Positions 1 through 64,000 of a DNA stretch of 64,000 bases are shown piece by piece. Numbering within the stretch: the first letter of the stretch is position 1; each line of letters starts with the position of its first letter. The DNA lies in the NCBI GenBank assembly GCA_964593655.1, contig CAZQIP010000206.1, forward strand, positions 16,963 through 80,962. Reading direction: 5' to 3'. The stretch comes from an uncultured bacterium (GTDB lineage Bacteria > Poribacteria > WGA-4E > WGA-3G). The notes under the pieces were generated by a model. It did no database searches and was not told where the DNA came from. It worked only from the letters and a program-made list of their open reading frames with translations. The position numbers were made by a program, and so were the translations under genes.

Positions 1-227
1 ACGATCCCAGTGAACGGAAAAACCTGATAGATGACAAATCTCAGAATGCGCGTATCGGTGATATGCGTCAACAGATGGGGGCATGGTTTGAACGGTACGT
101 CCTGCCGGAATTAGATGGGGCGCGATGCTCGGTTACGGGTGGTGGGCAAGCAGAAAAGTTAGGCGAAGGAAATTACGGTGAAAATTCCTTCCATCCAAGA
201 TATGCACCTCCTCGACGAAATGTGTAG
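1..227 (+). CDS. Sulfatase-family protein, C-terminal fragment (5' part outside the window)
   Basis: Frame-3 translation DPSERKNLIDDKSQNARIGDMRQQMGAWFERYVLPELDGARCSVTGGGQ... ends at TAG 225-227. It is colinear with the C-terminus of the next gene product (DPRERKNLIDDRSQNALISDMRRQMGAWFERYVDPRLDGTRCTVTGRGQ), so the two are tandem paralogs. Confidence 0.8.
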   Translation, partial: DPSERKNLIDDKSQNARIGDMRQQMGAWFERYVLPELDGARCSVTGGGQAEKLGEGNYGENSFHPRYAPPRRNV

Positions 228-300
228 ACAACATATCTTCATCTGAATCAGATATGCTGAATGCTATACCGGGCATTTAGCGTTGATTTCGTAACATCAA

Positions 301-1851
301 ATGGAGGAAGGTATGTCAGATCAGGCGAAAAACCAGAGCCAGAATATTTCGCGCCGGCGTTTTTTTAAGGACATAGGCACTGGTACTATTGCTGCAGCAG
401 TTACACCAGCGGTCTTTATCGGTGCAGAGAAAACAGAAAGAAATCAAATGCAAAATCGACCCAATGTCATTTTTATTCTGACGGATGACCAAGGCCCCTG
501 GGCTGCGGGTTGTTGCGGTAATGATGAAGTCCGTACACCTTTTGTTGACCAACTCGCTTCAGAGGGGACACGCTTTCCCAATTTTTTCTGCACGACTCCC
601 GTATGTTCACCGGCACGTGCAAGCCTGATGACCGGACGCATCCCTTCTGCACACGGCGTACACGATTTTTGCAGGGACGGCAGCATGCCACCGAATGCTG
701 AACGTTATCTTGAAGGTTTGACCTGCTATACCGATGTACTCGCTAACAATGGCTACACTGTCGGGTTAAGTGGTAAATGGCATCTCGGCGATAGTCTAAC
801 ACCACAACACGGGTTTAGCCACTGGTTCGCTATGCCTTTAGGTGGAAGCAAATACAACAACGCCAATATGATTCGAGATGGACAAGTAGAAAGGCAACCC
901 GGCTACTTGACTGACGTGATTACCGATGACGCATTAGATTTCATTTCAGCGAATAGCAAAGGTCCGTTTTATCTCAGCATCAATTATAACGCACCACATA
1001 CCCCGTTTAATGGGCATCCAAAAGATATTGTGGATTCTTATGAGGATTGCCCGTTCAAGACATGTCCGCAGGAGGCATTGCACCCCTGGGCGGGACGCGG
1101 AACACTCCCTCACATGGGAAATCGCGAGTCGTTAAAGGGTTATTTCGCTGCCATAACGGCACTTGATCTAAACGTTGGACGCATTTTAGAACGACTTTCT
1201 GAATTAGGCATCCGCGAAAATACCCTCATCGTTTTCAGTAGCGATAATGGATATTCGTGTGGACATCACGGATTTTGGCACAAAGGCAACGGTACATTCC
1301 CACTGAATATGTATGAGAATTCGGTTAAAGTGCCTTTTATCATGAGCCACCGCGGTAAGATACCAGAGGGACGCGTCAGCGAAGCGATGGTGAGTCAATA
1401 CGATTTCATGCCGACACTTCTCGATTATCTCGGCTTACCGGATCCGAATGACGATATGTCACCTGGCAGAAGTTTTGTCCCAGCACTCACCAGAAAAACA
1501 AACGATGCGCAAGATGAGGTCGTTGTATTTGATGAATACGGTCCTGTCCGTATGATCCGAACACAAGAGTGGAAATATGTTCACCGCTATCCTTACGGCC
1601 CCCATGAACTCTATGACTTAGTGAAAGACCCAAGAGAACGAAAAAATCTGATAGACGACAGATCGCAGAACGCATTGATAAGCGATATGCGGCGACAGAT
1701 GGGTGCGTGGTTTGAACGGTACGTAGACCCACGATTGGATGGCACAAGATGTACAGTTACCGGCAGAGGACAAAAGGCAAAAATTGGAGATGGGGTGTAC
1801 GGTGAAGATGCCTTCAATCCAAGGGATACCAGTCATCAACAAAACAGATAG
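301..1851 (+). CDS. Sulfatase (formylglycine-dependent arylsulfatase family), Tat-type signal
   Basis: 516-aa ORF. Twin-arginine-like leader SRRRFFKDIGTG, N-terminal LTDDQG metal site, and sulfatase signature CTTPVCSPARASLMTGR (C-x-P-x-R). Confidence 0.9.
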   Translation: MEEGMSDQAKNQSQNISRRRFFKDIGTGTIAAAVTPAVFIGAEKTERNQMQNRPNVIFILTDDQGPWAAGCCGNDEVRTPFVDQLASEGTRFPNFFCTTPVCSPARASLMTGRIPSAHGVHDFCRDGSMPPNAERYLEGLTCYTDVLANNGYTVGLSGKWHLGDSLTPQHGFSHWFAMPLGGSKYNNANMIRDGQVERQPGYLTDVITDDALDFISANSKGPFYLSINYNAPHTPFNGHPKDIVDSYEDCPFKTCPQEALHPWAGRGTLPHMGNRESLKGYFAAITALDLNVGRILERLSELGIRENTLIVFSSDNGYSCGHHGFWHKGNGTFPLNMYENSVKVPFIMSHRGKIPEGRVSEAMVSQYDFMPTLLDYLGLPDPNDDMSPGRSFVPALTRKTNDAQDEVVVFDEYGPVRMIRTQEWKYVHRYPYGPHELYDLVKDPRERKNLIDDRSQNALISDMRRQMGAWFERYVDPRLDGTRCTVTGRGQKAKIGDGVYGEDAFNPRDTSHQQNR

Positions 1852-1909
1852 GGGTTGTCTGACTCAAATCTATGTAATAGTATCAAGAAAAATCAAGATG
1901 GAGATATTT

Positions 1910-2128
1910 ATGACTACGAAACTTGAACATGCATTCACAGAAGCATCTAAACTCCCCTCGGAGGAACAAAATATTCTTGCAGAGTGGTTGCTTGCTGAAT
2001 TAGCATCGGAAAAACGCTGGTCCAAACTTTTTGCCAATTCACAAGATATTTTGGCTACGTTGGGACAAAAAGCCCTTGATGAGCATCAAAAAGGCAAAAC
2101 AGAAAAATTAGATCCGGAGCAAATTTGA
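1910..2128 (+). CDS. Putative antitoxin of a ParE/RelE-type TA pair
   Basis: Small acidic protein MTTKLEHAFTEASKLPSEEQNILAEWLLAEL.... GGAG lies 6 nt upstream of ATG 1910. Its stop overlaps the TTG start of the downstream toxin-like ORF (TTGA). The longer track ORF from 1739 overlaps the sulfatase and is not favoured. Confidence 0.55.
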   Translation: MTTKLEHAFTEASKLPSEEQNILAEWLLAELASEKRWSKLFANSQDILATLGQKALDEHQKGKTEKLDPEQI

Positions 2129-2394
2129 ATTCAAAAACAACAAGTAGTTTCCGGGATATGCTTGCAACCCTGCCTCGTCAGGTTCGACGGAGTGCGCGGG
2201 AAACTTATATGCTTTTTAATTTAAATCCTAATCATCCGAGCTTACAGTTCAAAAAAGTCCATAATACGCGACCAATTTATTCGGTTCGCATAAATGTTGA
2301 CTATCGAGCTGTAGGTGAAATAGATGGAAACGATATAATTTGGTTTTGGATTGGGCCGCATAGAGAATATGAAAAGCTGCTTAGGCGAATTTGA
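2125..2394 (+). CDS. ParE/RelE-superfamily toxin-like protein
   Basis: 89 aa. The YSVRINVDYRAVGEIDGNDIIWFWIGPHREYEKLL pattern is typical of RelE/ParE-fold toxins. Translationally coupled to the upstream small ORF. Confidence 0.65.
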   Translation: MNSKTTSSFRDMLATLPRQVRRSARETYMLFNLNPNHPSLQFKKVHNTRPIYSVRINVDYRAVGEIDGNDIIWFWIGPHREYEKLLRRI

Positions 2395-2479
2395 TAACTA
2401 ATTTTATTTTCCAACTAATTGTTGTAATAAAATTGGAACTCAAGACCACCAAATTGTCAGGGCGATTTAGTTTTCTACG

Positions 2480-2508
2480 TTGACTTCAGAACAGACTTCG
2501 TGTATGCT
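2480..2508 (+). promoter_or_regulatory. Sigma70-like promoter candidate (TTGACT-17 nt-TATGCT) upstream of the Uma2 gene
   Basis: TTGACT at 2480-2485, exactly 17 nt spacer, TATGCT at 2503-2508, about 60 nt upstream of ATG 2569. Confidence 0.35.
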
Positions 2509-2568
2509 ATGTAACAAGCAACTGAAACTGCAAAGGACACAGATTTTCCGTCCGTTAAGGAGCGTACC

Positions 2569-3150
2569 ATGACGGCTATTGCTGTGCAAACCCACCTGAC
2601 ACCTGTGGAATACCTCGCTTGGGAACGCAAAGCACCCTTTAAAAATGAATATCTCAGCGGACAGATACTCGCGATGTCCGGGGCAAATCGCGCACATAAT
2701 CTCATCACAGGAAATATATTTAATGGACTTTACAACCAACTGTTAAACCGGGATTGTGAGACTTACACTGGCGAAATGCGCGTGAAGGCGAGACCCATAA
2801 CATCTTATTTTTATCCAGATGTTACTGTCGTCTGTGATGAACCCCGTTTTGAAGATGATGTGTTCGACACGCTCCTGAACCCAACTGTTGTCGTAGAGGT
2901 GCTTTCCCGCTCAACTGCAGCTTATGACAAGGGCGAGAAATTCGAGTCCTATAAGCAGATCGCCTCCTTGCAAGAATACATCCTTGTTTCACAAGACAGG
3001 GTAAACGTTGAACGTCATTTTCGCTTAGGAACGCAGTGGAGAGCGATGGAATTTCAGGAGCTTGCGGACGTACTGCCCCTGGATTCAATTCGCTGCGAAC
3101 TGCCTTTGGGGCATATCTATAGACGCGTCAAATTGACAGATACGCCCTGA
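2569..3150 (+). CDS. Uma2-family (DUF820) putative endonuclease
   Basis: 193 aa. LTPVEYLAWERKAPFKNEYLSGQILAMSGANRAHNLI...YPDVTVVC...PTVVVEVLS.ST...D...K...Y is the characteristic Uma2 / PD-(D/E)xK-like layout. AAGGAG RBS before the ATG. Confidence 0.8.
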   Translation: MTAIAVQTHLTPVEYLAWERKAPFKNEYLSGQILAMSGANRAHNLITGNIFNGLYNQLLNRDCETYTGEMRVKARPITSYFYPDVTVVCDEPRFEDDVFDTLLNPTVVVEVLSRSTAAYDKGEKFESYKQIASLQEYILVSQDRVNVERHFRLGTQWRAMEFQELADVLPLDSIRCELPLGHIYRRVKLTDTP

Positions 3151-3240
3151 TCCTACCGTTGACTCACTTTGTAAATCCTGTTTCTAACCTTAGACGTTTT
3201 AGGAGACGTTATACAACTGGCAAGTTTTTACAGATTCTCG

Positions 3241-4113
3241 ATGGTTACTGTTGAAAGGAACGAAATGGCGAGAGCATTTGCCCCCGGCAACATCTCGTGT
3301 GTTTTCAAGGTTATTCCGCACACCGATCCGGCGCGTATGCACTCGCTCGGCATGGGTTTCACGGTTAAAGAAGGTGTAGAGGTTATCGTCTCTGAACATC
3401 ATGAGACGGAAGTGCTATTTAACGGAGAGTGCATCAATTTTCCGACGGTCCGTGCTGTTGTCAATCGGCTCACGCAAAACAGTGGCATCACAGGCATAAA
3501 GGTAGACATCACCTCTCCATTGCCGCTCGGCTGTGGTTTTGGACTCAGCGGTGCCGCAGCACTCGCGACAGCCTATGCCCTTAATGAACTTTTGTCGTCA
3601 CATAAAGACAACGAAACACTTGCGATGATAGCACACGTTGCAGAAGTTGAGAATCGGACGGGATTGGGCGATGTCTGTTCACAATATCACGGCGGTTGCC
3701 TTGTCAAATTGAAGGAAGGGTCACCTTTAACAGCTGACAGGCTACCGATTACGGAGCAGCCGATCTATTACCGTTACTTCGGACCTATTCAGACAAGCGA
3801 GGTGCTTGGAAACAGAGAACAGACAACCCGCATCAATCGTGCAGCGGATGTTGCGTTGCGTACATTGCAAACGCTGACCAGTGCCAAGCCGAATGCCGAC
3901 CTCTTTAACGCCTGCTTCGCGGTCTCAAAACAGTTTTCGGTAGAGAGCGGTTTGCTTAGCGATGCACGGGTGATAGATACAATCGCAGGTATTGAGGCAG
4001 AAGGCGGTGTTGCGTCAATGATAATGTTAGGGAACGGTGTATTTAGCACGCATTCTTTTGACGACGCAGTGGAAACGAGACTCATTCAGAATCCAGCACG
4101 GCTCATCCCGTAA
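3241..4113 (+). CDS. GHMP-family kinase, pantoate-kinase-like (COG1829-like)
   Basis: RAFAPGNISCVFKV N-terminus and GHMP motif II PLPLGCGFGLSGAAALATAYA. The start may be ATG 3265 (AAGGA RBS) rather than 3241. Confidence 0.6.
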   Translation: MVTVERNEMARAFAPGNISCVFKVIPHTDPARMHSLGMGFTVKEGVEVIVSEHHETEVLFNGECINFPTVRAVVNRLTQNSGITGIKVDITSPLPLGCGFGLSGAAALATAYALNELLSSHKDNETLAMIAHVAEVENRTGLGDVCSQYHGGCLVKLKEGSPLTADRLPITEQPIYYRYFGPIQTSEVLGNREQTTRINRAADVALRTLQTLTSAKPNADLFNACFAVSKQFSVESGLLSDARVIDTIAGIEAEGGVASMIMLGNGVFSTHSFDDAVETRLIQNPARLIP

Positions 4114-4118
4114 GGGCG

Positions 4119-6158
4119 ATGTTATATCGTCCGTCAGATGGAATCACAGCAATGAAAACTGCACTTCTTCTATCATTTTTTACAGTATCTGTTGCCTTCG
4201 GTGCGGTTGAGATTGAGGATGTGACGTTTGGATTCAACGAGGGTTACAAGACAGGCACATGGGCACCTCTGACTATCACCGTTGGGGGTCAAGATGCGTT
4301 TGCTACACCTATTGGCGTTCCTGGTCAACAGATAGCTGAGACCTATCTGGCAGTAGAAGTTAGAAGTTTTTCTTCAAACACACCTACCCAGCGGTATGCG
4401 ACTCCACTCACTGGATTACGACAGAAAAATTTCTATATCTATTGCCCGAAAAATGCTACGGAGCTCGTCATTGAACTCGTACCTGCCCCACAGTCAGAGA
4501 ACACAGTGTCTCAGGATAAAGTGCGACGCGTGATGCAGGAGATGGCTTTACCGACACCTCTTGCCCGCAAAGACTTCCTCGTATTGGTGTTGGCACCGAG
4601 CGGTGATAAACTAAAACGATTTATTGACCAAAAGCAGTTAGCGGCTCATGATGATGCACAGGTACATGTGGCGTACCGTTCAAACCCGACATCCTTGCCA
4701 CGCGACTGGATAGGTTATAGTGCAGTGGATGTCCTCGTTATTCGCGAGATAGTCCTGAAACGTATCTCTAAGCCCCAACAAACAGCGATGCTTGATTGGG
4801 TACAACGTGGCGGTACGCTTATTGTCTCTGGTGGCAGTAACTATAAATATCTGCGCCACAGTTTTTTAGTACCGTTCTTTCCAGTCGAATTGAAAAAACC
4901 AGAACAAACAGAGCAGATCCCGGCTGTCTTACATGAACAACTCGGTTTTCGGAGCTTCGGTAGCAACAGTAACCCGTTTGAACGCATCCCGTTTTCTCCA
5001 CAACTTGGATGTGAAACGCTCATCGGAACAGACGATCAGATCTACGTCGCGAAGCGGAACTTTGGAGACGGTCAGATCCTGTGTCTTGCGTTTGATTACA
5101 ATGCCATGCCCTTTTCGGAACAACAAGTGGGTGAAACATTCTGGAACGGATTACTGAGCAGGCACGGTAAATCTCCGCGGCATATCACAGACCGGTTTGC
5201 CCTTGCGCTCCAACATGAGGAGAAGATTTACCAACAATTTTTATCAACTTCTGTCAAAGCCGGATCGACTCAGGTGCCGCTCATTAAACTGCTGGCTATA
5301 GTTTTACCAATATATCTGCTGAGTTTTGGTGGTTTCTTCTTTTACTTTGGGAGGTCTCTGAAGTCACGCGATCAGGATCATCGTGATGGCGTGCTTCAGC
5401 AGAAGCGAAAGGCAGGCATCTATTGGATAGGAGGATTTCTCTTTGTTCTACTCTCATTGAGTACAATTGCAGTCGCGAGAAATGTGTTGCCGAATAGCGT
5501 TACGGCGGATCAACTGTCAATTTTGTCAGTCTATCGTGATCGGAATCGTGTGCACTTGCGAAGCTACGTCGCTATTAGGGCTACAGCACACGCTGAAACA
5601 TCCATTGATTTCACAAAAGGGAACTTTATTCGTCATCAGGAAACTGAGAGCCCTCAAAAGATCGGAACGTTGGTTCAGAATTCAAGTGTTCAATTACGAG
5701 GCTTGCCCGTGGAGCCGTGGCATCCTACGACCTATGTGCAAGAAACATTTTTAGATGCTCAGGAACTTCCGCGTATCCTTGAAAACGCGTGGCACGTTAC
5801 AGGTAAAGAGATGACTTACTTAGGTAACGTCACACTTGATAGTGCGTTGGAATCTGAACTTTCTCTGAAGTCACACCATCAGGATCATCGTGATGGTGTG
5901 CTTCAGCCAACAGCCGTCCTCCGGCGGCGAGTAACAGCTGCATTACCACTTGACGAAGGTCTGCGCGGCAAGCGGAAGTGGTTTGCACAAATTCTACGAC
6001 AGGAGCAAGTCTTGCGCCATCTGGCGGAAGAGAGAGGCGCAGTATCGCCACCTTATCTGATCGGATGGACTTCTCAGAATTTTACGGACACGGTAGTAAC
6101 AGGAAATGTTAACACAAATAATGAAACTTTAGTGATTTTACCTATCACTGGGCTTTAA
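4119..6158 (+). CDS. Hypothetical exported/membrane protein (signal peptide, central TM segments), carrying two in-frame palindromic insert elements
   Basis: 679-aa ORF. Likely start ATG 4152 (MKTALLLSFFTVSVAFGA signal). Hydrophobic segments LIKLLAIVLPIYLLSFGGFFFYF and IYWIGGFLFVLLSLSTIAV. No family recognised with confidence. Confidence 0.6.
   Translation: MLYRPSDGITAMKTALLLSFFTVSVAFGAVEIEDVTFGFNEGYKTGTWAPLTITVGGQDAFATPIGVPGQQIAETYLAVEVRSFSSNTPTQRYATPLTGLRQKNFYIYCPKNATELVIELVPAPQSENTVSQDKVRRVMQEMALPTPLARKDFLVLVLAPSGDKLKRFIDQKQLAAHDDAQVHVAYRSNPTSLPRDWIGYSAVDVLVIREIVLKRISKPQQTAMLDWVQRGGTLIVSGGSNYKYLRHSFLVPFFPVELKKPEQTEQIPAVLHEQLGFRSFGSNSNPFERIPFSPQLGCETLIGTDDQIYVAKRNFGDGQILCLAFDYNAMPFSEQQVGETFWNGLLSRHGKSPRHITDRFALALQHEEKIYQQFLSTSVKAGSTQVPLIKLLAIVLPIYLLSFGGFFFYFGRSLKSRDQDHRDGVLQQKRKAGIYWIGGFLFVLLSLSTIAVARNVLPNSVTADQLSILSVYRDRNRVHLRSYVAIRATAHAETSIDFTKGNFIRHQETESPQKIGTLVQNSSVQLRGLPVEPWHPTTYVQETFLDAQELPRILENAWHVTGKEMTYLGNVTLDSALESELSLKSHHQDHRDGVLQPTAVLRRRVTAALPLDEGLRGKRKWFAQILRQEQVLRHLAEERGAVSPPYLIGWTSQNFTDTVVTGNVNTNNETLVILPITGL
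5358..5399. repeat. 42-nt palindromic element, copy 1, in-frame inside the CDS
   Basis: CTGAAG-t-CACGCGATCA-ggatcatcg-TGATGGCGTG-CTTCAG; translated LKSRDQDHRDGVLQ. Confidence 0.8.
5865..5906. repeat. 42-nt palindromic element, copy 2, in-frame inside the CDS
   Basis: CTGAAG-t-CACACCATCA-ggatcatcg-TGATGGTGTG-CTTCAG (perfect 6+10 bp stem); translated LKSHHQDHRDGVLQ. Confidence 0.8.
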
Positions 6159-6218
6159 AGAACAATGTGATTCCCGGATTAGATGTTCCTCGCGGTACTT
6201 GTTAAACAGAGGTGAACT

Positions 6219-7151
6219 ATGGATGTGCTATCGCTCGGTATTTATGTCGTTGATGTGCTTGGACGGCCGATAGATCAGTTCCCGGAAAAAGGCAAATTAG
6301 CACTCTTTGATGAACTCGAAATCCATACGGGAGGTTGTGCGAACAACACAGCCCTTGCGCTCGCGCGTTTGGGTATCTCTGCGGGTGCGATGGGTAAAAT
6401 CGGCACTGATCCTTTTGGCGATCTGATTCTGCAAACACTTACCGACAACGGCGTTGATGTGGCTGGCATGCGACAAGATATCGACGTTAGCACCTCGTTT
6501 ACATTTGTCGCGATTGCTTCCGATGGCGAACGGACTTTCTATCACTACATCGGTGCGAACGGTGAGCTCTGTGAAGCAGACCTGAATTGGGAACTTATTC
6601 AAACCACCAAAATTTTGCATATCGCCGGTGCGCTTGTCATGCCACGTTTTGACGGTGCGCCGATGGCAAACGTTCTTCGAGAAGCGAAAAGGCTGGGTAT
6701 AACCACCTCACTCGATACAGCATACGATGCCACCGGAAAATGGATGGAGACGTTAGAACCGTGTTTGCACCATGTAGACATCTTTATGCCAAGCATCGTT
6801 GAAGCGCAACAACTCACCGGTATGTCTGAACACCGTGAAATCGCACAATTTTTTCGGAATAACTACAATATCCAAACTATCGCCATTAAGATGGGTGAAA
6901 ACGGGAGTTATATTTCCACACCAGAAACAGAACTCTCTGTGCCTGCATATCCGGTCAATATCGTTGACGCAACGGGTGCAGGTGACGCTTATGTCGCTGG
7001 ATTTCTCGCTGGGACTATCATGGGTTGGGACTTAGAAGCGACTGCGAAATTGGCATCCGCGACGGGTGCAGCATGCGTCACTGCTATCGGGACCACTGCG
7101 GGAATCCAGAATCTTGAAGAGACTCTAAAAATTAGCCATCAGAGAAATTAG
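6219..7151 (+). CDS. PfkB-family carbohydrate kinase (ribokinase/KDG-kinase-like)
   Basis: 310 aa. GGCANNTALALARLG N-terminal motif and DATGAGDAYVAGFLAG ATP/anion-hole motif. Confidence 0.85.
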   Translation: MDVLSLGIYVVDVLGRPIDQFPEKGKLALFDELEIHTGGCANNTALALARLGISAGAMGKIGTDPFGDLILQTLTDNGVDVAGMRQDIDVSTSFTFVAIASDGERTFYHYIGANGELCEADLNWELIQTTKILHIAGALVMPRFDGAPMANVLREAKRLGITTSLDTAYDATGKWMETLEPCLHHVDIFMPSIVEAQQLTGMSEHREIAQFFRNNYNIQTIAIKMGENGSYISTPETELSVPAYPVNIVDATGAGDAYVAGFLAGTIMGWDLEATAKLASATGAACVTAIGTTAGIQNLEETLKISHQRN

Positions 7152-7206
7152 TTTTCAGTACGATTTTTTTCAAAAAATCTTTCAGTCATCGGTTATCGGT
7201 TAAGAA
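7151..7206. repeat. Intergenic palindromic element, family A (subtype with small GC-poor hairpin + TTTCAG)
   Basis: GTTTTCAGTACGATTTTTTTCAAAAAATCTTTCAGTCATCGGTTATCGGTTAAG. Shares GTTTTCAGTACG...CTTTCAG with the 11211 and 21255 copies; inner hairpin GATTTTTT/AAAAAATC. Confidence 0.7.
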
Positions 7207-7290
7207 CCGTATTGATGTGTGAAGCCTTTCTCTTTACTAAAAATTCTCACTGCAAGGCAAACCGTACTGACAACCGACACCTATAAAAAT

Positions 7291-8253
7291 ATGAATAACA
7301 CACCAATTGTTCAAACAGAAAATCTATCCAAATGGTACGGCGAAGTTATGGGGGTGAATGACGTAACGCTCACGATTCACCCCGGCATCATCGGTCTACT
7401 GGGTCCAAACGGCGCGGGGAAAACAAGTTTAATCAAACTTATGACGGGGCAACTCAAACCCAACCAAGGCGAAGTAAAAGTGCTGAACCAACCGGTATGG
7501 AACAACCCTGAGTTGACGCGGCGGGTAGGCTACTGTCCCGACATAGAATTGGCATATCAATTCATGAGTGGACTTGAGTTTATCACCTTTTTCGCCACGT
7601 TAAGTGGATACGACAAAACAGAAGTAGCATCCCGGACCCTACAGTCATTGGAAACAGTGGACATGCTATCGGCAAAGGATCGACCTATCGGTTCTTATAG
7701 CAAGGGTATGCGGCAGCGTATCAAACTCGCGCAGGCATTGGTACATGAACCGGAACTTCTATTTCTTGACGAACCCCTCACGGGTTTAGATCCGAATGGC
7801 AGACGACACGTTCTTGCGCTGCTGAAAGACCTTGCCGACACAGGCATTAGCATCATTGTTTCAAGCCATATCCTCTACGAGATTGAAGCATTAACAGAGA
7901 CGATTCTGCTGATTCATCAAGGACGTATCCTTGCTGAAGGCACGATCTCCGATATCCGAGAACTCATTGACGAACACCCCCACAAAGTCTACTTAAGCAC
8001 CGATGAACCGCGCCGTTTGGCACAAGTCTGTCTCCCTTTTCCAGACATCCTGAGCGTCACCTTTGTCAATAACGGAGACATTGTGGAAGAATCAGAAACT
8101 GACGTAGCAGGCGATATTATTATTGAAACTGCTAAGCCGGATGCTTTCTATGCTCGACTCCCTGAAATTCTTATTGAAAACGAATTGAACGTCTCCCAAC
8201 TCTACTCTCCTGACGACAACCTTTCTTCTGTGTTTAAATACTTGGTTGGGTAG
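7291..8253 (+). CDS. ABC transporter ATP-binding protein (ABC-2/GldA-like, with C-terminal extension)
   Basis: Walker A GPNGAGKTS, signature-like YSKGMRQR, Walker B LLFLDEPLTGLD, H-loop SSH. ATG 7291 is preferred over the GTG 7219 of the track. Confidence 0.9.
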   Translation: MNNTPIVQTENLSKWYGEVMGVNDVTLTIHPGIIGLLGPNGAGKTSLIKLMTGQLKPNQGEVKVLNQPVWNNPELTRRVGYCPDIELAYQFMSGLEFITFFATLSGYDKTEVASRTLQSLETVDMLSAKDRPIGSYSKGMRQRIKLAQALVHEPELLFLDEPLTGLDPNGRRHVLALLKDLADTGISIIVSSHILYEIEALTETILLIHQGRILAEGTISDIRELIDEHPHKVYLSTDEPRRLAQVCLPFPDILSVTFVNNGDIVEESETDVAGDIIIETAKPDAFYARLPEILIENELNVSQLYSPDDNLSSVFKYLVG

Positions 8254-8625
8254 TCTATCCCCTCACGACAGCGATTTTAAACCGCGCTTACAAAGGGTGT
8301 TCACATACTTTGGGACTTTACATAAAAAAATTTTAATCCCGCCCTCTACGAATGCCCTATATTGTCCAATTTGAAATAAGGACTGCCCATTTTTGTGCAG
8401 ATTAGACCCCTACGGTCAAGAAACCCGATATCGTCAGCGATTTTAAACATCAGCGTATAAATGCCGAGAGTGCTCAAATTACGAACAATGCTCGGCATTT
8501 TTGCGTGCATGGCAGTCAACGCATGGCACTGTCGTTGGCGTTTACGCATAATTGGCATCATATTTGCTATAATGCTACCAAAGGACTTGCTGTTGGAAAA
8601 TCGATTCAGACAGGAGGGTGAACCG

Positions 8626-11199
8626 ATGAAAAGGACGCAATTTCAAAAGGTTTTGACAAGGCTTCTCCAAATTATTTCATACCGTACGCGCTTTCTTGCT
8701 AAAACTCAGATAAAAAGATTAACTTTACTGCTCTTTGTGGTTTCAACCTTTTTGCAACCGAATGCTTTTGCCCAAAGTTATACACAATGGGATTTACCTG
8801 ACGGGGCTAAGGCACGTCTCGGTAAGGGATCTGCAGGCGGTTTAAAGTTTTCCGCTGATGGAAATCGCCTGATGGTCGAGAACGCTATCGGGATTTGGGT
8901 CTACGATGCCCACAGCGGTGTAGCACTGGATTTAATCACAAGAAATTTATCAGACAGTCTCGCTTTGAGTCCGGATGGTAGTACTGTTGCCGGTTGGGGA
9001 CCAGACGACAAGGTATGCCTGTGGCACGTAGCCGATAGCCAGAACAAATTAACACTTCAAGGTGATACCTCGAAAGTTCGGAGAATAACTTTCAGCCTGG
9101 ATAGTCGTACGGTTGCTGGCGGGACTTCGGACGATAAGGTAATACTATGGGATGTTGCCTCTGGCGCGCGCAAAGCAACACTCATTGGACACACACACGT
9201 AATCACTTCAGTAGCCTTTAGTCCGGATGGTAGCACGCTCGCGAGCGGTAGTTGGGACGAGACAGTGCGTTTATGGGATGTTGCGACCGGGGTGCGCAAA
9301 ACAACCCTCACAACACATACCGAAGGCATCTCTAATATTGCTTTCAGTCCGGATGGCCGCACTTTTGCGAGTTCAAGTTTCAACGAAGATAAAGTGATAC
9401 TATGGGATGTCGGGACTTGGCAGCAAAAAGCAGCTCTTAATACGGATATCAATTGTTTCGCTTTCAGTCCTGACAGCAGCACGCTTGCGACCGGAAGTTG
9501 GAGAGGCGAATTACACTTATGGGATGTCGCCAGTGGGACGCACAAAGCGGAATTCTTGGGGCATTTGTCAGGTATCTTTTCCGTTGCCTTCAGTCCAGAT
9601 GGCAAAACACTTGCCAGTGGTGGTGTGGACAAACTGTATCTATGGGACATTGATAGTGGTACGCGTAAATTATCGATTACCGGCCATACAGATGGTATTT
9701 ATTCAATTGCCTTCAGCCCAGATAGCAAAACGCTTGCAAGCGGGAGTTCTGAACAAATCCGTCTGTGGGATATCGCCGCAAGTACACACGAAGCGACGCT
9801 GTTTGTAGGAGACTGGGCAACTAATGCCGGTTTGGCCTTCAGTCCAGATGGCAATACGCTCGCAAGTGAGAGTGGTTTCCAAATCCATCTGTGGAACGTT
9901 AAGAATAGAACACACAGCGCAACCATCAGAAGATATGGGGAAACAACAAGCGGTTATGTCAGATACAGATCAATTGCTTTCAGTCGTGATGGCAGATTTC
10001 TTGCTCGTAGCGCGAGTAACAGCGTGCAGCTATGGTATGCGGGACGGACATATAAAAAGACACTTACTGGCCATACAAATAATGTCACTTCAATCGCCTT
10101 CAGTTACGATAGTCGAACCCTTGCAAGTGGTGGTGTAGACAACACAGTGCAGCTGTGGGATGTTGATACCGATACCCACAAAGCAACCTTCGCGGGACAT
10201 ACAGATATCGTTGTGAGTGTTGCGTTTAGTCCGGATGGTAGCCTCCTTGCGAGTGGTAGCGACGACAATACCATAATTCTATGGAGTATGGACACCGGGG
10301 AACCGAGAACTACCATCGTGGCACATACGAACGGTGTCAACGATGTGGCGTTCAGTCCAGATGGCAAAACCCTCGCGAGCTGTGGATATCGGGATGATAC
10401 CACTGTAAAACTGTGGGATGTTGAGACAGGTACGCTTAAAACTACTTTCTTTGGACACACGTATGGTATTACTGAAATTGCGTTTAGTCCGGATGGTCAG
10501 ACCCTTGCGAGCGGTGGTTTGGACGGTATAGTGCTTCTGTGGGATATGAATCCAGACGCAGTTGCTGAGATTGAAATCCCACGACTTGCAGAGGATGCAA
10601 ATGATGATGGTGTGGTAGACCTCCAGGATTTGGTTTTCGTTGCCTCGCAATTCGGGCAGTCTGGTGGAGAAAACGCTGCGGATATCAACGGGGACGGTGT
10701 TGTTGACATAGCAGATATCTTGTTGGTCGCTGGTGCCTTTGAGACCGGCAATGGTGCGCCATCTGCGTATTCTCGATCAATAGGATCGCTCACGGCTGGA
10801 GAAGTGGAGCAGTGGTTAATGCAAGCACAAGAAGTTAATGACAAGGGACCTGTCTTCCAAAGAGGTATTGCCGTGCTTCAAAGACTCTTGGATGTGCTAA
10901 CTCCGAAAGAGACGGTGCTTCTACCCAACTACCCGAACCCATTCAATCCAGAGACGTGGATCCCCTATCAGTTAGCAGAGTCAGCAGATGTGACACTCCG
11001 CGTCTATGCTGCGAGTGGTGAATTGGTACGGACACTGGCATTAGGGTATCAATCCGCGGGTATTTATCAAAGTCGTAGTCAAGCGGTGTATTGGGATGGT
11101 AAAAATGAACTCGGTGAACCTGTCGCAAGTGGTATGTATTTCTACACGTTATCTACTGGAAGGTTCACAGCAACACGGCGGATGGTCATACGGAAGTAA
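8626..11199 (+). CDS. Secreted WD40-repeat protein with dockerin-like Ca-binding repeats and T9SS/FlgD-Ig-like C-terminal domain
   Basis: AGGAGGG RBS before ATG 8626. Signal LTLLLFVVSTFLQPNAFAQ. More than 12 units of xAFSPDGxTLASGSxDxTVxLWDV. DANDDGVVDLQDL...DINGDGVVDIADIL. C-terminus LLPNYPNPFNPETWIPYQL...VYWDGKNELGEPVASGMYFY. Confidence 0.85.
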   Translation: MKRTQFQKVLTRLLQIISYRTRFLAKTQIKRLTLLLFVVSTFLQPNAFAQSYTQWDLPDGAKARLGKGSAGGLKFSADGNRLMVENAIGIWVYDAHSGVALDLITRNLSDSLALSPDGSTVAGWGPDDKVCLWHVADSQNKLTLQGDTSKVRRITFSLDSRTVAGGTSDDKVILWDVASGARKATLIGHTHVITSVAFSPDGSTLASGSWDETVRLWDVATGVRKTTLTTHTEGISNIAFSPDGRTFASSSFNEDKVILWDVGTWQQKAALNTDINCFAFSPDSSTLATGSWRGELHLWDVASGTHKAEFLGHLSGIFSVAFSPDGKTLASGGVDKLYLWDIDSGTRKLSITGHTDGIYSIAFSPDSKTLASGSSEQIRLWDIAASTHEATLFVGDWATNAGLAFSPDGNTLASESGFQIHLWNVKNRTHSATIRRYGETTSGYVRYRSIAFSRDGRFLARSASNSVQLWYAGRTYKKTLTGHTNNVTSIAFSYDSRTLASGGVDNTVQLWDVDTDTHKATFAGHTDIVVSVAFSPDGSLLASGSDDNTIILWSMDTGEPRTTIVAHTNGVNDVAFSPDGKTLASCGYRDDTTVKLWDVETGTLKTTFFGHTYGITEIAFSPDGQTLASGGLDGIVLLWDMNPDAVAEIEIPRLAEDANDDGVVDLQDLVFVASQFGQSGGENAADINGDGVVDIADILLVAGAFETGNGAPSAYSRSIGSLTAGEVEQWLMQAQEVNDKGPVFQRGIAVLQRLLDVLTPKETVLLPNYPNPFNPETWIPYQLAESADVTLRVYAASGELVRTLALGYQSAGIYQSRSQAVYWDGKNELGEPVASGMYFYTLSTGRFTATRRMVIRK

Positions 11200-11210
11200 A
11201 CGAGTACGTA

Positions 11211-11302
11211 GTTTTCAGTACGGTTTTCTGCGAAAACCTTTCAGTTGTCAGTTAAAGAGACGTTTGATTAGCCAACACATCTCTTTAACTGACAACTGTT
11301 AA
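11211..11302. repeat. Intergenic palindromic element, family A
   Basis: GTTTTCAGTACGGTTTTCTGCGAAAACCTTTCAG followed by a perfect 18-bp inverted repeat CAGTTGTCAGTTAAAGAG (11242-11259) / CTCTTTAACTGACAACTG (11281-11298). Confidence 0.8.
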
Positions 11303-11330
11303 CCCACAACCAATAAAGGAGACTCAACCC

Positions 11331-13862
11331 ATGAAAACGATGCGACTTCCGATTCTAATATTACTTCTCACTTCAACCTTTTTCCGACTGAGTGTTTTTG
11401 CTCAGGATTACACACAATGGGGTTTACCTGAGGGTGCCAGGGTAAGACTCGGAAAAGGCGGATTACGGGGCAATATAGTCTTTTCACCGGACAGTACCTT
11501 GCTCGCTGTTTCGACTGCTATTGGAATTTGGATTTACGATGGACACACGGGTAAAGAACTGAAGTTCCTTACAACACGGACGGGCGGCATCTCAAGTGTA
11601 GCTTTCAGTCCGGATAGCAAAACGCTTGTCAGCAGTAGTTCAAAGGAGTTTTACCTGTGGGACGTTGCCACAGGCGAACACAAAGCCACTTTCACAGGAC
11701 ACACAGCCGACATTACGAGTGTCGCGTTCAGTCCTGATGGGAAAACGCTCGCAACCGGCGGAGATGAGAAAGAAGGATTGGTCAAGTTTTGGGATGTTGA
11801 TACGGGTACCCTTGAAATGACCCTTATAGGGCATACGGACAATATCTTAAGTGTCGCGTTCAGTCCCGATGGAAAAACACTCGCAAGTGGTGGGCATTGG
11901 AAAGACAAGACAGTGCGGCTCTGGGATGTTGCTACCGGTACGCTCAAATCGACACTCAGCGGACATTTAGACGGTGTTACGGGCATTGCGTTTAGCCCTG
12001 ACGGTCACACACTTGCGAGTTGTAGTCATTGGTGGGGCGGCACGGTGTGGCTCTGGGATGTCGACAGCGGTGAACTGAAAATGACCCTGACCGGACATGT
12101 AGATAGTGTTCATAGTGTCGCATTCAGTCCGGATGGTAGCGTGCTTGCAAGTGGGAGCAAAGATGGCACAGTGTGTTTATGGGACGTTGCCACTGCTGCC
12201 TACAAGACGACGCTCTCGACACATACCCGAAGTGTATCAAGTGTCGCGTTTAGTCCGGATGGTAGCACCTTCGCCAGTAGTAGTCGAGACGGTACAGTGC
12301 GGTTGTGGGATGCCACGAATTTTGAGCAGAGAGCGACAATCACTGGACATACGACAGGTTTCTCAAGTATAGCGTTCAGCCCGGATGGACGAACGCTTGT
12401 GAGTGGTAGTTGGGACCGAGCAGTCCGCCTATGGGATACAACTACTGGTCATAACAAAACCACACTTACTGGACACATAGGTCCCATTAAATCCGTTGAC
12501 TTCAGTCCGGATGGCCGAACGGTTGCCAGTAGCGGTGGCATAACTGTCATCAACGGCTGGTTCGTAGATGATTACACGGTAAGGTTGTGGGATGCAGCTA
12601 CAGGCACACATAAAATGACCCTCATTGGACATAAAGCCAATATTTATGATGTCGCGTTTAGTCCCGATGGCCGCATGCTTGCCAGTAGTGGAGGGAGAGA
12701 TGACGAAAGTGTGTGTCTGTGGGATACCGACACAGGTAATCACTTGGCGACGCTGGCGGGTCATAAAGATGGTGTCCTCAGTGTCGCGTTCAGTCCCGAT
12801 GGAAAAACACTCGCAAGCGGGAGTTCGGCCGGAATACATCTGTGGGATATTCCGAGTAGACAACAAAAAACCCTACTCACTGAGTATAGAGGGACAATTT
12901 GGACGCTCGCGTTTAGTCCCGATGGAAAAACACTCGCAAGTGGTGGTATGGACCGAGATGTACATTTATGGGATGTTGCGGCTGGCGAGCATAAGATCGC
13001 TCTCATAGGACATACAGACAGAATTACCAGTGTCGCGTTCAGTCCCGATGGAAAAACAATCGCAAGTAGTGGAGATTGGCGAGACAGAACGGTGCGCCTA
13101 TGGGATCCCATCAGTGGGGAGCACAAATCGACTTTCATAGGATATGCCAGTGGCAGTGAGAGTATCGCTTTCAGTCCTGATGGCGCCACACTCGCCGTTG
13201 CTGGCTTTGGTGGGGTAATACTCCTCTGGCGACTTGGAACCACAGCGGAATTACCACTACCGCTGTTAGAAGCAGATGTGAACGGTGATGGCGTTGAAGA
13301 TATTCAGGATTTGGTGCTTGTCGCAGCAAACTTCGGGCAAACGGGGCCAAACGCTGCAGATGTCAATAATGACGGTGTTGTTGACGCTGCCGATCTTATC
13401 AAAGTAGCTGCTGCGTTGGATAATGCGGCAGCTGCGCCATCCGCTATGATACTTAACGTAAAAAATGTGCAACAGTGGCTTACGCAAGCGCAGCAATTAG
13501 ATTTGAGGGATGCAACGTTACAGAGAGGTATTCACTTCCTCGAACAACTGCTGCGAACGTTAGCACCAACAGCAACGGTATTGTTGCCTAACTACCCGAA
13601 CCCATTCAACCCAGAGACATGGATCCCGTATCAGTTGGCGAAGGCTGCGCATGTGGCGTTGCGTATCTATTCCGCAGATGGAAAATTGGTTCGTACGCTG
13701 GCGTTAGGACATCAGTCTGCGGGTATTTATCAACACCGGAATCGTGCGGCGTATTGGGATGGGAAAAATGAACTCGGTGAACCTGTCGCCAGTGGTGTCT
13801 ATTTTTATACCTTGGTGGCGGGAGAGTTCACTGCTACGCGAAAAATGCTAATACGGAAATAG
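11331..13862 (+). CDS. Secreted WD40-repeat protein, tandem paralog of 8626..11199 (dockerin-like repeats + T9SS/FlgD-Ig-like CTD)
   Basis: Signal MKTMRLPILILLLTSTFFRLSVFAQ. Same N-terminal DYTQWGLPEGARVRLGKG box, WD40 units, DVNGDGVEDIQDL...DVNNDGVVDAADLI, and C-terminus LLPNYPNPFNPETWIPYQL...AYWDGKNELGEPVASGVYFY. Confidence 0.85.
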   Translation: MKTMRLPILILLLTSTFFRLSVFAQDYTQWGLPEGARVRLGKGGLRGNIVFSPDSTLLAVSTAIGIWIYDGHTGKELKFLTTRTGGISSVAFSPDSKTLVSSSSKEFYLWDVATGEHKATFTGHTADITSVAFSPDGKTLATGGDEKEGLVKFWDVDTGTLEMTLIGHTDNILSVAFSPDGKTLASGGHWKDKTVRLWDVATGTLKSTLSGHLDGVTGIAFSPDGHTLASCSHWWGGTVWLWDVDSGELKMTLTGHVDSVHSVAFSPDGSVLASGSKDGTVCLWDVATAAYKTTLSTHTRSVSSVAFSPDGSTFASSSRDGTVRLWDATNFEQRATITGHTTGFSSIAFSPDGRTLVSGSWDRAVRLWDTTTGHNKTTLTGHIGPIKSVDFSPDGRTVASSGGITVINGWFVDDYTVRLWDAATGTHKMTLIGHKANIYDVAFSPDGRMLASSGGRDDESVCLWDTDTGNHLATLAGHKDGVLSVAFSPDGKTLASGSSAGIHLWDIPSRQQKTLLTEYRGTIWTLAFSPDGKTLASGGMDRDVHLWDVAAGEHKIALIGHTDRITSVAFSPDGKTIASSGDWRDRTVRLWDPISGEHKSTFIGYASGSESIAFSPDGATLAVAGFGGVILLWRLGTTAELPLPLLEADVNGDGVEDIQDLVLVAANFGQTGPNAADVNNDGVVDAADLIKVAAALDNAAAAPSAMILNVKNVQQWLTQAQQLDLRDATLQRGIHFLEQLLRTLAPTATVLLPNYPNPFNPETWIPYQLAKAAHVALRIYSADGKLVRTLALGHQSAGIYQHRNRAAYWDGKNELGEPVASGVYFYTLVAGEFTATRKMLIRK

Positions 13863-13869
13863 GAAACCA

Positions 13870-15174
<1,305 letters not shown>

Positions 15175-15176
15175 AT

Positions 15177-17729
15177 TTAATGGATAATTTTTGCGTTGAG
15201 GACGGGACTATCCTGTACAAAAGGTTTGCCGTTGATTGTCGCTGCCCCTCGGAATTTGAACTGATATGTCTTATCTTCTAAGGAACCGAGAGCTATTAGT
15301 GGCACCTTGACCTCGGTTTCATTCACTGGGATCGTAACAGCTTCCGTAGTGAACCCGTCTGGTAAATCAATCGGTGTCAGCGTAACTTCATCCGTAAAAC
15401 CGCCTTGCCGGACGATTGTCAGCGTAAGTATTGCCTCCTTTGTCGCTGGCGGATCGGTTCCCCCCCCAAGAGAAGACTCGGTATCTGCATTTGGGTTTGC
15501 CGCAATCGCCACGGTGTCCCCTTGTGGAACTGCGGTTGCGTCTGCATTTGCAGCGACCGTTGTGGGGAAGACGATGCTAAAGCGCAAAGGCTCCACTGTC
15601 ACAATGAAAGGTGCTTCAAGAATCGTCAGCGGAATAGCCGGTGTTGACTGACTTACCGTCTCCGTATCAACCTTCGCCGTGCCAAAAACGGAGATATAGT
15701 TGATGCCCGGTACAGGCACGACAGAAAACTGTTCCCTTCGCTCAAAACTTCCTGCTTTTACTGAGAGAACTGCCTCATTTTTACCCTCGGCAATATTAAC
15801 AGCTGCTGCAGTTACTCGGGGTGGCAAACCTACCACTGAGAGTGTGATAGGACCTGTGAAGTCGTCGCGCCGATTCGCTGTTACGTGGAGGTTGACAGCT
15901 TTGTTATGTGTGACGCTTGCACTAATCTCGGCGAGTGTCAGCGTGTATTCCGGTGCCTCCATGACCGTTAGCAGCATTGGAGAAGGTATAGCGGTGCGTT
16001 CTATCTGACGACTGCCAACCGCACTGACACCGGCGACGGAAAACGGCATCAACCCAAGCGGTGCGTCCCAGGGGGCAGTTACCGTGAGTAGAGCTTTGTT
16101 TTGGCCGGTCTCAACGACAGCGGGACTGACCTCAAAGGTTTTCGGCAGGGTAGGGCAGTGTAGGCGGATGGGTCCCCTGAGTCTATCAAGGCGGTTAACG
16201 TTAACCTGCATTGTGAAGGTCCCGCCCCTGCTGACCCGCGGGCTATCTAAACCGGATGGCCGGTTCTGGCTGTCAAGTACGACTGCACTGAGCGTGAAGT
16301 CTGGTTCCAAGGGTTGGATGTTTAAACGGTATGAATAAGCATCGCCGCCTTGGTTGTTCAGATCTCGAATCGCGACAGAATACTTTCCCGCTTCCGTGAA
16401 ATTCCACTCAATGCGCGCGTCGGAGCCGCTGGCATCGTCGTTCACCATCAAGACCTGTTCTTTCTCTACACTCTTGGCTTCCATATCTGTTGCAGCTTCC
16501 ATCTGTTTTTCTGCACCGTAGAGAGTGAGAAGCGCATCAAGCTGCGATGACAATCTCAGTGCCTCCACCTCAAAAACAAGGAGTTGAGGTGCTTTTATCT
16601 CAAATGCGAACCGATCAACATCACCGGATTTGTCAATTTTTCCGTTGATCGTTATCGGTGCGTTCACGGCATTTGCTTTTTCAGCCGCATTGTTGGGTTC
16701 ACTTTCTCCCATTTCTGCCAAACTTCCGATGGAGAAAGGGTGCGGATTACTTGTCAACCCAGAAGCAGTCTTTACCCTCAGCGTCTGTTCACCGGTCGGC
16801 GTTTCAGCATTTATTGAAACCTGTATAGCGTTCACTGTTTCAAGATTTGCGCCGGTGACAGCGATCGTATTATCCGTTCCGCGTTGCCCGCCAAGAGGAA
16901 AAATTGTCTCAAGATAGGGTAATTCACCGATACTCAGCCGATAACGAAATCCGTTTCCACCTTTGTAGCGGATATCTCGGATATGGAGTGTATATTTACC
17001 TGTCTCAAGGACGGTATAATTTAGGAGAGAATCTAATCCGTTCCCCTGTCCACTATTCGCGACCTCAGCCCCAGTAGCGTCTTGGAGGATGAGATATGAA
17101 TCCAGAGGGGATCCTATCCGTTGCGCTGTTACTTCACAGATGAGTTTCGCATCTTTGTTCAGGTTAAAACTGAAACTGTCTTGATCATCAATTGATGTGA
17201 TCTCACCGTTCACAGTGACAGGCAACTCCAGATAGTTTGACTTTTCAGTATCTTCGATTGCTTCATCTTCTTTCACCTCTGGCAGGTTACCGACAACGAA
17301 GTTTTGTGCGTTGGAAACACCATAAGGCGTAACAATACGCATCCGTTGGATGCCCAATGGGGCATCAGGGTCAATCGTTAGAGAGGCAACCAGCTGCATG
17401 TCGGTAGGCACACGCCCTGAGACACCAGCACCGTTAAAGAGAACAGCTGCTTGCTGTGTTTCCTGTCTAATCTCTGCGGTGATGCCGGTTCCACTGAACC
17501 AGACCGCCGTTGCCGTGTCAAGATTTTGACCTTTGAGCGTAATTTCTACGTTCTGTCCCTGTTGCGCGCCTTGCGGGGAGACAGTCGATAGTGCTGGCAC
17601 AACCTGCGCGTGTGCGAAACCAATCGTTAGGAGAAAGATCGCTATAACGAGAAAGGACTGTTTTCTTAAGAGATAACAGAGCGGGGCATTAACCTGTCTT
17701 CTGGGTTTCCGAAATAGCGTATTAGGCAT
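15177..17729 (-). CDS. Large secreted protein with IPT/TIG-like and bacterial pre-peptidase C-terminal (PPC) domains
   Basis: 850 aa. Signal FLVIAIFLLTIGFAHAQ. Two PPC-like boxes (E..E.SNYLELPVTVNGEITSIDDQDSFSF and EPNNAAEKANAVNAPITINGKIDKSGDVDRFAFE). Adjacent to DUF1501 and DUF1549/1553 genes. Confidence 0.7.
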   Translation of the reverse strand: MPNTLFRKPRRQVNAPLCYLLRKQSFLVIAIFLLTIGFAHAQVVPALSTVSPQGAQQGQNVEITLKGQNLDTATAVWFSGTGITAEIRQETQQAAVLFNGAGVSGRVPTDMQLVASLTIDPDAPLGIQRMRIVTPYGVSNAQNFVVGNLPEVKEDEAIEDTEKSNYLELPVTVNGEITSIDDQDSFSFNLNKDAKLICEVTAQRIGSPLDSYLILQDATGAEVANSGQGNGLDSLLNYTVLETGKYTLHIRDIRYKGGNGFRYRLSIGELPYLETIFPLGGQRGTDNTIAVTGANLETVNAIQVSINAETPTGEQTLRVKTASGLTSNPHPFSIGSLAEMGESEPNNAAEKANAVNAPITINGKIDKSGDVDRFAFEIKAPQLLVFEVEALRLSSQLDALLTLYGAEKQMEAATDMEAKSVEKEQVLMVNDDASGSDARIEWNFTEAGKYSVAIRDLNNQGGDAYSYRLNIQPLEPDFTLSAVVLDSQNRPSGLDSPRVSRGGTFTMQVNVNRLDRLRGPIRLHCPTLPKTFEVSPAVVETGQNKALLTVTAPWDAPLGLMPFSVAGVSAVGSRQIERTAIPSPMLLTVMEAPEYTLTLAEISASVTHNKAVNLHVTANRRDDFTGPITLSVVGLPPRVTAAAVNIAEGKNEAVLSVKAGSFERREQFSVVPVPGINYISVFGTAKVDTETVSQSTPAIPLTILEAPFIVTVEPLRFSIVFPTTVAANADATAVPQGDTVAIAANPNADTESSLGGGTDPPATKEAILTLTIVRQGGFTDEVTLTPIDLPDGFTTEAVTIPVNETEVKVPLIALGSLEDKTYQFKFRGAATINGKPFVQDSPVLNAKIIH

Positions 17730-17941
17730 TTTTAATTACCTCATGTTTGAACGTTTTTCGTCTTTTAAACTATTAACTTTCGGGACTGCTCCATTACATT
17801 CCTTGCCTCTTCCCAGGTAACGGACGGGGACCCTCCGGTTTTCGTCTCAGGCAAGTGCCACTACTCCACACCTAAAGCAGGTTCTCAACTGAGATAGAGA
17901 CCGTTGTGGAACGAAGTGGAACAACGCCGAGATTTCCATAG

Positions 17942-19570
17942 TTAGAAAACAGACATTTTGACGCTGAAAGCGTTACGGCTCCCTTTCACACTGTATGGAC
18001 TCCCGGTAATACACAACCGAAATAGCTTGCCTTGGTCAAAAAGGTATGTGATTTTTCCCGTTTTTTCGGGACCAACATGCCACTTTGTGGCGAGGGCACC
18101 GAGAGCTTCCACATAAGCATCGCCGTGTTGACGCTCCCAGACAGAGGCAGGTACGCCTTCAGGGGCTTTTTCTGTTGGGAGGTTTTTGTCACCATCAAAC
18201 AGGTAGAAAGTTCCTTCCGCCTTACCTCTCCCAACTCCGATATCCAGTGTAAGGGTGCCGCCGTCTTCAAACACCGTGGTATCAATCTCTACGACGGTGT
18301 AGTTTTGATGCGGTACCATAGGAGTCTGAAAAGTGTCCATTACCTCCACTGAGGAGCACACAGGGGTCAGGACAATTCTACCCAAACCAGGGCGTTTTCC
18401 TTCTAAGGCTCCCGATAAAAATAGACGGTACCCTTCCGCCTGGGAGTGCCCCTTATCTATGCAATCTCCGAAGAACCTATTGGCATCTTGCCTACCCATC
18501 ACTTCAAGTTCAGGCGAGATAACCAAACAATCTACCGGCGCGTTTAGATGCCATCCGTCTATGACAGCTTGTGCCAACGGATGTGTTGTGTCAACCCCCT
18601 TGAAACCGTGCTGGATTCTCTGGGCAAGATAGGTACGTTTGTTTGGCGTGCGCCCGAAGGCAACATTGGACACCCATGTGTTGATAAAGTGTTCGTTCAA
18701 GAATTTTATATTTTGTTCGTCGGAAAGAGCACCTGACCTCAGGGCTTTACCACTCCCTCAGCAAGTTTCATCTGCCAAAGGTCCATCTATGGAAATGGCG
18801 TGAATCGGTTTCTGCTGTGCTTGTGCTAATTCCAACGCCGCCTCCATCGGTACCCAATCAATTTGTTCCGATTTGTAAAACTGACAGTTTAGCAGACGCT
18901 CGGCTTCCTCCTGCGTGATGGCAGTAGAACCGCTCATTGCACTTTCCAAGTGGGTTGTGATGTCTTGCAAAACGGCTTCGGCACCAGTACGGAGTTCCAT
19001 TTGTGCACAGAAACCGGTATCCATAATCCAGTTGGAGTCATCCCAACTCTTTTCGTCCTGCCAGCCAACCTCAAAGTTCACGGGACCTTCTGGAACGCGC
19101 ATCTGAAAGAACGAGACTGTCTCTTCTGGACGGTTGATAATGAGATGTCCGGCAAACTGTGAAGGCGTGAACCAGCCATCACCTAACTTGAATTCTACGT
19201 GAATGCGAAACACAATGTCCGCGAATTCATCAGTGTAGGCACGTAAACAAGCCCACAACCCGGGATCCCCGTAACCGCGCATATCCAAATGCGGGTTTGG
19301 GTGAAGTTGCCTCAGTAGTTCAAGGACCCTTGTTTGTTCAATCTGCCAGGGAGTTCCAACAGACACCGCTTCGTCTGGTAAAAACGCGCGAAAAATGGAT
19401 GCGGAATACTCTTTTTCTGGCGCAGCGACTCGGAGATTCGCTAACTCGTTCCACTCATACTCCACGTGGTAGTTAGCTAAGGTATATTCAATCGGAGCGA
19501 TGAAACCTTTGATGGGAATTTTGGTATCACCATCAATATTAAGCGCGATTTTGTTGGGGGTCGGTTTCAT
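17942..19570 (-). CDS. Candidate selenoprotein: 542-aa protein with thioredoxin-fold domain, TGA (18758-18760) read as Sec in motif C-U-G-S-G
   Basis: Track ORFs 18758..19570 and 17942..18700 are in the same frame, separated only by TGA plus 19 open codons. The joined sequence is ...QQKPIHAISIDGPLADETC-U-GSGKALRSGALSDEQNIKFLNEHFINTWV... If the TGA is a true stop, these are two hypothetical genes. Confidence 0.5.
18728..18748 (-). promoter_or_regulatory. SECIS-like hairpin candidate downstream of UGA 18760-18758
   Basis: mRNA AGC-CCUG-[AGGU]-CAGG-(U)-GCU: 7 bp with one bulged U, apical loop AGGU about 20 nt after the UGA. Confidence 0.35.
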
Positions 19571-19786
19571 ATCTTCCTCAGGACTTTAGAATCTCTTGAG
19601 CAATCTGTGCTTGGAAAAAAATCTATTAGATAGGGACGGATGTGGAAATCCATCCCTACAGAAAGAACTAAACTCGTCCTGGTTCGCAGAAAGCCCTGGT
19701 CTCTTGACCATTAACTCGCCTCTGACACAATCGACAAAGGCACAAATTGATGGTCAACACGGAAAGACCAGTGCTATGGTCCATAG

Positions 19787-21232
19787 TTAAAAGATCCCGG
19801 CAATTGGTTCACCCTTCACCAATTCGCGGGGTTGATCTAAATGGTTGTAGACGATCGTATGCGGATCAATACCAAGGGTGTGGTAGACCGTAGCGAGGAT
19901 GTCGCGTGGATGCACCGGATTCTCAAGCGGTGTTGAACCTGTCGCATCGGACTTGCCGTAAACCTGTCCGCCTTTGACACCTGCGCCTGCGATTAACCCT
20001 GTGTAGCAATAGGGCCAGTGGTCGCGTCCATCAGGTGCGTTGCTATTACCGGAGGTGCTAATACCCATCCGTGGCGAGCGTCCGAATTCACCGATCGCCA
20101 AGACAAGTGTATCCTCTAACATCCCGCGCTGATCCAAGTCTTCGAGCAGTGAGGAGACAGCACTATCTAACTTCGGACAGTGGAGGTTCTTCAATGGGCC
20201 GAAGTTTGTTGCGTGCGTATCCCACGCAGTCGTGTTCGGATCGCCATTTGCGACTGAGGGCCAGTTCACCTGAACGAAGCGCGTGCCAGCCTCGACCAAT
20301 CGGCGAGCAAGGAGTGCGCTCTGCCCGAAGGTGTGTCTACCATAGCGATCACGCATCTCATCGGGTTCTTGTGACAGATCGAAAGCATTACGTGCCCGCT
20401 GCGACAAGATGAGATTGTACGCCTTCTCATAATACTCGTTCAAGGCATAGGAGTCCGCCACCTTATCAATTTCGGGCATACCGGCGTTAATCGTCTCAAG
20501 GAGGTTTTTCCGGCGTTTCAAGCGCACGGGTGGCACCTCTGGCCGCAAGCTTAAGTCATCAAGGTTAATATCTTGATTCGGATCCTGGAAGAGGAAGTAC
20601 GGATCGTAGGCTCTCCCTAAGAAACCGGCGTTTCCGCCTTTACCGATGATATTACTCTCTTGCATCGGACGCGGAAGTTGTACTGCCGCGAGCATCGGTT
20701 CATCGGGGGGTCGGTAATTTGAGATATGCGCTGCGGCATTCGGATGGTCGGCAGGCGAAGGTGGATCAAGTTGCCCTGAAGGGGCGACCTTATCCGGTGT
20801 TTCGCCAGTAACCATTTGATACATCGCAGCCGTGTGGTTGAAAAGCCCTGCCGGTGTGTAGCTGACCGAACGGATCAAGCAGGCTTTGTCCATCTGCTGT
20901 GCCAAACGCGGCATTGTCTCAGATAACTGAATCCCCGGCACGTTGGTCGGGATCGGTTTGAATTCACCGCGAATATTTGAAGGTGCATCGGGTTTTGGGT
21001 CCCAGATATCGAGGTGGCTAGGCCCGCCTTGTAAAAAGAGAAGGATGACCGAGTTGGCTTTTCCCCATCCGTTTAGCGGTTTAGCGGGGTCAACTGCCGT
21101 ATTCGCGTTCGCTTGGAGTGACAATACCTGTGGCAGACTAATGCCGAGCATCGCCGCACCACCGACACGTAGAAATTCACGACGTGAGAACCCGTCACAC
21201 AAGCGTCCGGGTAATTGTGGTAACGATAACAT
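19787..21232 (-). CDS. DUF1501-domain protein (sulfatase-like fold), Tat signal
   Basis: 481 aa. SRREFLRVGGAAMLG leader; FLQGGPSHLDIWDPKP and GRDHWPYCYTGLIAGAGVKGG motifs typical of DUF1501. Confidence 0.85.
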   Translation of the reverse strand: MLSLPQLPGRLCDGFSRREFLRVGGAAMLGISLPQVLSLQANANTAVDPAKPLNGWGKANSVILLFLQGGPSHLDIWDPKPDAPSNIRGEFKPIPTNVPGIQLSETMPRLAQQMDKACLIRSVSYTPAGLFNHTAAMYQMVTGETPDKVAPSGQLDPPSPADHPNAAAHISNYRPPDEPMLAAVQLPRPMQESNIIGKGGNAGFLGRAYDPYFLFQDPNQDINLDDLSLRPEVPPVRLKRRKNLLETINAGMPEIDKVADSYALNEYYEKAYNLILSQRARNAFDLSQEPDEMRDRYGRHTFGQSALLARRLVEAGTRFVQVNWPSVANGDPNTTAWDTHATNFGPLKNLHCPKLDSAVSSLLEDLDQRGMLEDTLVLAIGEFGRSPRMGISTSGNSNAPDGRDHWPYCYTGLIAGAGVKGGQVYGKSDATGSTPLENPVHPRDILATVYHTLGIDPHTIVYNHLDQPRELVKGEPIAGIF

Positions 21233-21254
21233 CTATTGTTTCCTCCGTTTTTTG

Positions 21255-21358
21255 GTAGTTGTCAGTTCGGTTTTCTGCGAAAATCTTTCAGTTTTCGGAA
21301 AAAAACTTCAGGACTATTCAAAACCTCTTGTAACTGATAACTGACAACTGACAACTAA
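21255..21358. repeat. Intergenic palindromic element, family A
   Basis: GTAGTTGTCAGTTCGGTTTTCTGCGAAAATCTTTCAGTTTTCGG...CCTCTTGTAACTGATAACTGACAACTGACAACTA. Confidence 0.8.
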
Positions 21359-21365
21359 TAACCAT

Positions 21366-23870
21366 TTAGCGATTGAATAAGAAGGCGGGACTGTTAATCA
21401 ATGCCCACAACAGGTCTTGCGCGCCTTCTTCCTTAGATTCAGCGTTCGCGATATGTTCAACCGCTACTGCATATTCGTTCTTCTCTGGTAACCGAGAAAA
21501 TGTTGCGAGATATAATTCTTCAACGAGTGCTCGGTCATCTTGATTCGTTTTGATGAGTTGTGCAATACGCCCTTTTGGATCAATGAGTGCTTCTGCGACC
21601 GTGGGTCCATTAATGAGGTTCATTGCGTGTGCAAGGCTAACCTCAGTGGTGCGTTCACATTCACACGAGGTTTCGCGTTCGGGTCTACCAAACAGTTTCA
21701 AAAATCCGTCATCTTTGACTTTACTGTCTGGTAATTGCACAGCACGGAAGTTTTTGGGTACCTCTTGGAACCGGGGTCGGCTTCCTGTTGCAACGCCGAT
21801 AGCGTCTAACAACTGCTCTGCTGTCAAGCGTCTTGCGACCGCGTGTGAGAAGTTAATTGTATCTGACTTGTTCCACTGATTCGTCTTGATACTTTGTTGA
21901 TAGGTTCGGGAACGAGTGACCGTCTTCATGATATGCTTCATGTCGAATCCACTGTCCACGAAATCCATCGTCAATGCATCGAGCAGTTCAGGGTTGCTCG
22001 GTGGATTACTCGTGCGGATATCATCCACAGGTTCAATAATCCCGCGTCCCATGAAGTAACTCCAAAGACGATTCACACCGGCGCGTGCGAACATCGGATT
22101 ATCCTTGGAGGTGAGCCACGTTGCGAGCATCTGCTGCTTATCGTCGGTTTCTGCCACAACTTCCCCGAATGGAACTGAGGGTTCAACGGCAGCTAAGGTT
22201 CGTGGGTGTTTCACAGGGGTTGCGGTGTAACTCGCGTAGACGATTTCATCACCGGGTAGTTGCCCCTGTTTCACATTGACATCCGCGAAGAACGCTCCGA
22301 GTTCATAGTACTGGTTTTGCGTCCATTTCTCAAACGGATGGTCGTGGCATTTGTTGCATGAGAACCGAACGCCTAAGAACAGCTGCGTTGTGTTTTCGAC
22401 TGCAGCGGTATATTCGCGGGATACACGGAAATAACTTGCCGCGGGATTCGCGTAGGTGCTTCCGGTCGCTGTAATCAGGTCTCGTACAAACTGGTCATAC
22501 GGACGATTCTGAGCGATCGCCTGATGGATCCACTGCTGGAAGAGCCAGACACCGCGTTCACCGAGGAATTTGCGGTTAGACTGTAGTAGGTCTGCCCACT
22601 TATGGGTCCAGTGGTCAATAAACTCTGGTGTTTCGGCGAGTGTGTCAATGAGTTTCTCGCGTTTGGTTTTAGAGGCGGTGGTATCAGCAAGGAAACTCCG
22701 CGCCTGCTCGGGGGTTGGCGGGAGACCTGTCAGATCGAAATAGATGCGCCGTACAAACTCTTCATCCGTGCAAAGTTCAGAAGGCAGGATTTTCATTCGT
22801 TTCAGTTTATTGTGCACGTGCGTATCAATATAGTTATACTCAGGCGTTTGAACCCATTTATAACCGCTTCTGTCGCCCATAACGATAATGCCATTCGTGC
22901 TGTAGGCACCTTCATATCGGGTGAGGATAGCGGTTTCGCCACGACGCTCTGCGGTTACCACACCGTCGTCCGTAATTTTTGCGACGTCATTAAGGCTGCT
23001 CGTGAATTTCGCCTCACGGGTGACATCTCGCGTTGTGCCATCGGGATAGTGCGCGATGACAATCAGCTGCTGCTTCATACCGGGCATAGCGAGTTCAGCG
23101 GAATCGGGTAAGACTTCTAACCTTTCGACGCGCTGTGTTGTTTTGACATCAGAATTTGCGCCTTCTGCTATCCATTGGCGGATGAGCTCGTAATCTCGCG
23201 AGCCGGGTACGATCACCTGTCCACCTTTGTGTGGCACTTCCGATGTCGGCTTGAGCAACATCAGACTCTGTTCGGGAAATGCCCGATTAAACCGTCTGCC
23301 GGATATGTCCTCAATCAAGAGTTCATAATCAAAATCGGGATCGTAGCCACGGAGTGAAAGTTTGAATCCATTTTTACCTTTTGCTGCACCGTGACATGTG
23401 CCGTTATTACATCCAGCATGGCTCAGGAGCGGCATGACATCTCGTACGAAACTGACAGGTGGTGCTTGCATGCCCTTGACCTCTACGGGCAATTCGGTAC
23501 TCACGCCGCTGACAGTAATGACGATTTTCGTTGCGCCAACTGCCATCGGGAAGATATAGCCATCTTCATGCACCTTTACGCCAGCCGTAGCAGGTGTTAG
23601 CGTCGCCCACGGCGTCACATCTACATAAGTGCCATCTTTTGTCTTTCCTGACACGAGTACGCGTCTGCCATCGCGTGCGTGCTCGAATGTCAGTGACTCC
23701 GGATGAACCCTCAACTCCGTTAAAGCGATGCTGGCAAGCCACTGTTCCGCTGTCGGCACTTCGGCACTTGCTGGCCGCGCCATTTCACTATGCGCTGTTA
23801 ACTGGAACGCGAAGCAGATGGAAAATGCAACAAGGAATATTGTTACAAAGTTAAACCTGGGTTTCATCAA
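21366..23870 (-). CDS. DUF1549/DUF1553 (PSD1-type) protein with Big_2-like and cytochrome-like N-terminal modules
   Basis: 834 aa. Signal peptide; AGCNNGTCHGAAKGKNGFKLSLRGYDP; CNKCHDHPFEKWTQNQYYELGAFF; C-terminal LLWALINSPAFLFNR. This is the classic partner of DUF1501 in PVC genomes. Confidence 0.85.
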   Translation of the reverse strand: MMKPRFNFVTIFLVAFSICFAFQLTAHSEMARPASAEVPTAEQWLASIALTELRVHPESLTFEHARDGRRVLVSGKTKDGTYVDVTPWATLTPATAGVKVHEDGYIFPMAVGATKIVITVSGVSTELPVEVKGMQAPPVSFVRDVMPLLSHAGCNNGTCHGAAKGKNGFKLSLRGYDPDFDYELLIEDISGRRFNRAFPEQSLMLLKPTSEVPHKGGQVIVPGSRDYELIRQWIAEGANSDVKTTQRVERLEVLPDSAELAMPGMKQQLIVIAHYPDGTTRDVTREAKFTSSLNDVAKITDDGVVTAERRGETAILTRYEGAYSTNGIIVMGDRSGYKWVQTPEYNYIDTHVHNKLKRMKILPSELCTDEEFVRRIYFDLTGLPPTPEQARSFLADTTASKTKREKLIDTLAETPEFIDHWTHKWADLLQSNRKFLGERGVWLFQQWIHQAIAQNRPYDQFVRDLITATGSTYANPAASYFRVSREYTAAVENTTQLFLGVRFSCNKCHDHPFEKWTQNQYYELGAFFADVNVKQGQLPGDEIVYASYTATPVKHPRTLAAVEPSVPFGEVVAETDDKQQMLATWLTSKDNPMFARAGVNRLWSYFMGRGIIEPVDDIRTSNPPSNPELLDALTMDFVDSGFDMKHIMKTVTRSRTYQQSIKTNQWNKSDTINFSHAVARRLTAEQLLDAIGVATGSRPRFQEVPKNFRAVQLPDSKVKDDGFLKLFGRPERETSCECERTTEVSLAHAMNLINGPTVAEALIDPKGRIAQLIKTNQDDRALVEELYLATFSRLPEKNEYAVAVEHIANAESKEEGAQDLLWALINSPAFLFNR

Positions 23871-23947
23871 AAACTCGGCGTGGAAACCTTCCGACTGTAA
23901 TCGACGGAGGGGACGCCGTCCTCCTTTTTAATGGTTGTCGGAGGAAA

Positions 23948-24073
23948 TAGTTGTCAGTTTTAACCATCAACTCATGCCTTAACATTTATAACGGAGTCGA
24001 GTTGATAGTTAAAGTTAAGAGTAAAGCCTTCATGTATCAAATCGTCCTCTTAACTGATAACTGAAAACTATTC
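23948..24073. repeat. Intergenic palindromic element, family A
   Basis: AATAGTTGTCAGTTTTAACCATCAACTC...GAGTTGATAGTTAAAGTTAAGAG...CCTCTTAACTGATAACTGAAAACTATT, with nested inverted repeats. Confidence 0.75.
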
Positions 24074-24143
24074 CAATGAATGTTTGATTGTTGTTCGCCT
24101 GCCTCAATCTATCATCTATGTTAATTCTGTGTCAATAAATAAT

Positions 24144-25064
24144 TCACGAAAGATCCCAAAGCAAGACAGAGTTATCTTCACTTGCGCTTGCGAGTAAACT
24201 ACCGTCAGGTGCATAAGCGACGTTCCTGACACTACCGGTATGCCCTGTGAGTGTGTTTTTCGATTTGCCTGCCTTCGCATCCCATAGACGCACTGTACCA
24301 TCACTACTACTACTTGCGAGCGTTGCACCATCAGGAGAATACGCAACACTCCAGACATAACCTCTATGTCCTGTGAGTGTGTCCTTGGTTTCACCTGTTA
24401 TCACATCCCAGAGACGTACTGTGCGGTCGGTACTCCCACTGGCAAGGGTTTCGCCATTGGGAGCATAGACAGCAGCATTGACAATATGCTTATGTCCCGC
24501 GAGTGCCGCTTTGTGCTGTCCAGTGGCAGCATCCCATAGTAGGACGGTATCATCTCCACTGCCGGCTGCGATCGTGCTTCCATCAGGAGAATATGTGACA
24601 GACCTAATAGAGAACTGGTCCAGTGTGAGGGTATTTTTAACTTCCCCTGTGCTTACATCCCACAAACGTACCGTGCCATCAGGACTTCCACTCGCGATCG
24701 TGTTCCCATCAGGAGAAAAGGTAACGCTTCTAACAGCGTCAGTATGTCCAGTGAGCGTTGCTGTCGGAGCCCCGCTGGTTGCATCCCACAGCACAACGGT
24801 GTTGTCAATACTTCCACTTGCGATTGCCCCGCCATCAGGTGAAAAGGCGACACACCTGACGTATTCTTTGTGCTCTACAAGTAGATTGAGCCCTGTTGCA
24901 CTCTCTACATCGTAGACCCAAACGCCAATGTCGCAGGCGACTGCGAGTTGTGTCCCGTCCGGTGAGAAGGCTATATCTCCAGTTAGGTTTCCTTGATCAA
25001 GTCGTGCTTTGACTCCTTCAGGTAGATTCAATTGTATTTCTTCTCCAACTTTTAGATTTTCCAA
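24144..25064 (-). CDS. WD40-repeat protein (7 units), short paralog lacking signal peptide, dockerin repeats and CTD
   Basis: 306 aa. LNLPEGVKARLDQGNLTGDIAFSPDG box, then xSPDGxxIASGSxDxTVRLWD units. The ORF starts at TTG 25064, so the start is uncertain. Confidence 0.75.
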   Translation of the reverse strand: MENLKVGEEIQLNLPEGVKARLDQGNLTGDIAFSPDGTQLAVACDIGVWVYDVESATGLNLLVEHKEYVRCVAFSPDGGAIASGSIDNTVVLWDATSGAPTATLTGHTDAVRSVTFSPDGNTIASGSPDGTVRLWDVSTGEVKNTLTLDQFSIRSVTYSPDGSTIAAGSGDDTVLLWDAATGQHKAALAGHKHIVNAAVYAPNGETLASGSTDRTVRLWDVITGETKDTLTGHRGYVWSVAYSPDGATLASSSSDGTVRLWDAKAGKSKNTLTGHTGSVRNVAYAPDGSLLASASEDNSVLLWDLS

Positions 25065-25221
25065 TGAAAGATATTTTTTGGCATAACTTGTAAGCCAAAA
25101 CTTGCTGTTGCTAATGGTTCATAAGTTCATATACGTGTGACGTGCTGGCACCTTGTGGTACGTGGCAATGTGACGTAATTTCGGAATTTTTATTGTTAGG
25201 TTCGCGAGAGGAGATCTTGCG

Positions 25222-26076
25222 CTATTCCTGATGCTTCAAGTGTCCCCACACTATTGGTAATTTATCACCAGCAGAAACATCCAAGAATTCGGATTCACTC
25301 GCTAACCAGTTGATAACGTTTTCTGTAAGTTTCTCTATCTGATCAATACTCTCGTTGTTCTTATGATAATTCGGGAGCCGCCAATTCATGTTGAACACTT
25401 TTCCGTCCCCAGCTTCCCAATAACCGAACGCTGCAATCCTATCGGTGTAATTGGTACCGCCCTCCCAAGCATGCGCAAGGGTGGTAAAATTCTTCCAAAT
25501 CGTATCAAAATAGTCACCACTTACGGGATAGCCAGTTGAATTGACCCGAATCCAATCATCGACTTTCGGTGTTTTCCCATCAACATTCTCGAGTCCGTCT
25601 ACCAACCCGAGTTCCAACGTCTCTTTGAGGACAATAATACCGACATTACTTCCATCGTCCTCAACGGGTCCAAATTTTCGTGGTTCCGCGTTTTCTAATC
25701 CCAACGGTGTAGCGTACCGGATAGCCGCGCCTGTTAGCAGCACTGCGCCGCCGCTTTCAGCGTAATCCATGAACGCATCAATTTCTGCGTCGGATAACCC
25801 GCCCGGATCTTCATCGCCATCATGCCACCAAACAACAGCGAACTGCTTGAAGGTATCACTCTTCAAGTCTGCTTTTGCGAGTTTTTTTGTATTGAACGTT
25901 TTTTCAGCAAATTCCAATGCGGGTGCAGTAAAGTCGCCTTCTTTGCCAAGATTAACAAACCCGACTTCCACTGCAGCATTCCCCATACTTATACCAAAAC
26001 AGAGAAGAAATGTCAAGTAAATTACGATTTGGCGAAACTTGTTAGCCAAATCTTGCGATTTAAAAATCCGTTCCAT
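25222..26076 (-). CDS. Hypothetical secreted protein
   Basis: 284 aa with signal/TM IVIYLTFLLCFGISMGNA. The VVWWHDGDEDPGG...ESGGAVLLTGAA segment suggests a class-I glutamine-amidotransferase-like/ThuA-like fold (weak). Confidence 0.5.
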   Translation of the reverse strand: MERIFKSQDLANKFRQIVIYLTFLLCFGISMGNAAVEVGFVNLGKEGDFTAPALEFAEKTFNTKKLAKADLKSDTFKQFAVVWWHDGDEDPGGLSDAEIDAFMDYAESGGAVLLTGAAIRYATPLGLENAEPRKFGPVEDDGSNVGIIVLKETLELGLVDGLENVDGKTPKVDDWIRVNSTGYPVSGDYFDTIWKNFTTLAHAWEGGTNYTDRIAAFGYWEAGDGKVFNMNWRLPNYHKNNESIDQIEKLTENVINWLASESEFLDVSAGDKLPIVWGHLKHQE

Positions 26077-26338
26077 GCTCGCTCCTTATGTGTTCACGCA
26101 AAACAACGTGTGTTCACTTGCATACCAAATAATAGCACATTTCAAAAATAGGATCGATGGACAGTCAGGCTTCTCTTTTATGATGTCTGTCTATAGATAA
26201 TATCATGCAATAATGTTTTTGTCAAAGTATTCTGAATGCAGGTCGCATTTGGGCGAGTACGCCGCAAATCGCGGATTTACGCGGATTTCAAGGAACTATC
26301 TGTTAAATCAACACCCAATATGTATTGGCATCCGAGAT

Positions 26339-26370
26339 AAATCGGGCTTACAAAGCATTCCTACAAGAAC
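26339..26370. repeat. Short dispersed motif, family B
   Basis: AAATCGGGCTTACAAAGCATTCCTACAAGAAC; near-identical to 30341..30372. Confidence 0.6.
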
Positions 26371-26428
26371 ATAACACATCTGGCACAAAATTCGGGGCCT
26401 CCATCTATAAATGCGAGTTTGGCTTCTC

Positions 26429-27196
26429 CTACCCCACGCGGAGTCGTTCGTTGCCCATTTCGACGAAACCTGGTTCAATTTCAAACCCGATGAAATCTCG
26501 CTGATGTCGTTGACACACCACAGGACAAGTCCCTACACCAGCAAAAGGATCAAGAACCAGATCGCCGGGTGATGAACTTGCTAATACAATTCGCTCGATT
26601 AACTTCTCTGGTTTCTGGATCGTATTGAGTGCCTTCTTGTTCACTAATTCCTTCGACTTATAGGTTAGCTGTTTTATATCACCCCAGACATCTCCGGGAT
26701 TTTTTCCTTTCGGATTGTATTTCGTCTTTCCAAACTTGCCATTTGTCACGGATGGCACCTTTTCACACCGAAGTCGATGCTCTAACTCAACAAGTTGCGA
26801 AACTCTAATAGCATCCAAGTTATAACACTGCGGCTTTTTGCCTTTGATGAAATAGCAGATAATGTCGTAGTTATTGGTGTAATTGATGCGTCCCTGTGCG
26901 AGTCTGCTCGGTTGATACCATACAATTTTTGAACGGAGGTTCAAAAACTTTCGATAATCTATAAAGTCAATACAATCGGGTTTACCGAACAGATAAAGTG
27001 CGCCACCATCTTTCAGCTTCGGCGTGAACTTTTTAATGAGTGCAAGATTAAATTCCTGAATTGAGGAAATTTCATCCCACGAATTCTCTGTTACACCATA
27101 CGGTCCGTCGCATACAATCAGATCTACCGAAGCATCTTGGATCTCTTTCAGTAGTGTAAATGTGTCCCCACAATGAATGGTGTTGCGTTCAAGCAT
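26429..27196 (-). CDS. DNA methyltransferase, beta-class N6-adenine/N4-cytosine (N6_N4_Mtase family), no cognate nuclease seen
   Basis: 255 aa. Motif IV DLIVCDGPYG is N-terminal and motif I VLDPFAGVGT is C-terminal, which is the beta-class order. Confidence 0.85.
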   Translation of the reverse strand: MLERNTIHCGDTFTLLKEIQDASVDLIVCDGPYGVTENSWDEISSIQEFNLALIKKFTPKLKDGGALYLFGKPDCIDFIDYRKFLNLRSKIVWYQPSRLAQGRINYTNNYDIICYFIKGKKPQCYNLDAIRVSQLVELEHRLRCEKVPSVTNGKFGKTKYNPKGKNPGDVWGDIKQLTYKSKELVNKKALNTIQKPEKLIERIVLASSSPGDLVLDPFAGVGTCPVVCQRHQRDFIGFEIEPGFVEMGNERLRVG

Positions 27197-27220
27197 AATA
27201 CGGCAGAACGTCCTCTATAT

Positions 27221-28696
27221 TTACATCGGTCCCACCCGCCGCGGTCCTATGTCTATGGCAAACATAGACGCGTCGAAATTCTGTTTCAATAGTTCCAGTT
27301 TGATGTCCTGTTTATCGGGTGCATGCCAGAGATTGTTAAACTCGTCGGGGTCATCGATTAAGTCGTAGAGTTCTCCCTCCTCGTGTCCGTGATAGACTAC
27401 CAATTTGTAACGTTTATCCCGATACATTGTTGCATAAGAGTGGTCGCGGCCATTGACAGCATCATAATATTCACACCGGACAAAGTCGCGGTGCTGGTTT
27501 GCGTCCGCCTCACCGCGAAGGATAGGCAGTAGCGATCGTCCATGCATGCCTTCAGGGGGTGTTAAGCCCGCTAATTCCAAAAGTGTCGGTGCTTTGTCAA
27601 CGAGTTCAACGAGTGCGTTGCTTTTGAGACCGTTCACGAACTGTCCTTGCCATGCAAAAATCAACGGCACTCTGACTAAGCCTTCGTAAAATCGGCACCC
27701 TTTCTGAATCAATCCGTGGTCGCCGAGCGTTTCTCCGTGGTCACTCGTGAAAATAATGACGGTATTTTCGCGTTGTCCTGTTTCTTCAAGTGTTTCAAGC
27801 ATTCTACCCAACTGCTCGTCAATGAGTTGGATCATCGCGTAATAAGCGGCTTTGAGCGTCTTGGCATCCGTTGCCCCGACTGTATTCGTCTCTTGGCGCG
27901 GGGTCTGCCCCTTCCCAGTAACGGGTGGGGACCCCGGTAAAATCGGGCTGCGGATGTCCAATTCATCAGGTGTTCGGACTTTGGATTGAAAATCGACTAC
28001 TTGTAAACGGGTCTGCTGTTCGAGATCGCTATTTCGGAAGAGCGGTTCTGGCATCTCCGCTGGATTAAATTGCTCTCGGTACGTCTGTGGCGGATTGAAG
28101 GGTGGATGCGGATCGTAGATATTGACGCTCGCCAGCCACGGGCCATCGCGTTCTTCACGGATGAATTCGATTGTCTTTTCCGCGCACCATGTCGTCTGAT
28201 GCAATTCCGGTGGCACGCCTTCTGGATTTCGATTCAATTCGCCTAAAATATAACCTTTCGAGCGTACCCAATCCGCGTAGTCATGCCCTTGTTCCCAATC
28301 GTCACGTGGCGCATGGCTGTACTGCCAATAGCGGTATCCGTCGTTTGTACGTGGTTCTATTCGACGGTAAGCACTCGCAAGATGGAGTTTGCCAATCAGA
28401 CCGCAATCATAGCCGATGTCTGCGAGGGTCCGCGTCACAAGCGGATACGCGTCAGGAAAGAAATCGTTTCCGTTACGATTTGCGTGCGTTGCGTTTGGGT
28501 ACATACCTGTGAGAAAACTCGCCCGACTCGGCGTACAGATGGGGCTTTGGCAGTAGGCATGCGTGAACGCGACACCGTCTTCCACAAGGCTATCAATGTT
28601 CGGCGTTGATACGTACGGGTTACCCAACGCCCCGATTGTATCGTAACGCTGCTGATCTGTGCAAACCCAGAGAATATTGGGTGCTTTAAGAGCCAT
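27221..28696 (-). CDS. Sulfatase (formylglycine-dependent)
   Basis: 491 aa. ILWVCTDQQR, CQSPICTPSRASFLTGMYP, FTSDHGE. Confidence 0.9.
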   Translation of the reverse strand: MALKAPNILWVCTDQQRYDTIGALGNPYVSTPNIDSLVEDGVAFTHAYCQSPICTPSRASFLTGMYPNATHANRNGNDFFPDAYPLVTRTLADIGYDCGLIGKLHLASAYRRIEPRTNDGYRYWQYSHAPRDDWEQGHDYADWVRSKGYILGELNRNPEGVPPELHQTTWCAEKTIEFIREERDGPWLASVNIYDPHPPFNPPQTYREQFNPAEMPEPLFRNSDLEQQTRLQVVDFQSKVRTPDELDIRSPILPGSPPVTGKGQTPRQETNTVGATDAKTLKAAYYAMIQLIDEQLGRMLETLEETGQRENTVIIFTSDHGETLGDHGLIQKGCRFYEGLVRVPLIFAWQGQFVNGLKSNALVELVDKAPTLLELAGLTPPEGMHGRSLLPILRGEADANQHRDFVRCEYYDAVNGRDHSYATMYRDKRYKLVVYHGHEEGELYDLIDDPDEFNNLWHAPDKQDIKLELLKQNFDASMFAIDIGPRRVGPM

Positions 28697-28717
28697 TCAT
28701 CAGCCTCTTCGTGTGTG

Positions 28718-30316
28718 CTATTGAGTCGTTGCGCTAAACCCAGACGCTTTAACGATGTTCGCGAGGTCAGTGGCAGTCGCCGTGTTTTTTCGGACTTTAA
28801 TGACGGCTTGATCGGGTAGCGAAACTTCGACACTGATAACGCTCTGGTGTTGTGTAAGTGCACCCTGCACTTTCGCGACACACGCCCCTCACGTCATGCC
28901 TGACACGACCAGTGTGACATCTTCACTCCCGGCAGGTTCGATCGGGACAGACATAAAGGCGTTCAGTAGTTTCCCAGAAGCGTCAAATATCCGAATTTTA
29001 CCGTCGAAACCGCCTGTAGCGAGTTGTGTGCCATCAGGATGGAATGAAACTGCGAAAACACCGACTGCATCGCCTTGCATGCTCGCTAAACGCTTCCCAT
29101 CCGCTATGTTATAGATACGCGCTTCGCCGCCTGCACTGCCGGTCGCGAACCGGGTGCCATCCGCAGAAAACGCTACCGCTTCAATTGTCCCCGACTGTGC
29201 TTCGTAGGCTTGGATAAGGTTAAAGTCTGTATTGCCAACATCTCTTCGGATTTCACGGAAAATTTTGTAGAGCCGTGGTATCCGATCCTCGCCAGCACTC
29301 AAAACTTGGTCTTCAGTGGGATGTCGTGCGATGGTGTTGATTTCACCGTAGCCTTTGTTACTGGAGTTGACATCATCCACAAAAGAGCCTGTGTCTACCT
29401 CAACCAATTTGAGTGCAGTATCACGTCCACAACTCACAAAATGCGAGCCGTCAACAGAAAAAACAGTGCCGAAAACCCAATCGCTGTGGTTATCAAATTT
29501 AATGAGCTCTTTTTCATTTTCAACGGATAGGACACGTACTGTCTGATCTGAGCATCCAAAAGCGACGCGACTTGCATCTGGTGAGAAAGAAAGCCCGTAA
29601 ATCGTATCATAACTGGAGCGCATCGCTTTGATGAGGGTGTCGGTTGCAGTATCCCAGAGCTGCACTTCGCCAAATTGTGCGGCGGATCCACCTGCCATGC
29701 CTAATATTTTGCCATCCGCTGTATATGTCAGCGACTCTATTCGACGTGCTTTACCGACCAATCGCGCTTTGAGTTTATAATTCGCCGTGTCATACAATAA
29801 AACTTCTCGGACCCCTGATACTGCAAGCGTGTTGCCATCGGGTGAGTATGCCAGCGCAGTAACCACCGGCGGTACGGTGTAAACCGGATAGTCTCCCTCC
29901 GCCATATCATCGACTTCGGCGGGTGTATCATCGGGCGCGCCTTCAAGAATCCACCGTCGGAAGAGTTCGACCTCTTCGGCAGAGAGCGGTTCCATATTTT
30001 GTGGCATTGCGGGTTCATCGCCGGAGATGAGCTTAATGATGAGACTGTCATCAGGTTTCCCCGGGACGATTGTTGCATCGCCCGCCATCCCGCCTTGTTT
30101 GAGATCGGTATAGGTTGTGACAATCAAGCCGCCGTTTGGATCGCCTGGGTGATGGCATCCTTGACAACTCCGCTTGAGAATTGGGACGATCTGTGAGTGG
30201 TAACTGACGGGTGCCTCTGCGCCATGATTATCCGCTGTTACAAACGGAACCCACGCTACAAGGCAGAGTAAATACACCGCTAAATGGATAGTAAACCTTG
30301 ATCGCGATATTTTCAT
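28718..30316 (-). CDS. Cytochrome c (PSCyt-type CxxCH) + WD40 propeller protein, extended through TGA 28889-28891 (candidate Sec) into a C-terminal HMA metal-binding domain
   Basis: ORF 28889..30316 carries CQGCHHPG and WD40 units and ends VTLVVSGMT-TGA. The next 56 in-frame codons, GACVAKVQGALTQHQSVISVEVSLPDQAVIKVRKNTATATDLANIVKASGFSATTQ-TAG, complete an HMA fold with GMT-U-GAC. The 28889..30316 core is safe (0.85); the extension is less certain. Confidence 0.6.
28851..28882 (-). promoter_or_regulatory. SECIS-like hairpin candidate downstream of UGA 28891-28889
   Basis: mRNA UGUGU-cgcga-AAGUGCA-[GGG]-UGCACUU-ACACA: 5 bp + 7 bp stems, apical loop GGG 24-26 nt after the UGA. Confidence 0.45.
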
Positions 30317-30340
30317 GTTGTTAAACCCTCTATAAAAAGG

Positions 30341-30372
30341 TTATCGGGCTTACAAAGCCCTCCTACAATAGC
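30341..30372. repeat. Short dispersed motif, family B
   Basis: TTATCGGGCTTACAAAGCCCTCCTACAATAGC, 25-56 nt upstream of the minus-strand ATG at 30316. Contains the mini-hairpin GGCTT-acaa-AGCC. Confidence 0.6.
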
Positions 30373-30617
30373 AATCTGTGCCAAAAGTGTCGTTGTTAAC
30401 ATATTTGTTTAATAATTATATCACAATTCCATAACGAAATTCAATTAAAAATAAGATTGAAGCCAGAGGAATGGTTGTCAGTAGGAGCAGATTCATGGGC
30501 CTCAAAAGTTACACGGGCAAAATGTCGGAACACGATCGGGGTTGAAAACCCTTCTCACAAGGAATTAGTTTAATTTCGGACGCTTAATGCTAAAAACTTC
30601 ACACACCCTGTTTTTCA

Positions 30618-30646
30618 TTGACGTGTTTTGAAAAATAAGGTATACT
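30618..30646 (+). promoter_or_regulatory. Sigma70-like promoter candidate (TTGACG-17 nt-TATACT) for the YceI-like gene
   Basis: TTGACG 30618-30623, 17-nt spacer, TATACT 30641-30646; about 65 nt upstream of ATG 30710. Confidence 0.4.
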
Positions 30647-30709
30647 TCTTTACGTCTAATAGACGCATATTTTCTAATGAAACCCAAAACAAATAAGGAG
30701 ATATTTGCA

Positions 30710-31336
30710 ATGAAAATGAACTTAGGACGGAACTTGCAGGTTTTCAGTATCGGAAGTCTTGTGCTCTTATTACTTATCGGTTCTGCTGGAATTACGCAAT
30801 CTATGGGTGTAACAGCGTATGAAATTGACACTGCACATTCAATGATAATTTTTCGCGCAAAACATAATGGCGTTAGCTACAATTACGGCAGATTCAACGA
30901 ATTCAGCGGCAAGATCGTGATGACTTCAATGGATGTGAGCGGCCGTTTCACGCCTGGGAGCATGGTGGAATTTGAGGTCAAAACAGCGAGCGTTGATACT
31001 GGCAACGAAAAACGCGATCAACATCTGAGAAGTTCTGACTTCTTTAGTGCAAAGCAATTTCCTGTGATTACCTTCAAAAGCACGGAAGTCAAGGCGAAGG
31101 CAGGCAAAAAAGATGTGTTAGAGGTCACGGGCGACCTTGAGTTACACGGTGTTAAGAAATCTATCACGGTGGATGTCGAAATCACGGGGCGCGCTAAAGG
31201 GAAACAGGGTGAATCGCTTATCGGATTTGAGAGTATTTTCACGGTTAAGCGAAGCGAATTCGGTATGACTTATGGTATGGGTCCTGTTAGTGACGAAATC
31301 CGTCTTATCGTCAGCATTGAAGCGAAACACGAATAG
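30710..31336 (+). CDS. YceI-family periplasmic protein
   Basis: AAGGAG RBS before ATG 30710; signal peptide. IDTAHSMIIFRAKHNGVSYNYGRFNEFSGKI, VDTGNEKRDQHLRSSDFF, GDLELHGVKKSITV. Confidence 0.85.
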   Translation: MKMNLGRNLQVFSIGSLVLLLLIGSAGITQSMGVTAYEIDTAHSMIIFRAKHNGVSYNYGRFNEFSGKIVMTSMDVSGRFTPGSMVEFEVKTASVDTGNEKRDQHLRSSDFFSAKQFPVITFKSTEVKAKAGKKDVLEVTGDLELHGVKKSITVDVEITGRAKGKQGESLIGFESIFTVKRSEFGMTYGMGPVSDEIRLIVSIEAKHE

Positions 31337-31446
31337 GCGCGCGTTTCCGATGCACTACGGATACCCCTGCCCTGAAAAGCTTTCGTTGGTGAGGTTCCTT
31401 TAGAGGAAACACCTAAGAAAAACGCCTCGCCAACAAGGGATCAGCG

Positions 31447-32361
31447 ATGTTAATATTCAAACAGCTTGTCTTCGGTCTACTCCTACCAGCCATCGCTGGT
31501 GGCGGGATTTTTATTTTCGCAAACATTCTTGCCTCTAAAAGATCCCGCGATCAGACCGAGGAGCGGAACGGTTTGTTTTCGGGATGGCTTTTCAGTGCCG
31601 CACTGAGTGTTGGGTACATTGTCGGATATATCGGTTTAGAAGGGTTACCGCCGTTCCCGGCACGAGAAGGAGTCCATTGGCTCTGCTATCTTGCGCTTAT
31701 TGGACTCATCTTAGGTATTTTTTGGCATTTTGAGACTTCCAAATATTTTAATGGACAGGTGCTGGCGTCGGCTGTTATGGCTTTTATACCGCCACTGCTT
31801 CTGGAGCCAATGTTTAAACATACATGGGGACAGGTTGAAGGAGTCATTTGGTGGTTTTGTCTCATCGTTGTGATTGCCATTTTTTGGAGTATGGTCCAAG
31901 GGAGTTTTACTCTATTGCCATCGGGTGGCTGGAGTCCGTTTGTCTATTTTGGACTCTCTGGTGGCACTGCGCTCATTCTTGCGGTCTCTGGCAGTCTACG
32001 CTTAGCACAGCACGCTGGTGTTCTTGTGGCACTTTTTGCAGCGATATGGATTATCACGCTTTTTCTACGATCTGATGCCAAAGTCCCCTTGTTTCCGATC
32101 AGTACATCCCCAGTTATAACACTTGCGTTTGTAGGTATCTGGGTGAACGGGTACTTCTACGAAGAAGTCCCAGCGGCGAGTGCTATTCTGTTAGCAATGG
32201 CGTTATGCTTAGCCCCCGTTGGTCGGATAGAAAAGGTTCAGCAACTTGGTGCGCGGCGTTCTACTTTGGTCCAGATAGCAGCCATCGCGCTGCCTGTCGT
32301 TATAGCAATCGGTATCGCCGTTGCGCGCTCTGGTCTTTTTGGTGAAAGTAGTAGCTATTAA
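31447..32361 (+). CDS. Hypothetical polytopic membrane protein (about 8 TM segments)
   Basis: 304-aa ORF dominated by hydrophobic helices; no family recognised. Confidence 0.6.
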   Translation: MLIFKQLVFGLLLPAIAGGGIFIFANILASKRSRDQTEERNGLFSGWLFSAALSVGYIVGYIGLEGLPPFPAREGVHWLCYLALIGLILGIFWHFETSKYFNGQVLASAVMAFIPPLLLEPMFKHTWGQVEGVIWWFCLIVVIAIFWSMVQGSFTLLPSGGWSPFVYFGLSGGTALILAVSGSLRLAQHAGVLVALFAAIWIITLFLRSDAKVPLFPISTSPVITLAFVGIWVNGYFYEEVPAASAILLAMALCLAPVGRIEKVQQLGARRSTLVQIAAIALPVVIAIGIAVARSGLFGESSSY

Positions 32362-32646
32362 AACGTGAACAAACAGTTGGTCGTACTTGTCTAAATATTT
32401 GGTGTTATATTATTCAATCTGCCCGATTTCGTGCAATTGGGTATAGCGTATGCCCGGTTTTGTGCGGTTTTTTCTATATATTTTACCAAAAACACATTAA
32501 TAGAGTGGCACGGAATTTGCTCACAATCATTATGAGTTTCAACCTAAATAGTAGTATCTCGCGGAGAAGGGACTCGTTTTGCAACCACAAATAGATCCAA
32601 ACCATCTTCTCGGCTTTCAAAAGAGAATAACGACCGGAGGGGAAAA

Positions 32647-35600
32647 ATGAGTTTGATACGTAATATGAATTTTGGCGCAGTTTGCAAACCGAAACTCGCT
32701 GTGCAAAGACTTATCACAGTATGTCTACTTGGCATCGTGTTCTTTATTAACGGCTGTGTTAAGATGGAGGCAACACGCAAAGCGGATTGGGAGACACATT
32801 TCACAGATATCCACTTTGTCAACCACAAACAGGGATGGATTGTCGGAGAGAGCGGTCTGATAATTCATACGGTAGATGGTGGAAAGACCTGGAAACAACA
32901 GGAAGTCGATACAACAAGTCCTGGATTTCGCATGCCTGATGCCTCGTTAGATTTCAAAGCGGTTTATTTTACAAACGCGCAGAATGGATGGGCAGTCGGC
33001 GATGAAGGATTAGTTGCAGCAACTGACGATGGCGGCAGACACTGGTCGTTGCAAAAGAGTGGCAGCTCCGCGATGCTCCTTGATGTCTTTTTTGCGAACT
33101 CAAAAGAAGGTTGGATTGTAGGCGAAGATTCGGATGTGCTCTATACCGAAAACGGTGGAAAAGAATGGAAACGCTACGAGTATGTTAGCGAATTTATGCT
33201 CAACGGGGTCTGGTTCGTTGATGATTCAAGCGGATGGGTTGTGGGTACACACGATAGAATTTTTCACACCAAGACGGGTGGCGAATCGTGGCGGGAACAG
33301 AGCAACCGCTTTGAAGGCGAACGCGATCGGATGATCAATGATAATAAACAGGTATTTTTCATCAGCGACAATGAAGGTTGGATCGTTGGCAGTGACGGGT
33401 CCATCTTCCATACGACGACTGGCGGTGCTAATTGGGAGCGTCAAGACAGTCGTATCCCGCTGATTAATGGGCACGTCCGAGATACGATCAATAGCATCCA
33501 TTTTACAGACGAAAACTATGGGGTCGCCGTGGCGGATGTCGGCTTTATTACGCGTACTGAGGATGGTGGCGACAATTGGCAATTGATGGAGAGCGGCACC
33601 GAAAACAATTTGACAGGCATCCAGTTCACCACGCCAACAGAGGCGTGGGCGGTTGGATGGTACGGTACGATTCTGCATACGACAGATGCCGGTGCGACCT
33701 GGGAGATGACGAGCGGTACGACAGCGAACGATTTACAGAATGTGCAGTTTACGGATGCCAACCGTGCGATTGCAGTGGGCAGACGTGGCACAATGGCGAT
33801 GAGCAACGACGGCGGACAGACATGGAACGAAATTGAGACAGATATCTGGGACGGCATTTGGAACATCTATTTCGCGACTGACAAGCACGGTTGGGCAGTC
33901 GGTGAACGCGGGCTTATTGTCCATACGAATGACGGCGGCATGAATTGGGAACGTCAGCGCGGTCCCACTGCCTTTACACTCCGTTCTGTCCACTTTGTTA
34001 GCCCTCAGGTTGGTTGGATTGTAGGCGATATTGGCAGTATTATACATACGATTGATGGTGGCAAAACATGGCTCCCACAAACCGCAACTGGGGATTTCTT
34101 CTCGCTCATGCTAAAGGGCGTATTTTTTCTTGATGAAAAGAAAGGTTGGGCTATTGGATGGCCCGGGGTTTGCCTCGCAACAGAAGACGGTGGTTTGACC
34201 TGGAACCAACAGACGACTGGTACCTTCAATGAACTCTACGCTGTCTATTTCACAGATGAAAACACTGGATGGATCGTTGGACAGTTCGGCGAGATTTTAC
34301 ATACAAAAAACGGCGGGAAAAAGTGGATTTTCCAACGCAGTGGGACTCAAGAGAACCTGAATAAACTCTATTTTGCGGATACACAGCACGGTTTAATCGT
34401 CGGGGATAACGGCGTGATGCTTACCACAACCAGTGGCGGGAAAAAATGGGAAATGCAGGAGAGTGGTACTGACAATGACCTTTATGGCTTAGCCCTCTCG
34501 CCTGATGGCGTTGTCGCTGTCGGTAAAGGCGGGATTGCGATGCGGTATTCGGTTGAGGAGGCACAACTGCCTGCCAAGTTACCACCTGTTGCCGAAGCGT
34601 CTGAACTCGTCGCTGCCGAAGAAGAAACTCCGGTTGAACCCGTTGCTTACCATTGGGACATTATCCGTCAGGCGGCTTGGCGCACTGATTTTGCAGATAC
34701 GCACTTTGTAGATGCCCAAAACGGTTGGGCAGTCGGTTCCGGTGGTGTTATCGCCCGTACTATGGACGGCGGGAAAACGTGGCTACCGCAACATAGTGGT
34801 GTCAGTGAAAATCTGCGCGAAGTGGAATTCGTTGATGCAAAACATGGAAGAGTTCTCGGTTCTGGCACTTTACTCCAGACAGAAAATGGTGGCGAAACGT
34901 GGCAGCCGATCCTTCAAGCGACCAAACAAAACCTTCCTCGCGTTAGCACGATGCACTTCCTGAACGCCGAAGAGGGATGGCTTGGTGCCTCGATTGGGCA
35001 GACCTTGCATACTACTGATGGGGGCAAGACGTGGAAAGTCCAAAAAACCGGAACAACAACAGGAAACATCACCGATCTCCATTTCATCAATAGTCAAGTA
35101 GGGTGGGCAGTGACGCCGCAACGTCGAGACGGTGGATTTATCCTTCATACAGTTGACGGCGGGGACTACTGGAAAATTCAGGCGAAAACCAATCAACCCG
35201 GTATCGCTGTTCACTTTGCCGACGAAAACCGCGGTTGGGTAATCCTCGGTAACGGGAACTCTTTGTTGACTGAAGATGGTGGCGAAACATGGCAATTGAA
35301 GACCACGTCACAAAGCACACGCGGTTTACGACGTGTTACCTTCCGTTCGCATACCAAAGCGTGGGGACTGGGCGGCGGCGGTGCATATATCACCGAAGAC
35401 CAAGGGGTGAATTGGAAGGCTATCCCCGTCGCTACAAGAGACGAGATACTCGCCATGCGACAACCTGATCCAGAGATACCGGAAGAACCCGCGCCAGAAA
35501 CAGAAAAAGATGAATCGGAAGATGAGGTTGCTGAGGGACCCACGTTACAGTATGACGAGACACCGGAGGAAATACAAAATCGGCTTCGAGCAGAGAACCA

Positions 35601-36738
35601 ACGTGCGGGGCGTCTTGCACCTGAAGGGACACTCCCGCCTAATGCAGAGCGGGCAACGCCAGCATCCGCACAGCAACAACCCCCTCCACCACCAGAACCC
35701 AGAGGACGCAGGCGCGGTGGTCGCCGAATTGCGAGTGTGTATTTCCTTGATACAGAACACGCATGGGCAGTTGGCAGTGCTGGTAGCATTTACTACTCTG
35801 CAGATGGTGGGAAGACATGGGAACGTCAACTCGGTGAACAAGAACGCAGCGATTTCCGAGAGGTGCTTTTCTACGATGACAAAAACGGTTGGATCGCAGG
35901 TGACGGCGGTATGTTATTGGAAACTCAAGACGGTGGAGAAACATGGCAGAAACTCCGAAGTCAAACGCGTCAACGCTTCATCGGTATACACTTCGCAAGC
36001 TTAGAACCGAAATGGGGATGGGCAATGCAACGTGATGGGACTGTGCTGTACACTACAGACGGCAACATTTGGACAGCAGGAGATACACCTGAACGTCCGC
36101 CGTTTATGGAAGACGATCCGCCCGGTAATTTCTCGCTAAACGACGTTGCTTTTGGTAAATTCTCTGAAGGCTGGGCAGTCGGACAATTCGGGGACATTAT
36201 CCACAATAAAGATGGCGGTCCTACATGGACCCTTCAACGGACGACTGCAAACGATAGGCTTACGAGTGTGGATATGCAATTCGCACCGCTCGGTTGGGCA
36301 GTCGGGCAAGGTGGTGTCACCCAGCGAACTATTAATGGTGGTCAATATTGGCGGCTGCATGAGACGAAGACCAACTACAATCTCAACGCTGTTTCATTTA
36401 TTAGCAAGCGGAAAGGATGGGCAGCGGGTGAGGCAGGCATCGTCCTCAGGACAATTGATGGTGGCTTTACGTGGGAACCCATATTGACGGGTGTTCCCAA
36501 AGATCTTCACGGCATTGTTTCGCTCTCGGAACAGGAGATTTACGCTGTTGGCAATGAAGGAACGATTGTCCGTTCAACCGACGGTGGTGAGACGTGGGAA
36601 CAAGAACATACCGATATTGATAATAACTTGTATGTTATTACGCGTTCTAAGGACGGTAAAGCCTTGTGGGTCGTTGGACAGTGGGGTGTTGTGCTCCGTC
36701 GGAAGTTAGAAACGCAGGAGAAGATGTCAATGCGATAA
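32647..36738 (+). CDS. Giant Ycf48/BNR-like multi-beta-propeller lipoprotein
   Basis: 1363 aa. GGAGGGG RBS; lipobox-like VFFINGC. About 26 blades with the (D/N)GGxTW signature in three blocks, separated by an acidic linker and a Pro/Glu/Arg-rich low-complexity linker (QQQPPPPPEPRGRRRGGRR). Confidence 0.85.
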   Translation: MSLIRNMNFGAVCKPKLAVQRLITVCLLGIVFFINGCVKMEATRKADWETHFTDIHFVNHKQGWIVGESGLIIHTVDGGKTWKQQEVDTTSPGFRMPDASLDFKAVYFTNAQNGWAVGDEGLVAATDDGGRHWSLQKSGSSAMLLDVFFANSKEGWIVGEDSDVLYTENGGKEWKRYEYVSEFMLNGVWFVDDSSGWVVGTHDRIFHTKTGGESWREQSNRFEGERDRMINDNKQVFFISDNEGWIVGSDGSIFHTTTGGANWERQDSRIPLINGHVRDTINSIHFTDENYGVAVADVGFITRTEDGGDNWQLMESGTENNLTGIQFTTPTEAWAVGWYGTILHTTDAGATWEMTSGTTANDLQNVQFTDANRAIAVGRRGTMAMSNDGGQTWNEIETDIWDGIWNIYFATDKHGWAVGERGLIVHTNDGGMNWERQRGPTAFTLRSVHFVSPQVGWIVGDIGSIIHTIDGGKTWLPQTATGDFFSLMLKGVFFLDEKKGWAIGWPGVCLATEDGGLTWNQQTTGTFNELYAVYFTDENTGWIVGQFGEILHTKNGGKKWIFQRSGTQENLNKLYFADTQHGLIVGDNGVMLTTTSGGKKWEMQESGTDNDLYGLALSPDGVVAVGKGGIAMRYSVEEAQLPAKLPPVAEASELVAAEEETPVEPVAYHWDIIRQAAWRTDFADTHFVDAQNGWAVGSGGVIARTMDGGKTWLPQHSGVSENLREVEFVDAKHGRVLGSGTLLQTENGGETWQPILQATKQNLPRVSTMHFLNAEEGWLGASIGQTLHTTDGGKTWKVQKTGTTTGNITDLHFINSQVGWAVTPQRRDGGFILHTVDGGDYWKIQAKTNQPGIAVHFADENRGWVILGNGNSLLTEDGGETWQLKTTSQSTRGLRRVTFRSHTKAWGLGGGGAYITEDQGVNWKAIPVATRDEILAMRQPDPEIPEEPAPETEKDESEDEVAEGPTLQYDETPEEIQNRLRAENQRAGRLAPEGTLPPNAERATPASAQQQPPPPPEPRGRRRGGRRIASVYFLDTEHAWAVGSAGSIYYSADGGKTWERQLGEQERSDFREVLFYDDKNGWIAGDGGMLLETQDGGETWQKLRSQTRQRFIGIHFASLEPKWGWAMQRDGTVLYTTDGNIWTAGDTPERPPFMEDDPPGNFSLNDVAFGKFSEGWAVGQFGDIIHNKDGGPTWTLQRTTANDRLTSVDMQFAPLGWAVGQGGVTQRTINGGQYWRLHETKTNYNLNAVSFISKRKGWAAGEAGIVLRTIDGGFTWEPILTGVPKDLHGIVSLSEQEIYAVGNEGTIVRSTDGGETWEQEHTDIDNNLYVITRSKDGKALWVVGQWGVVLRRKLETQEKMSMR

Positions 36739-36828
36739 CATGTCGTGACCTTTACGGCCGCGCGGATTTGAGCGATTGAAAAATCTTTTCAATACGAGCA
36801 AACAGCATGCATGGAGCACGAACAAGAC

Positions 36829-36857
36829 TTGACACACTAAATAGAATATGTTACACT
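36829..36857 (+). promoter_or_regulatory. Sigma70-like promoter candidate (TTGACA-17 nt-TACACT)
   Basis: TTGACA 36829-36834, 17-nt spacer, TACACT 36852-36857; AAGGAGG RBS at about 36888 before ATG 36899. Confidence 0.4.
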
Positions 36858-36898
36858 ACGTGCCGTAATATGATGAACTTCAATTTAAGGAGGTAGTA

Positions 36899-37135
36899 AT
36901 GAAAACAATTACACACGCTCAGGTGCAACAGTTAGTAAAAAAACTTCCGGAAGCCAAACTACCGCTTGCCTATCGTTTATTGGTCGATTTAGATAACAGG
37001 GACATAGATGAACAGTCTCCGCAGTCAATTTTCATGGCGCTTTCCTCAGCGGAGCGTCAACGTGTTCTCGCGCAGCAAGCTGAACAGATGAAAACTCACT
37101 ATGAACACGCTGCCAAGGAGCCTGTAGACCTATAG
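36899..37135 (+). CDS. Small antitoxin-like protein (family not recognised)
   Basis: 78 aa with strong promoter and RBS signals, directly followed by a MazF/PemK-like N-terminal fragment. Confidence 0.4.
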   Translation: MKTITHAQVQQLVKKLPEAKLPLAYRLLVDLDNRDIDEQSPQSIFMALSSAERQRVLAQQAEQMKTHYEHAAKEPVDL

Positions 37136-37175
37136 ATAGGAAATTTCATTGATGCATATCAGACACAATGAGATT

Positions 37176-37238
37176 ATGCCAGTTTATGTGAACCGAGGGG
37201 AAATCTGGCAGGTGGATCTTCATGGGAGTGTAAGGTAA
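37176..37238 (+). pseudogene. Truncated MazF/PemK-like toxin remnant (20 codons)
   Basis: MPVYVNRGEIWQVDLHGSVR-stop. RGEIWxVDL is the conserved N-terminal strand of PemK/MazF toxins. The ORF ends 5 nt before a 22-bp inverted repeat. Confidence 0.4.
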
Positions 37239-37242
37239 ACCC

Positions 37243-37307
37243 GGTTCGTAGTGGTGCGATTCATCACACGGAAGCCCAAGGCGCAATGAATTGCACCACT
37301 ACGAACC
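37243..37307. repeat. Strong isolated hairpin / MITE-like inverted repeat
   Basis: GGTTCGTAGTGGTGCGATTCAT (37243-37264) pairs with ATGAATTGCACCACTACGAACC (37286-37307): 21 of 22 positions complementary, 21-nt loop. Confidence 0.8.
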
Positions 37308-37354
37308 ATGTATCAGTTTAGATGTGACAGGCTACTAGCAGTGAACTACTGATT

Positions 37355-37966
37355 ATGAACAACATACTAAAAATTGTACGCGAGCAAGTGCTAGATTTAC
37401 TCAACGATTTAGACGCATCAATTGTAAAACATGAAGGGCACGAATACACAGAATTCCACAGATTATCTGAATATTTTGGAGTTAATAAGAGTAATGCCTC
37501 TCGTAATCGTCAGGATTACCCTAATTTATCTGTTCAGTTGGAGAAGAATGGAAGAAAAATATGGTTCATCCGGATCGATTTCATTCCATGGTGGGTTGCT
37601 AAATCAACTTCAAATCATGGTAAAAAGTCACCTAACGCCCAGAGACATGTTGTGGACTTCCTCAGTAAAATTGGTATTTTTGTTCCAGAAGCACCTCAGT
37701 ATCTTTATTTCGTTGAATCGGAAGAAACAGAGTATATCAAAATTGGGGTTACTGCAAACTATCATTCGGGCGGTAGACTGAACATACTGAAACAGACTGA
37801 TGGCGACTGTCGAGAGTTAGCAGTGCTCCAACTTGATAATGCCTACGAGTGGGAGAAAAAGATCCATCGCCTTTTTAGTGATCTAAACGTTGAAGGAGAA
37901 TGGTTTAGAGGAGACAAAAAGTTAATAGACTTTATTGACGAAGTTAGCAAACGAGATACCAATTGA
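37355..37966 (+). CDS. T5orf172/MUG113-type (GIY-YIG-like) domain protein with unknown N-terminal domain
   Basis: 203 aa. C-terminal YLYFVESEETEYIKIGVTANYHSGGRLNILKQ...AYEWEKKIHRLFSDLNVEGEWFRGDKKLIDFI matches the T5orf172 pattern. The gene is visibly AT-rich (about 35-37% GC by eye). Confidence 0.7.
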   Translation: MNNILKIVREQVLDLLNDLDASIVKHEGHEYTEFHRLSEYFGVNKSNASRNRQDYPNLSVQLEKNGRKIWFIRIDFIPWWVAKSTSNHGKKSPNAQRHVVDFLSKIGIFVPEAPQYLYFVESEETEYIKIGVTANYHSGGRLNILKQTDGDCRELAVLQLDNAYEWEKKIHRLFSDLNVEGEWFRGDKKLIDFIDEVSKRDTN

Positions 37967-38042
37967 GTTTCCTTCAACCACCTCAGAGCGGATCGGCGTT
38001 CATTTGACTTACCTGATCGAACCGTAAGGAAAAATTAAAAAG

Positions 38043-39017
38043 ATGAAATCGAAATCCAGTAAAGCGTTCTTTGTTTCAGTCCTATTGCATCTCGGCATCG
38101 GGGTGCTTGGATTCTTCTATTGGTTTAGTACGGCTCCGATGCGAGAAGCGTCGAGTATTAACGCCTTGTTTGTTAGGGAAGAGAAACCGAAAGTTCGACG
38201 TGTAACGCCGCCGAAACGTGCCCAAATTGTCAAGGAAAAGACCCGCGATGTTAGTCAGCAACGTCTGAAAATCCTCACGAGCAACGCGCCCGTCAGCAGT
38301 CGTGGGGTGGTTTCCGCAGCGGAACCCGCACCCTTCCAGCAGTTCGACAACAAGGACTTAGTCGAACCCATTGGACCCACCGCAACATCTGTCGAATTTG
38401 ACAATGTGCCTCGTGTGCAAAAGGTTATTGAACGTCCTTTTGTGAAACAAGAGAAAGTCGAAACCCGATATAAAAGCAGATTAGTGAGGTTCATTGAAGC
38501 ACAAGAGGGACCCCAGCGGATTGTCTACTGCGTGGATTTGTCAACCAGTATGCAAAACCTACCGCCGCACAAACTCAAAAAGATTATAGACCTCATGCGA
38601 GATTCGCTGACTTTCCTTGAGTCACACGATAGTTTTAATATTGTTGCATTTAGTACGGAGTTGGTCGTTTACAAAGAAAACTTTGACCCGGTAACCGATG
38701 AAACAGTTGCCGCGTCGTCAAACTATCTCGCCGACATCCAATCCCAAATCCGCACAAAAGGTACCGATCACGATATGCTAACTGCCTTGACGGAAATCGC
38801 CAAGACTTCACCCACCCTCGTTGTCCTCTTTAGCGATGGCATCCCTACCACGATCGAGGGACCAGATCTGACGCTTGTGGGTCAATACGCCACGGGCAAT
38901 GGACGCATTTTCGCCATGGGGATTGGGATGTCCCCCAATTTCCCCGGCGCAGTGATGTTGAAACGCCTTGCTACGGTCAGTCAGGGAGATTTGTGGCTGG
39001 TTGACAGAGGCCGATAA
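38043..39017 (+). CDS. Membrane-anchored von Willebrand factor A (VWA) domain protein
   Basis: 324 aa. TonB-like N-terminal anchor AFFVSVLLHLGIGVLGFFYWF, Pro/Lys linker, and MIDAS residues CVDLSTSM ... GTDHD ... LFSDGIPT. Confidence 0.75.
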   Translation: MKSKSSKAFFVSVLLHLGIGVLGFFYWFSTAPMREASSINALFVREEKPKVRRVTPPKRAQIVKEKTRDVSQQRLKILTSNAPVSSRGVVSAAEPAPFQQFDNKDLVEPIGPTATSVEFDNVPRVQKVIERPFVKQEKVETRYKSRLVRFIEAQEGPQRIVYCVDLSTSMQNLPPHKLKKIIDLMRDSLTFLESHDSFNIVAFSTELVVYKENFDPVTDETVAASSNYLADIQSQIRTKGTDHDMLTALTEIAKTSPTLVVLFSDGIPTTIEGPDLTLVGQYATGNGRIFAMGIGMSPNFPGAVMLKRLATVSQGDLWLVDRGR

Positions 39018-39028
39018 GGGGACATTGC

Positions 39029-40858
39029 ATGCAGCAAGACAGCCTTACGCGTGCCGAAGAAATTTCCCAAGGTTTATATCCGCACCAAATAGAAGGGATC
39101 GCTTTTCTGCTCGGTCGCCGTCGTGCGCTCCTTGCTGATGATATGGGACTCGGCAAAACGCGTCAGTCGGTGATCGCGATGGTCGAGGCGGCAGCAGAAG
39201 GCCCCTATCTTGTGATCTGTCCGGCCTCTATTAAACGCAACTGGGCACGTGAAATCGAAATCGTTTTCCCAGACGCTGAACCTACCATCGTTGGTCCCGG
39301 ACCGCTCCCCGGTATAGATTACAGTGGTTGGATCATTGTCAATTATGAAATCCTTGGTAAAAACCTTGAGAAACTCCTTGCGTTTGACTGGAAAGGCGTT
39401 GTTTTTGACGAAGCACATTACCTAAAAAATTATCAGAGTCAGCGGAGTCGAAACGCATCAAAACTGGTTAAAGAGATTAAGCATGATCCTGTAGTCCACG
39501 CGTTAACCGGTACGCCAATGACAAGCCGTCCGCGCGATCTTTTTCCGTTGCTGCAGATTCTGGATCATCCTCTCGGAAAGAGTTTCCTCAGTTTTGCGAA
39601 ACGTTATTGTGAAGCGTATCAAGGAGACTTCGGATTAGTAGCAGATGGTGCAAGCAACCTCGAGGAATTGACTGTGCAACTCCACGGTGTCATGCTGCGC
39701 CGCACAAAAGATGAGGTATTAGACCTTCCACCGAAGGTGCGAACGTGGATGGACGTTGAACTGCACCCTTATGCAATCCAACACTTCAATCGACTGGTAC
39801 AAGAATTCATATCAAAATTTGACACGCCTGAAGCGATTGATGGAACACCAGAATCCGTTGGTTTATCATCAGCACACCGCGATGAATTAGACGATTCAAT
39901 AGACACGACGGATTTAGGAAGTGGAATGGGTAGGATAACCCAAGTGCGGCGGGCGATTGCTTTTGTTAAATGTCGTCACACCATTAAATTCGTGGAAAAT
40001 GCGCTGGAACAAGGTGAAAAAGTAATTATCTTCACCTCCTTCCTCAATACGATGCAGCGATTCCAAAAACATTTCAAGGACCGAGCGGTTTATGTTTCCG
40101 GTGAAGTCCCTGCTCACGAGAGACAAGACAGAGTAGACCGCTTTCAAAACGATGACGACATCAAAATTTTCGTAGCCAACATGCACATAGCAGGCGTTGG
40201 TATAAATCTCACCGCGGCGCGACAGGTCGTCTTTAATGACTTAGATTGGGTGCCTGCTAATCACTGGCAGGCGGAAGATCGGGCCTATCGGATCGGTCAG
40301 ACAGGAACCGTTAATGTCACCTATATGATTGCGACTGGAACTGTTGATTCGTTTGTTAAGACAGTATTAGAAACCAAAGCAGCATTGATGGATTCCATCG
40401 TCGAAGGCTCAATTTTGATACCGGGAGGCGAGGCTGCTCTCCAGCTGGATGTCCTCAGCGAACTCAAACGGATGATGAATGCTTTGTCTATCCAAACCAC
40501 TAAACTTGAAGTATCTGAACTGCATGACGTGCTTCAGAAAGCGGGAGATGTCTACCTTGAAGAGAATGCCTCACACCTCCGCGAAGCGGCGCGTGCGCAG
40601 CTGCGTCCATATTCCGAAGAAGCCATCCGCACGTTAGCCCAAGTCCTTTCTGGTCCTGAACGGCGCATCTACCACGCCGAGAGTTCATCCCAGAAAGGTA
40701 AGTTTTACACGCTGGAGGTTGTCGGTGTAGATATAACGTGCGATTGTCCAGGTTTCACGCACCGTGGCAGTTGCCGACACGTCCGTCCCCTGAAATCTGC
40801 GCTTGTCGCTGGGAACCCGTTGCCGAAAGGGTATAAGCAAGTTTCACCCCAGAAATGA
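39029..40858 (+). CDS. SNF2-family helicase/ATPase with C-terminal SWIM zinc finger
   Basis: 609 aa. LADDMGLGKTRQSV (motif I), VVFDEAHYLKN (II), LTGTPMTSRP (III), QAEDRAYRIGQ (VI). SWIM CDCPGFTHRGSCRH at nt 40739-40780. Confidence 0.9.
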   Translation: MQQDSLTRAEEISQGLYPHQIEGIAFLLGRRRALLADDMGLGKTRQSVIAMVEAAAEGPYLVICPASIKRNWAREIEIVFPDAEPTIVGPGPLPGIDYSGWIIVNYEILGKNLEKLLAFDWKGVVFDEAHYLKNYQSQRSRNASKLVKEIKHDPVVHALTGTPMTSRPRDLFPLLQILDHPLGKSFLSFAKRYCEAYQGDFGLVADGASNLEELTVQLHGVMLRRTKDEVLDLPPKVRTWMDVELHPYAIQHFNRLVQEFISKFDTPEAIDGTPESVGLSSAHRDELDDSIDTTDLGSGMGRITQVRRAIAFVKCRHTIKFVENALEQGEKVIIFTSFLNTMQRFQKHFKDRAVYVSGEVPAHERQDRVDRFQNDDDIKIFVANMHIAGVGINLTAARQVVFNDLDWVPANHWQAEDRAYRIGQTGTVNVTYMIATGTVDSFVKTVLETKAALMDSIVEGSILIPGGEAALQLDVLSELKRMMNALSIQTTKLEVSELHDVLQKAGDVYLEENASHLREAARAQLRPYSEEAIRTLAQVLSGPERRIYHAESSSQKGKFYTLEVVGVDITCDCPGFTHRGSCRHVRPLKSALVAGNPLPKGYKQVSPQK

Positions 40859-40864
40859 TAGGAT

Positions 40865-41698
40865 TTAGTAATTTTTGATGAACAGATCTCTACCTTTTGC
40901 GGCACTGTCCTTCCGATAATTGTTCATTCCGTATTGGAGTGTCCACTCCTGAATTTCGGCGAAATCAAAGAGTTTCCTGATAACAGGCGAGTCATCGTAG
41001 GTAATCAGCCATCTGTGTGGACACTTCTTCATATTCTTGGCGAATCGTGTGTGATCAAATGTAGCATGCAGTTCGCCTCTCACTCCGTATAATTTCGATT
41101 CGGTTGCTTTCCAATAGGGCGGGTCCAGGAAGATAAACACATCATCGCCGTCTTGAAAAAGTGCGTCGGCGTAATCCCAGTTCGTGATTTTGACCCCAGA
41201 AAGATAAGGTGAAATGTTTTTCACACGTTCAATAGACGACTCCGTAAAACGTTTTTCATAAGCGGCTTGTGAATATCCTCCAGAATCTACAACGCCGGAG
41301 AAAGTAATCCGATTTAGTACGAAAAAGCGCACTGCGCGTTGGAATTCACAGAGCATATCTCGGTTTTGGTTCAATTGATCTTTCGCTTGTGTTAGTTCCT
41401 CAAACAAGGCGCGCCCGTTTGTAGTGGTCGTGTGCGTATTTGTTAACCCTTCAACCAAATTTGGGCCATTGTCTCTTGTCTGTTTCCAAAAGCAGTAGAG
41501 GTCGTAGTTAAGGTCATTGATCCAGTAAGATTTGATACGGTCTTGAAAGAGGTTTCGGATTGCAAAAAAGACAGAACCACCACCGACGAAAGGCTCCCGG
41601 AACTCGGATATATTTACCGGAATAAGCGGCAAGATCTGTTTTAGGGCTCTGGATTTACCACCGGGGTATCGTAACGGGCTTTTTGCTGTTTTAGCCAT
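40865..41698 (-). CDS. dam: DNA adenine methyltransferase, D12 class (Dam family)
   Basis: 277 aa. LRYPGGKSRAL, FREPFVGGGSVFF (AdoMet motif), FIFLDPPYW (DPPY). Its stop lies 6 nt from the stop of the convergent SNF2 gene. Confidence 0.88.
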   Translation of the reverse strand: MAKTAKSPLRYPGGKSRALKQILPLIPVNISEFREPFVGGGSVFFAIRNLFQDRIKSYWINDLNYDLYCFWKQTRDNGPNLVEGLTNTHTTTTNGRALFEELTQAKDQLNQNRDMLCEFQRAVRFFVLNRITFSGVVDSGGYSQAAYEKRFTESSIERVKNISPYLSGVKITNWDYADALFQDGDDVFIFLDPPYWKATESKLYGVRGELHATFDHTRFAKNMKKCPHRWLITYDDSPVIRKLFDFAEIQEWTLQYGMNNYRKDSAAKGRDLFIKNY

Positions 41699-41881
41699 GA
41701 TGATCTGCTATCAAGATACTCTGGAAAAATTTATGGGTGTTCATCTCAGAACATTCTCACTACTTTACAAAGTATAACATGCCTCACCTTACTTTTCAAT
41801 CTGTTCATTGGAAGTTTTAAATCACATTCCATTTCGGTTTCTCCCCGTTTTAACGAAACTCCTTTCATCCGAATTTTCTGC

Positions 41882-41910
41882 TTGACACCTGTCTAAAAAT
41901 CCCGTAAAAT
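41882..41910 (+). promoter_or_regulatory. Sigma70-like promoter candidate (TTGACA-17 nt-TAAAAT) for the sulfatase gene
   Basis: TTGACA 41882-41887, 17-nt spacer, TAAAAT 41905-41910; about 40 nt upstream of ATG 41949. Confidence 0.45.
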
Positions 41911-41948
41911 GAGAACAGCCAAATCTAAATAGAGAGGAAAATAGAGAT

Positions 41949-43316
41949 ATGCCACAAGACTCAAATCAACCCAATGTTATCGTTTTTTTCACCGACCAGC
42001 AGCGGTGGGATACATCCGGCTTGCACGGAAATCCGCTCGACTTGATGCCGAACTTCGACCGGATGGCACAACGCGGTACACATGTCCGTCGATCTTTCAC
42101 ATGCCAACCTGTCTGTGGGCCTGCGCGCTCGTGCCTACAAACAGGATTATACGCCACACGGACAGGATGTTTCCGAAATGGTATTCCACTCTCACCAAAC
42201 CTCAAGACCCTCGCACACCACTTCGGTGAGGCAGGCTACGCGACCGGATATATCGGTAAGTGGCACCTCTATAGCGGTGGTGGCACTGGACCGGGGCCCG
42301 TGCCTGCGGAGCATCGCGGTGGGTATGATTATTGGTTAGCATCCAATACGCTCGAATTTACTTCCGACGCATATCAGACAACGCTTTATGATAATGACAA
42401 TAAACCCGTTGACCTTCCCGGCTATCGTGTAGACGCGCTCACCGATGCAGTGATACGCTACGTTGACCGACATAAAACCGAACCATTTTATCTTTTTACC
42501 TCATACATTGAACCACACCACCAAAACCATTTAGACGACTATCCGCCGCCGGACGGGTACCGGGAGCGGTATACGGGGAAATGGATACCACCGGATCTTG
42601 CTGCGCTCGGTGGATCAACGCACCAGCACTTAGGTGGTTACTACGGTATGGTGAAAAGGTTGGATGAAGCACTCGGCAGACTTTTAGATGCTCTCAAAAG
42701 TCTCCACCTACTTGATAACACGATTATTCTTTTTACCTCTGACCATGGATGTCATTTCAAAACCCGTAATGGTGAATATAAACGCTCATGCCATGAAAGT
42801 TCTATCCGTGTGCCGACTGCGTTCCACGGAGCCGATTTCATTGGTGGTGGACAGCTCCAAGAACTCGTCAGTCTCGTTGATCTTCCGCCGACGCTGCTTG
42901 ATGCTGCAGGTTTGGAAGTCCCGGCTGAAATGCAAGGCAGATCTATTATGCCGTTGGTACGGGGGGAAACGGACGACTGGCCAGAAGAGGTTTTCGTCCA
43001 AATTAGCGAGGCGCAGGTCGGGCGCGCGGTTCGGACGCAACGTTGGAAATACGGTGTAGATGCCCCGAATAAGAGCGGTGGCAGAGATGCCGGGTCAGAC
43101 CGGTATGTGGAGCAATACCTTTATGATCTTCAGGCAGATCCATACGAGTTACGGAATCTCGTCGGACTTCAATCGCATGAACCGGTTACAGAGGTCATGC
43201 GGGAACGGCTCATTCGGCGGATGTTGGAGGCAGGCGAAGAGGCACCAACGGTCGAAGCAGCACCTACACAACGGAGCGGACAGCGCAGTGTAACCGAAGC
43301 GGAGGCGCGAAGTTAG
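41949..43316 (+). CDS. Sulfatase (formylglycine-dependent), cytoplasmic-looking N-terminus
   Basis: 455 aa. VIVFFTDQQR, CQPVCGPARSCLQTGLY, FTSDHG. Confidence 0.9.
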   Translation: MPQDSNQPNVIVFFTDQQRWDTSGLHGNPLDLMPNFDRMAQRGTHVRRSFTCQPVCGPARSCLQTGLYATRTGCFRNGIPLSPNLKTLAHHFGEAGYATGYIGKWHLYSGGGTGPGPVPAEHRGGYDYWLASNTLEFTSDAYQTTLYDNDNKPVDLPGYRVDALTDAVIRYVDRHKTEPFYLFTSYIEPHHQNHLDDYPPPDGYRERYTGKWIPPDLAALGGSTHQHLGGYYGMVKRLDEALGRLLDALKSLHLLDNTIILFTSDHGCHFKTRNGEYKRSCHESSIRVPTAFHGADFIGGGQLQELVSLVDLPPTLLDAAGLEVPAEMQGRSIMPLVRGETDDWPEEVFVQISEAQVGRAVRTQRWKYGVDAPNKSGGRDAGSDRYVEQYLYDLQADPYELRNLVGLQSHEPVTEVMRERLIRRMLEAGEEAPTVEAAPTQRSGQRSVTEAEARS

Positions 43317-43422
43317 ATCAGATTTGCTCACCTCGCATGCTTGAAAGACACGTTGACTCAGTTCAGAAACCCGTTTTTCGACAAAGGAGAAAAACGGCGC
43401 AGAGAGGCCCATAAGTAAAAAA

Positions 43423-44568
43423 ATGAAAATTACAGATGTCAAAACGTTGGTCATGGGGACCAGTTGGCGGAACTTAACCTTCGTCAAAGTTGAAACCGAT
43501 GAAGGCTTGACCGGCATCAGCGAGGTGCGGATGAACAACCGTACAGATGCGCTTGTTGCCTATATTGACGGTGCGAAGAAGCGGCATGTCATCGGTAGCG
43601 ATCCATTTAACACTGAGGATCTCTACCAACGACTATTTCGGGATGACTATGGCCGTGCTGGTGAAATCGTTGCGACTGGCATTAGCGTTATTGAAATTGC
43701 GTGCTGGGATATTATCGGCAAGGCGTTGAACCAACCTGTCTACCGATTGCTTGGTGGTGCGTGCCGCGATAAGATTAAGGCGTATGCCAACGGTTGGTAT
43801 CGCGTTGAACGCTCCACTGAAGAATTTCATGCTGCAGCGAAAAGGGTGCTTGAAAAAGGTTATCGTGCCTTGAAGTTTGATCCGTTTGGTGCAGGCTATT
43901 ACGAGCTCTCTTATGAAGAGAAGTTGAAGTCTGTCGGACTTGTTGAAGCGGTGCGTGATGCTGTTGGTCCCGATGTTGAGATCCTCGTTGAGATGCACGG
44001 TAGATTTAGTCCGTATATGGCGATTGAAATTGCCGCCGAATTGGAGAAATTCCAACCCAGCTGGGTCGAAGAACCTGTGCCACCGGATAACATCGCAGCA
44101 CTTGCAAAAGCGGCGGATCATATCAACCTCCCTGTCGCCACGGGTGAGCGGCTCCACAATAAGTATGAATACCGTGAGTTGATTAACCTACAAGCAGCAG
44201 ACATCCTGCAACCCGATATTACGCAGACAGGCGGCTTTTTGGAGACGAAGAAGATCGCGGCGATGGGGGATATGTGTTATATGACAGTAGCACCGCACAA
44301 TGTCGGTGGCCCCGTTTCTACCGCGATTGCCTTGCATTTCGCTACATGCACCACAAACTTCAAAATTCAGGAACATTTCAACGATTTCTCTGAGGCGTGG
44401 GTGAAAGAGGCAGCGACGGGATGCCCGGAAGTGATTGACGGTTATTTTAGTCTGCCTGATGGCCCTGGACTCGGTATGGAATTGAATGAGGATCTTATTG
44501 CCGAACATCCGTATCGTGAAGGTTCATTCAACCTCTGGGAAGACGATTGGCATAAGCGCGAGTATTAG
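43423..44568 (+). CDS. Enolase-superfamily dehydratase (mandelate racemase/muconate lactonizing family, D-galactonate-dehydratase-like)
   Basis: 381 aa. MKITDVKTLVM...FVKVETDEGLTGISEV, KFDPFG, EEPVPPDN, ATGERL. Confidence 0.85.
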   Translation: MKITDVKTLVMGTSWRNLTFVKVETDEGLTGISEVRMNNRTDALVAYIDGAKKRHVIGSDPFNTEDLYQRLFRDDYGRAGEIVATGISVIEIACWDIIGKALNQPVYRLLGGACRDKIKAYANGWYRVERSTEEFHAAAKRVLEKGYRALKFDPFGAGYYELSYEEKLKSVGLVEAVRDAVGPDVEILVEMHGRFSPYMAIEIAAELEKFQPSWVEEPVPPDNIAALAKAADHINLPVATGERLHNKYEYRELINLQAADILQPDITQTGGFLETKKIAAMGDMCYMTVAPHNVGGPVSTAIALHFATCTTNFKIQEHFNDFSEAWVKEAATGCPEVIDGYFSLPDGPGLGMELNEDLIAEHPYREGSFNLWEDDWHKREY

Positions 44569-44720
44569 TCAGGACTGTGATTGAGAGATTTGTGTGGAAA
44601 ACTTGAATTTCGGAAGCATTGTGTGGTATCCTTTCAAATAGGAACATTGAAAACAAAAAGACATGACCACGCAATATTTTTGAAATATTCCTTGATTCAA
44701 CAGTTCTGAGGAGAAAGAAC

Positions 44721-46383
<1,663 letters not shown>

Positions 46384-46419
46384 CCCGTTTGGGCAGGTTC
46401 CCGTGCCTGCCCTCTATAT

Positions 46420-47436
46420 CTACAAACGCGCCTCCAAAAATGCGATCCCAGTTTCCAGATTGATTTCATGTTCGCCTTGAAAATGATCGAGGACTAAGCG
46501 ATCGCGGTGTCCTGATGCCTCATAGATTTTCTCTACCTGTTTGAATGCTTGTAGCGCATCCGCCTCAATAAAACACATATCATCGGAACCGATCTGCACC
46601 ATACACGCCCGTGGTGCTATTAACCCTGCCACGTCTGCGATGTCGCCTGCCTTCCGAAGCCCGAACATAAATTGTGAACCGCATGTATTGCCACGTCCGC
46701 GGTCATTCAATGCGTCCGTCAATGTGCTGAGATAGCAGACGATAACCGCTGCTTTCACTCGCCGATCCAATGCGGAAATATAGGTGGTCATCGTACCACC
46801 GAAGGAACAGCCCATGCATCCTAAACGACGACTATCGACTTCAGGTCTCGACTGGAGATAGTCCAAACACCGTTGCCCGTCTGAGATATTGAGTTGCAGC
46901 AGCTGGTAGCCGAAGTACCCGAATGCGAGATAGGCGATGTTGCATCCGTCACGACCGGGACGGCGAGCCCATTCATCGCGGTCTTTCCGTTCGCCGAAAC
47001 ATCGCCAATCGGGTGCGATCGTTACAAATCCGCGCTGTGCCAACTCTACGGCGTATTGTTTCTGATAGTCCTCTACGATGCCGACTGCGCCGTCTTTACC
47101 GACTCCGTGTCCGTGTGCACACAAAACCGCTGGTGCCGGGTTTTCTCCACTTGCTCCTTCCGGGATTAGGACGTACGCTGGAATCGAAGAAAATGGATCC
47201 GGATTGAAGATAATCTTCTCCTGTGTATAACCATCATGCTGTGTTCGTTCCAAGGTTTCAACATCTAACGGCAATGCCTCTGGCGAGGGTCCCAGGTCCT
47301 TAACAAGGTTACGCCGGAATTTCCTTCGCCACGCTTGCCACTCCGTTTTCGTTGTGCCATCGAAATGGAGAGGTGGCGTTGCTTTTAGAAGCTGGACGAC
47401 CCCTTGTTCTGTTGTCAAAAAACGTTGTGCTGCCAT
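46420..47436 (-). CDS. Alpha/beta hydrolase (dienelactone hydrolase / acetyl-xylan-esterase-like)
   Basis: 338 aa. Nucleophile elbow GCSFGG and HGHG oxyanion region. Confidence 0.7.
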   Translation of the reverse strand: MAAQRFLTTEQGVVQLLKATPPLHFDGTTKTEWQAWRRKFRRNLVKDLGPSPEALPLDVETLERTQHDGYTQEKIIFNPDPFSSIPAYVLIPEGASGENPAPAVLCAHGHGVGKDGAVGIVEDYQKQYAVELAQRGFVTIAPDWRCFGERKDRDEWARRPGRDGCNIAYLAFGYFGYQLLQLNISDGQRCLDYLQSRPEVDSRRLGCMGCSFGGTMTTYISALDRRVKAAVIVCYLSTLTDALNDRGRGNTCGSQFMFGLRKAGDIADVAGLIAPRACMVQIGSDDMCFIEADALQAFKQVEKIYEASGHRDRLVLDHFQGEHEINLETGIAFLEARL

Positions 47437-47619
47437 AATTGTGCCTCCGTTCGCGCGGGATGTAATCCCCGTATTCGCGTATCGTTTAGACTTTTACCTC
47501 ATTATCTATACCGCAAAGCAAAGAAAAAGTCAAGTTTTATTGAGAAAAGTCAAATCGCGAGCATGGGGAAACACCGAAGCAAAACACTTGCTCCTACAAT
47601 ACTATCAGCAACAAAACGC

Positions 47620-47648
47620 TTTACATTCTCTTGAACTTTCGGTATAAT
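47620..47648 (+). promoter_or_regulatory. Sigma70-like promoter candidate (TTTACA-17 nt-TATAAT) for purB
   Basis: TTTACA 47620-47625, 17-nt spacer, TATAAT 47643-47648. Confidence 0.45.
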
Positions 47649-47707
47649 AAAATGAAAACAGAAAAGCAGGAGCGGATTTGTCTCCGCCCCAACGGAGAAG
47701 ATATTTT

Positions 47708-49111
47708 ATGGAACTTTACGAAGCCGTCAGTCCACTGGATTTCAGATATTATGGTAGCGATCCCGATTTTATGAAGCGATTGCTGCCTTACGTCTCCGAA
47801 GCGGGATACGTTACATATCAGGCAAAGGTGGAGGCGGCATTGGTACGCACTTTGGCAAACTACGGTGTCTGCTCGTCAGCCATTGCCGATGAGGTAGAAC
47901 AGGCGGTGGATTTGGTAACAGCAGAAGAGGTCTACGAGGAACAAGCACGGATTCGGCATAATATCCGTTCGTTGGTTAATGTGATCCGACGAAAGATTAG
48001 CCCGGAAGCGCGCCCTTATGTCCATCTGTTCGCTACTTCTGCAGACATCTTGGATACTGCGACTGCCTTGCGGTTCAAAGCACTCACTGAAAACGTGATT
48101 GTTCCTGATTTAATTGCATTGGAACAGCAACTGATTGGATTGGCGCGCGAGCATGCAGAAACCGTACAAATCGGTAGAACGCACGGACAGCACGCGGAGC
48201 CGACAACGTTTGGCTATGCCCTGGCACTCTATATCAGTCGTCTCGGGACCCGTATTGAGAAGATTCATGAAGCAGGACAAAATCTACGTGGTCAATTTTC
48301 AGGGGCAGTTGGTGCGTTTAACGGACTCACACTGATTCATGAAAACCCAGAACAGATTGAGCGGGATTTCCTGGCACTGCTCGATTTGAAGCCATCCGAT
48401 ACGCACACATCAACACAATGTGTAGAACCGGAGTTTATCTCGGATCTGGCGTATCAGGTTACGGCGGCGTATACGGTGCTTGCGAACTTCGCGGACGATA
48501 TGCGGCATCTTTATCGTACTGAAATCGCAGAGGTCGGCAGGAAATACAATCCGCAACTGGTCGGTTCATCGACGATGCCGCACAAAGTGAATCCAGAGGC
48601 TTATGAGAACATCAAAAGTTTGTGGAAGGCGTTTGTGCCGCGTATGCAGACTGTTTTCATGGATAGTATTTTAGAACATCAACGCGACTTGACGAATTCG
48701 GCATCAAGCCGTTTTTTGACAGAACTGTTTACAGCGTTTGACTACGCCATCTATCGACTTCGACGCGCATTAGACGAGATGGATGTGAAGGCAGACAACA
48801 TGCGGCGTAACCTCGCGCTGAGTGCAGAGGACACGATTGCGGAGCCGATCTATCTGTTAATGGCGTATTACGGATTCCCGGATGCGTACGATCACACCCG
48901 GAAATTAATCGGACAGGTACATCAGACCGGAAAGAGTCTGACAACACTGCTGTGGGAAGATGAAACGTTCCGTCCGTTCCTCGACAAACTAACGGAACCA
49001 CAGCGTGAAGCACTACGAGACCCAACAAATTACATCGGTGCCTCCGTCCGGCGAACCCACGCGACGTGTGATGAATGGGAGAAACGGATTTTTAATTTAC
49101 CTTGCGGTTAA
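47708..49111 (+). CDS. purB: Adenylosuccinate lyase
   Basis: SPLDFRYYG N-terminus and fumarate-lyase signature GSSTMPHKVNP. ATG 47708 is preferred over the upstream alternative start at 47678. Confidence 0.9.
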   Translation: MELYEAVSPLDFRYYGSDPDFMKRLLPYVSEAGYVTYQAKVEAALVRTLANYGVCSSAIADEVEQAVDLVTAEEVYEEQARIRHNIRSLVNVIRRKISPEARPYVHLFATSADILDTATALRFKALTENVIVPDLIALEQQLIGLAREHAETVQIGRTHGQHAEPTTFGYALALYISRLGTRIEKIHEAGQNLRGQFSGAVGAFNGLTLIHENPEQIERDFLALLDLKPSDTHTSTQCVEPEFISDLAYQVTAAYTVLANFADDMRHLYRTEIAEVGRKYNPQLVGSSTMPHKVNPEAYENIKSLWKAFVPRMQTVFMDSILEHQRDLTNSASSRFLTELFTAFDYAIYRLRRALDEMDVKADNMRRNLALSAEDTIAEPIYLLMAYYGFPDAYDHTRKLIGQVHQTGKSLTTLLWEDETFRPFLDKLTEPQREALRDPTNYIGASVRRTHATCDEWEKRIFNLPCG

Positions 49112-49440
49112 ACTGCGCGCGTTTAGACTTTTGCGTGCGTTTCTTAAATCCGCACTCCACTTCGTTAGGTGCTACGGGTTTTGAAACGTTTTAGACAGAA
49201 TTCACACAACATCACGGACTACCACCACGCGATGGGGTTTTTTAATAGAAACCGCACTTACCAATGCATTGTGTAAGTCCTAATTATCAGCGTCCGTTTT
49301 GAAGTAACGCTTACATTATCCAACTTGCGAAGCATCTTAAACCTAATCGCGTAGTCCGTAACGTAGTGGAGGACGGTTCTACGGAGATGAACGTCAAATC
49401 CCAGATCCCGCCTCACCGAACCGCAAGGAATAATTAAAAA

Positions 49441-50892
49441 ATGTTTGATATTACCTATTTAGGACAGCGATGTTTGCGTTTCATTAGACGCTATCCGCGC
49501 ATATCAACAGCAGTAAGTTTGCTGTTGGTTTTCTGTCTCGGCATTTGGGCAGGACGGGCCATTCAGTTTAGCAAAATAACTGACTATTTCCGCTCCTATA
49601 CCGATCCCGAGATGAGCGATGTGACGAAATCAGTTGTGGACGGAATTACGCATCGACAGATATTAGATAACGGTGTGCTGACGAATATCCTTGCTATATC
49701 ACCAGATGCGGCGGATATTCGTCCATATCGTGCGTTGAGTGCGGGCATTGGTACGGAATCGTTGGCATCGCTTGCGCGGCGGCACCATGCATTCGCTGCG
49801 ATAAACGGTGGCTTCTTTGAGATGGTGGGGACGTTCCGCGGAGAGTCTGTCGGTGCGCTGAAAATTGACGGTGAATGGATAAGCGAACCGGAACAAGGTA
49901 GAGCTGTCATCGGATTTAGGACAGTTGATGGGAAAATTGAGACGTACATTGACAGAATCGCCTTACGGCAGGAACTCGTTTTGCCGGGTGGACAGACGTT
50001 GCTAATTGACGGTATGAATCGGAATCGTGGTCGAAATGAATTGATTATTTACCGTCCTCATTTTCACGTAGTGACCTTGACAATGCCGGATGGCGCAGAA
50101 GTCGTTGTGCGAAATGGAAAAGTAACAAATATACACAATGGCCAGGGAAGTCTGCGTATCCCGGCAGATGGCTATGTGCTCTCCGTAAGTGGTAGGAAAC
50201 GCGGCGAACTTTTATCACATATCGCAGCAGGTGATGCGGTGCAGATTCGCGAGATGATAATCCCAGAACGCGTTGGGGATAGTAATTTATGGTCAAGTTT
50301 TGTGCATATTATCGGTGGGGGCCCCTTATTATTACGAGATAAGACTGCCTCTTCCAGGGAAGCATACGAACGCGAAGGATTCGATCAAGCGTTTCATAGT
50401 TTTTGGCATCCGCGTACGGCCATCGGTAAAAAGACAGATGGCACGCTCCTTTTTGTAACAATAACGGCGGCAGAGGCAGGGGTCCGACGGGGTGTTATGT
50501 TGTCGCGGCTCGCGGAATTATTTCTGGAATGGGGTGCAACGGATGCCCTTAATCTTGATGGCGGCAATTCGTCGATGTTAGTCATTCAGGACAAAGTCGT
50601 GAGTGTCAAGCCGAAAGATTCCACTAAGTCTGGATCTGGGGATCAATTAAAACGGATTCCGCGTGGCAAACCGATCCCAGGAAGAGATCAAGGGCAACGG
50701 GTTTCGCGTGATAGACCGGGCAGAGCATCTGGGGATCAACCCGAACAGGTTTCGCGTAGTAAACCGATTCCAGAAAAGGCGCGAGCCGCGCGGAACACGA
50801 AGGGGGCTCGCGGGAATCGTCGAATTCGTCCGATGCCACAGCAACAAGGACGTGCAATTGCAGATGCAATCTTGATTTTTTTGAAGCCTTAG
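49441..50892 (+). CDS. Phosphodiester glycosidase (DUF2233/NAGPA-like) family protein with N-terminal TM anchor and basic repetitive tail
   Basis: 483 aa. AINGGFFE and ALNLDGGNSSMLV motifs. C-terminal tail GDQLKRIPRGKPIPGRDQGQRVSRDRPGRASGDQPEQVSRSKPIPEK is encoded by an imperfect ~93-nt tandem repeat. Confidence 0.65.
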   Translation: MFDITYLGQRCLRFIRRYPRISTAVSLLLVFCLGIWAGRAIQFSKITDYFRSYTDPEMSDVTKSVVDGITHRQILDNGVLTNILAISPDAADIRPYRALSAGIGTESLASLARRHHAFAAINGGFFEMVGTFRGESVGALKIDGEWISEPEQGRAVIGFRTVDGKIETYIDRIALRQELVLPGGQTLLIDGMNRNRGRNELIIYRPHFHVVTLTMPDGAEVVVRNGKVTNIHNGQGSLRIPADGYVLSVSGRKRGELLSHIAAGDAVQIREMIIPERVGDSNLWSSFVHIIGGGPLLLRDKTASSREAYEREGFDQAFHSFWHPRTAIGKKTDGTLLFVTITAAEAGVRRGVMLSRLAELFLEWGATDALNLDGGNSSMLVIQDKVVSVKPKDSTKSGSGDQLKRIPRGKPIPGRDQGQRVSRDRPGRASGDQPEQVSRSKPIPEKARAARNTKGARGNRRIRPMPQQQGRAIADAILIFLKP

Positions 50893-51043
50893 GTTATAAT
50901 AGAGTTAGGAATACTTCAAATACAATAAATCGTTGTGGACAAATATCATCTGTAGACCGACACAAATGTTCGATGCCAAGTATTGACATGATTTCAAAGC
51001 AAATTGGATTGGAAAAAATAAGTCGGAATAGGAGGAAAAAGCC

Positions 51044-51949
51044 GTGTTAAACAACAATAGAACTCCGGGTGCCATCGAAAAGAAACCTATATCTGGTGTA
51101 GAACCGAAGTCAGATTTACTGTCGCGACGCTCCTTCTTGAAGGGCTCCGTTGGACTTGCGGCCTCTGCGGTCGCTGCAGGCGGGTTAATCTTGCCAGCCG
51201 ATGCCCAATACGGGTTCCGAGAATATATCCCTTACGACGCGGCACGCGACATTCATTACGGCACGCGATACGGAGAGATTGAACACCATTATCCAGAGAT
51301 GAATCCGACGGGTGAGAAGTTCACTTTTGTCCGACTCAAGTATCCGGGTGGCGATTGGTACACAAATATCGTCAACTACTATCGCTGGCCATCAGATCAC
51401 AAATTCACTGAGAAGCTTGCTGAAAATACGACAATTGATGTTGACCTTCGCGAGAACCCGCAATACGTTGACATTGACGACGAGGGTTTATTTGCCTATC
51501 CGTTCCTCTATATGACAGGCCATCGCGGGATTCGGCTTTCCACCGAACAGGTGCGTAAACTGCGAGACTATTTTGAGCGTGGTGGTTTCCTCCACGTTGA
51601 AGATTGTGACGCACGCCTCAACGGTGGGCGCGGCGGTTTGCGTCCACATATCTATGAGATGCTACGTAAGGTCTTTCCTGAAAAGAAGTTGGAACGCTTG
51701 GAGATGAGCCATCCAATTTATCATACACTTTATGACCATGATGAGTACCTCGGCGGCGATAAATTTATTCCGGGTATCTCCGATCACGACGAAGCGATCA
51801 TGGACAACGATCGCGTGATGGTCTACTTCTGTCCGAGTGACCTGAATTGTGCGTGGGAAGGTAGACCGTGCAGCCCAGGTGGTGAGGAGCAGAGAATCTG
51901 GGCATTTAAACAAGGGATGAACGTCGTTGCGTACGCCCTCACAAGGTAA
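51044..51949 (+). CDS. DUF4159-domain protein, Tat signal
   Basis: 301 aa. SRRSFLKGSVGLAASAVAAGG leader; FTFVRLKYPGGDWYTN ... YPFLYMTGHRGIRLSTEQVRKLRDYFERGGFLHVEDC. Confidence 0.75.
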   Translation: MLNNNRTPGAIEKKPISGVEPKSDLLSRRSFLKGSVGLAASAVAAGGLILPADAQYGFREYIPYDAARDIHYGTRYGEIEHHYPEMNPTGEKFTFVRLKYPGGDWYTNIVNYYRWPSDHKFTEKLAENTTIDVDLRENPQYVDIDDEGLFAYPFLYMTGHRGIRLSTEQVRKLRDYFERGGFLHVEDCDARLNGGRGGLRPHIYEMLRKVFPEKKLERLEMSHPIYHTLYDHDEYLGGDKFIPGISDHDEAIMDNDRVMVYFCPSDLNCAWEGRPCSPGGEEQRIWAFKQGMNVVAYALTR

Positions 51950-51960
51950 ATTTAACAAAT

Positions 51961-51986
51961 TTATCAGTTGTCGTTCAACTGATAGC
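51961..51986. repeat. Short hairpin related to family A units
   Basis: TTATCAGTTG-tcgtt-CAACTGATAG. Confidence 0.6.
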
Positions 51987-52009
51987 TGAAAAGGAACGCG
52001 AGGAAAATC

Positions 52010-53893
52010 ATGAAAAGACATTTTAGGCTGACTTGCAAGCAATTTTCAAAATGTACGCTGTTTTGTCTGGTGACGCTGCTCATTTTTCTTGCTTTGCATG
52101 CGAACGCGCAAGAACGGTTTTCAGATGCGGTTGGTCCTGTTACCATTCAAGAAGTAACGGCGATAACACCGCTGGTAGTGCCCTATATCACATGGGGTGG
52201 CGAAGCGGCACTGTTTCATGCCAACGGTGGGTTGACGACCCGTCCGGGTACGATTATGGCAGAACTCGGTATGAATCTTAAGTTGGTGCCGGGTGATAAT
52301 TTTCAGCAGCAGGTCCGCGACTATCTCTCAGGTAAATCGCCCTTCCTACGTGGCACCTTCAGAATGATAGCGCAAGCAAGCGAAGTCGTCGGGAAGGATG
52401 CCCGTACAAAACCTGTCGTTTTTGGGCAGCTGACCTGGTCGGCAGGTGACCATTTCGTTGGACGTTCTAATATCCGAAAAATTTCGGATCTCCGGGGCAA
52501 AAAGATCGCTATCCAAAAGGGTGGGCCGCACGTAGGGATGCTCTATGATATGTTGAAGACGGCTCGGCTTTCAAAATCAAATGTGGAAATTGTTTGGGTG
52601 GACGAATTAACAGGTGCGAATGGACCGGCAGAACGGTTCCGAAACGACACTACTATTGCAGGTTGCTTTGTGATAACGCCCGACATGATTGGATTAACAG
52701 GCGGTCCCGAGAACACCGGTACCGGTGCTGAAGGTACTGTCAAAGGCGCGAGTGTTGTCGTTAGCACTGCGACGCTTTCTCGTTCTATTGCGGACGTTTA
52801 TGCCTGTCGTAAAGATTTCTACGATGCTTACAAACCGTTTGTTGAACGCTTCTTCGCCGGTTATCTGAAGGGTGCCGAAGAGGTTGTGGCTCTCAAAAAA
52901 GCCTACGAAACGAGTGGCTCTCAAAAATACACGCAGCTGCTGACAACGATGCAAAACATCTATGGTAAAGAAGTATTGCCGACACTTGAAGAGGACGCAC
53001 ACGGCTTAATCGCGGATTGCACGTTCGTTGGGCAACCTGGAAATATCGCTTTCTTCAACGATCCAAGTAATACGATTAGCGGCTTTGAAGGCTTCAACAA
53101 AGCAGGATTGGATATGGCTGTGAACTGGGGGTTTGCGAGGCAGCGATATGCGATGATTCCTTCCGATTTAAATTTTAACTCGCCAACCTTTAAGAATCTG
53201 CTGACGACCACCGTGACGGCTCCTACGCAATTGAAACAGACCCGCTTCAAAAAAGAGACGGTTCGTGCGGAGATCGAGTCGTTCAACGAAGACGCTGTAT
53301 TAGACGAAAAGACGCTTATCTCGTTCACAATTCAATTTGATGCGAACCAAGACACATTTAGTGATGCGAAGTACCGAGAAGAATTTGACAGGGTGGTTGA
53401 ATTGGCTTCAAAATATGGGAACGCGGCAGTGGCTATAAAAGGACACAGCGACCCGTCCCGAACCCTGAGCGTCTTGGTGAAAACAGGACTTCAAACAGGT
53501 ATTTTGAAGCGGACGGGTACACGCGGGAACTACAAGTATTTTATGGACGGTAAGCCTTTTAGCTTGGAAAACACCGCGAACTTGATTCGTCTGATTCAAC
53601 AAAAAAAGTTTGACGATGTTAGCAACGTCGAGAGTCCGTACCAAGTGATGCGGGCTGCATTAAAACTCTCCGAGCAGCGCGGTCAAGCGGTTAAAGCGTC
53701 GATTATCAGCTATGCGCGTCGGAAAAACGCACGTATCGATCCGGACCAGATTGTGCCCGTAGGTGTCGGCATTAAAGAGCCTGTTATTGCCAAACCGACG
53801 AGTGCGACTGAAGCGGCAGAAAATCGGCGCGTTGAGTTTGCACTGATTAAAGTTTCAGCGGAAGCCGTTGCAGCCTCTGATTTTGATTTTTGA
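52010..53893 (+). CDS. Secreted fusion protein: NMT1/SsuA-like periplasmic solute-binding domain + OmpA/MotB-like C-terminal peptidoglycan-binding domain
   Basis: 627 aa with signal peptide. SBP-like N-terminal 400 aa. C-terminus AVAIKGHSDPSR ... LSEQRGQAVKASI ... NRRVEFALIKV (OmpA_C-like with an insert). Confidence 0.65.
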   Translation: MKRHFRLTCKQFSKCTLFCLVTLLIFLALHANAQERFSDAVGPVTIQEVTAITPLVVPYITWGGEAALFHANGGLTTRPGTIMAELGMNLKLVPGDNFQQQVRDYLSGKSPFLRGTFRMIAQASEVVGKDARTKPVVFGQLTWSAGDHFVGRSNIRKISDLRGKKIAIQKGGPHVGMLYDMLKTARLSKSNVEIVWVDELTGANGPAERFRNDTTIAGCFVITPDMIGLTGGPENTGTGAEGTVKGASVVVSTATLSRSIADVYACRKDFYDAYKPFVERFFAGYLKGAEEVVALKKAYETSGSQKYTQLLTTMQNIYGKEVLPTLEEDAHGLIADCTFVGQPGNIAFFNDPSNTISGFEGFNKAGLDMAVNWGFARQRYAMIPSDLNFNSPTFKNLLTTTVTAPTQLKQTRFKKETVRAEIESFNEDAVLDEKTLISFTIQFDANQDTFSDAKYREEFDRVVELASKYGNAAVAIKGHSDPSRTLSVLVKTGLQTGILKRTGTRGNYKYFMDGKPFSLENTANLIRLIQQKKFDDVSNVESPYQVMRAALKLSEQRGQAVKASIISYARRKNARIDPDQIVPVGVGIKEPVIAKPTSATEAAENRRVEFALIKVSAEAVAASDFDF

Positions 53894-53952
53894 TAGTTAT
53901 CGGTATTCAGTTATCAGCTATCGGTTACAAGAACGGCTGAAAACTGACAACC
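53893..53952. repeat. Intergenic element, family A
   Basis: ATAGTTATCGGTATTCAGTTATCAGCTATCGGTTACAAGAACGGCTGAAAACTGACAACC. Confidence 0.65.
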
Positions 53953-53974
53953 ACTTCCCGGATAGGGTCTTTTT

Positions 53975-54913
53975 ATGAAACGCATTATAACTGCCAACTC
54001 TGGCATGCTATTTACTCTGCTACTGGGTCTATTCATCTTCGGTCTCCACATTTGCAATGCTGACGATGACATTCATAAAGATAACATCGTTGTGATCCTT
54101 GATGCCTCCGGTTCAATGCAGGATAAGTTTAGTGGCGACCGGACGAAATCGAAGATGGAAGCGGCGAAGGCAGCATTACAAGAAGTGCTTTCTAAAGTTC
54201 CAGACGATACACAGATCGGATTGCTGGTGTTCAGCGGTGCCAACATCCAGAGTGACTGGGTGTACCCATTAGGACCGAAGGACACGCAAAAACTGATAGC
54301 AGCCATCCATTTACCGCAACCGAGTGGGAACACGCCCTTAGGGAAATATATCCGAATTGGGGCAAACCGCCTCCTTGACCAACGCGAAAGACAGTACAAC
54401 TACGGAAACTATCGGTTGTTAGTTGTCACGGATGGTGAGGCTTCAGATACTGATAAAGTCAAGTACTACACGCCTGAAATCCTCAACCGTCAGATTCGTA
54501 TTGATGTTATTGGTGTTGATATGAAGACCGATCACATGTTGGCAAAGGTCGTGGATAGCTACCGCAAGGCAGATAATCCGGGGGAGTTAGTGGCAGCGGT
54601 GTCAGAAATTCTTGCGGAAACCGGCGATACAGGTACAGATGTTGGCGGCGAAGATGCTTTTGAATATATTGCGCCACTTTCGTCGGAAATCGCTGCGGAT
54701 TTGATTCAGCGGCTCACAACGCCGCCGAGTAATGCGTCAATCGCTGTAAAGCAGGCAGCGGTGGCACCGACACGAACAACACCGCCGAGAAAGGCACCGA
54801 CACCACAGCCACGTGATACTGACTTTAGATCGGGGCGAGGCACCGTATGGTTTGTTGTAGTTCTGATTGTGTTATCCGTTATCGGTTTCTTGATTTTCAG
54901 AAATAGGAAGTAG
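53975..54913 (+). CDS. VWA-domain protein, secreted with C-terminal TM anchor
   Basis: 312 aa. MIDAS VILDASGSM ... SGNTPLG ... VVTDGEASD. Pro-rich stalk and C-terminal helix VWFVVVLIVLSVIGFLIF. Confidence 0.8.
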   Translation: MKRIITANSGMLFTLLLGLFIFGLHICNADDDIHKDNIVVILDASGSMQDKFSGDRTKSKMEAAKAALQEVLSKVPDDTQIGLLVFSGANIQSDWVYPLGPKDTQKLIAAIHLPQPSGNTPLGKYIRIGANRLLDQRERQYNYGNYRLLVVTDGEASDTDKVKYYTPEILNRQIRIDVIGVDMKTDHMLAKVVDSYRKADNPGELVAAVSEILAETGDTGTDVGGEDAFEYIAPLSSEIAADLIQRLTTPPSNASIAVKQAAVAPTRTTPPRKAPTPQPRDTDFRSGRGTVWFVVVLIVLSVIGFLIFRNRK

Positions 54914-54918
54914 TAACT

Positions 54919-56514
54919 ATGGACGCTGGCAAGAAAAAACGCATCATCATCATGGTAGCGAGCTGGCTCGTTATTATTGGAGTCATCGGGTTAGTTTATA
55001 AGTTCGTCGTTGAACCGTGGATCCGAGGCGATCTTGTCAAAGAGACGAGCACGCAACGTTACGCCCATAACATCAAGGTAGCCCACGACTCGTTTCCCGG
55101 ATATGCGATACTCCGTTCTCCAGCTGTTCAGAATCTTCTGGATCGTCAAGGGGTTAAACTGACGTTCGTTGACGATAAAGCCGATTATGTAGGACGGATA
55201 CGCGCGCTGAAAAGTGGTAAGGTTCAGATGGCGGTTTTCACGATTGATGCCTACCTTAAGGCGGGCAGTGTTATCGGTGAGTTCCCGGGTTCAATTGTCC
55301 TCGTGATTGACGAATCTAAAGGTGCGGATGCGATTGTTGCGTATAAGCGAAGTGTTCCGCAAATACCGAATTTGAGTAATCCGCGGGCGCGTATCGTGCT
55401 GACCCCGGATTCGCCGAGTGAAACGCTTGCTCGAATTATGATCAACAAGATGAGCCTACCGAGTTTGCCTTCTTCGTGGGCAGTTGAGACAAACGGTGCT
55501 GAAGATGCCTATAAGAAACTTAAGTCCGCTGATCCAGATGAGCCATACGCTTATGTTATTTGGGAACCTTATGTGACGAAAGCCCTTGCGATCGAAGGTG
55601 TGCATCTGCTGTTAGATAGTTCAAAACTCAAGGGTTATATCGTTGATGTATTAGTGGTTCAGCGCGAATTTTTGGATTCACAACGCGAACTCGTCACGCA
55701 CGTTGTGCAAGCGTATCTTCGGGCAAACTACGACTACAATAACCAACCCGATGGGTTAGCGGCTTTGATTCAATCGGATGCGAAGCAGTATGGCGACTCG
55801 CTAAACCGAAATGAGACGGATAAGTTAGTAAAAGGAATTGAATGGCGTAACACGGTTGAAAATTATGCGCATTTCGGTGTAATTCCCTCAGCAGAGGCAA
55901 AAGGTGCGGAGAGACTCGAAGCGATGATCGCTAAAATTACACAGGTGCTGGTGCAGACGAATTCCATCTCTACCGATCCAGTGTCAGGCAATTACGAGCA
56001 GCTATTCTTTGAGGGCATTTTGCGGTCCCTACACCACGATAAGTTTCATCCGGGTATGCTGAATGCAAGCGGTAATGACGGGTTAGACGGCATATTCGTT
56101 GGCTCAACTCCAATGGAACAGGTTCGAGAAGAAGCAGCACTGAATCCGCTTTCAGCTGCGAATTGGAATTCGCTCGCGCCTGTGGCGGCGATGAAAGTTG
56201 AACCGATCCAATTCGGGCGCGGGAATGCTCGGATTCTTCCAGGTAGTAATCGGGCACTGCAAGAACTGGCTGCAAGTTTGAAATCGTTCCCACAGTACTA
56301 CCTCAGAGTTGTAGGGCACACGCGCGAAGAGGGGGACCCGGCGGCGAATCGGGTTCTTGCCTTACAACGTGCTGAGGCGGCGGCAGCATCTTTGAGAAAT
56401 TTTGGTATTGCTAACCACCGCATCCGTGCCATAGCGAGCGATCAGACCTCCCCGCAAATGCGGGGTGCAGCCGCACAAAGCGTTACATTCGAGCTTCTTG
56501 GAAAACCGTATTGA
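54919..56514 (+). CDS. Membrane-anchored solute-binding-like domain + OmpA-like C-terminal domain protein
   Basis: 531 aa. N-terminal TM IIIMVASWLVIIGVIGLVY. C-terminus YYLRVVGHTREEGDPAANRVLALQRAEAAAASL (OmpA_C-like). 5-nt gap from the upstream VWA gene. Confidence 0.6.
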   Translation: MDAGKKKRIIIMVASWLVIIGVIGLVYKFVVEPWIRGDLVKETSTQRYAHNIKVAHDSFPGYAILRSPAVQNLLDRQGVKLTFVDDKADYVGRIRALKSGKVQMAVFTIDAYLKAGSVIGEFPGSIVLVIDESKGADAIVAYKRSVPQIPNLSNPRARIVLTPDSPSETLARIMINKMSLPSLPSSWAVETNGAEDAYKKLKSADPDEPYAYVIWEPYVTKALAIEGVHLLLDSSKLKGYIVDVLVVQREFLDSQRELVTHVVQAYLRANYDYNNQPDGLAALIQSDAKQYGDSLNRNETDKLVKGIEWRNTVENYAHFGVIPSAEAKGAERLEAMIAKITQVLVQTNSISTDPVSGNYEQLFFEGILRSLHHDKFHPGMLNASGNDGLDGIFVGSTPMEQVREEAALNPLSAANWNSLAPVAAMKVEPIQFGRGNARILPGSNRALQELAASLKSFPQYYLRVVGHTREEGDPAANRVLALQRAEAAAASLRNFGIANHRIRAIASDQTSPQMRGAAAQSVTFELLGKPY

Positions 56515-56516
56515 GG

Positions 56517-56624
56517 GATAGTTTCCAGTTTCCAGTTCTCAGTTTCCAGTTAAAGAGGGTGTTTCCCATGATTTAATTACAACGCTCTTGTAACTGGTTA
56601 CTGGTTACTGGTTACTGATAACTT
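56517..56624. repeat. Intergenic palindromic element, family A (long form with tandem heptamers)
   Basis: Left arm GTTTCCAGTTTCCAGTTCTCAGTTTCCAGTTAAAG. Core AGAGGGTGTTTCCCATGATTTAA. Right arm CTCTTGTAACTGGTTACTGGTTACTGGTTACTGATAACT. Confidence 0.85.
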
Positions 56625-56634
56625 ATAAAAGAAA

Positions 56635-57414
56635 TTGATTGATAGGAAATTGTTTCGGAAGAAATTCCTCCTCCATCTTCTTGGCAACTCTTATGTTATC
56701 TTCCCTTTTGCCGCGGGATGCTCTATCGCTTTTGCATCTTGGATATTCAATTTAGAACCGAAAATTCTTTATCTATTCGGGAGTGCGATCCTCAGCATTT
56801 TGGTGCCTATTGGGACTTTAATTAGTAAATGGGCAACCGGTACAGACGATATTGCCAAACAAGTTCACACTGAGATTCTTCAGGAAGTCCAACATAAGCA
56901 AGAGGAAGAACTCAACACTCTACACGAACAACTTGAGGCGGATGGCGATGCTCGAACAGAAACAATGCTTGGAGAACTTCGCGCCTTGCACACATCGTTT
57001 CAGGAGGAAGCCGGTAGCGATGGATGGATGGGAACGTTGCCTATTACCGTTAGAGCCGACATTACGAACAAAGTTTCTGAACTCTTTACACAAGCCGTAC
57101 AGTGTTTGAAGGATACGCTTAAAATGCACCAAAAATCAACAGGGACGCAATTGGGAACCACGGTCAAAAGCGTGCTTCAACAACATCGGGAACAACAGAT
57201 TAAAGACGTTCAGCAGACGATTGTCCAACTCTCACACCTCTACGCTCGGGTGCTCACACTCAATCCTGAAAGCGATGAGACAGAACTCACCCGTCTTCGC
57301 ACTGAACTCGACGAGAGCCTCACTTTTGCAAAACAGGTCGATGCAAAGATACGTGAATTAACACCCTTACATGATAATCCTGCAGCCCTTGAAACAAAAA
57401 ATGAAGAACAATAG
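56635..57414 (+). CDS. Hypothetical membrane protein with two TM helices and a long coiled-coil
   Basis: 259-aa ORF with an alternative (TTG) start. Hydrophobic N-terminus followed by heptad-rich acidic helices. Confidence 0.5.
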   Translation: MIDRKLFRKKFLLHLLGNSYVIFPFAAGCSIAFASWIFNLEPKILYLFGSAILSILVPIGTLISKWATGTDDIAKQVHTEILQEVQHKQEEELNTLHEQLEADGDARTETMLGELRALHTSFQEEAGSDGWMGTLPITVRADITNKVSELFTQAVQCLKDTLKMHQKSTGTQLGTTVKSVLQQHREQQIKDVQQTIVQLSHLYARVLTLNPESDETELTRLRTELDESLTFAKQVDAKIRELTPLHDNPAALETKNEEQ

Positions 57415-57431
57415 AAAAAATAAAGAAAAGG

Positions 57432-59222
57432 ATGAAATTTATGGCGCGCCATACATGGCATTACGATAATATCGCCAGCTGCTGGGAACCTGTTTTAGAA
57501 CGTCTAAAGACACTTGAAGTCCTCACGCAGCAAATCAATAAAGCCAAAAAGGAACAAGGGAGCGATCCGACCGAAATGCTCGAAAGGTTCTATGCACATC
57601 ATAATGAATTGATGGCGGCTACGCGGGCAAATTGGCAACATGCGCCGATGCCCTGTGATGAGACAATTTTAGATACCGCCTTCGTTGAAGCAGTCTGGCT
57701 GTCCCTTGAGCACTATCCATCTCTTGTGCATCATCCAGAGATTGAAAATATAGATACTGCCGGTTCTAAAATTTTCACCCTCTTTACGCCGGATGCTCCA
57801 GCAGCTTCGGACAAACGAGCGCACTTGAAAACGGCTCTTCAATATGCATTCAATTTGGATTCGGAAACAGTGGACAGTCTAACGCGTCAACTATCCACTC
57901 GAACGAGCCCGCTTCGCCATCGACATCAAATTATGCGGAGTTTAGAGACCCGTTTCAATTTGGTGTCTGATAACCGGAAACTACACGCAGATATTTTACA
58001 ACTTTTTCGGTCTTTATATCCGGACGCTCCGTTTGAAGTCGGTGAGGTAAAGTTTGTAAAAACCTCCTCTGCCCTCTATTTTTGTCTTCCGACTGAACCC
58101 ATAGAAGATCCTCAAGAACCTAAACGGAATGCGGCAAAGAATAAATCACAACATTCCAAAGCCCATTATGAGAGATTTCTCCGAAAAATTTGGGAGGTTG
58201 AACCGTTTGCCCACTTCCCAGTATTCGGAACCTTCAACGCAAAAGACTTAGATTTAGATTTCCGTCAGAAAATTTCTGCTGATACTGAACTGCCTTTGGC
58301 ATTGGTCACGTCAACTCTGACCCGTATGATCGGCGTTCTTCCTTTAGCAGAGCTTGATAAATATCTAATTCACGATACTTGGGGACATCAGTGGCAGGAA
58401 AGTCTACTCGATTTTGAGGAACCGTATACCGCATTAACGCTGTTTAAACGTCCGTTATCGCTAACAGAAACGGCATCGGTTTTCGGAAAACAGACTTCTT
58501 TCGCTGACACATTCATCAAAACTAAGGCGGGAACAATAGCACTTGATTCAGAAAAACTTCAGCAATTTATAGATGCGGAATTGTACGAACGGGCAATCAT
58601 CGCTTTTACGCCGATACTCGCAGAAATGTTAGCGGATGTGGTAGAATATAAGTTCTTAGAACTATACCCCGAACAAGAACATCTATTGCCGAGCTCCTCC
58701 TTACTCAAAGCGTTCCCGAGCAAACTGGATTTGACCCTCGCAGATTTACGTAATTGCTTTGTACACGCCTCCGAAGTTTTCCAAAACTGGGTCGCCTCTG
58801 AATTGACGCAACAGCAATTACATAAGGAAATTTGCAAGAAACTTGATATTCCTAATGATGCGACAAAACATAAAGAGCTGTGGCAAGTGCTCAGTGCTGC
58901 GGTCGAACTCTGCAAAACGCAGCTTCATTCCTTTTATCAACCCGAATGGGCTTGGAAACAAACCGAGGATGGTCATCTGAAACTAAACGCGTTTAGTTCT
59001 GCGGCATTAAACTTTCTCCGAATTCACACTGCCTTTATTCAAACATACAAAGATTTGTCGAAAATTGAGGCACCGTGGGGGTTTAAGGACATCTTGGTAT
59101 TAGCGATGGGTACTTTTTTTGAAAGAGACCCACAGCAGAATATCTGGCAACTGGATAGTTTTTTAACAGAGGCGTTTCTCCCCCGCTGGCAAAAATTAGT
59201 CGCTGCCGGTTCAAGCAGTTAA
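57432..59222 (+). CDS. Hypothetical 596-aa protein, no recognised domain
   Basis: Long ORF 17 nt after the previous gene. The only motif noticed is LIHDTWGHQWQE (possible metal-binding His/Asp cluster). Confidence 0.5.
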   Translation: MKFMARHTWHYDNIASCWEPVLERLKTLEVLTQQINKAKKEQGSDPTEMLERFYAHHNELMAATRANWQHAPMPCDETILDTAFVEAVWLSLEHYPSLVHHPEIENIDTAGSKIFTLFTPDAPAASDKRAHLKTALQYAFNLDSETVDSLTRQLSTRTSPLRHRHQIMRSLETRFNLVSDNRKLHADILQLFRSLYPDAPFEVGEVKFVKTSSALYFCLPTEPIEDPQEPKRNAAKNKSQHSKAHYERFLRKIWEVEPFAHFPVFGTFNAKDLDLDFRQKISADTELPLALVTSTLTRMIGVLPLAELDKYLIHDTWGHQWQESLLDFEEPYTALTLFKRPLSLTETASVFGKQTSFADTFIKTKAGTIALDSEKLQQFIDAELYERAIIAFTPILAEMLADVVEYKFLELYPEQEHLLPSSSLLKAFPSKLDLTLADLRNCFVHASEVFQNWVASELTQQQLHKEICKKLDIPNDATKHKELWQVLSAAVELCKTQLHSFYQPEWAWKQTEDGHLKLNAFSSAALNFLRIHTAFIQTYKDLSKIEAPWGFKDILVLAMGTFFERDPQQNIWQLDSFLTEAFLPRWQKLVAAGSSS

Positions 59223-59244
59223 AAGAAACAATTGAGAATTGCCT

Positions 59245-60474
59245 CTACAGATATGAGTGCAATTTTTCGCGAAGGCGTTCATAAGCGAGATTCGCGCCAG
59301 CGATGTTACCAGAAGCCGGTCCTATTTGGAGCTGTGCTACGGTACCAGAACAAAATAGATTCTGGATTGGGTGGAGTTGTAAATCGTCATCAAGGTGTGG
59401 TAAACCTCGGACGAGTCGGATCTGGTGTTCTGTGATTAATTCCTTTAGAAAACCGTAGCGACGCAGATTGAATTGATACCCTGTCGCCAAGATGACGCGA
59501 AAGACTCCCCGAATGACCCCCTGCGTTGTTTCAACCTGTAAGTGCTGTGCTTGCCCCTTCCTATCCACCGAGACGATGTTACGGATACAGGTTTCAGGAT
59601 ATAGATCAATATTTGGAGCATCTATCAACGCCTCCATAATATCCGGCGTAATACTGCCTTCCCCCGTGTTCTGCTGAATTATCTCGTAACGCCGCTGAAA
59701 ATGAAGAAACTCACTTGTAAATTCGGCGAGAGCCTTCGGACCTAGCCACACCGGTGGAAAATCAAACTGCTCTGTCCTCAACCGCTTTCGGGCAATCAGT
59801 GCCACACTATGTCCGCGTTCACTGAGGCTTTTGGCGAGTGTCCCCGCTGTTAATCCACCGCCAACAATGACAATTCTTGCTGGTGGAGTTTCCTCCACTG
59901 CTAACACAGAAAATTGGGAGGCGTGTATAACCTTGTCAGGGAACTGGCGTTGCCATTGTATGAACACCGGTGGTACGTAGATGCAATCGTCAGTACCGAT
60001 AGCAAGGACGACACAACGACTCCGAAACCCTTCCTTGTCCGTTGAGATGAGTCGGAACGGAAACCGCCCATCCCCTTTGTCCCACCGTAATTTTGCCACC
60101 TCAAATTGGTAGTAGACTTGATGTTGCGTTAGCTCAGCAAGCGCAGCGTTGCAGAAATCCCAAAAGAGTTGGGTGGAAGGTTGTGAGTATGGAGGTGCTA
60201 ACTCACTCGTTCGGTTGTGGCGTTCTGCGTATTCAACGATCCCGAGTGCATCGGGGGAAATGTGGTGAACAGCGGGGGAACGGAGAAATGTCATGCCTTG
60301 GCGTTTTGTCTTGTCTCGCCATTGCGTGAGAGGCTGCGGATGCCGATCGACAATAGCGAGCTGTTTTGCGGCTGTCGGCATTTCGCGGAGCAGTCGCAGT
60401 GCGATAGACACGCCGTGTATTCCGCCGCCGACAATGGTAATGGGGTTATTTCGGTGTGCAAGGGTTTTCATCAC
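59245..60474 (-). CDS. FAD/NAD(P)-binding oxidoreductase (two dinucleotide-binding motifs; N-hydroxylating-monooxygenase-like)
   Basis: 409 aa. ITIVGGGIHGVSIALRL and RIVIVGGGLTAGTLA GxGxxG motifs. Confidence 0.65.
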   Translation of the reverse strand: MMKTLAHRNNPITIVGGGIHGVSIALRLLREMPTAAKQLAIVDRHPQPLTQWRDKTKRQGMTFLRSPAVHHISPDALGIVEYAERHNRTSELAPPYSQPSTQLFWDFCNAALAELTQHQVYYQFEVAKLRWDKGDGRFPFRLISTDKEGFRSRCVVLAIGTDDCIYVPPVFIQWQRQFPDKVIHASQFSVLAVEETPPARIVIVGGGLTAGTLAKSLSERGHSVALIARKRLRTEQFDFPPVWLGPKALAEFTSEFLHFQRRYEIIQQNTGEGSITPDIMEALIDAPNIDLYPETCIRNIVSVDRKGQAQHLQVETTQGVIRGVFRVILATGYQFNLRRYGFLKELITEHQIRLVRGLPHLDDDLQLHPIQNLFCSGTVAQLQIGPASGNIAGANLAYERLREKLHSYL

Positions 60475-60482
60475 TCTTTAGG

Positions 60483-60550
60483 GTGGAAGACTGGAAGGAT
60501 GGGAAAAGAGTCTTCCGTCAATCTTCCAGGCTTCCAATCTTCCAATCTTT
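60483..60550. repeat. Intergenic palindromic element, family A variant with GGAAG/CTTCC units
   Basis: GTGGAAGACTGGAAGGATGGGAAAAGAGTCTTCCGTCAATCTTCCAGGCTTCCAATCTTCCAATC. Confidence 0.65.
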
Positions 60551-60561
60551 TTCTTCTCATT

Positions 60562-61392
60562 TTAATCCGTATTCGGTCCGGGTAGATGAAAATTTTTAAG
60601 AGCGAAGGTCTCTGAAAACAATTCCTCGGTTGCGCGGTAACGGCTGTATCTATATTGAACGACACCGATGGATGGTGCGACCCAATAAATTGCGGGTGGA
60701 CTAATCAAGAAACTTGACGGCTCTGGACTATCCCCGTAGACCGCCTCCTCGTGGACAACATAAGTCATGTAAGTGCCTGCGGGGACGGTGACCTGCACAT
60801 CTTTCTCAGCAACATAACGCGTGACTTCGACGGGTATACCAGCGGTTTTTTCAAAAACGACCCACTTCTTTCCGACCTTCAATGGAAAATCCCAGAGGCG
60901 GCGTGGTGGAAAATGTTTGTAGTGCTCTATTGTAATCCGATCAGGTGGGTCAGGTAGGAAAATGTCGAACGCGGATTCCACTAATGCTTGCGGTGTCTTG
61001 TAAAAATAGGTCGCAAAAATTGGAAACGGGAATACATCCACAAATTCGGTGTCTAACCGTAAATAAAAGGCATTTGCGACCAAGTGATCAACAGCCAGCC
61101 AGTTGAATTGGTCGGGATCACTGGGACTGATTTCACTGACAGTCATCTGCCGATGTGTCGTTCCACCAACATCGCGTGTGCCTTCAACCCGGAGCGTGAA
61201 TGCCTCGTCAGTGTCAACATTGATATAGGTCCACGCGGACCCTGTATCCGTTGGGAAGTCGATAGCGTGTAAACGTCCAGTTGTATTAGGAGACGATAGT
61301 GAAGTTTCGCCGTGCGGGTCAATTAATCCCTCATCTCCACAACTACAGAGGCATAATAATAGAAATAAAATGGTCAACTTATAACTGTTCAT
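60562..61392 (-). CDS. Hypothetical lipoprotein
   Basis: Internal start ATG at 61392-61390 gives MNSYKLTILFLLLCLCSCGD (lipobox). The start overlaps the stop of the upstream metalloprotease gene by 1 nt (TAATG). Confidence 0.5.
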   Translation of the reverse strand: MNSYKLTILFLLLCLCSCGDEGLIDPHGETSLSSPNTTGRLHAIDFPTDTGSAWTYINVDTDEAFTLRVEGTRDVGGTTHRQMTVSEISPSDPDQFNWLAVDHLVANAFYLRLDTEFVDVFPFPIFATYFYKTPQALVESAFDIFLPDPPDRITIEHYKHFPPRRLWDFPLKVGKKWVVFEKTAGIPVEVTRYVAEKDVQVTVPAGTYMTYVVHEEAVYGDSPEPSSFLISPPAIYWVAPSIGVVQYRYSRYRATEELFSETFALKNFHLPGPNTD

Positions 61393-63998
61393 TATTTCAC
61401 CACACAGAATTTTCCGGTACTTTGGAAGCCATTTCCATCGGTTGCTCGGAAGAAGTACAGTCCGGTACAGACCATTTCGCCGCGTGCGTTTGTGCAATCC
61501 CATTCGGAGGCATTGTCAAGTACCTTAATCAAGTTCCCGAAAGCGTCGTAGATTTCAACGGTTAAGCCCTTCGGATAGAATGATAAGTGCTTGCCTTGTC
61601 CCGCGTAAAGTGGGTTAGGTGCGACCGCGACATTTCGATTCGCACCGCTCGCGACATAGTTGAAGGTTTGTCCCTGCCAGATTCGGGTGCCTGTTACGCC
61701 AGCTGGGGTCTGTCCGCGAATCTTATAGAGATAGAGACCTGTCGGCGGAAACCCGTTAGTGCGGAGTGTTCCGATCCATTTTGTTTCGGTTTCCTGCGTT
61801 AAAAAGACGGTATAACTATCTTTATTAGGACTTTCCACTGTTAGGTGTGGCGCGCTTTGTAAGGGTAGTGTGCTTTGCACTTCAATTTGCCATGCCCCCG
61901 TGCCGTGCGGTTGTGTCTGAACAAAAAAAGCAGGCGCATTACTCGGCGTATCAAACCTTGGGACAATGCCGTTTGGTGCGATGCTTGGTGTGCCCATAAT
62001 CCCCATCGCGTTAACAGGCACAACAGCATAATAATAATGGGTGTTAACTGGATCAAAGAATATGCTATTAACATTAACATCCTGAAAAACAGCCGTGTCT
62101 TCAAACCGAGTTTGCGTGATGTTCACACGTCCGACGATCTCTATATCGTCTTCAGGGATGCCGTTGTCATCTCGGTCAGCGGCAGCGAGGACTTCATCGG
62201 GGTTTGCAAAAGGTTGTGGCACATCTGTCTCACTTTGCAGGATATAGCGTTTCCTCACGATTGCCACGTCCCGTATGTCAGTCGCGTTATCAACATTCCA
62301 CGTCACAATGGGGCCATTACTGCCCTGCGTGACCTGTACATTGGAAAGCATGCCTGTCGGTGGCGCGCCTGCTGTATAACTGATGCCCCCGCCGAAAGTC
62401 CCACCGGGTATGATCACCTGTTCAACATCAGGATGCATATTGATAAGAATAAGCACAATCTCCTGAATATCTCCGCCGAAATCTTTGAAAGTCATCTGTG
62501 CCTCTTGGGAACGTTGATAGGTGAACGCCTCTTTGATTTCAGTGGTCCCGTCTCTTTTTCTAACGATAAACTTGGCAGCCCATCCGCGCAACCCCGTAAA
62601 TGTGTGTCGGTTCAATTCCGCCTGAATTCTTGTTCGGTCAGTTTGTGTTAGATTGCTCATATCTATAGGGGCAAGGTCTGCGCCATCAATTTTGATTGCG
62701 AATTCTGGCATAATACCCGTAGGTTTGAAGACAATATACCTTGACGAGAAATGTTCAGGCATGGCCTCCGAATTGAAATCGGTGTGAATTGGATAACTGG
62801 TGTGGACATCGTTTGGATGAATAGCGACTGGCGGAAAACGATGTGCGAATTTATATCCGGGCATGTCGGTTGCCGTATTGGCGCGGTTGTGTGTAAAATA
62901 ATTCCATACGGTGAAGGTCTTGAACGCTTCAGCGAGAGTGGTGCCGTTGTCGGTAAAAACATCGTAGAAGTTTCCCATCTCGCGATAACTCCCATCGGTG
63001 GTATTGCGATAAAACTGTCGGATAATATCGTACCCGAATCGTTCCGCCATATATAATGCCCAGATAACGGAACCGTACTCGTGGTCGCCGATGCGACTCT
63101 CAAGTGAGATATCGGGAATGAGAAACCAGCGGCGGAGTTGATGGATGTAATAGTTATAAGAATCGGTTTCGTTGGGTTCATCAGGATCGGGGAGCGTATC
63201 ACCATCGTCAATGCGTCCGCCATCGTAGGTCATGACTTCTATCCAAGTAGCGGATGCTTCCATGAACCATGTCGGCATATAGGCGTTGTAGCCGAACTGG
63301 ACTCCGTGCAGGAATTCGTGGGTACAGGTTGTTTCAAGATAGCGGATGCCTTCGGCTTTACCGACGTAATCGTAGATACGGGAGTTGATCATGAAGTAGG
63401 GGGCGACGGTCAGCGCGGTAGATAAGACGCGCCCTTCAAACCAATCCGCGGTAGTGATACCGAGTGCGGGAAAGGTAAAGAGATAGACATCATATTTATG
63501 ATTGCCGCCGTTCTGTGCTGCCCAGAAATCAATATAGGGGATCTTAAAGCCCATCAGATCGATTTGAACGTGATAGGCGCGTTCCATTGCATCGGCGCAG
63601 AGGTCTATATAATCAGGCACACCGTTACGTGGGTGAAAATCTTCAAGCGGTGGTGCGTGCGGTCCGACACGCGTGTAATGGAGTCTGAAGTGCGGTGTGT
63701 TAAACTTTTCAGGTAATTCTATCTCGCCGAAGAAGCTGCCGGGGAGTCCGGGTCGTAGGAAAATCGGCTTGAGTTCTTGCCGATACATGGCGGGTAAGTT
63801 GTGCCAATTCTTTGCCAGCGTGACAAAACTATCGGTTACGCATTCGGTTATTTCGCTTTGGGTGTATCGTGGTTTAAGATTAGTGAATTTCCGAGCGGTT
63901 TGGATTGCGCTCTGGAGTTCAGCGTCCGGTGGCAGCGCGTGTGCAATAGATAAACATGTTATAGACAGCGCGATCGTGAGAATCAATGATAATTTCAT
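61392..63998 (-). CDS. Secreted zinc metalloprotease-like protein (HExxH) with T9SS-type C-terminal sorting domain
   Basis: 868 aa. Signal MKLSLILTIALSITCLSIAHA, HEFLHGVQF zinc motif, C-terminus GLYFFRATDGNGFQSTGKFCVVK. Confidence 0.7.
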   Translation of the reverse strand: MKLSLILTIALSITCLSIAHALPPDAELQSAIQTARKFTNLKPRYTQSEITECVTDSFVTLAKNWHNLPAMYRQELKPIFLRPGLPGSFFGEIELPEKFNTPHFRLHYTRVGPHAPPLEDFHPRNGVPDYIDLCADAMERAYHVQIDLMGFKIPYIDFWAAQNGGNHKYDVYLFTFPALGITTADWFEGRVLSTALTVAPYFMINSRIYDYVGKAEGIRYLETTCTHEFLHGVQFGYNAYMPTWFMEASATWIEVMTYDGGRIDDGDTLPDPDEPNETDSYNYYIHQLRRWFLIPDISLESRIGDHEYGSVIWALYMAERFGYDIIRQFYRNTTDGSYREMGNFYDVFTDNGTTLAEAFKTFTVWNYFTHNRANTATDMPGYKFAHRFPPVAIHPNDVHTSYPIHTDFNSEAMPEHFSSRYIVFKPTGIMPEFAIKIDGADLAPIDMSNLTQTDRTRIQAELNRHTFTGLRGWAAKFIVRKRDGTTEIKEAFTYQRSQEAQMTFKDFGGDIQEIVLILINMHPDVEQVIIPGGTFGGGISYTAGAPPTGMLSNVQVTQGSNGPIVTWNVDNATDIRDVAIVRKRYILQSETDVPQPFANPDEVLAAADRDDNGIPEDDIEIVGRVNITQTRFEDTAVFQDVNVNSIFFDPVNTHYYYAVVPVNAMGIMGTPSIAPNGIVPRFDTPSNAPAFFVQTQPHGTGAWQIEVQSTLPLQSAPHLTVESPNKDSYTVFLTQETETKWIGTLRTNGFPPTGLYLYKIRGQTPAGVTGTRIWQGQTFNYVASGANRNVAVAPNPLYAGQGKHLSFYPKGLTVEIYDAFGNLIKVLDNASEWDCTNARGEMVCTGLYFFRATDGNGFQSTGKFCVVK

Positions 63999-64000
63999 AC

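What the first reader, a model, noticed from the sequence alone, without database searches (positions are those of the whole stretch)
17942..19570. Second candidate selenoprotein: two 'hypothetical' ORFs are one 542-codon frame joined by TGA at the nucleophilic Cys position of a thioredoxin-fold motif (C-U-G-S-G)
Seen in the sequence: ORF 18758..19570 ends ...QQKPIHAISIDGPLADETC-TGA. The next 19 codons (GSGKALRSGALSDEQNIKF) are open and in frame with ORF 17942..18700, which the track only starts at a TTG. The joined region, IDWVPMEAALELAQAQQKPIHAISIDGPLADETC-U-GSGKALRSGALSDEQNIKFLNEHFINTWV, follows the layout I remember for Thioredoxin_7/DUF255-type domains. That layout is helix, KP + beta strand, W-C-x-x-C, k-a-l, then about 14 residues to l-N-E-x-F-V. 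With that spacing, U aligns with the first (attacking) Cys of CxxC and the second Cys is Gly. A Cys directly precedes U, giving a C-U pair like the GCUG centre of animal thioredoxin reductase. A modest hairpin (AGC-CCUG [AGGU] CAGG-U-GCU) places a GG-containing apical loop about 20 nt after the UGA. Two independent TGA-at-CxxC cases within 10 kb make chance or pseudogenisation less likely and suggest the organism uses Sec. The gene sits between a PPC-domain exoprotein gene and the DUF1501 and DUF1549/1553 pair.
Basis: partly seen in the sequence, partly recalled or inferred. Interest (0 to 1): 0.85.

Follow-up and report, generated by a model that had tools for sequence, protein, structure and literature searches.

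The report
Bacterial selenoprotein N homolog gene
The two 'hypothetical' ORFs are one gene for a selenocysteine-containing bacterial relative of animal selenoprotein N (the human muscle-disease protein SELENON), from a family greatly multiplied in the sponge symbionts Poribacteria.

Summary
Minus-strand frame 19570..17942 is open apart from one TGA (18760-18758), in the context ...PLADETC-TGA-GSGKALR.... The selenoprotein reading is supported.

- All 153 family copies found in about 55 Poribacteria genomes keep TGC-TGA-G-[S/T]-G-[K/R] in frame.
- The 19 codons after the TGA evolve as coding sequence.
- True Cys forms exist elsewhere (TGC TGT).
- A hairpin with a GGU-containing loop sits 17 nt after the UGA, and its synonymous sites are frozen.

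It is a homolog of eukaryotic selenoprotein N (BLASTP E=8e-36 against primate SelN; profile-profile E=1.7e-40). The Sec lies in the same S/T-C-U-G-S-G-K/R motif as SelN's 'SCUG'.

The bacterial protein has no EF-hand or membrane anchor. It carries an extra C-terminal beta-sandwich and uses an in-ORF bacterial SECIS. Its Sec-bearing domain models as a DsbH-like thioredoxin fold.

The bacterial SECIS occupies the same codons as the animal SELENON 'SRE' hairpin. I found no paper describing bacterial SelN homologs.

Not shown here: sel genes in the genome, selenium incorporation, or enzyme activity.

The parts
17942..19570 (-). Complete SelN-like selenoprotein gene: ATG 19570-19568, 542 codons including one UGA (Sec271), stop TAA 17944-17942
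   Evidence: Orthologs with 78-91% identity and the same TGA occur in 19 Poribacteria species with conserved synteny.
19573..19579 (-). Shine-Dalgarno-like GAGGAAG just upstream of the ATG. No signal peptide follows in this orthogroup.
   Evidence: Read directly. Ortholog N-termini are listed.
18986..19552 (-). N-terminal beta-rich domain (aa 7-195), homologous to the conserved core of selenoprotein N (motifs FLP..VSVG..W, LHPNP, WACLRAY..IVFRIH.EF.L..WFTPSQF.G)
   Evidence: BLASTP of window aa 43-299 against SelN 90-395, E=8e-36. hhalign E=1.7e-40. AF2 model of homolog P0001 mapped to the window.
18404..18913 (-). Thioredoxin-like (DsbH-type) domain, aa 220-389: beta1 IHAISI, Cys270-Sec271 before helix alpha1, beta2 INTWVS, invariant Pro345 before beta3 DCLVI, beta4, final helix
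   Evidence: AF2 model of P0001 (pLDDT 78). Foldseek hits 7tkv and 2ju5 at E about 5e-4. Coordinate mapping. Invariant columns.
18761..18763 (-). TGC codon for Cys270, the vicinal partner of Sec. It is the C of the S/T-C-U-G motif.
   Evidence: TGC in 152 and TGT in 1 of the 153 TGA-bearing copies.
18758..18760 (-). UGA codon read as selenocysteine (Sec271)
   Evidence: Conserved in 153/153 TGA-bearing copies. Cys in the Cys forms (TGC TGT). Same column as Sec in animal SelN.
18725..18740 (-). Family-conserved SECIS-like hairpin: stem nt 20-25/30-35 after the U of UGA, loop AGGU (18734-18731). In this window it reads GAGGUC[AGGU]GCUCUU, weakened by one U.C mismatch and a terminal G.U pair.
   Evidence: 93.6% of cells paired across 135 distinct sequences. 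0/500 shuffles reach the observed value. Slid controls give 44-81%. Synonymous sites are frozen. The unrelated second Sec gene has a hairpin at the same offset.
18728..18746 (-). It is the MFE fold in this sequence and is mutually exclusive with the conserved hairpin.
   Evidence: -8.6 kcal/mol. Only 71% paired family-wide and not above shuffles.
17948..18379 (-). C-terminal beta-sandwich domain (aa 398-541), absent from animal SelN and from several other bacterial members
   Evidence: AF2 strands 432-556 of P0001. Foldseek hits to PPC / collagen-binding domains 3jqw and 5sv5. Missing in L081, L091 and L092.

Best explanation
Positions 19570..17942 (-) hold a single gene for a 542-residue selenoprotein. 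It is a bacterial (Candidatus Poribacteria) member of the selenoprotein N (SELENON/SEPN1) family.

**Recoding.** The ribosome reaches UGA at codon 271. A short hairpin starts about 17 nt downstream, and its apical loop carries GGU (the Gly280 codon). The hairpin is inferred to recruit SelB-GTP-Sec-tRNASec, so that Sec is inserted and translation continues.

**Protein.** The product has three parts:
- a SelN-core beta-rich N-domain;
- a DsbH-like thioredoxin-fold domain with a vicinal Cys270-Sec271 pair at the N-terminus of helix alpha1 (motif T-C-U-G-S-G-K, equivalent to SelN's S-C-U-G-S-G-R);
- a C-terminal beta-sandwich.

**Chemistry.** The most likely activity is a thiol/selenol oxidoreductase cycle through a Cys-Sec selenenylsulfide, as in the GCUG centre of thioredoxin reductase, acting on a protein or small-molecule substrate held by the flanking domains.

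**Shown:** the single reading frame, conservation of the UGA, Sec/Cys homology, the conserved hairpin, homology to SelN, and the fold class of a homolog.

**Inferred:** SelB dependence, actual selenium incorporation, the redox cycle and the substrate.
For: **One gene, recoded**
- The frame is open apart from one TGA.
- 153/153 TGA-bearing copies in about 55 Poribacteria genomes keep TGC-TGA-G-[S/T]-G-[K/R] in frame.
- Distant bacterial members (72%, 58% and 57% GC) do the same.
- In 19 orthologs, the 19 codons after the TGA diverge 0.072/0.039/0.224 at codon positions 1/2/3. Their amino-acid divergence is 0.086, lower than the rest of the protein at 0.16-0.17.
- 70 of 148 representative clusters end at the Cys, and others start just after it.
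- Cys forms read C-C-G-S-G-K, and the DNA of one was verified as TGC TGT.
- TGA is an ordinary stop for 7 of 38 other ORFs in the window.

**SECIS**
- The conserved hairpin is 93.6% paired with G-C to A-U double changes. No shuffle reaches the observed value.
- Arg is always AGR (151/151), Leu is CUC in 146/151, and the third positions of codons 6-9 and 11 are fixed, while flanking third positions vary freely.
- Other bacteria carry an fdhF-like GCGAGCA[GGUC]UGCUCGC at the same place.
- The unrelated HMA-tail Sec gene in this window has AAGUGC[AGGGU]GCACUU at the same offset.

**Identity**
- Profile hit to a Nematostella protein, E=1.7e-32. That protein matches vertebrate 'Selenoprotein N' at E about 1e-108.
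- Window protein against primate SelN: E=8e-36.
- hhalign probability 100%, E=1.7e-40, 313 aligned columns.

**Fold**
- AF2 topology beta-alpha-beta-alpha-beta-beta-alpha, with Foldseek hits to DsbH / Thioredox_DsbH.

**Sec use in the lineage**
- PMC13582414 lists Poribacteria among phyla with Sec hydrogenases.
- PMC5649159 reports SelA/SelB COGs enriched in sponge-symbiont bins.
Against: - No selA, selB, selD or tRNA-Sec gene lies in the window or in the roughly 750 kb of related loci held. The machinery is therefore supported only by literature on the phylum.
- In this window the conserved hairpin is weak (one U.C mismatch and a terminal G.U), and a competing hairpin is more stable.
- No Pfam, NCBIfam, PDB-sequence or TrxA-profile match supports the thioredoxin assignment at sequence level.
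- The structural model is of a 50%-identical Gly-type homolog, and the active-site loop has low confidence (pLDDT about 56).
- Poribacteria non-Sec relatives carry Gly, Trp or Thr rather than Cys. At least that clade therefore does not need a redox residue at this position.
- No activity or substrate is known, even for SELENON.
Confidence: 0.87

Rival explanations
1. The TGA is a real stop. The locus is two adjacent genes (an N-terminal and a C-terminal protein), or a gene inactivated by a nonsense mutation.
For: Gene callers split it this way everywhere. A TTG or CTG six codons after the TGA is available as a start in most copies. Full-length homologs without a TGA exist.
Against: - The four codons between the TGA and that YTG (G-S-G-K) are invariant as amino acids and match animal SelN's GSGR.
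- The post-TGA stretch shows a coding-type substitution pattern and is the most conserved part of the protein.
- The TGA sits at one column in 153 copies and 70 deep clusters, which a pseudogene cannot explain.
- Cys forms are continuous through this point.
Confidence: 0.02
2. The UGA is recoded but not as selenocysteine. One route is Cys inserted by a tRNA-ReC (SelC*)-type tRNA working with the SECIS. Another is near-cognate read-through stimulated by the hairpin.
For: PMC13582414 (discussion) notes that tRNA-ReC decodes UGA as Cys in the presence of SECIS elements in some bacteria. Cys forms of the family are evidently functional. Genome-wide tRNA content could not be examined here.
Against: - The eukaryotic homolog is an established selenoprotein at this very residue (PMC8584023).
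- Maintaining TGA plus a SelB-type hairpin in hundreds of copies, when TGC or TGT is one mutation away, argues that Sec itself is selected.
- The phylum is reported to encode other Sec proteins (PMC13582414).
Confidence: 0.06
3. Sec is inserted, but the protein is not a catalytic disulfide/selenenylsulfide oxidoreductase. The Cys-Sec pair could instead bind a metal or metalloid, or act as a redox sensor that signals to partners, for example ECF sigma factors for the paralogs.
For: - The second Sec gene in the window puts Sec into a metal-binding HMA motif.
- Non-Sec and Cys-form relatives sit next to, or are fused to, ECF sigma factor genes.
- SELENON itself is described as a sensor/regulator rather than a classical enzyme (PMC8584023).
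- Gly, Trp and Thr variants persist under selection.
Against: - The thioredoxin-fold position of the pair at the alpha1 N-terminus, together with an invariant Pro before beta3, is the standard catalytic geometry.
- The window's own orthogroup is not next to a sigma factor. It sits in a conserved PSCyt2/PSD1-DUF1501-X-PPC block.
Confidence: 0.15

Closest known systems
Selenoprotein N (SELENON / SEPN1 / SelN) of animals and some algae
   Same: - Homologous over about 310 residues: the N-domain plus most of the thioredoxin-like domain (BLASTP E=8e-36; hhalign E=1.7e-40).
- Sec at the same column, in the same motif: [S/T]-C-U-G-S-G-[K/R]-x-L-R.
- The family is almost exclusively Sec-containing (PMC7539508).
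- An RNA hairpin lies right after the UGA on the same codons.
   Different: - No EF-hand and no N-terminal membrane anchor or ER targeting.
- An extra C-terminal beta-sandwich.
- Recoding signal inside the ORF (bacterial SECIS with a GGU loop), rather than a 3'UTR SECIS plus SRE.
- Many tandem paralogs per genome instead of one gene.
- The host is a bacterium.
C-terminal GCUG redox centre of mammalian thioredoxin reductase
   Same: An adjacent Cys-Sec pair followed by Gly. It is expected to form a selenenylsulfide.
   Different: In TrxR the motif is on a flexible C-terminal tail of a flavoenzyme. Here it is internal, at the helix alpha1 N-terminus of a thioredoxin fold. There is no homology.
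DsbH / Thioredox_DsbH (DUF255, PF03190) and Thioredoxin_7-type thioredoxin-fold domains
   Same: Best solved-structure matches of the Sec-bearing domain (7tkv E=4.8e-4; 2ju5 E=5.1e-4, TM 0.51). The layout matches: KP-beta1, redox motif, short helix, 'LN..F.N.W' beta2, Pro before beta3.
   Different: No HMM-level similarity. The motif is C-U-x-x-G instead of C-x-x-C. A longer loop (GPLxDE) lies between beta1 and the redox residues.
Bacterial SECIS elements of the E. coli fdhF type
   Same: A hairpin immediately 3' of the UGA, inside the ORF, with GGU in the apical loop. Non-Poribacteria members have the same GCA[GGUC]UGC core as I recall for fdhF (the fdhF sequence is from my own memory).
   Different: The Poribacteria version is a 6-bp stem with an AGGU loop and no evident bulged U. 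The loop lies 24-27 nt after the UGA. SelB binding is untested.
UGSC-containing selenoprotein family (GOS metagenomes, PMC2398784)
   Same: A Trx-like selenoprotein with U-G-S at the redox site. Here the motif is U-G-S-G.
   Different: That family has a UxxC motif and no preceding Cys. The NCBIfam and Pfam scans gave no match of any kind. I could not test homology directly, and I have no evidence that the two are related.

Membership tests
Selenoprotein N (SELENON) family | Significant sequence similarity across the SelN-specific conserved core | tested here: met
   BLASTP E=8e-36 against Pan paniscus SelN. hhalign probability 100%, E=1.7e-40, 313 columns. The link protein P0172 is SelN by E about 1e-108 to named vertebrate SelN.
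Selenoprotein N (SELENON) family | Sec within the S-C-U-G motif at the homologous position | tested here: met
   Window: T-C-U-G-S-G-K. Most paralogs: S-C-U-G-S-G-K. Animal transcripts: S-C-U-G-S-G-R, in the same register.
Selenoprotein N (SELENON) family | EF-hand calcium-binding domain and N-terminal transmembrane/ER anchor | tested here: not met
   No Pfam domain at all, including no EF-hand. The alignment starts after the EF-hand region of SelN. The window orthologs have no hydrophobic N-terminus.
Selenoprotein N (SELENON) family | Eukaryotic recoding apparatus: 3'UTR SECIS plus SRE hairpin after the UGA | tested here: not met
   This is a bacterial gene. A short in-ORF hairpin of bacterial SECIS type takes the place of the SRE. 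No Rfam family matches.
Bacterial SelB/SECIS-dependent selenoproteins | In-frame UGA conserved among homologs, with protein-coding conservation on both sides | tested here: met
Bacterial SelB/SECIS-dependent selenoproteins | Homologs with Cys at the Sec column | tested here: met
   P0098, P0102, P0109, P0116, P0148 and P0120 have C-C at this position. DNA of P0098 is TGC TGT. The Poribacteria non-Sec clade has Gly, Trp or Thr instead.
Bacterial SelB/SECIS-dependent selenoproteins | Stem-loop just 3' of the UGA with G in the apical loop, supported by conservation or covariation | tested here: met
   93.6% paired, 19 cells changed on both sides, 0/500 shuffles reach the observed value; synonymous-site freezing. 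In the window itself the hairpin is imperfect and an alternative exists.
Bacterial SelB/SECIS-dependent selenoproteins | selA, selB, selC and selD present in the same genome | not testable with these tools
   None in the 64-kb window or the held loci. Literature support exists at phylum level only (PMC13582414, PMC5649159).
Bacterial SelB/SECIS-dependent selenoproteins | Selenium physically present in the protein | not testable with these tools
   Requires 75Se labelling or mass spectrometry.
Thioredoxin-fold oxidoreductases (DsbH / Thioredoxin_7 type) | beta-alpha-beta-alpha-beta-beta-alpha fold similar to solved members | tested here: met
   AF2 model of the 50%-identical homolog P0001 (pLDDT 78). 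Foldseek 7tkv and 2ju5 at E about 5e-4, probability 1.0. The window protein itself could not be modelled because the tool refuses the joined sequence.
Thioredoxin-fold oxidoreductases (DsbH / Thioredoxin_7 type) | Match to the family HMMs (Pfam Thioredoxin_7, Thioredox_DsbH, and others) | tested here: not met
   0 Pfam and 0 NCBIfam families at E<=10. The profile against PDB sequences gave 0 hits. hhalign against E. coli TrxA gave no meaningful match.
Thioredoxin-fold oxidoreductases (DsbH / Thioredoxin_7 type) | Redox residue at the N-terminus of helix alpha1 (first Cys of CxxC) and a cis-Pro loop before beta3 | tested here: inconclusive
   In the model, C308-G309 (equivalent to Cys270-Sec271) precede helix 312-317. 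An invariant Pro precedes beta3. However, the loop pLDDT is about 56 and no residue-level structural alignment was available.

The most novel reading that the evidence does not exclude
Selenoprotein N may be of bacterial origin, or may have been exchanged between early animals or protists and bacteria. In that case the puzzling 'selenocysteine redefinition element' (SRE) hairpin next to the UGA of animal SELENON mRNA would be the evolutionary remnant of a bacterial SECIS.

- Bacterial SelN homologs carry their SECIS on exactly the same codons (L6-R7...L11 after Sec). The apical loops fall at nt 26-30 after the UGA in both bacteria and animals.
- The bacterial family is deep and diverse, and it includes a [10 protein letters not shown] clade that groups with animal SelN in a rough tree.
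- The large expansion in sponge symbionts would add a selenoprotein to their repertoire of eukaryote-like proteins.
Probability: 0.3. Interest if true: 0.85.

Novelty: new variant of a known kind. Interest (0 to 1): 0.75.

Why it matters
- **A tractable model for SELENON.** SELENON is a human disease gene (rigid-spine muscular dystrophy, multi-minicore disease). Its catalytic activity, substrate and structure remain unresolved. Soluble bacterial homologs with the same SCUG centre, including natural Cys forms, give a route to structures and enzymology.
- **Origin of the SRE.** The in-ORF bacterial SECIS lies on the same codons as the SELENON SRE. That makes the origin of the SRE a testable evolutionary question.
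- **Poribacteria biology.** A multi-copy, mostly exported selenoprotein family implies a substantial selenium demand and an unrecognised extracytoplasmic redox activity in sponge symbionts.
- **Annotation.** Hundreds of these genes are currently split into two 'hypothetical proteins'.

Tried and rejected
- **Code 25/4 artefact.** I suspected that full-length homologs with G or W at the Sec column came from gene calling under code 25 or code 4. This was rejected: the DNA shows real GGC/GGA, TGG and ACT codons.
- **Sequence-level family searches.** All were empty: Pfam and NCBIfam scans of the joined protein, a family profile against PDB sequences, hhalign against E. coli thioredoxin, and Rfam on the junction.
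Rejected at family level: 71% paired, no better than shuffles. It is kept as a local alternative.
- **Sec machinery.** Searches for tRNA-Sec and sel genes in the window and loci found nothing, which is uninformative.
- **Modelling the window protein directly.** I modelled a homolog instead.
- **First related-loci scan.** The broad alignment failed for lack of conserved blocks. I repeated it with full-length sequences.
- **UGSC family.** I considered a link and found no evidence for it.
- **Global TGA reassignment.** Rejected: TGA terminates 7 of 38 other ORFs.
Full report
**Observation.** On the minus strand the frame from ATG 19570 to TAA 17942 is interrupted only by TGA at 18760-18758. The called upstream ORF ends ...QQKPIHAISIDGPLADETC. 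The 19 codons after the TGA (GSGKALRSGALSDEQNIKF) are open and run into the TTG at 18700, where the downstream ORF was called. A scan of all six frames found this as the only place in the window where two long open segments (at least 60 codons each) with coherent protein context are joined by a TGA. TGA terminates 7 of 38 other long ORFs in the window, so the code is standard.

**Is the TGA translated?**
- A protein search returned 89 relatives. About 50 were N-terminal halves ending ...DE[A/S]C. About 20 were C-terminal halves beginning just after the junction. About 15 were full-length proteins.
- I first suspected that the full-length ones were translated under another genetic code. Their DNA shows real GGC/GGA (Gly), TGG (Trp) or ACT (Thr) codons at that column.
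- A scan of species-representative genomes gave 244 confirmed matches. The 78 loci kept all came from Candidatus Poribacteria.
- In those loci, 153 of 153 TGA-bearing copies read TGC-TGA-G-[S/T]-G-[K/R]-x-L-R in frame. They are often arranged in tandem arrays of up to five copies.
- Nineteen species carry a syntenic ortholog of the window gene, in the order PSCyt2/PSD1 - DUF1501 - this gene - PPC-domain protein - tRNA-guanine transglycosylase.
- In these orthologs the 19 codons after the TGA diverge 0.072/0.039/0.224 at codon positions 1/2/3. Their amino-acid divergence is 0.086, half that of the rest of the protein.
- More distant bacterial members (72%, 58% and 57% GC) keep the same TGA and the same downstream peptide.
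- An exhaustive profile search of 1.84 billion representatives gave 750 hits. Of the 148 new ones listed, 70 end in [DENQ][DEQ]xC. Six that span the junction have C-C-G-S-G-K or a close variant of it. For one of these the DNA is TGC TGT.
- Together these are the classical signatures of a selenoprotein family: a conserved in-frame UGA, coding conservation on both sides, and Cys homologs.

**Recoding signal.**
- I aligned the junction of 135 distinct copies. A 6-bp hairpin, GAGGGC[AGGU]GYYCUC, occupies nt 20-35 after the U of UGA.
- It is 93.6% paired, with G-C to A-U double changes at two pairs. No shuffle out of 500 reaches the observed pairing or covariation. Slid controls give 44-81%.
- Synonymous sites inside it are frozen. 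Arg is AGR in 151/151, Leu is CUC in 146/151, and the third positions of codons 6-9 and 11 are fixed. Third positions just outside vary freely.
In this particular sequence, however, it is the MFE fold. The conserved hairpin here carries a U.C mismatch and a terminal G.U pair. Which one acts in this gene is open. Both present an AGGU loop.
- Other bacteria have GCGAGCA[GGUC]UGCUCGC and GAGAGCA[GGUC]UGCUCUC at the same place. This is the loop I recall for the E. coli fdhF SECIS (own knowledge).
- The unrelated second Sec candidate in this window has AAGUGC[AGGGU]GCACUU at the same offset. It is a PSCyt1-WD40 protein whose TGA opens an HMA-like tail, GMT-U-GAC.
- No sel genes or tRNA-Sec lie in the window or the held loci.
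- The literature lists Poribacteria among phyla with Sec-containing hydrogenases (PMC13582414). It also reports SelA/SelB COGs enriched in sponge-symbiont bins (PMC5649159).

**What the protein is.**
- Pfam and NCBIfam give nothing.
- The profile search hit a Nematostella protein at E=1.7e-32. That protein matches vertebrate proteins named Selenoprotein N at E about 1e-108.
- The window protein aligns directly with Pan paniscus SelN at E=8e-36 (29% identity over 308 residues). The aligned stretch includes PIHAISIDGPLADETC-U-GSGKALRSGALSDEQNIKFLNEHFINTW against [45 protein letters not shown].
- A profile-profile comparison gives probability 100%, E=1.7e-40 over 313 columns. It reaches the Pro-containing strand of the thioredoxin-like domain.
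- Animal transcripts confirm ...DDQSC-TGA-GSGR....
- SELENON's SCUG motif is described in the literature as reminiscent of thioredoxin reductase (PMC8584023).
- The bacterial protein lacks SelN's EF-hand and membrane anchor, and it adds a C-terminal beta-sandwich.

**Fold.**
- The model has a beta-rich N-domain, then a beta-alpha-beta-alpha-beta-beta-alpha domain, then a beta-sandwich. In the middle domain the Cys-Sec position sits just before helix alpha1, and an invariant Pro precedes beta3.
- Foldseek matched the middle domain to Thioredox_DsbH (7tkv) and DsbH (2ju5) at E about 5e-4. It matched the C-terminal domain to PPC / collagen-binding domains.
- Sequence-level tests of the thioredoxin assignment failed. 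The alignment of Sec with the first Cys of CxxC is therefore inferred from topology only.

**Mechanism.**
- Most likely, SelB-dependent insertion of Sec at codon 271 yields a protein with a vicinal Cys-Sec redox pair in a thioredoxin fold. The pair would cycle through a selenenylsulfide.
- The window orthogroup has no signal peptide. Most paralogs appear to have one, judged by eye from their hydrophobic N-termini in the alignment.
- A Poribacteria clade that lost Sec (to Gly, Trp or Thr, each reachable from TGA by one or a few mutations) sits after ECF sigma genes and before ABC transporter genes.
- Cys forms elsewhere are next to, or fused with, ECF sigma factors. This hints at a sensing role for some members.

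**Novelty.**
- Searches of the held literature found no report of bacterial SelN homologs or of a Poribacteria selenoprotein family.
- Two reviews of prokaryotic selenoproteomes do not mention SelN.
- Here the bacterial homologs carry their SECIS on the same codons as the SRE. The bacterial apical loop is at nt 26-29 or 27-30. The animal SRE loop is at nt 26-30 in L088 and nt 23-33 in L089.
- A rough NJ tree shows a deep, mostly Sec-containing family. Animal SelN forms one clade next to DDQSC-type sequences, at least some of which are bacterial. Poribacteria form a separate clade.
- Whether the SRE descends from a bacterial SECIS, and in which direction the gene moved, is not settled by these data.

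**Verdict.** The finding is real and the selenoprotein interpretation is correct. The gene is a bacterial variant of the selenoprotein N family with an in-ORF SECIS. Still untested: selenium incorporation, the sel genes of this genome, and the enzyme's activity and substrate.

Noticed in passing
window 28718-30316 (-): A second candidate selenoprotein. The ORF 28889..30316 encodes PSCyt1 plus a WD40 propeller. It continues through TGA 28891-28889 into a 56-codon HMA-like tail (...VVSGMT-U-GACVAKVQG..., stop TAG 28720-28718). Sec replaces the first Cys of the GMTCxxC metal-binding motif. The hairpin AAGUGC[AGGGU]GCACUU lies at the same offset from the UGA as in the SelN-like gene.
   Followed up: partly
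L001 6001-7674; L086 6001-7662; L084; L085: A Poribacteria clade of the family has lost Sec. The column holds Gly (GGC/GGA), Trp (TGG) or Thr (ACT), never Cys, and L086 has also lost the neighbouring Cys. In the two long loci (L001, L086) these genes follow a long ECF sigma gene and precede ABC2-type transporter genes. The old hairpin stem is partly retained, but the loop GGU is lost in L001 and L084.
   Followed up: partly
L087 3001-4254 (P0098); P0102: Cys-form bacterial relatives (C-C-G-S-G-K) occur next to an ECF sigma factor gene, and one protein is fused to an ECF sigma domain. This suggests a link between the family and extracytoplasmic signalling.
   Followed up: no
L023, L034, L048, L075 (and many others): Tandem arrays of four to five SelN-like copies occur within about 10 kb, each with its own TGA and hairpin. 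The L063 copy at position 455 has an internal deletion that removes most of the thioredoxin-like domain.
   Followed up: no
L088 and L089 (animal transcriptome contigs): Animal SelN mRNAs show a very stable hairpin (-35 to -37 kcal/mol) starting 6 nt after the UGA. This is the known SRE. Its apical loop falls on the same codons as the bacterial SECIS loop.
   Followed up: partly
P0264, P0261, P0172 (public SelN gene models): Database models of animal SelN mishandle the Sec codon. One reads 'SCHCSG', one drops the U, and the Nematostella model has a spurious 'LFLFIYCWMI' insert in place of C-U-G.
   Followed up: no
window 19787-21232 (-) and L003-L021: The DUF1501 neighbour is 95-99% identical in protein sequence across 19 Poribacteria species. 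The adjacent SelN-like gene is 78-91% identical and the PPC-domain gene 66-94%. The DUF1501 conservation is unusually strong.
   Followed up: no
window 301-1851, 27221-28696, 41949-43316; 11331-13862, 24144-25064: The window holds several sulfatase genes and several WD40-repeat genes.
   Followed up: no
L091 2742-3881; L092 478-1794: These are non-Poribacteria bacterial members (57-58% GC), one with a lipoprotein-type signal. They carry the animal-like DDQSC-U motif (followed by GSGR in L091 and PSGT in L092), lack the C-terminal beta-sandwich, and have a textbook GGUC-loop SECIS.
   Followed up: partly

What the first reader, a model, noticed from the sequence alone, without database searches (positions are those of the whole stretch)
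28718..28903. In-frame TGA at the first Cys of a GMTCxxC motif: candidate selenocysteine-containing HMA domain on a cytochrome c-WD40 protein
Seen in the sequence: the minus-strand ORF 28889..30316 ends ...DVTLVVSGMT-TGA. Continuing in the same frame gives 56 sense codons (GACVAKVQGALTQHQSVISVEVSLPDQAVIKVRKNTATATDLANIVKASGFSATTQ) before TAG at 28718-28720. Joined, VTLVVSGMT-U-GACVAKVQGAL...VSL..QAVIKV......DLANIVKASGFSA reads as a complete heavy-metal-associated (CopZ/MerP-type) domain, with the TGA on the first Cys of GMTCxxC. On the mRNA, a hairpin begins 7 nt after the UGA. It has a UGUGU/ACACA lower stem, a 5-nt bulge, an AAGUGCA/UGCACUU upper stem and a GGG apical loop 24-26 nt from the UGA, which fits the general description of bacterial SECIS elements. 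The extension also fills an otherwise unexplained 192-nt gap and leaves 21 nt to the next start codon. Established knowledge: Sec replacing a redox or metal-binding Cys in CxxC motifs is the hallmark of genuine bacterial selenoproteins. The architecture (PSCyt-type cytochrome c + WD40 propeller + Sec-HMA) is not one I can name as described.
Basis: partly seen in the sequence, partly recalled or inferred. Interest (0 to 1): 0.85.

Follow-up and report, generated by a model that had tools for sequence, protein, structure and literature searches.

The report
Conserved selenocysteine metal-binding domain in Poribacteria
A sponge-symbiont (Poribacteria) gene annotated in public databases as ending at a TGA stop almost certainly reads that TGA as selenocysteine, which adds a metal-binding domain with selenium at its binding site; this is a convincing but unannotated new example of a known kind of protein.

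Summary
The minus-strand ORF 28889..30316 ends ...VVSGMT-TGA, and the same frame runs 56 more codons to TAG at 28718. With U read as C, the tail is a full HMA domain (Pfam 38.6 bits, cutoff 24.8).

The TGA is not an error. All 80 Poribacteria species-representative genomes retrieved, plus one read-archive contig, carry TGA at exactly this codon. None has TGC or TGT. All have an uninterrupted 56-58-codon HMA tail under purifying selection (dN/dS 0.13).

Codons +6 to +10 after the TGA have almost no synonymous variation: 0.02 bits against a gene mean of 1.17, the lowest value in the gene. They form a 7-bp hairpin with a GGN loop 26-28 nt from the U of UGA, which fits a minimal bacterial SECIS.

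TGA is an ordinary stop elsewhere in the window. No sel genes or tRNA-Sec lie in the DNA I held. Published COG tables list SelA, SelB and SelD in three Poribacteria genomes, one of which carries this gene.

Sec in HMA domains is already recorded (MerP, ZntA-type ATPase, NCBIfam NF041115). The fusion to a cytochrome c-WD40 protein and its fixation across the phylum are new. A second candidate selenoprotein, with a Cys-Sec motif, lies at 17942-19570.

The parts
28718..30316 (-). Full selenoprotein gene: 532 codons including Sec-476, then stop TAG at 28718-28720. Public annotation splits it into a 475-aa 'hypothetical protein' and sometimes a 50-aa one.
   Evidence: 118 of the 120 closest protein clusters end in ...GMT. 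Tail-only hits are Poribacteria fragments of 50-55 aa.
30233..30316 (-). N-terminal signal peptide-like segment, residues 1-28 (MKISRSRF-TIHLAVYLLCLVAWVPFV-TA|D). Export to the periplasm is inferred.
   Evidence: Read directly from the sequence. No signal-peptide predictor was run. Export is also implied by the c-type heme motif (established knowledge).
30002..30166 (-). PSCyt1 (planctomycete cytochrome c) domain. The heme-binding motif CQGCH is at residues 51-55 (30152-30166).
   Evidence: PF07635, 38.1 bits, cutoff 22. CQGCHH is invariant in 81 of 81 orthologs.
28952..29866 (-). WD40 beta-propeller, about residues 151-455.
   Evidence: PF00400, 108.5 bits, plus many propeller families.
28889..28891 (-). 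In-frame TGA, proposed Sec-476, at the first Cys position of the HMA metal-binding loop GMT-U-x-x-C.
   Evidence: TGA in 81 of 81 loci, never TGC or TGT. It aligns to the first Cys of GMTCxSC in ATP7A/B, CopZ and MerP.
28736..28912 (-). HMA (heavy-metal-associated) domain, residues 469-527, spanning the TGA.
   Evidence: PF00403, 38.6 bits, cutoff 24.8, profile 2-61 of 62. (PDB copper-ATPase metal-binding domains, CopZ, MerP). Tail dN/dS is 0.13.
28856..28872 (-). Conserved SECIS-like hairpin on the mRNA: stem AAGUGCA/UGCACUU (7 bp) and apical loop GGN (28863-28865). The loop G residues are at nt 27-28, counting the U of UGA as 1.
   Evidence: 98% of cells are paired across 69 distinct sequences. 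Synonymous codon entropy over codons +6..+10 is 0.019 bits against a gene mean of 1.17, the lowest window in the gene.
28851..28882 (-). It forms in this window but is not conserved in the family.
   Evidence: part of the MFE fold here. (lower helix 80% paired; pairs 11-40 and 12-39 are broken in 28 and 27 of 69 sequences).
27221..28696 (-). Downstream co-oriented sulfatase gene, starting 21 nt after the TAG. It is a conserved neighbour (context, not part of the selenoprotein).
   Evidence: PF00884, 166 bits. It sits directly downstream in 72 of the orthologous loci.

Best explanation
The gene 28718..30316 (-) encodes one 532-residue exported protein: signal peptide, a c-type heme domain (PSCyt1, CQGCH), a WD40 beta-propeller and a C-terminal HMA domain. 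The UGA at 28889-28891 is decoded as selenocysteine, giving a GMT-U-x-x-C metal-binding loop.

Shown:
- Translation continues through the UGA in this frame.
- An RNA element 19-35 nt downstream is under strong nucleotide-level constraint.

Inferred:
- That element, a 7-bp hairpin with a GGN apical loop, acts as a minimal bacterial SECIS. It would recruit SelB bound to Sec-tRNASec to the ribosome paused at the UGA.

Inferred from established HMA, MerP and CopZ chemistry:
- The Sec-Cys pair binds a soft metal ion (Cu(I), Hg(II) or similar) in the periplasm. The low-pKa selenolate sits at the exposed first ligand position, which would give tighter binding or faster exchange and make oxidation easier to reverse.
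- It possibly works together with the heme domain.

The specific metal and any redox role are not established.

Ribosomes that terminate at the UGA would release a 475-aa product. That product resembles the HMA-less PSCyt1-WD40 proteins found in other organisms.
For: (1) TGA is present at the identical codon in 81 of 81 loci. These are 80 Poribacteria species-representative genomes at 70-96% protein identity, plus one read-archive contig. None has TGC or TGT.

(2) The tail is open for 56-58 codons in all 81 loci and is under purifying selection. dN/dS is 0.13 (0.12 without the hairpin codons), against 0.07 upstream, with dS above 1.

(3) The codons between the TGA and the first possible internal start are constrained at the protein level. 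Cys+3 is invariant but uses TGT 49 times and TGC 32 times. Val+4 is invariant and uses four different codons.

(4) With U read as C, the tail passes Pfam's HMA threshold over the whole profile. It aligns residue for residue to GMTCxSC metal-binding domains of solved structures.

(5) Synonymous variation collapses at codons +6..+10. Entropy is 0.019 bits against a mean of 1.17 over 439 degenerate columns. The eight lowest 5-codon windows all overlap this region, and the lowest window elsewhere is 0.68. These nucleotides are the hairpin GUGCA-GGN-UGCAC. The rare changes keep pairing: G-U wobbles and one A-U to G-C change.

(6) A G at the first or second apical-loop position agrees with the bacterial SECIS consensus as stated in PMC13582414.

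(7) TGA ends 8 other large ORFs out of 40 in the window, so the genetic code is standard.

(8) Slaby et al. 2017, Table S4, lists SelA, SelB and SelD COGs in all three Poribacteria genomes it covers: bin70, bin44 and WGA-3G. WGA-3G is locus L035, which carries the TGA-HMA gene. Sec-type hydrogenases have also been reported from Poribacteria.

(9) A second conserved in-frame TGA gene lies in the same window, with its own hairpin.
Against: - No selA, selB, selD or tRNA-Sec was found in the window or in about 770 kb of orthologous flanks. Whole genomes could not be searched here.
- The hairpin is supported by invariance, not covariation. Shuffle controls are unremarkable, and folding energy alone is not significant.
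- The hairpin is short and has a 3-nt loop.
- No bacterial SECIS predictor was available, and Rfam has no match.
- No Cys-containing ortholog exists among the hits. The usual Sec/Cys pairing is therefore met only at the level of the HMA superfamily.
- There is no proteomic or 75Se evidence.
- The gene neighbourhood (sulfatase, YceI, methylase) gives no hint of metal handling.
Confidence: 0.88

Rival explanations
1. The UGA is recoded, but to cysteine or another standard amino acid rather than Sec. This could happen through a SelB-dependent Cys-charged tRNA (tRNA-ReC type) or through near-cognate read-through. The result would be an ordinary Cys-HMA domain.
For: tRNA-ReC-like tRNAs that mediate SECIS-dependent UGA recoding are discussed in PMC13582414. 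My data show read-through and an RNA element, but not the identity of the inserted residue.
Against: If Cys were the product, TGC or TGT would be expected to appear at least sometimes among 81 lineages whose synonymous sites are saturated. None does. Keeping a costly recoding signal for a residue that has its own codons makes little sense. SelA and SelD COGs, which are needed only to make Sec, are reported in Poribacteria. Near-cognate Trp would destroy the metal site.
Confidence: 0.05
2. The TGA is a true stop, and the tail is a separate small gene starting at the invariant GTG (28868-28870). It would encode the 50-aa protein that some annotations call. On this view the invariant nucleotides are a translation-initiation region, not a SECIS.
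For: Gene callers did-55 aa ORFs here in several Poribacteria. The invariant block starts at a GTG, and a G-rich run (GAGGGG) lies upstream of it.
Against: A product starting at VQGAL... would lack strand beta-1 and the whole GMT-x-x-x-C metal loop. Yet the Pfam match needs residues on both sides of the TGA. Codons +1 to +5, upstream of that GTG, show amino-acid conservation with free synonymous change, which only translation in this frame explains: Cys+3 is 81 of 81 with TGT and TGC both used, and Val+4 is 81 of 81 with four codons. The conserved block also extends 14 nt beyond the GTG as a perfect inverted repeat.
Confidence: 0.04
3. The TGA is a sequencing or assembly error or a recent pseudogenising mutation, or the tail is a decaying remnant of a former HMA fusion.
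For: Nothing beyond the bare fact of an in-frame stop in a single window.
Against: The identical TGA is present in 80 independent assemblies from different hosts and projects, among them multi-megabase records titled 'chromosome'. No locus has a stop or frameshift in the tail. Tail dN/dS is 0.13 with dS above 1.
Confidence: 0.01

Closest known systems
[quoted passage not shown]
   Same: Sec replaces a Cys of the GMTCxxC metal-binding loop of an HMA fold. The predicted mechanism is the same: UGA plus a downstream hairpin. The tail scores 35.6 bits against NF041115 and aligns over the whole model. The families are listed in PMC2398784 and PMC9312934.
   Different: The tail falls below the curated cut-offs of NF041115 (95 bits), MerP TIGR02052 (92.55) and the CopZ models (85-95). 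The motif here is UxxC, not UxxU. The domain is neither a stand-alone small protein nor the N-terminus of a P-type ATPase or MerA; it is the C-terminal domain of a cytochrome c-WD40 protein. The published entries rest on very few sequences (1-2 in the GOS table), whereas this one is fixed in at least 80 species. That the ATPase UxxC lies in its HMA domain is my inference; I did not check it in the papers.
PSCyt1-WD40 proteins of about 460-510 aa (PF07635 + PF00400) from other organisms
   Same: They share the N-terminal signal, the CxxCH heme motif and the propeller, at 40-50% identity over residues about 30-460.
   Different: All representatives examined end shortly after the last blade (...F/V-P-V-P-I...). 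None of the 150 contains an HMA motif. The Sec-HMA tail therefore appears to be an addition specific to Poribacteria.
Periplasmic MerP and cytoplasmic CopZ/Atx1 metallochaperones (Cys forms)
   Same: They share the fold and the GMTCxxC loop, and MerP shares the periplasmic location. PDB matches include 1afi (MerP), 1cpz (CopZ) and the ATP7A/B metal-binding domains.
   Different: Those proteins use Cys-Cys, are free-standing or attached to transporters, and lie in metal-resistance operons. Here the first ligand is Sec, the domain is tethered to a heme-propeller protein, and no metal-resistance genes are nearby.
Canonical bacterial SECIS (E. coli fdhF type)
   Same: A hairpin in the coding sequence immediately 3' of the UGA, with G at the first two positions of the apical loop. 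The loop lies 26-28 nt from the U of UGA. From memory, the critical fdhF loop bases are at about +23/+24 and bSECISearch allows 16-37 nt.
   Different: The conserved part is only 7 bp with a 3-nt loop, and there is no conserved bulged U or lower stem. It was not scored with bSECISearch or deep-Sep.

Membership tests
Pfam HMA (PF00403) | Score at or above the gathering threshold, over the full domain | tested here: met
   38.6 bits against 24.8, profile positions 2-61 of 62 (U replaced by C).
Pfam HMA (PF00403) | GMTCxxC metal-binding loop between beta-1 and alpha-1 | tested here: met
   GMT-U-x-x-C in 81 of 81 loci, with the second Cys invariant. It aligns to GMTCxSC in solved structures.
Bacterial selenoprotein gene | In-frame UGA conserved among orthologs, with conserved coding sequence on both sides | tested here: met
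   81 of 81 loci have TGA. Tail dN/dS is 0.13 and upstream 0.07. Codons +1..+5 show synonymous-only variation.
Bacterial selenoprotein gene | SECIS stem-loop directly downstream of the UGA, with G in the apical loop | tested here: met
   A 7-bp hairpin plus GGN loop at nt 20-36 is paired in 98% of cells across 69 distinct sequences, and synonymous variation across it is suppressed. No dedicated SECIS predictor was run, and there is no covariation support.
Bacterial selenoprotein gene | Homologs carrying Cys at the Sec position | tested here: inconclusive
   Met for the domain family, since HMA proteins have Cys there. Not met for orthologs: no full-length Cys form appeared among 81 loci, 120 close clusters or the tail search.
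Bacterial selenoprotein gene | selA, selB, selD and tRNA-Sec present in the same genome | not testable with these tools
From the literature only: SelA, SelB and SelD COGs are listed in Poribacteria WGA-3G (= L035), bin70 and bin44.
Bacterial selenoprotein gene | Selenium demonstrated in the protein | not testable with these tools
   Needs 75Se labelling or mass spectrometry.
NCBIfam NF041115 UxxU_metal_bind (seleno)protein | Score at or above the curated cut-off (95 bits); UxxU motif; stand-alone protein of about 74 aa | tested here: not met
   35.6 bits. The motif is UxxC, and the domain is the C-terminus of a 532-aa protein.
MerP (TIGR02052) / CopZ (NF033794, NF033795, NF047957) | Score at or above the curated cut-off | tested here: not met
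   MerP 30.6 against 92.55; CopZ models 38-39 against 85-95.
Pfam PSCyt1 (PF07635) | Score at or above the gathering threshold, and a CxxCH motif | tested here: met
   38.1 bits against 22. CQGCHH is present in 81 of 81 loci.

The most novel reading that the evidence does not exclude
The Sec-HMA tail may be more than a passive metal-binding appendage. It could be the working end of a previously undescribed selenium-dependent periplasmic machine specific to sponge-symbiotic Poribacteria. In this reading the c-type heme passes electrons to or from a metal or metalloid held on the Sec-Cys site, with the propeller acting as a scaffold. The UGA would also act as a selenium-dependent switch between a 475-aa 'ancestral-type' product and the 532-aa metal-handling form.
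Probability: 0.15. Interest if true: 0.75.

Novelty: new member of a known kind. Interest (0 to 1): 0.55.

Why it matters
- It corrects a systematic annotation error. In every public Poribacteria genome examined, this gene is truncated at 475 aa, and its metal-binding domain is either lost or called as a separate 50-aa ORF.
- It adds a well-supported family, present in at least 80 species, to the short list of selenoproteins in which Sec is a metal ligand in an HMA fold. Earlier entries rested on one or two metagenomic reads.
- Sec appears to be fixed here, with no Cys orthologs found. That is unusual among selenoprotein families and suggests a real functional need for selenium at this site.
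- Together with the second Cys-Sec candidate in the same window and the published Sec-type hydrogenase, it suggests that Poribacteria have a selenoproteome that has not been catalogued.
- It offers a concrete target for sponge-holobiont metaproteomics and for U-versus-C metal-binding experiments.

Tried and rejected
- Rfam on 28600-29000, at E-value up to 10: no match.
- ARAGORN on the window and on 60 orthologous loci: no tRNA at all, so no tRNA-Sec nearby.
- tblastn with E. coli SelA, SelB and SelD against the window and all loci: nothing at E <= 1e-3. The Sec machinery could therefore not be tested directly.
- Folding energy of the single sequence: not significant.
- Covariation tests on the hairpin: not informative, because the stem hardly varies.
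- Search for Cys-form or HMA-bearing relatives. None of the 150 representatives at the 50% clustering level has an HMA motif. The tail-only search of 5.8 billion clusters returned only ten Poribacteria fragments of 50-55 aa.
No 3D model was made.
- Gene neighbourhood: sulfatase, DNA methylase, YceI, a BNR-repeat protein, DUF1501. No metal-related genes.
- Literature: no paper in the library links Poribacteria to this protein. The supplements of the BSepDB paper and of the hydrogenase paper are not held.
- L054 showed an over-long match. It is a scaffolding duplicate around a run of N, not biology.

Full report
**Observation**

The minus-strand ORF 28889..30316 has 475 codons and ends ...DVTLVVSGMT followed by TGA at 28889-28891. 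The same frame continues for 56 sense codons to TAG at 28718-28720. After that there are 21 nt before the ATG of the next gene at 28696.

With the TGA read as Cys, the last 70 residues match Pfam HMA (PF00403) at 38.6 bits against a cut-off of 24.8. The match covers profile positions 2-61 of 62, and the TGA falls on the first Cys of GMTCxxC. The upstream part carries PSCyt1 (CQGCH heme motif) and a WD40 propeller.

**Is the TGA real and conserved?**

A protein search with the joined sequence returned 120 close clusters at 71-94% identity. Nearly all are about 475 aa long and cover only 89% of the query, and 118 of them end in ...GMT. The names that exist say Candidatus Poribacteria.

A scan of species-representative genomes returned 80 Poribacteria loci whose DNA matches residues 1-532. 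In all 80, and in one read-archive contig, the codon is TGA and never TGC or TGT. It is followed by an uninterrupted 56-58-codon tail with the HMA signature. Several records are multi-megabase and titled 'chromosome'. Assembly error and pseudogene decay are therefore excluded.

**Is the tail translated?**

Pairwise Nei-Gojobori estimates on a codon alignment give dN/dS = 0.13 for the tail, or 0.12 without the hairpin codons. The upstream value is 0.07, with dS above 1.

The five codons directly after the TGA are especially telling. Cys+3 is invariant but encoded by TGT 49 times and TGC 32 times. Val+4 is invariant and uses four codons. This pattern requires translation in this frame from the TGA onward. 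It rules out a separate small gene starting at the GTG seven codons downstream, even though some annotations call that 50-aa ORF. TGA terminates 8 other large ORFs out of 40 in the window, so the genetic code is standard.

**The RNA element**

Nucleotides +21 to +33 (T of TGA = 0) read GTGCAGGNTGCAC in essentially all 77 distinct sequences, including the third codon positions +23, +26, +29 and +32.

I measured the entropy of synonymous codons over 439 degenerate alignment columns. The gene mean is 1.17 bits. The 5-codon window +6..+10 scores 0.019, the lowest in the gene. The eight lowest windows all overlap it, and the lowest window elsewhere is 0.68.

RNAalifold retains only a 7-bp stem (alignment columns 20-26 with 30-36) and a 3-nt GGN loop. 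Across the 69 distinct sequences, 98% of cells are paired. The few changes are G-U wobbles or, in one case, A-U to G-C. Because the stem barely varies, covariation statistics say nothing either way.

A G at the first or second loop position is the stated consensus of bacterial SECIS elements (PMC13582414). From memory, the spacing also falls within the range used by bSECISearch. Rfam has no match.

**Sec machinery**

I could not test this directly.

The literature gives indirect support. Table S4 of Slaby et al. 2017 (PMC5649159) lists COG1921 (SelA), COG3276 (SelB) and COG0709 (SelD) in all three Poribacteria genomes it covers: bin70, bin44 and WGA-3G. WGA-3G is locus L035, which carries the TGA-HMA gene. 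A 2026 survey reports Sec-type group 4 hydrogenases from Poribacteria.

**What the protein is**

The N-terminus looks like a signal peptide, and c-type heme attachment takes place outside the cytoplasm. The protein is therefore probably periplasmic, as MerP is.

More distant relatives at 40-50% identity and 460-510 aa share the heme motif and the propeller but stop just after the last blade (...VPVPI...). None of the 150 representatives has an HMA motif. The Sec-HMA domain thus appears to be an addition made in the Poribacteria lineage. No Cys version was found anywhere.

The tail aligns to metal-binding domains of ATP7A/B, CopA, CopZ and MerP. It falls below the curated cut-offs of every specific NCBIfam model, namely CopZ, MerP and NF041115. 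It is an HMA-superfamily domain, not a member of those families.

The neighbours are a sulfatase (directly downstream in 72 loci), YceI (upstream in 50 loci), a hypothetical protein and a variably present DNA methylase. None suggests a particular metal.

**Most likely mechanism**

SelB bound to Sec-tRNASec is recruited by the minimal hairpin and inserts Sec at codon 476. The resulting GMT-U-x-x-C loop binds a soft metal ion, with a selenolate at the exposed first ligand position. A link to the heme domain is possible but is conjecture. I put the Sec reading at about 0.88. The specific metal function is much less certain.

**Comparison with what is known**

Sec in HMA-type proteins is already catalogued:
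- MerP and a UxxC cation-transporting ATPase in the GOS table (PMC2398784).
- A ZntA-type ATPase (UxxC) and a putative mercuric reductase (UxxU) in the 2022 review table (PMC9312934).
- NCBIfam NF041115, 'metal-binding (seleno)protein'.

The fusion to a cytochrome c-WD40 protein, the occurrence in Poribacteria and the apparent fixation of Sec are not described in any paper I could search. I therefore rate this as a new member of a known kind.

**Noticed in passing**

A second in-frame TGA gene lies at 17942-19570 (-). ORF 18758..19570 ends ...GPLADETC-TGA, and the frame continues GSGKALRSGALSDEQNIKFLNEHFINTWV.... More than 50 protein clusters end exactly at ...DE.C. About 15 full-length homologs of roughly 555 aa read through, with Gly (rarely Thr or Trp) at that column.

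Five further loci at 31-58% identity all have TGA followed by GSGK.LR and a long open extension. They also have a hairpin of the form GAGxxC-AGKU-GxxCUC, with compensatory changes between loci. The family has no Pfam or NCBIfam match. Cys-Sec dipeptides are reported as rare and linked to heavy-metal chemistry (bioRxiv 10.1101/2022.07.06.499078). If real, this gene is independent evidence that the genome decodes UGA as Sec.

Noticed in passing
window 17942-19570, minus strand (TGA at 18758-18760): Second candidate selenoprotein, with a Cys-Sec (CU) motif. ORF 18758..19570 ends ...GPLADETC-TGA and continues in frame (GSGKALRSGALSDEQNIKFLNEHFINTWV...) to TAA at 17942. More than 50 homolog clusters stop exactly at ...DE.C. 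About 15 full-length homologs of roughly 555 aa have Gly, Thr or Trp at that column. Five other loci (L084-L086, L088, L089) all have TGA, a conserved extension and a hairpin 21-36 nt downstream with compensatory changes. There is no Pfam or NCBIfam hit.
   Followed up: partly
window 28718-28870 (-) and 28889-30316 (-); proteins P0026, P0271-P0280: Public annotation splits the gene. GenBank and ENA call a 475-aa 'hypothetical protein' ending in GMT and, in some genomes, a separate 50-55 aa 'hypothetical protein' starting at the GTG inside the SECIS hairpin.
   Followed up: yes
window 26429-27196 (-): An N6/N4 DNA methylase gene lies between the sulfatase and the next conserved gene. It is present in only 48 of the orthologous loci, against 72 for the sulfatase and 70 for the following hypothetical gene, so it looks like a variable insertion.
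   Followed up: no
window 28889-30316 (-) compared with P0125-P0265: A widespread family of PSCyt1 + WD40 proteins of about 460-510 aa, of unknown function, ends at a conserved ...F/V-P-V-P-I... motif. The Poribacteria protein has the equivalent SVPIEP immediately before the added HMA domain, which marks the fusion point.
   Followed up: partly
L054 5300-6400: This MAG scaffold (PYJE01000053.1) holds a run of N followed by a duplicated copy of the 3' end of the gene, again ending ...SGMT. It is an assembly artefact, not a tandem duplication.
   Followed up: yes
window 19787-21232 (-), 24144-25064 (-), 32647-36738 (+): The surroundings are typical of Poribacteria and Planctomycetes-like genomes: a DUF1501 protein, a second stand-alone WD40 propeller protein and a 1363-aa BNR/Ycf48-like repeat protein.
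   Followed up: no

What the first reader, a model, noticed from the sequence alone, without database searches (positions are those of the whole stretch)
37355..41698. Accessory island: T5orf172 nuclease-like protein + membrane-anchored VWA protein + SNF2/SWIM helicase with convergent Dam methylase, a candidate uncharacterised defence-type system
Three co-directional genes have gaps of 76 and 11 nt. (1) 37355..37966: unknown N-terminal ~120 aa plus a T5orf172/MUG113 GIY-YIG-like domain. (2) 38043..39017: TonB-like single TM anchor, Pro/Lys linker, and a VWA domain with complete MIDAS residues. (3) 39029..40858: SNF2 ATPase with all core motifs and a C-terminal SWIM finger, CDCPGFTHRGSCRH. A D12-class Dam methylase converges on the helicase, with only 6 nt between the two stops. 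The first gene is clearly AT-richer than its surroundings (about 35-37% versus roughly 45-50% GC by eye). The block is bounded on the left by a decayed toxin-antitoxin locus plus a 22-bp inverted repeat, and on the right by a 250-bp AT-rich spacer. The outer neighbours (giant BNR propeller, sulfatase) look like core genes. Nuclease-like protein + SNF2 helicase + adenine methylase recalls DISARM/BREX-type logic, but their signature genes are absent, and I know of no named system with a membrane VWA partner. Function is inference only.
Basis: partly seen in the sequence, partly recalled or inferred. Interest (0 to 1): 0.75.

Follow-up and report, generated by a model that had tools for sequence, protein, structure and literature searches.

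The report
Mosaic locus, not one defence system
The four genes are real, but they are not one machine: a gene pair kept throughout the sponge-symbiont phylum Poribacteria (a membrane-anchored VWA protein and an SNF2/SWIM helicase) sits between two insertion hotspots that hold strain-specific leftovers of selfish and defence elements.

Summary
The T5orf172 gene is absent from 78 of 78 species-level Poribacteria loci that carry the VWA gene. It occurs only in a few near-identical strains, where it is intact, internally deleted, or reduced to a 41-nt stub. It is the most AT-rich ORF in the window.

The "Dam" gene is 57-59% identical to M.CbeI, an N4-cytosine GGCC methyltransferase. It is the orphaned half of a Type II restriction-modification operon whose nuclease gene has been cleanly deleted here.

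Only the VWA and SNF2/SWIM genes form a conserved, compositionally native pair: 67 of 83 VWA-anchored loci and 5 of 5 SNF2-anchored loci. That pairing is confined to Poribacteria. The same roughly 600-aa SNF2/SWIM family is solitary in other phyla, often in mobile-element or toxin-antitoxin contexts. VWA persists without SNF2 in about 10 species, and SNF2 alleles recombine independently of VWA. The VWA protein has an invariant TonB/TolA-type Ser-x3-His membrane helix, which suggests a periplasmic role.

Verdict: an ordinary mosaic of known element types around an uncharacterised, lineage-specific gene pair. Interest is modest.

The parts
36899..37135 (+). Antitoxin gene (78 aa) of a PemK/MazF-type toxin-antitoxin pair; strain-variable cargo of the left hotspot.
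   Evidence: 97% identical to the 78-aa gene that precedes an intact PemK_toxin gene in L082. Absent from 80 of 80 other loci. A promoter-like site lies at 36829-36857, but the number of such sites in the region is not above chance.
37152..37239 (+). Stump of the PemK/MazF toxin gene: the first 26 codons, followed by a deletion of about 420 bp.
   Evidence: tblastn with L082 PemK gives 92% identity over residues 1-26 only. The DNA alignment jumps from L082 9402 to 9825.
37243..37307 (.). 22-bp inverted repeat (hairpin) between the toxin-antitoxin remnant and T5orf172.
   Evidence: Two arms with 1 mismatch, 0 expected by chance. The same arms occur in L082 around a longer loop. No T-run follows, so it is not a canonical terminator. 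Function unresolved.
37355..37966 (+). T5orf172 / GIY-YIG-type nuclease-like gene with an unassigned N-terminal ~115 aa; AT-rich, strain-variable, probably a homing-endonuclease-like selfish gene.
   Evidence: Pfam hit. GC 38.4%, the lowest of 41 ORFs. Only 4 close clusters among 5.8 billion proteins. Contexts are shown. Remote phage endonuclease/homing-endonuclease relatives appear.
38043..39017 (+). Poribacteria-specific VWA protein: a TonB/TolA-like N-terminal membrane helix with invariant Ser12-x3-His16, a poorly conserved K/R/P/E-rich linker, and a VWA domain with full MIDAS.
   Evidence: Pfam. 270 homologue clusters, of which the 120 shown are at least 74% identical and the named ones are Poribacteria. 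Found in 78 species loci. Conservation profile. TolA N-terminus hit. SHLS motif literature.
39029..40858 (+). SNF2 ATPase (prokaryotic SSO1653/Rad54-like core) with a C-terminal SWIM zinc finger; no nuclease domain.
   Evidence: Pfam. Best PDB match 1z63, E 1.6e-49. Invariant CxC...CxH. Sits directly downstream of VWA in 67 of 83 loci and in 5 of 5 SNF2-anchored loci.
40865..41698 (-). Orphan Type II methyltransferase, M.CbeI-like (probably m4C at GGCC); a relic of a two-gene R-M operon.
   Evidence: 57-59% identity to 7m6b, M.CbeI. M.CbeI biochemistry from PMC3425538. PADLOC MTase_II 2e-119. Relatives carry a 380-aa REase_II gene (4e-57) overlapping it. A 1.1-kb deletion of that gene is seen here.
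41699..41948 (.). AT-rich spacer homologous to the region upstream of the lost restriction gene; holds divergent promoter-like sites for the methylase and the sulfatase.
   Evidence: GC 35.6%. Window 41723-41799 and 41872-41998 align to L084 15295-15367 and 15390-15518, just upstream of the REase start. Promoter-like sites lie at 41799-41771 (-) and 41882-41910 (+).

Best explanation
The locus is a mosaic of independent units, not one system.

(1) The conserved pair. VWA and SNF2/SWIM are a vertically inherited, compositionally native gene pair of Poribacteria.
- The VWA protein is most likely an inner-membrane, TonB/TolA-style protein. Its Ser-x3-His helix would dock on an ExbBD/TolQR-type motor. 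A flexible linker would span the periplasm and present a metal-dependent (MIDAS) VWA binding domain there. This topology and partner are inferred.
- The SNF2/SWIM protein is a cytoplasmic ATP-driven double-stranded DNA translocase. Its SWIM finger would select a DNA or protein substrate. It belongs to a widespread family of roughly 600 aa that is solitary elsewhere.
- Their adjacency most likely reflects lineage-specific co-transcription or synteny, not a physical complex.

(2) The left hotspot, between the BNR gene stop and the VWA start. In this strain it holds a decayed PemK/antitoxin pair, a hairpin, and an AT-rich T5orf172 gene. I read T5orf172 as a free-standing homing-endonuclease-like element made of a DNA-binding N-terminus and a GIY-YIG-type nuclease. 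Such elements invade, then decay.

(3) The right hotspot, between SNF2 and the sulfatase. It once held a CbeI-like Type II restriction-modification operon. The nuclease gene was deleted, leaving an orphan methyltransferase that probably makes m4C at GGCC and is expressed from the old operon promoter.
For: Absence of a triad: T5orf172 and the antitoxin are in 0 of 80 related loci.

Boundaries of the left hotspot: homology to relatives stops at the BNR stop (36737/36742) and resumes at 38027-38043. In relatives the interval holds a C5 methylase with a HaeII remnant, Uma2, TnpB, WD40 genes or nothing.

T5orf172:
- It occurs at this site only in a few strains. It is intact in L084/L085, has an in-frame 265-bp deletion in L082, and survives as a 41-nt 3' stub in L005 and L007.
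- The only other close homologue sits in an unrelated context.
- GC z-score is about -3.5.
- T5orf172 genes are documented homing-endonuclease-type genes in phages (PMC10448857).

Methylase:
- 57-59% identical to M.CbeI, which is a GGCC m4C enzyme.
- Relatives have REase_II (4e-57) plus the methylase overlapping by 8 nt.
- The window lacks exactly the REase ORF.
- GGCC is depleted, O/E 0.31.

The pair:
- SNF2 follows VWA by 10-260 nt in 67 of 83 loci, in two different upstream contexts.
- 5 of 5 SNF2-anchored Poribacteria loci have VWA upstream.

Against obligate coupling of the pair:
- VWA occurs without SNF2 in about 10 species, including VWA followed by the sulfatase after 61 nt in L066.
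- None of the roughly 47 non-Poribacteria SNF2/SWIM loci with upstream DNA has this VWA, or any conserved neighbour.
- Pairwise identities of the two proteins correlate only at r = 0.52. The two SNF2 allele types do not track VWA.

VWA anchor: S12 and H16 are invariant in 67 sequences. The helix is the best conserved segment and the linker the worst. Ser-His is the contact to ExbB/TolQ in the cryo-EM structures.
Against: The VWA-SNF2 adjacency is better conserved (about 80%) than the adjacency of SNF2 to the clearly unrelated sulfatase block (about 40%). It also survives a change of upstream context. The 11-nt gap with a GGGGA ribosome-binding site suggests co-transcription. A functional link therefore cannot be excluded.

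The periplasmic location of the VWA domain is inferred only from the charge distribution and the TonB/TolA analogy. The AlphaFold model was unusable (pLDDT 42).

No ExbBD/TolQR partner was looked for. Homing by the T5orf172 protein and the GGCC specificity of the methylase are inferred from homology, not shown.

T5orf172 always keeps the same 76-nt junction to VWA. This could also mean an old association with later loss.
Confidence: 0.68

Rival explanations
1. VWA and SNF2/SWIM form a true two-gene module with Zorya-like logic. The membrane-anchored VWA protein, possibly coupled to a proton-driven motor through its Ser-x3-His helix, senses an envelope event such as phage attachment or DNA entry. 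It then recruits or activates the SNF2/SWIM translocase on incoming or host DNA.
For: Adjacency in 67 of 83 VWA-anchored and 5 of 5 SNF2-anchored Poribacteria loci, on the same strand with short gaps, kept in two upstream contexts. The best PADLOC match of the helicase core is ZorD (7e-57). The pair is flanked on both sides by hotspots filled with R-M, TA, Uma2 and TnpB genes. Outside Poribacteria the SNF2/SWIM family often lies in TA/Abi islands or mobile elements. SNF2 shows allele dimorphism and clean presence/absence, as conflict genes often do.
Against: VWA is kept without SNF2 in about 10 species, and SNF2/SWIM is solitary in every other phylum sampled. SNF2 alleles are exchanged independently of VWA. 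There is no nuclease or other effector and no ZorA/B-like genes. The ZorD similarity is to the generic SNF2 core: NCBIfam 107 bits against a cut-off of 1500, and PDB ZorD 8qy7 at only 5e-23 against 1.6e-49 for SsoRad54. Both genes have native composition, and in one clade they sit among housekeeping genes. The predicted topology places VWA in the periplasm and SNF2 in the cytoplasm.
Confidence: 0.15
2. One reading: T5orf172 nuclease, VWA, SNF2/SWIM helicase and the adenine methylase make one new DISARM/BREX-like defence system.
For: Co-directional genes with short gaps and a convergent methylase 6 nt away. The same T5orf172-VWA-SNF2-methylase order recurs in L084/L085. There is a weak PADLOC hit of T5orf172 to candidate PDC-S57 (1.7e-4).
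Against: T5orf172 is in 0 of 78 species loci and decays in near relatives. The methylase has its own restriction partner in relatives and is M.CbeI-like. It is present in 16 of 83 VWA-anchored loci (17 loci have some match in the matrix). In about half of the methylase-bearing loci it is separated from SNF2 by 2-6 kb of other cargo, or SNF2 is absent altogether. The composition of T5orf172 differs from that of the other genes. No DISARM, BREX or Zorya signature genes are present.
Confidence: 0.03
3. SNF2/SWIM is itself accessory cargo: a domesticated mobile-element or defence helicase that landed once next to the core VWA gene in the Poribacteria ancestor. It has since been kept, lost or swapped as a single-gene unit.
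For: Clean presence/absence between VWA and the sulfatase in L066 against L057/L064/L073. Two allele types are shuffled among species with a break near the gene start. Family members occur next to resolvase/AlpA/terminase, transposases, a serine integrase and TA/Abi islands, and in IMG/VR contigs with the same SWIM tail. There is no conserved partner outside Poribacteria.
Against: Native GC and GC3. 72-100% protein identity is maintained across the phylum, higher than for VWA. It always occupies the same locus. It has no effector domain. This reading overlaps with the best explanation rather than excluding it.
Confidence: 0.3

Closest known systems
CbeI / M.CbeI Type II restriction-modification system (GGCC; alpha-class N4-cytosine methyltransferase; also Anabaena DmtB)
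   Same: The window methylase is 57-59% identical over its full length to M.CbeI. That is the same level as between the two characterised GGCC m4C enzymes M.CbeI and DmtB. Relatives encode an adjacent, overlapping Type II REase. GGCC is depleted in the window.
   Different: The restriction gene is deleted here, so the methylase is an orphan. Specificity and base (m4C against m6A) have not been measured. The 380-aa REase of the relatives has no solved-structure relative.
Free-standing T5orf172 (GIY-YIG subfamily) homing endonuclease genes of phages, and their domesticated relatives (ICP1 HEGs, PLE CapR, Odn)
   Same: A C-terminal T5orf172 domain with an N-terminal extra region. It sits in an intergenic position next to a conserved gene. 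It shows presence/absence and in-frame deletion alleles among close strains. Its composition is foreign.
   Different: It is chromosomal in a bacterium rather than in a phage, and no match was found in IMG/VR. The N-terminal region has no CapR/DUF723-type zinc finger and no Pfam hit. Cleavage and homing are untested.
TonB / TolA energy-transducing proteins
   Same: An N-terminal signal-anchor helix with Ser-x3-His, invariant and the most conserved part of the protein, followed by a long, charged, proline-containing, poorly conserved linker.
   Different: The C-terminal TonB_C/TolA-III domain is replaced by a VWA/MIDAS domain. The Leu and Ser of the full SHLS motif are not in register. No motor partner has been identified.
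Prokaryotic SSO1653/Rad54-like SNF2 translocases, and SNF2 proteins of defence systems (ZorD, DrmD, DpdE, BrxH)
   Same: A complete SNF2 core. The best solved relative is S. solfataricus Rad54-like 1z63 (1.6e-49). PADLOC core matches to ZorD, DpdE and DrmD.
   Different: Only 609 aa, with no nuclease or other N-terminal domains and a C-terminal SWIM finger. All NCBIfam scores are far below cut-off: ZorD 107 of 1500, DrmD 67 of 950, RapA 36 of 576. None of the partner genes of those systems is present.
PemK/MazF-type II toxin-antitoxin loci
   Same: Antitoxin followed by a toxin with the N-terminal RGEIWxVDL motif; intact in L082.
   Different: In the window the toxin has been reduced to 26 codons by a deletion of about 420 bp. 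The antitoxin ORF remains.

Membership tests
DISARM | DrmA helicase, DrmB (DUF1998) and DrmC (PLD), together with DrmD/DrmMI or DrmE/DrmMII | tested here: not met
   PADLOC and NCBIfam scans of the five proteins give only a DrmD-like SNF2 core match: 1e-29, and 67 bits against a cut-off of 950. No DrmA/B/C-like ORF lies in 36.7-42 kb.
BREX | PglZ phosphatase, BrxC ATPase and PglX methylase | tested here: not met
   None detected. The only match is a BrxH-like helicase core (4e-21). The methylase is a 277-aa D12-class Type II enzyme, not PglX.
Zorya | ZorA/ZorB MotAB-like membrane pair plus ZorC and ZorD (SNF2 with nuclease) | tested here: not met
   The ZorD profile match covers only the helicase half. 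NCBIfam ZorD scores 107 bits against a cut-off of 1500. PDB ZorD 8qy7 scores 5e-23, weaker than many eukaryotic remodellers. No ZorA/B/C genes are adjacent.
Type II restriction-modification (CbeI-like) | Methyltransferase homologous to M.CbeI/DmtB | tested here: met
   E 1.8e-98 and 57-59% identity over 272 columns. PADLOC MTase_II 2e-119.
Type II restriction-modification (CbeI-like) | Cognate restriction endonuclease adjacent to the methylase | tested here: not met
   No trace in the window by tblastn (best E 1.6). It is present in L084 and related loci as REase_II, 4e-57. The window methylase is therefore an orphan.
Type II restriction-modification (CbeI-like) | GGCC m4C modification of host DNA | not testable with these tools
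   Only indirect evidence: 52 GGCC sites observed against 167 expected in the window.
E. coli-type Dam (GATC m6A) | Orthology to Dam | tested here: not met
   TIGR00571 scores 103 bits, below the cut-off of 114.85. PRK10904 scores 39 against 441. PDB Dam gives only E 3e-6, against 1.8e-98 for M.CbeI.
T5orf172 homing-endonuclease-like genes | T5orf172/GIY-YIG-type domain above the family threshold | tested here: met
   PF10544 at 32.6 bits (cut-off 20) and PF13455 at 33.5 bits (cut-off 22.3).
T5orf172 homing-endonuclease-like genes | Separate DNA-binding domain | tested here: inconclusive
   The N-terminal 122 aa have no Pfam hit. The AF2 model shows a helix/hairpin pattern, but mean pLDDT is 70 with four poor models, and Foldseek finds nothing below E 0.07.
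T5orf172 homing-endonuclease-like genes | Presence/absence polymorphism at a fixed site, with degenerate copies | tested here: met
   The same 76-nt junction to VWA is seen in the window, L082 and L084. The gene is absent in 78 species loci. There is an in-frame deletion in L082 and a 41-nt stub in L005/L007.
T5orf172 homing-endonuclease-like genes | Site-specific cleavage of the empty allele and gene conversion | not testable with these tools
   Needs biochemistry or genetic crosses.
TonB/TolA family | N-terminal TM helix with Ser-x3-His of the SHLS motif | tested here: met
   S12 and H16 are invariant in 67 of 67 sequences and in 31 of 31. The role of the motif is described. The Leu and Ser of the full motif are not in register.
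TonB/TolA family | C-terminal TonB_C or TolA domain III | tested here: not met
   The C-terminal domain is VWA. The only TolA model match is to residues 7-76 (E 0.006).
TonB/TolA family | ExbBD/TolQR-type motor partner | not tested
   The genome outside this locus was not surveyed.
SWIM zinc finger | CxCxnCxH signature | tested here: met
   CDCPGFTHRGSCRH. The four ligands are invariant in 11 homologues of 39-53% identity. The Pfam score here is below threshold (16.2 against 19.6), but PF04434 is on record for relatives.
RapA/HepA | Orthology to the RNA-polymerase-associated SNF2 protein | tested here: not met
   NF003426 scores 36.5 bits against a cut-off of 576.

The most novel reading that the evidence does not exclude
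The Poribacteria-wide pair is a new two-component module. A TonB/TolA-like, possibly proton-motive-force-coupled membrane protein carries a VWA/MIDAS head and signals an envelope event to a minimal SNF2/SWIM DNA translocase. This would be a Zorya-like 'membrane sensor plus SNF2' logic built from unrelated parts. The flanking hotspots would then reflect a defence-island setting.
Probability: 0.12. Interest if true: 0.7.

Novelty: new member of a known kind. Interest (0 to 1): 0.3.

Why it matters
The result mostly clears the ground. A plausible-looking four-gene "defence system" dissolves into familiar pieces once relatives are compared: an orphaned GGCC methylase, a decaying toxin-antitoxin pair, and a homing-endonuclease-like T5orf172 gene. 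The lesson is that gene proximity in a single genome is weak evidence.

Two things remain of modest interest:
- A phylum-specific protein family joins a TonB/TolA-type Ser-x3-His anchor to a VWA/MIDAS domain. It could be a new kind of energised periplasmic binder in sponge symbionts.
- A minimal family of roughly 600 aa, SNF2 with a C-terminal SWIM finger, is spread over several phyla and mobile elements and has no known function.

The two hotspots flanking the pair are also convenient markers for strain-level turnover of defence genes in Poribacteria.

Tried and rejected
- AlphaFold2 of the VWA protein with 31 homologues gave pLDDT 42, with only the TM helix confident, so it was not used for fold search.
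- AlphaFold2 of T5orf172 with 4 sequences gave pLDDT 70 for one model and 35-48 for the others. Foldseek against the PDB returned nothing below E 0.07.
- PDB sequence searches for T5orf172 and for the 380-aa REase found nothing.
- An IMG/VR scan for T5orf172 found nothing.
- An exact 15-mer of the hairpin arm is absent from the other 89 loci. The arms are recognisable only in L082. I could not decide whether the hairpin is a mobile-element end, a regulatory site or a relic.
- A literature search for SNF2 + SWIM zinc finger + bacterial + helicase returned no paper. A search for SWIM/SNF2/vWA gave only general conflict-system surveys.
- I first read the 136-aa call in L084 as a truncated T5orf172. 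Translation shows an intact gene of about 204 aa that overlaps the end of the C5 methylase ORF.
- DISARM, BREX, Zorya, RapA and Dam memberships were considered and rejected (see the membership tests).
- The MerR-VWA genes near SNF2/SWIM in two Gemmatimonadota-like contigs were considered as evidence for a general SNF2-VWA link. I rejected this because those VWA proteins are cytoplasmic, share only generic similarity with the Poribacteria VWA (E 0.014), and come from related contigs.


Full report
**Observation.**
- Pfam confirms a MUG113/T5orf172 domain at residues 116-191 of the 203-aa protein.
- It confirms a VWA domain at residues 159-315 of the 324-aa protein.
- It confirms SNF2-rel_dom plus Helicase_C in the 609-aa protein, and MethyltransfD12 in the 277-aa protein.
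- The MIDAS residues (D165-x-S167-x-S169, T241, D265) are invariant or nearly invariant (at least 90%, T241) in 31 homologues.
- The SWIM finger scores just below the Pfam threshold on this sequence. Its four ligands are nevertheless invariant in homologues of only 39-53% identity.
- The 22-bp inverted repeat is real and unique in the window.
- A toxin-antitoxin remnant is present: an intact 78-aa antitoxin and the first 26 codons of a PemK/MazF toxin.
- T5orf172 has 38.4% GC, the lowest of 41 long ORFs (mean 48.5%, sd 2.9). VWA (49.4%) and SNF2 (48.9%) are average, and the methylase (44.4%) is mildly low.

**Source organism and comparison set.** The VWA protein has 270 homologue clusters. The 120 shown are 74-96% identical, and the named ones are Candidatus Poribacteria. 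A scan of one genome per species returned 78 Poribacteria loci with VWA identity of 58-96%. I scored these, plus loci from later look-ups, with tblastn using the window's proteins.

**The triad is not conserved.**
- T5orf172 and the antitoxin are absent from all 80 loci available at that stage.
- T5orf172 has only four close clusters among 5.8 billion proteins.
- One homologue (70% identity) lies in an unrelated context next to PEPCK and a desaturase.
- The others sit at the same place as in the window, 76 nt upstream of VWA, in a few closely related contigs.
  - In L082 the left neighbours are the same antitoxin and an intact 126-aa PemK, and T5orf172 carries an in-frame 265-bp deletion that removes the nuclease core.
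  - In L084/L085 the left neighbour is a C5 cytosine methylase, and T5orf172 is intact although the gene caller shortened it.
  - L005 and L007 keep only a 41-nt stub of its 3' end.
- Homology between the window and T5orf172-less relatives stops at the stop codon of the giant BNR gene and resumes 0-16 nt, at most about 50 nt, before the VWA start.
- In other species that interval holds a C5 methylase fused to a HaeII-nuclease remnant (28 ORFs), Uma2 (14), a TnpB/OrfB transposase, WD40 genes or almost nothing.

This interval is therefore an insertion and turnover hotspot. T5orf172 domains are a GIY-YIG subfamily typical of free-standing homing endonuclease genes in phages, where in-frame deletion alleles and domain swaps are described (PMC10448857). 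The window protein has only remote phage relatives annotated as endonuclease or homing endonuclease. The selfish, homing-endonuclease-like reading fits the foreign composition, the rarity, the fixed right junction and the decay series. It remains an inference.

**The methylase is not Dam and not a partner of the helicase.**
- Its closest solved relative by far is 7m6b (E 1.8e-98, 57-59% identity), against E 3e-17 for DpnII M1 and E 3e-6 for E. coli Dam.
- 7m6b is M.CbeI, an alpha-class N4-cytosine methyltransferase that modifies GGCC. It shares 57% identity with the other characterised GGCC m4C enzyme, DmtB, and had itself been mis-predicted as adenine-specific.
- In L084 and several other loci the methylase is preceded, with an 8-nt overlap, by a 380-aa gene that PADLOC calls a Type II restriction enzyme (4e-57).
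- Alignment shows that the window lacks exactly that ORF (L084 14159-15294). The sequence upstream of the lost gene now abuts the methylase. This is the "250-bp AT-rich spacer", which also carries divergent promoter-like sites.
- The methylase is present in only 16 of 83 VWA-anchored loci and always lies near the sulfatase. Its distance from SNF2 ranges from 12 nt to 6 kb of other cargo.
- GGCC occurs 52 times against 167 expected in the window.

**The conserved unit is VWA plus SNF2/SWIM, and only in Poribacteria.**
- A full-length SNF2 gene follows VWA by 10-260 nt in 67 of 83 VWA-anchored loci.
- This includes a divergent clade (VWA 58-68% identical) where the upstream genes are UvrD, GatA, a CtpA protease and an aldehyde dehydrogenase, and the downstream genes are ThuA, RecX and AlaRS.
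- In an SNF2-anchored metagenome sample, all five Poribacteria-like contigs with upstream DNA carry VWA.

**Evidence against an obligate partnership.**
- About ten species keep VWA without any SNF2 trace. In L066 the sulfatase follows VWA after 61 nt.
- The SNF2/SWIM architecture (550-630 aa, with the CxCPGFxxRGxCxH tail) is widespread in Gemmatimonadota, Armatimonadota and others.
- There it is solitary. None of six contexts with Pfam-annotated neighbours, and none of about 47 metagenome loci, has the Poribacteria-type VWA or any conserved neighbour.
- Several of those contexts are mobile or conflict-type: transposases, an AbiE/TA island, HigBA, resolvase/AlpA/terminase, and predicted viral contigs with a serine integrase.
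- Within Poribacteria, pairwise identities of the two proteins correlate only at r = 0.52.
- SNF2 occurs in two allele types (about 78% and about 90% identical to the window). These are mixed among species with similar VWA and flanks, with the break near the start of SNF2.

**What the two proteins probably do.**
- The helicase has all SNF2 motifs. Its best solved relative is the S. solfataricus Rad54-like core (1z63, 1.6e-49). ZorD (8qy7) scores only 5e-23, and all NCBIfam scores for ZorD, DrmD, DpdE and RapA fall far below their cut-offs. It has no nuclease. I read it as a double-stranded DNA translocase whose SWIM finger selects a DNA or protein substrate.
- The VWA protein begins with a lysine-rich stretch and a helix, VSVLLHLGIGVLGFFYWF. 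In that helix S12 and H16 are invariant. The helix is the most conserved segment of the protein (89-94% identity even between clades), and the following linker is the least conserved (45-52%).
- Ser-x3-His is the part of the SHLS motif by which TonB and TolA contact ExbB and TolQ in the cryo-EM structures (PMC12215075). A weak TolA N-terminus match supports this reading.
- I therefore infer an inner-membrane, N-in protein that presents its VWA/MIDAS domain in the periplasm and may be motor-coupled. That makes direct contact with a cytoplasmic helicase unlikely. Neither topology nor partner was tested, and the structure model was unusable.

**Comparison with known systems.** DISARM, BREX and Zorya signature genes are absent, and the helicase matches only their generic cores. 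The methylase belongs with CbeI-like Type II R-M systems as an orphan. T5orf172 belongs with homing-endonuclease-like GIY-YIG genes. The toxin-antitoxin remnant belongs with PemK/MazF loci. The VWA protein resembles TonB/TolA only in its anchor and linker. The SNF2/SWIM protein belongs to an uncharacterised prokaryotic SNF2 family.

**Verdict.** The system-level interpretation is refuted by its own criterion. The accessory nature of three of the elements is supported. The remaining open question is whether the Poribacteria-wide VWA-SNF2/SWIM adjacency is functional. I put that at about 0.12-0.15.

Noticed in passing
whole window (1-64000): Strong avoidance of several restriction sites. CTAG occurs 4 times against 99 expected, and GGCC 52 against 167. 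HaeII sites (RGCGCY) total 2 against about 29 expected. The HaeII depletion matches the C5 methylase plus HaeII-nuclease remnant found in the left hotspot of relatives (L013 8669-9970).
   Followed up: partly
window 39029-40858 and SNF2 genes of L003-L085: The SNF2/SWIM gene occurs in two allele types in Poribacteria, about 78% and about 90% amino-acid identity to the window. They are mixed among species with similar VWA and flanking genes. The divergence begins near the start of SNF2, which implies recombinational exchange of the helicase gene alone.
   Followed up: partly
L089 11732-13722; L091 11319-13453: In two Gemmatimonadota-like contigs a MerR regulator plus a cytoplasmic VWA protein (34% identical to each other) lies 2.4-3.5 kb from the SNF2/SWIM gene. 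This VWA shares only generic VWA-domain similarity with the Poribacteria membrane-anchored VWA (E 0.014). The arrangement is possibly just local synteny.
   Followed up: partly
L017 8204-11671 (-) and 9 other loci, between SNF2 and the sulfatase: A 1155-aa protein recurs in the right hotspot of ten species. It has no family match except a C-terminal AbiEi/ArsR-like HTH.
   Followed up: no
L089 1-6002: Upstream of one non-Poribacteria SNF2/SWIM gene lies a DUF6361 protein, a 634-aa PLD-like protein and a 1314-aa helicase. This is possibly a defence cluster.
   Followed up: no
window 37243-37307; L082 about 9830-9965: The 22-bp inverted-repeat arms are conserved between the window and L082, but the loop is 21 nt in the window and about 90 nt in L082. 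The exact arm is absent from all other loci. Its nature (mobile-element end, regulatory hairpin or relic) is unresolved.
   Followed up: partly
window 32647-36738: The 1363-aa BNR/Ycf48-like repeat protein is conserved at 73-96% identity in 46 loci. In the look-ups its orthologues had no Pfam family on record, despite obvious GGxTW-type repeats.
   Followed up: no
window 38027-38043 and the equivalent positions in relatives: Sequence conservation upstream of the VWA start codon extends only 0-50 nt. The promoter of the conserved VWA-SNF2 pair must therefore lie in strain-variable DNA, or the pair is read through from upstream genes.
   Followed up: no
L081 8055-9850: The only T5orf172 homologue outside the VWA locus sits directly downstream of a PEPCK gene that is split into two ORFs of 283 and 300 aa.
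   Followed up: no
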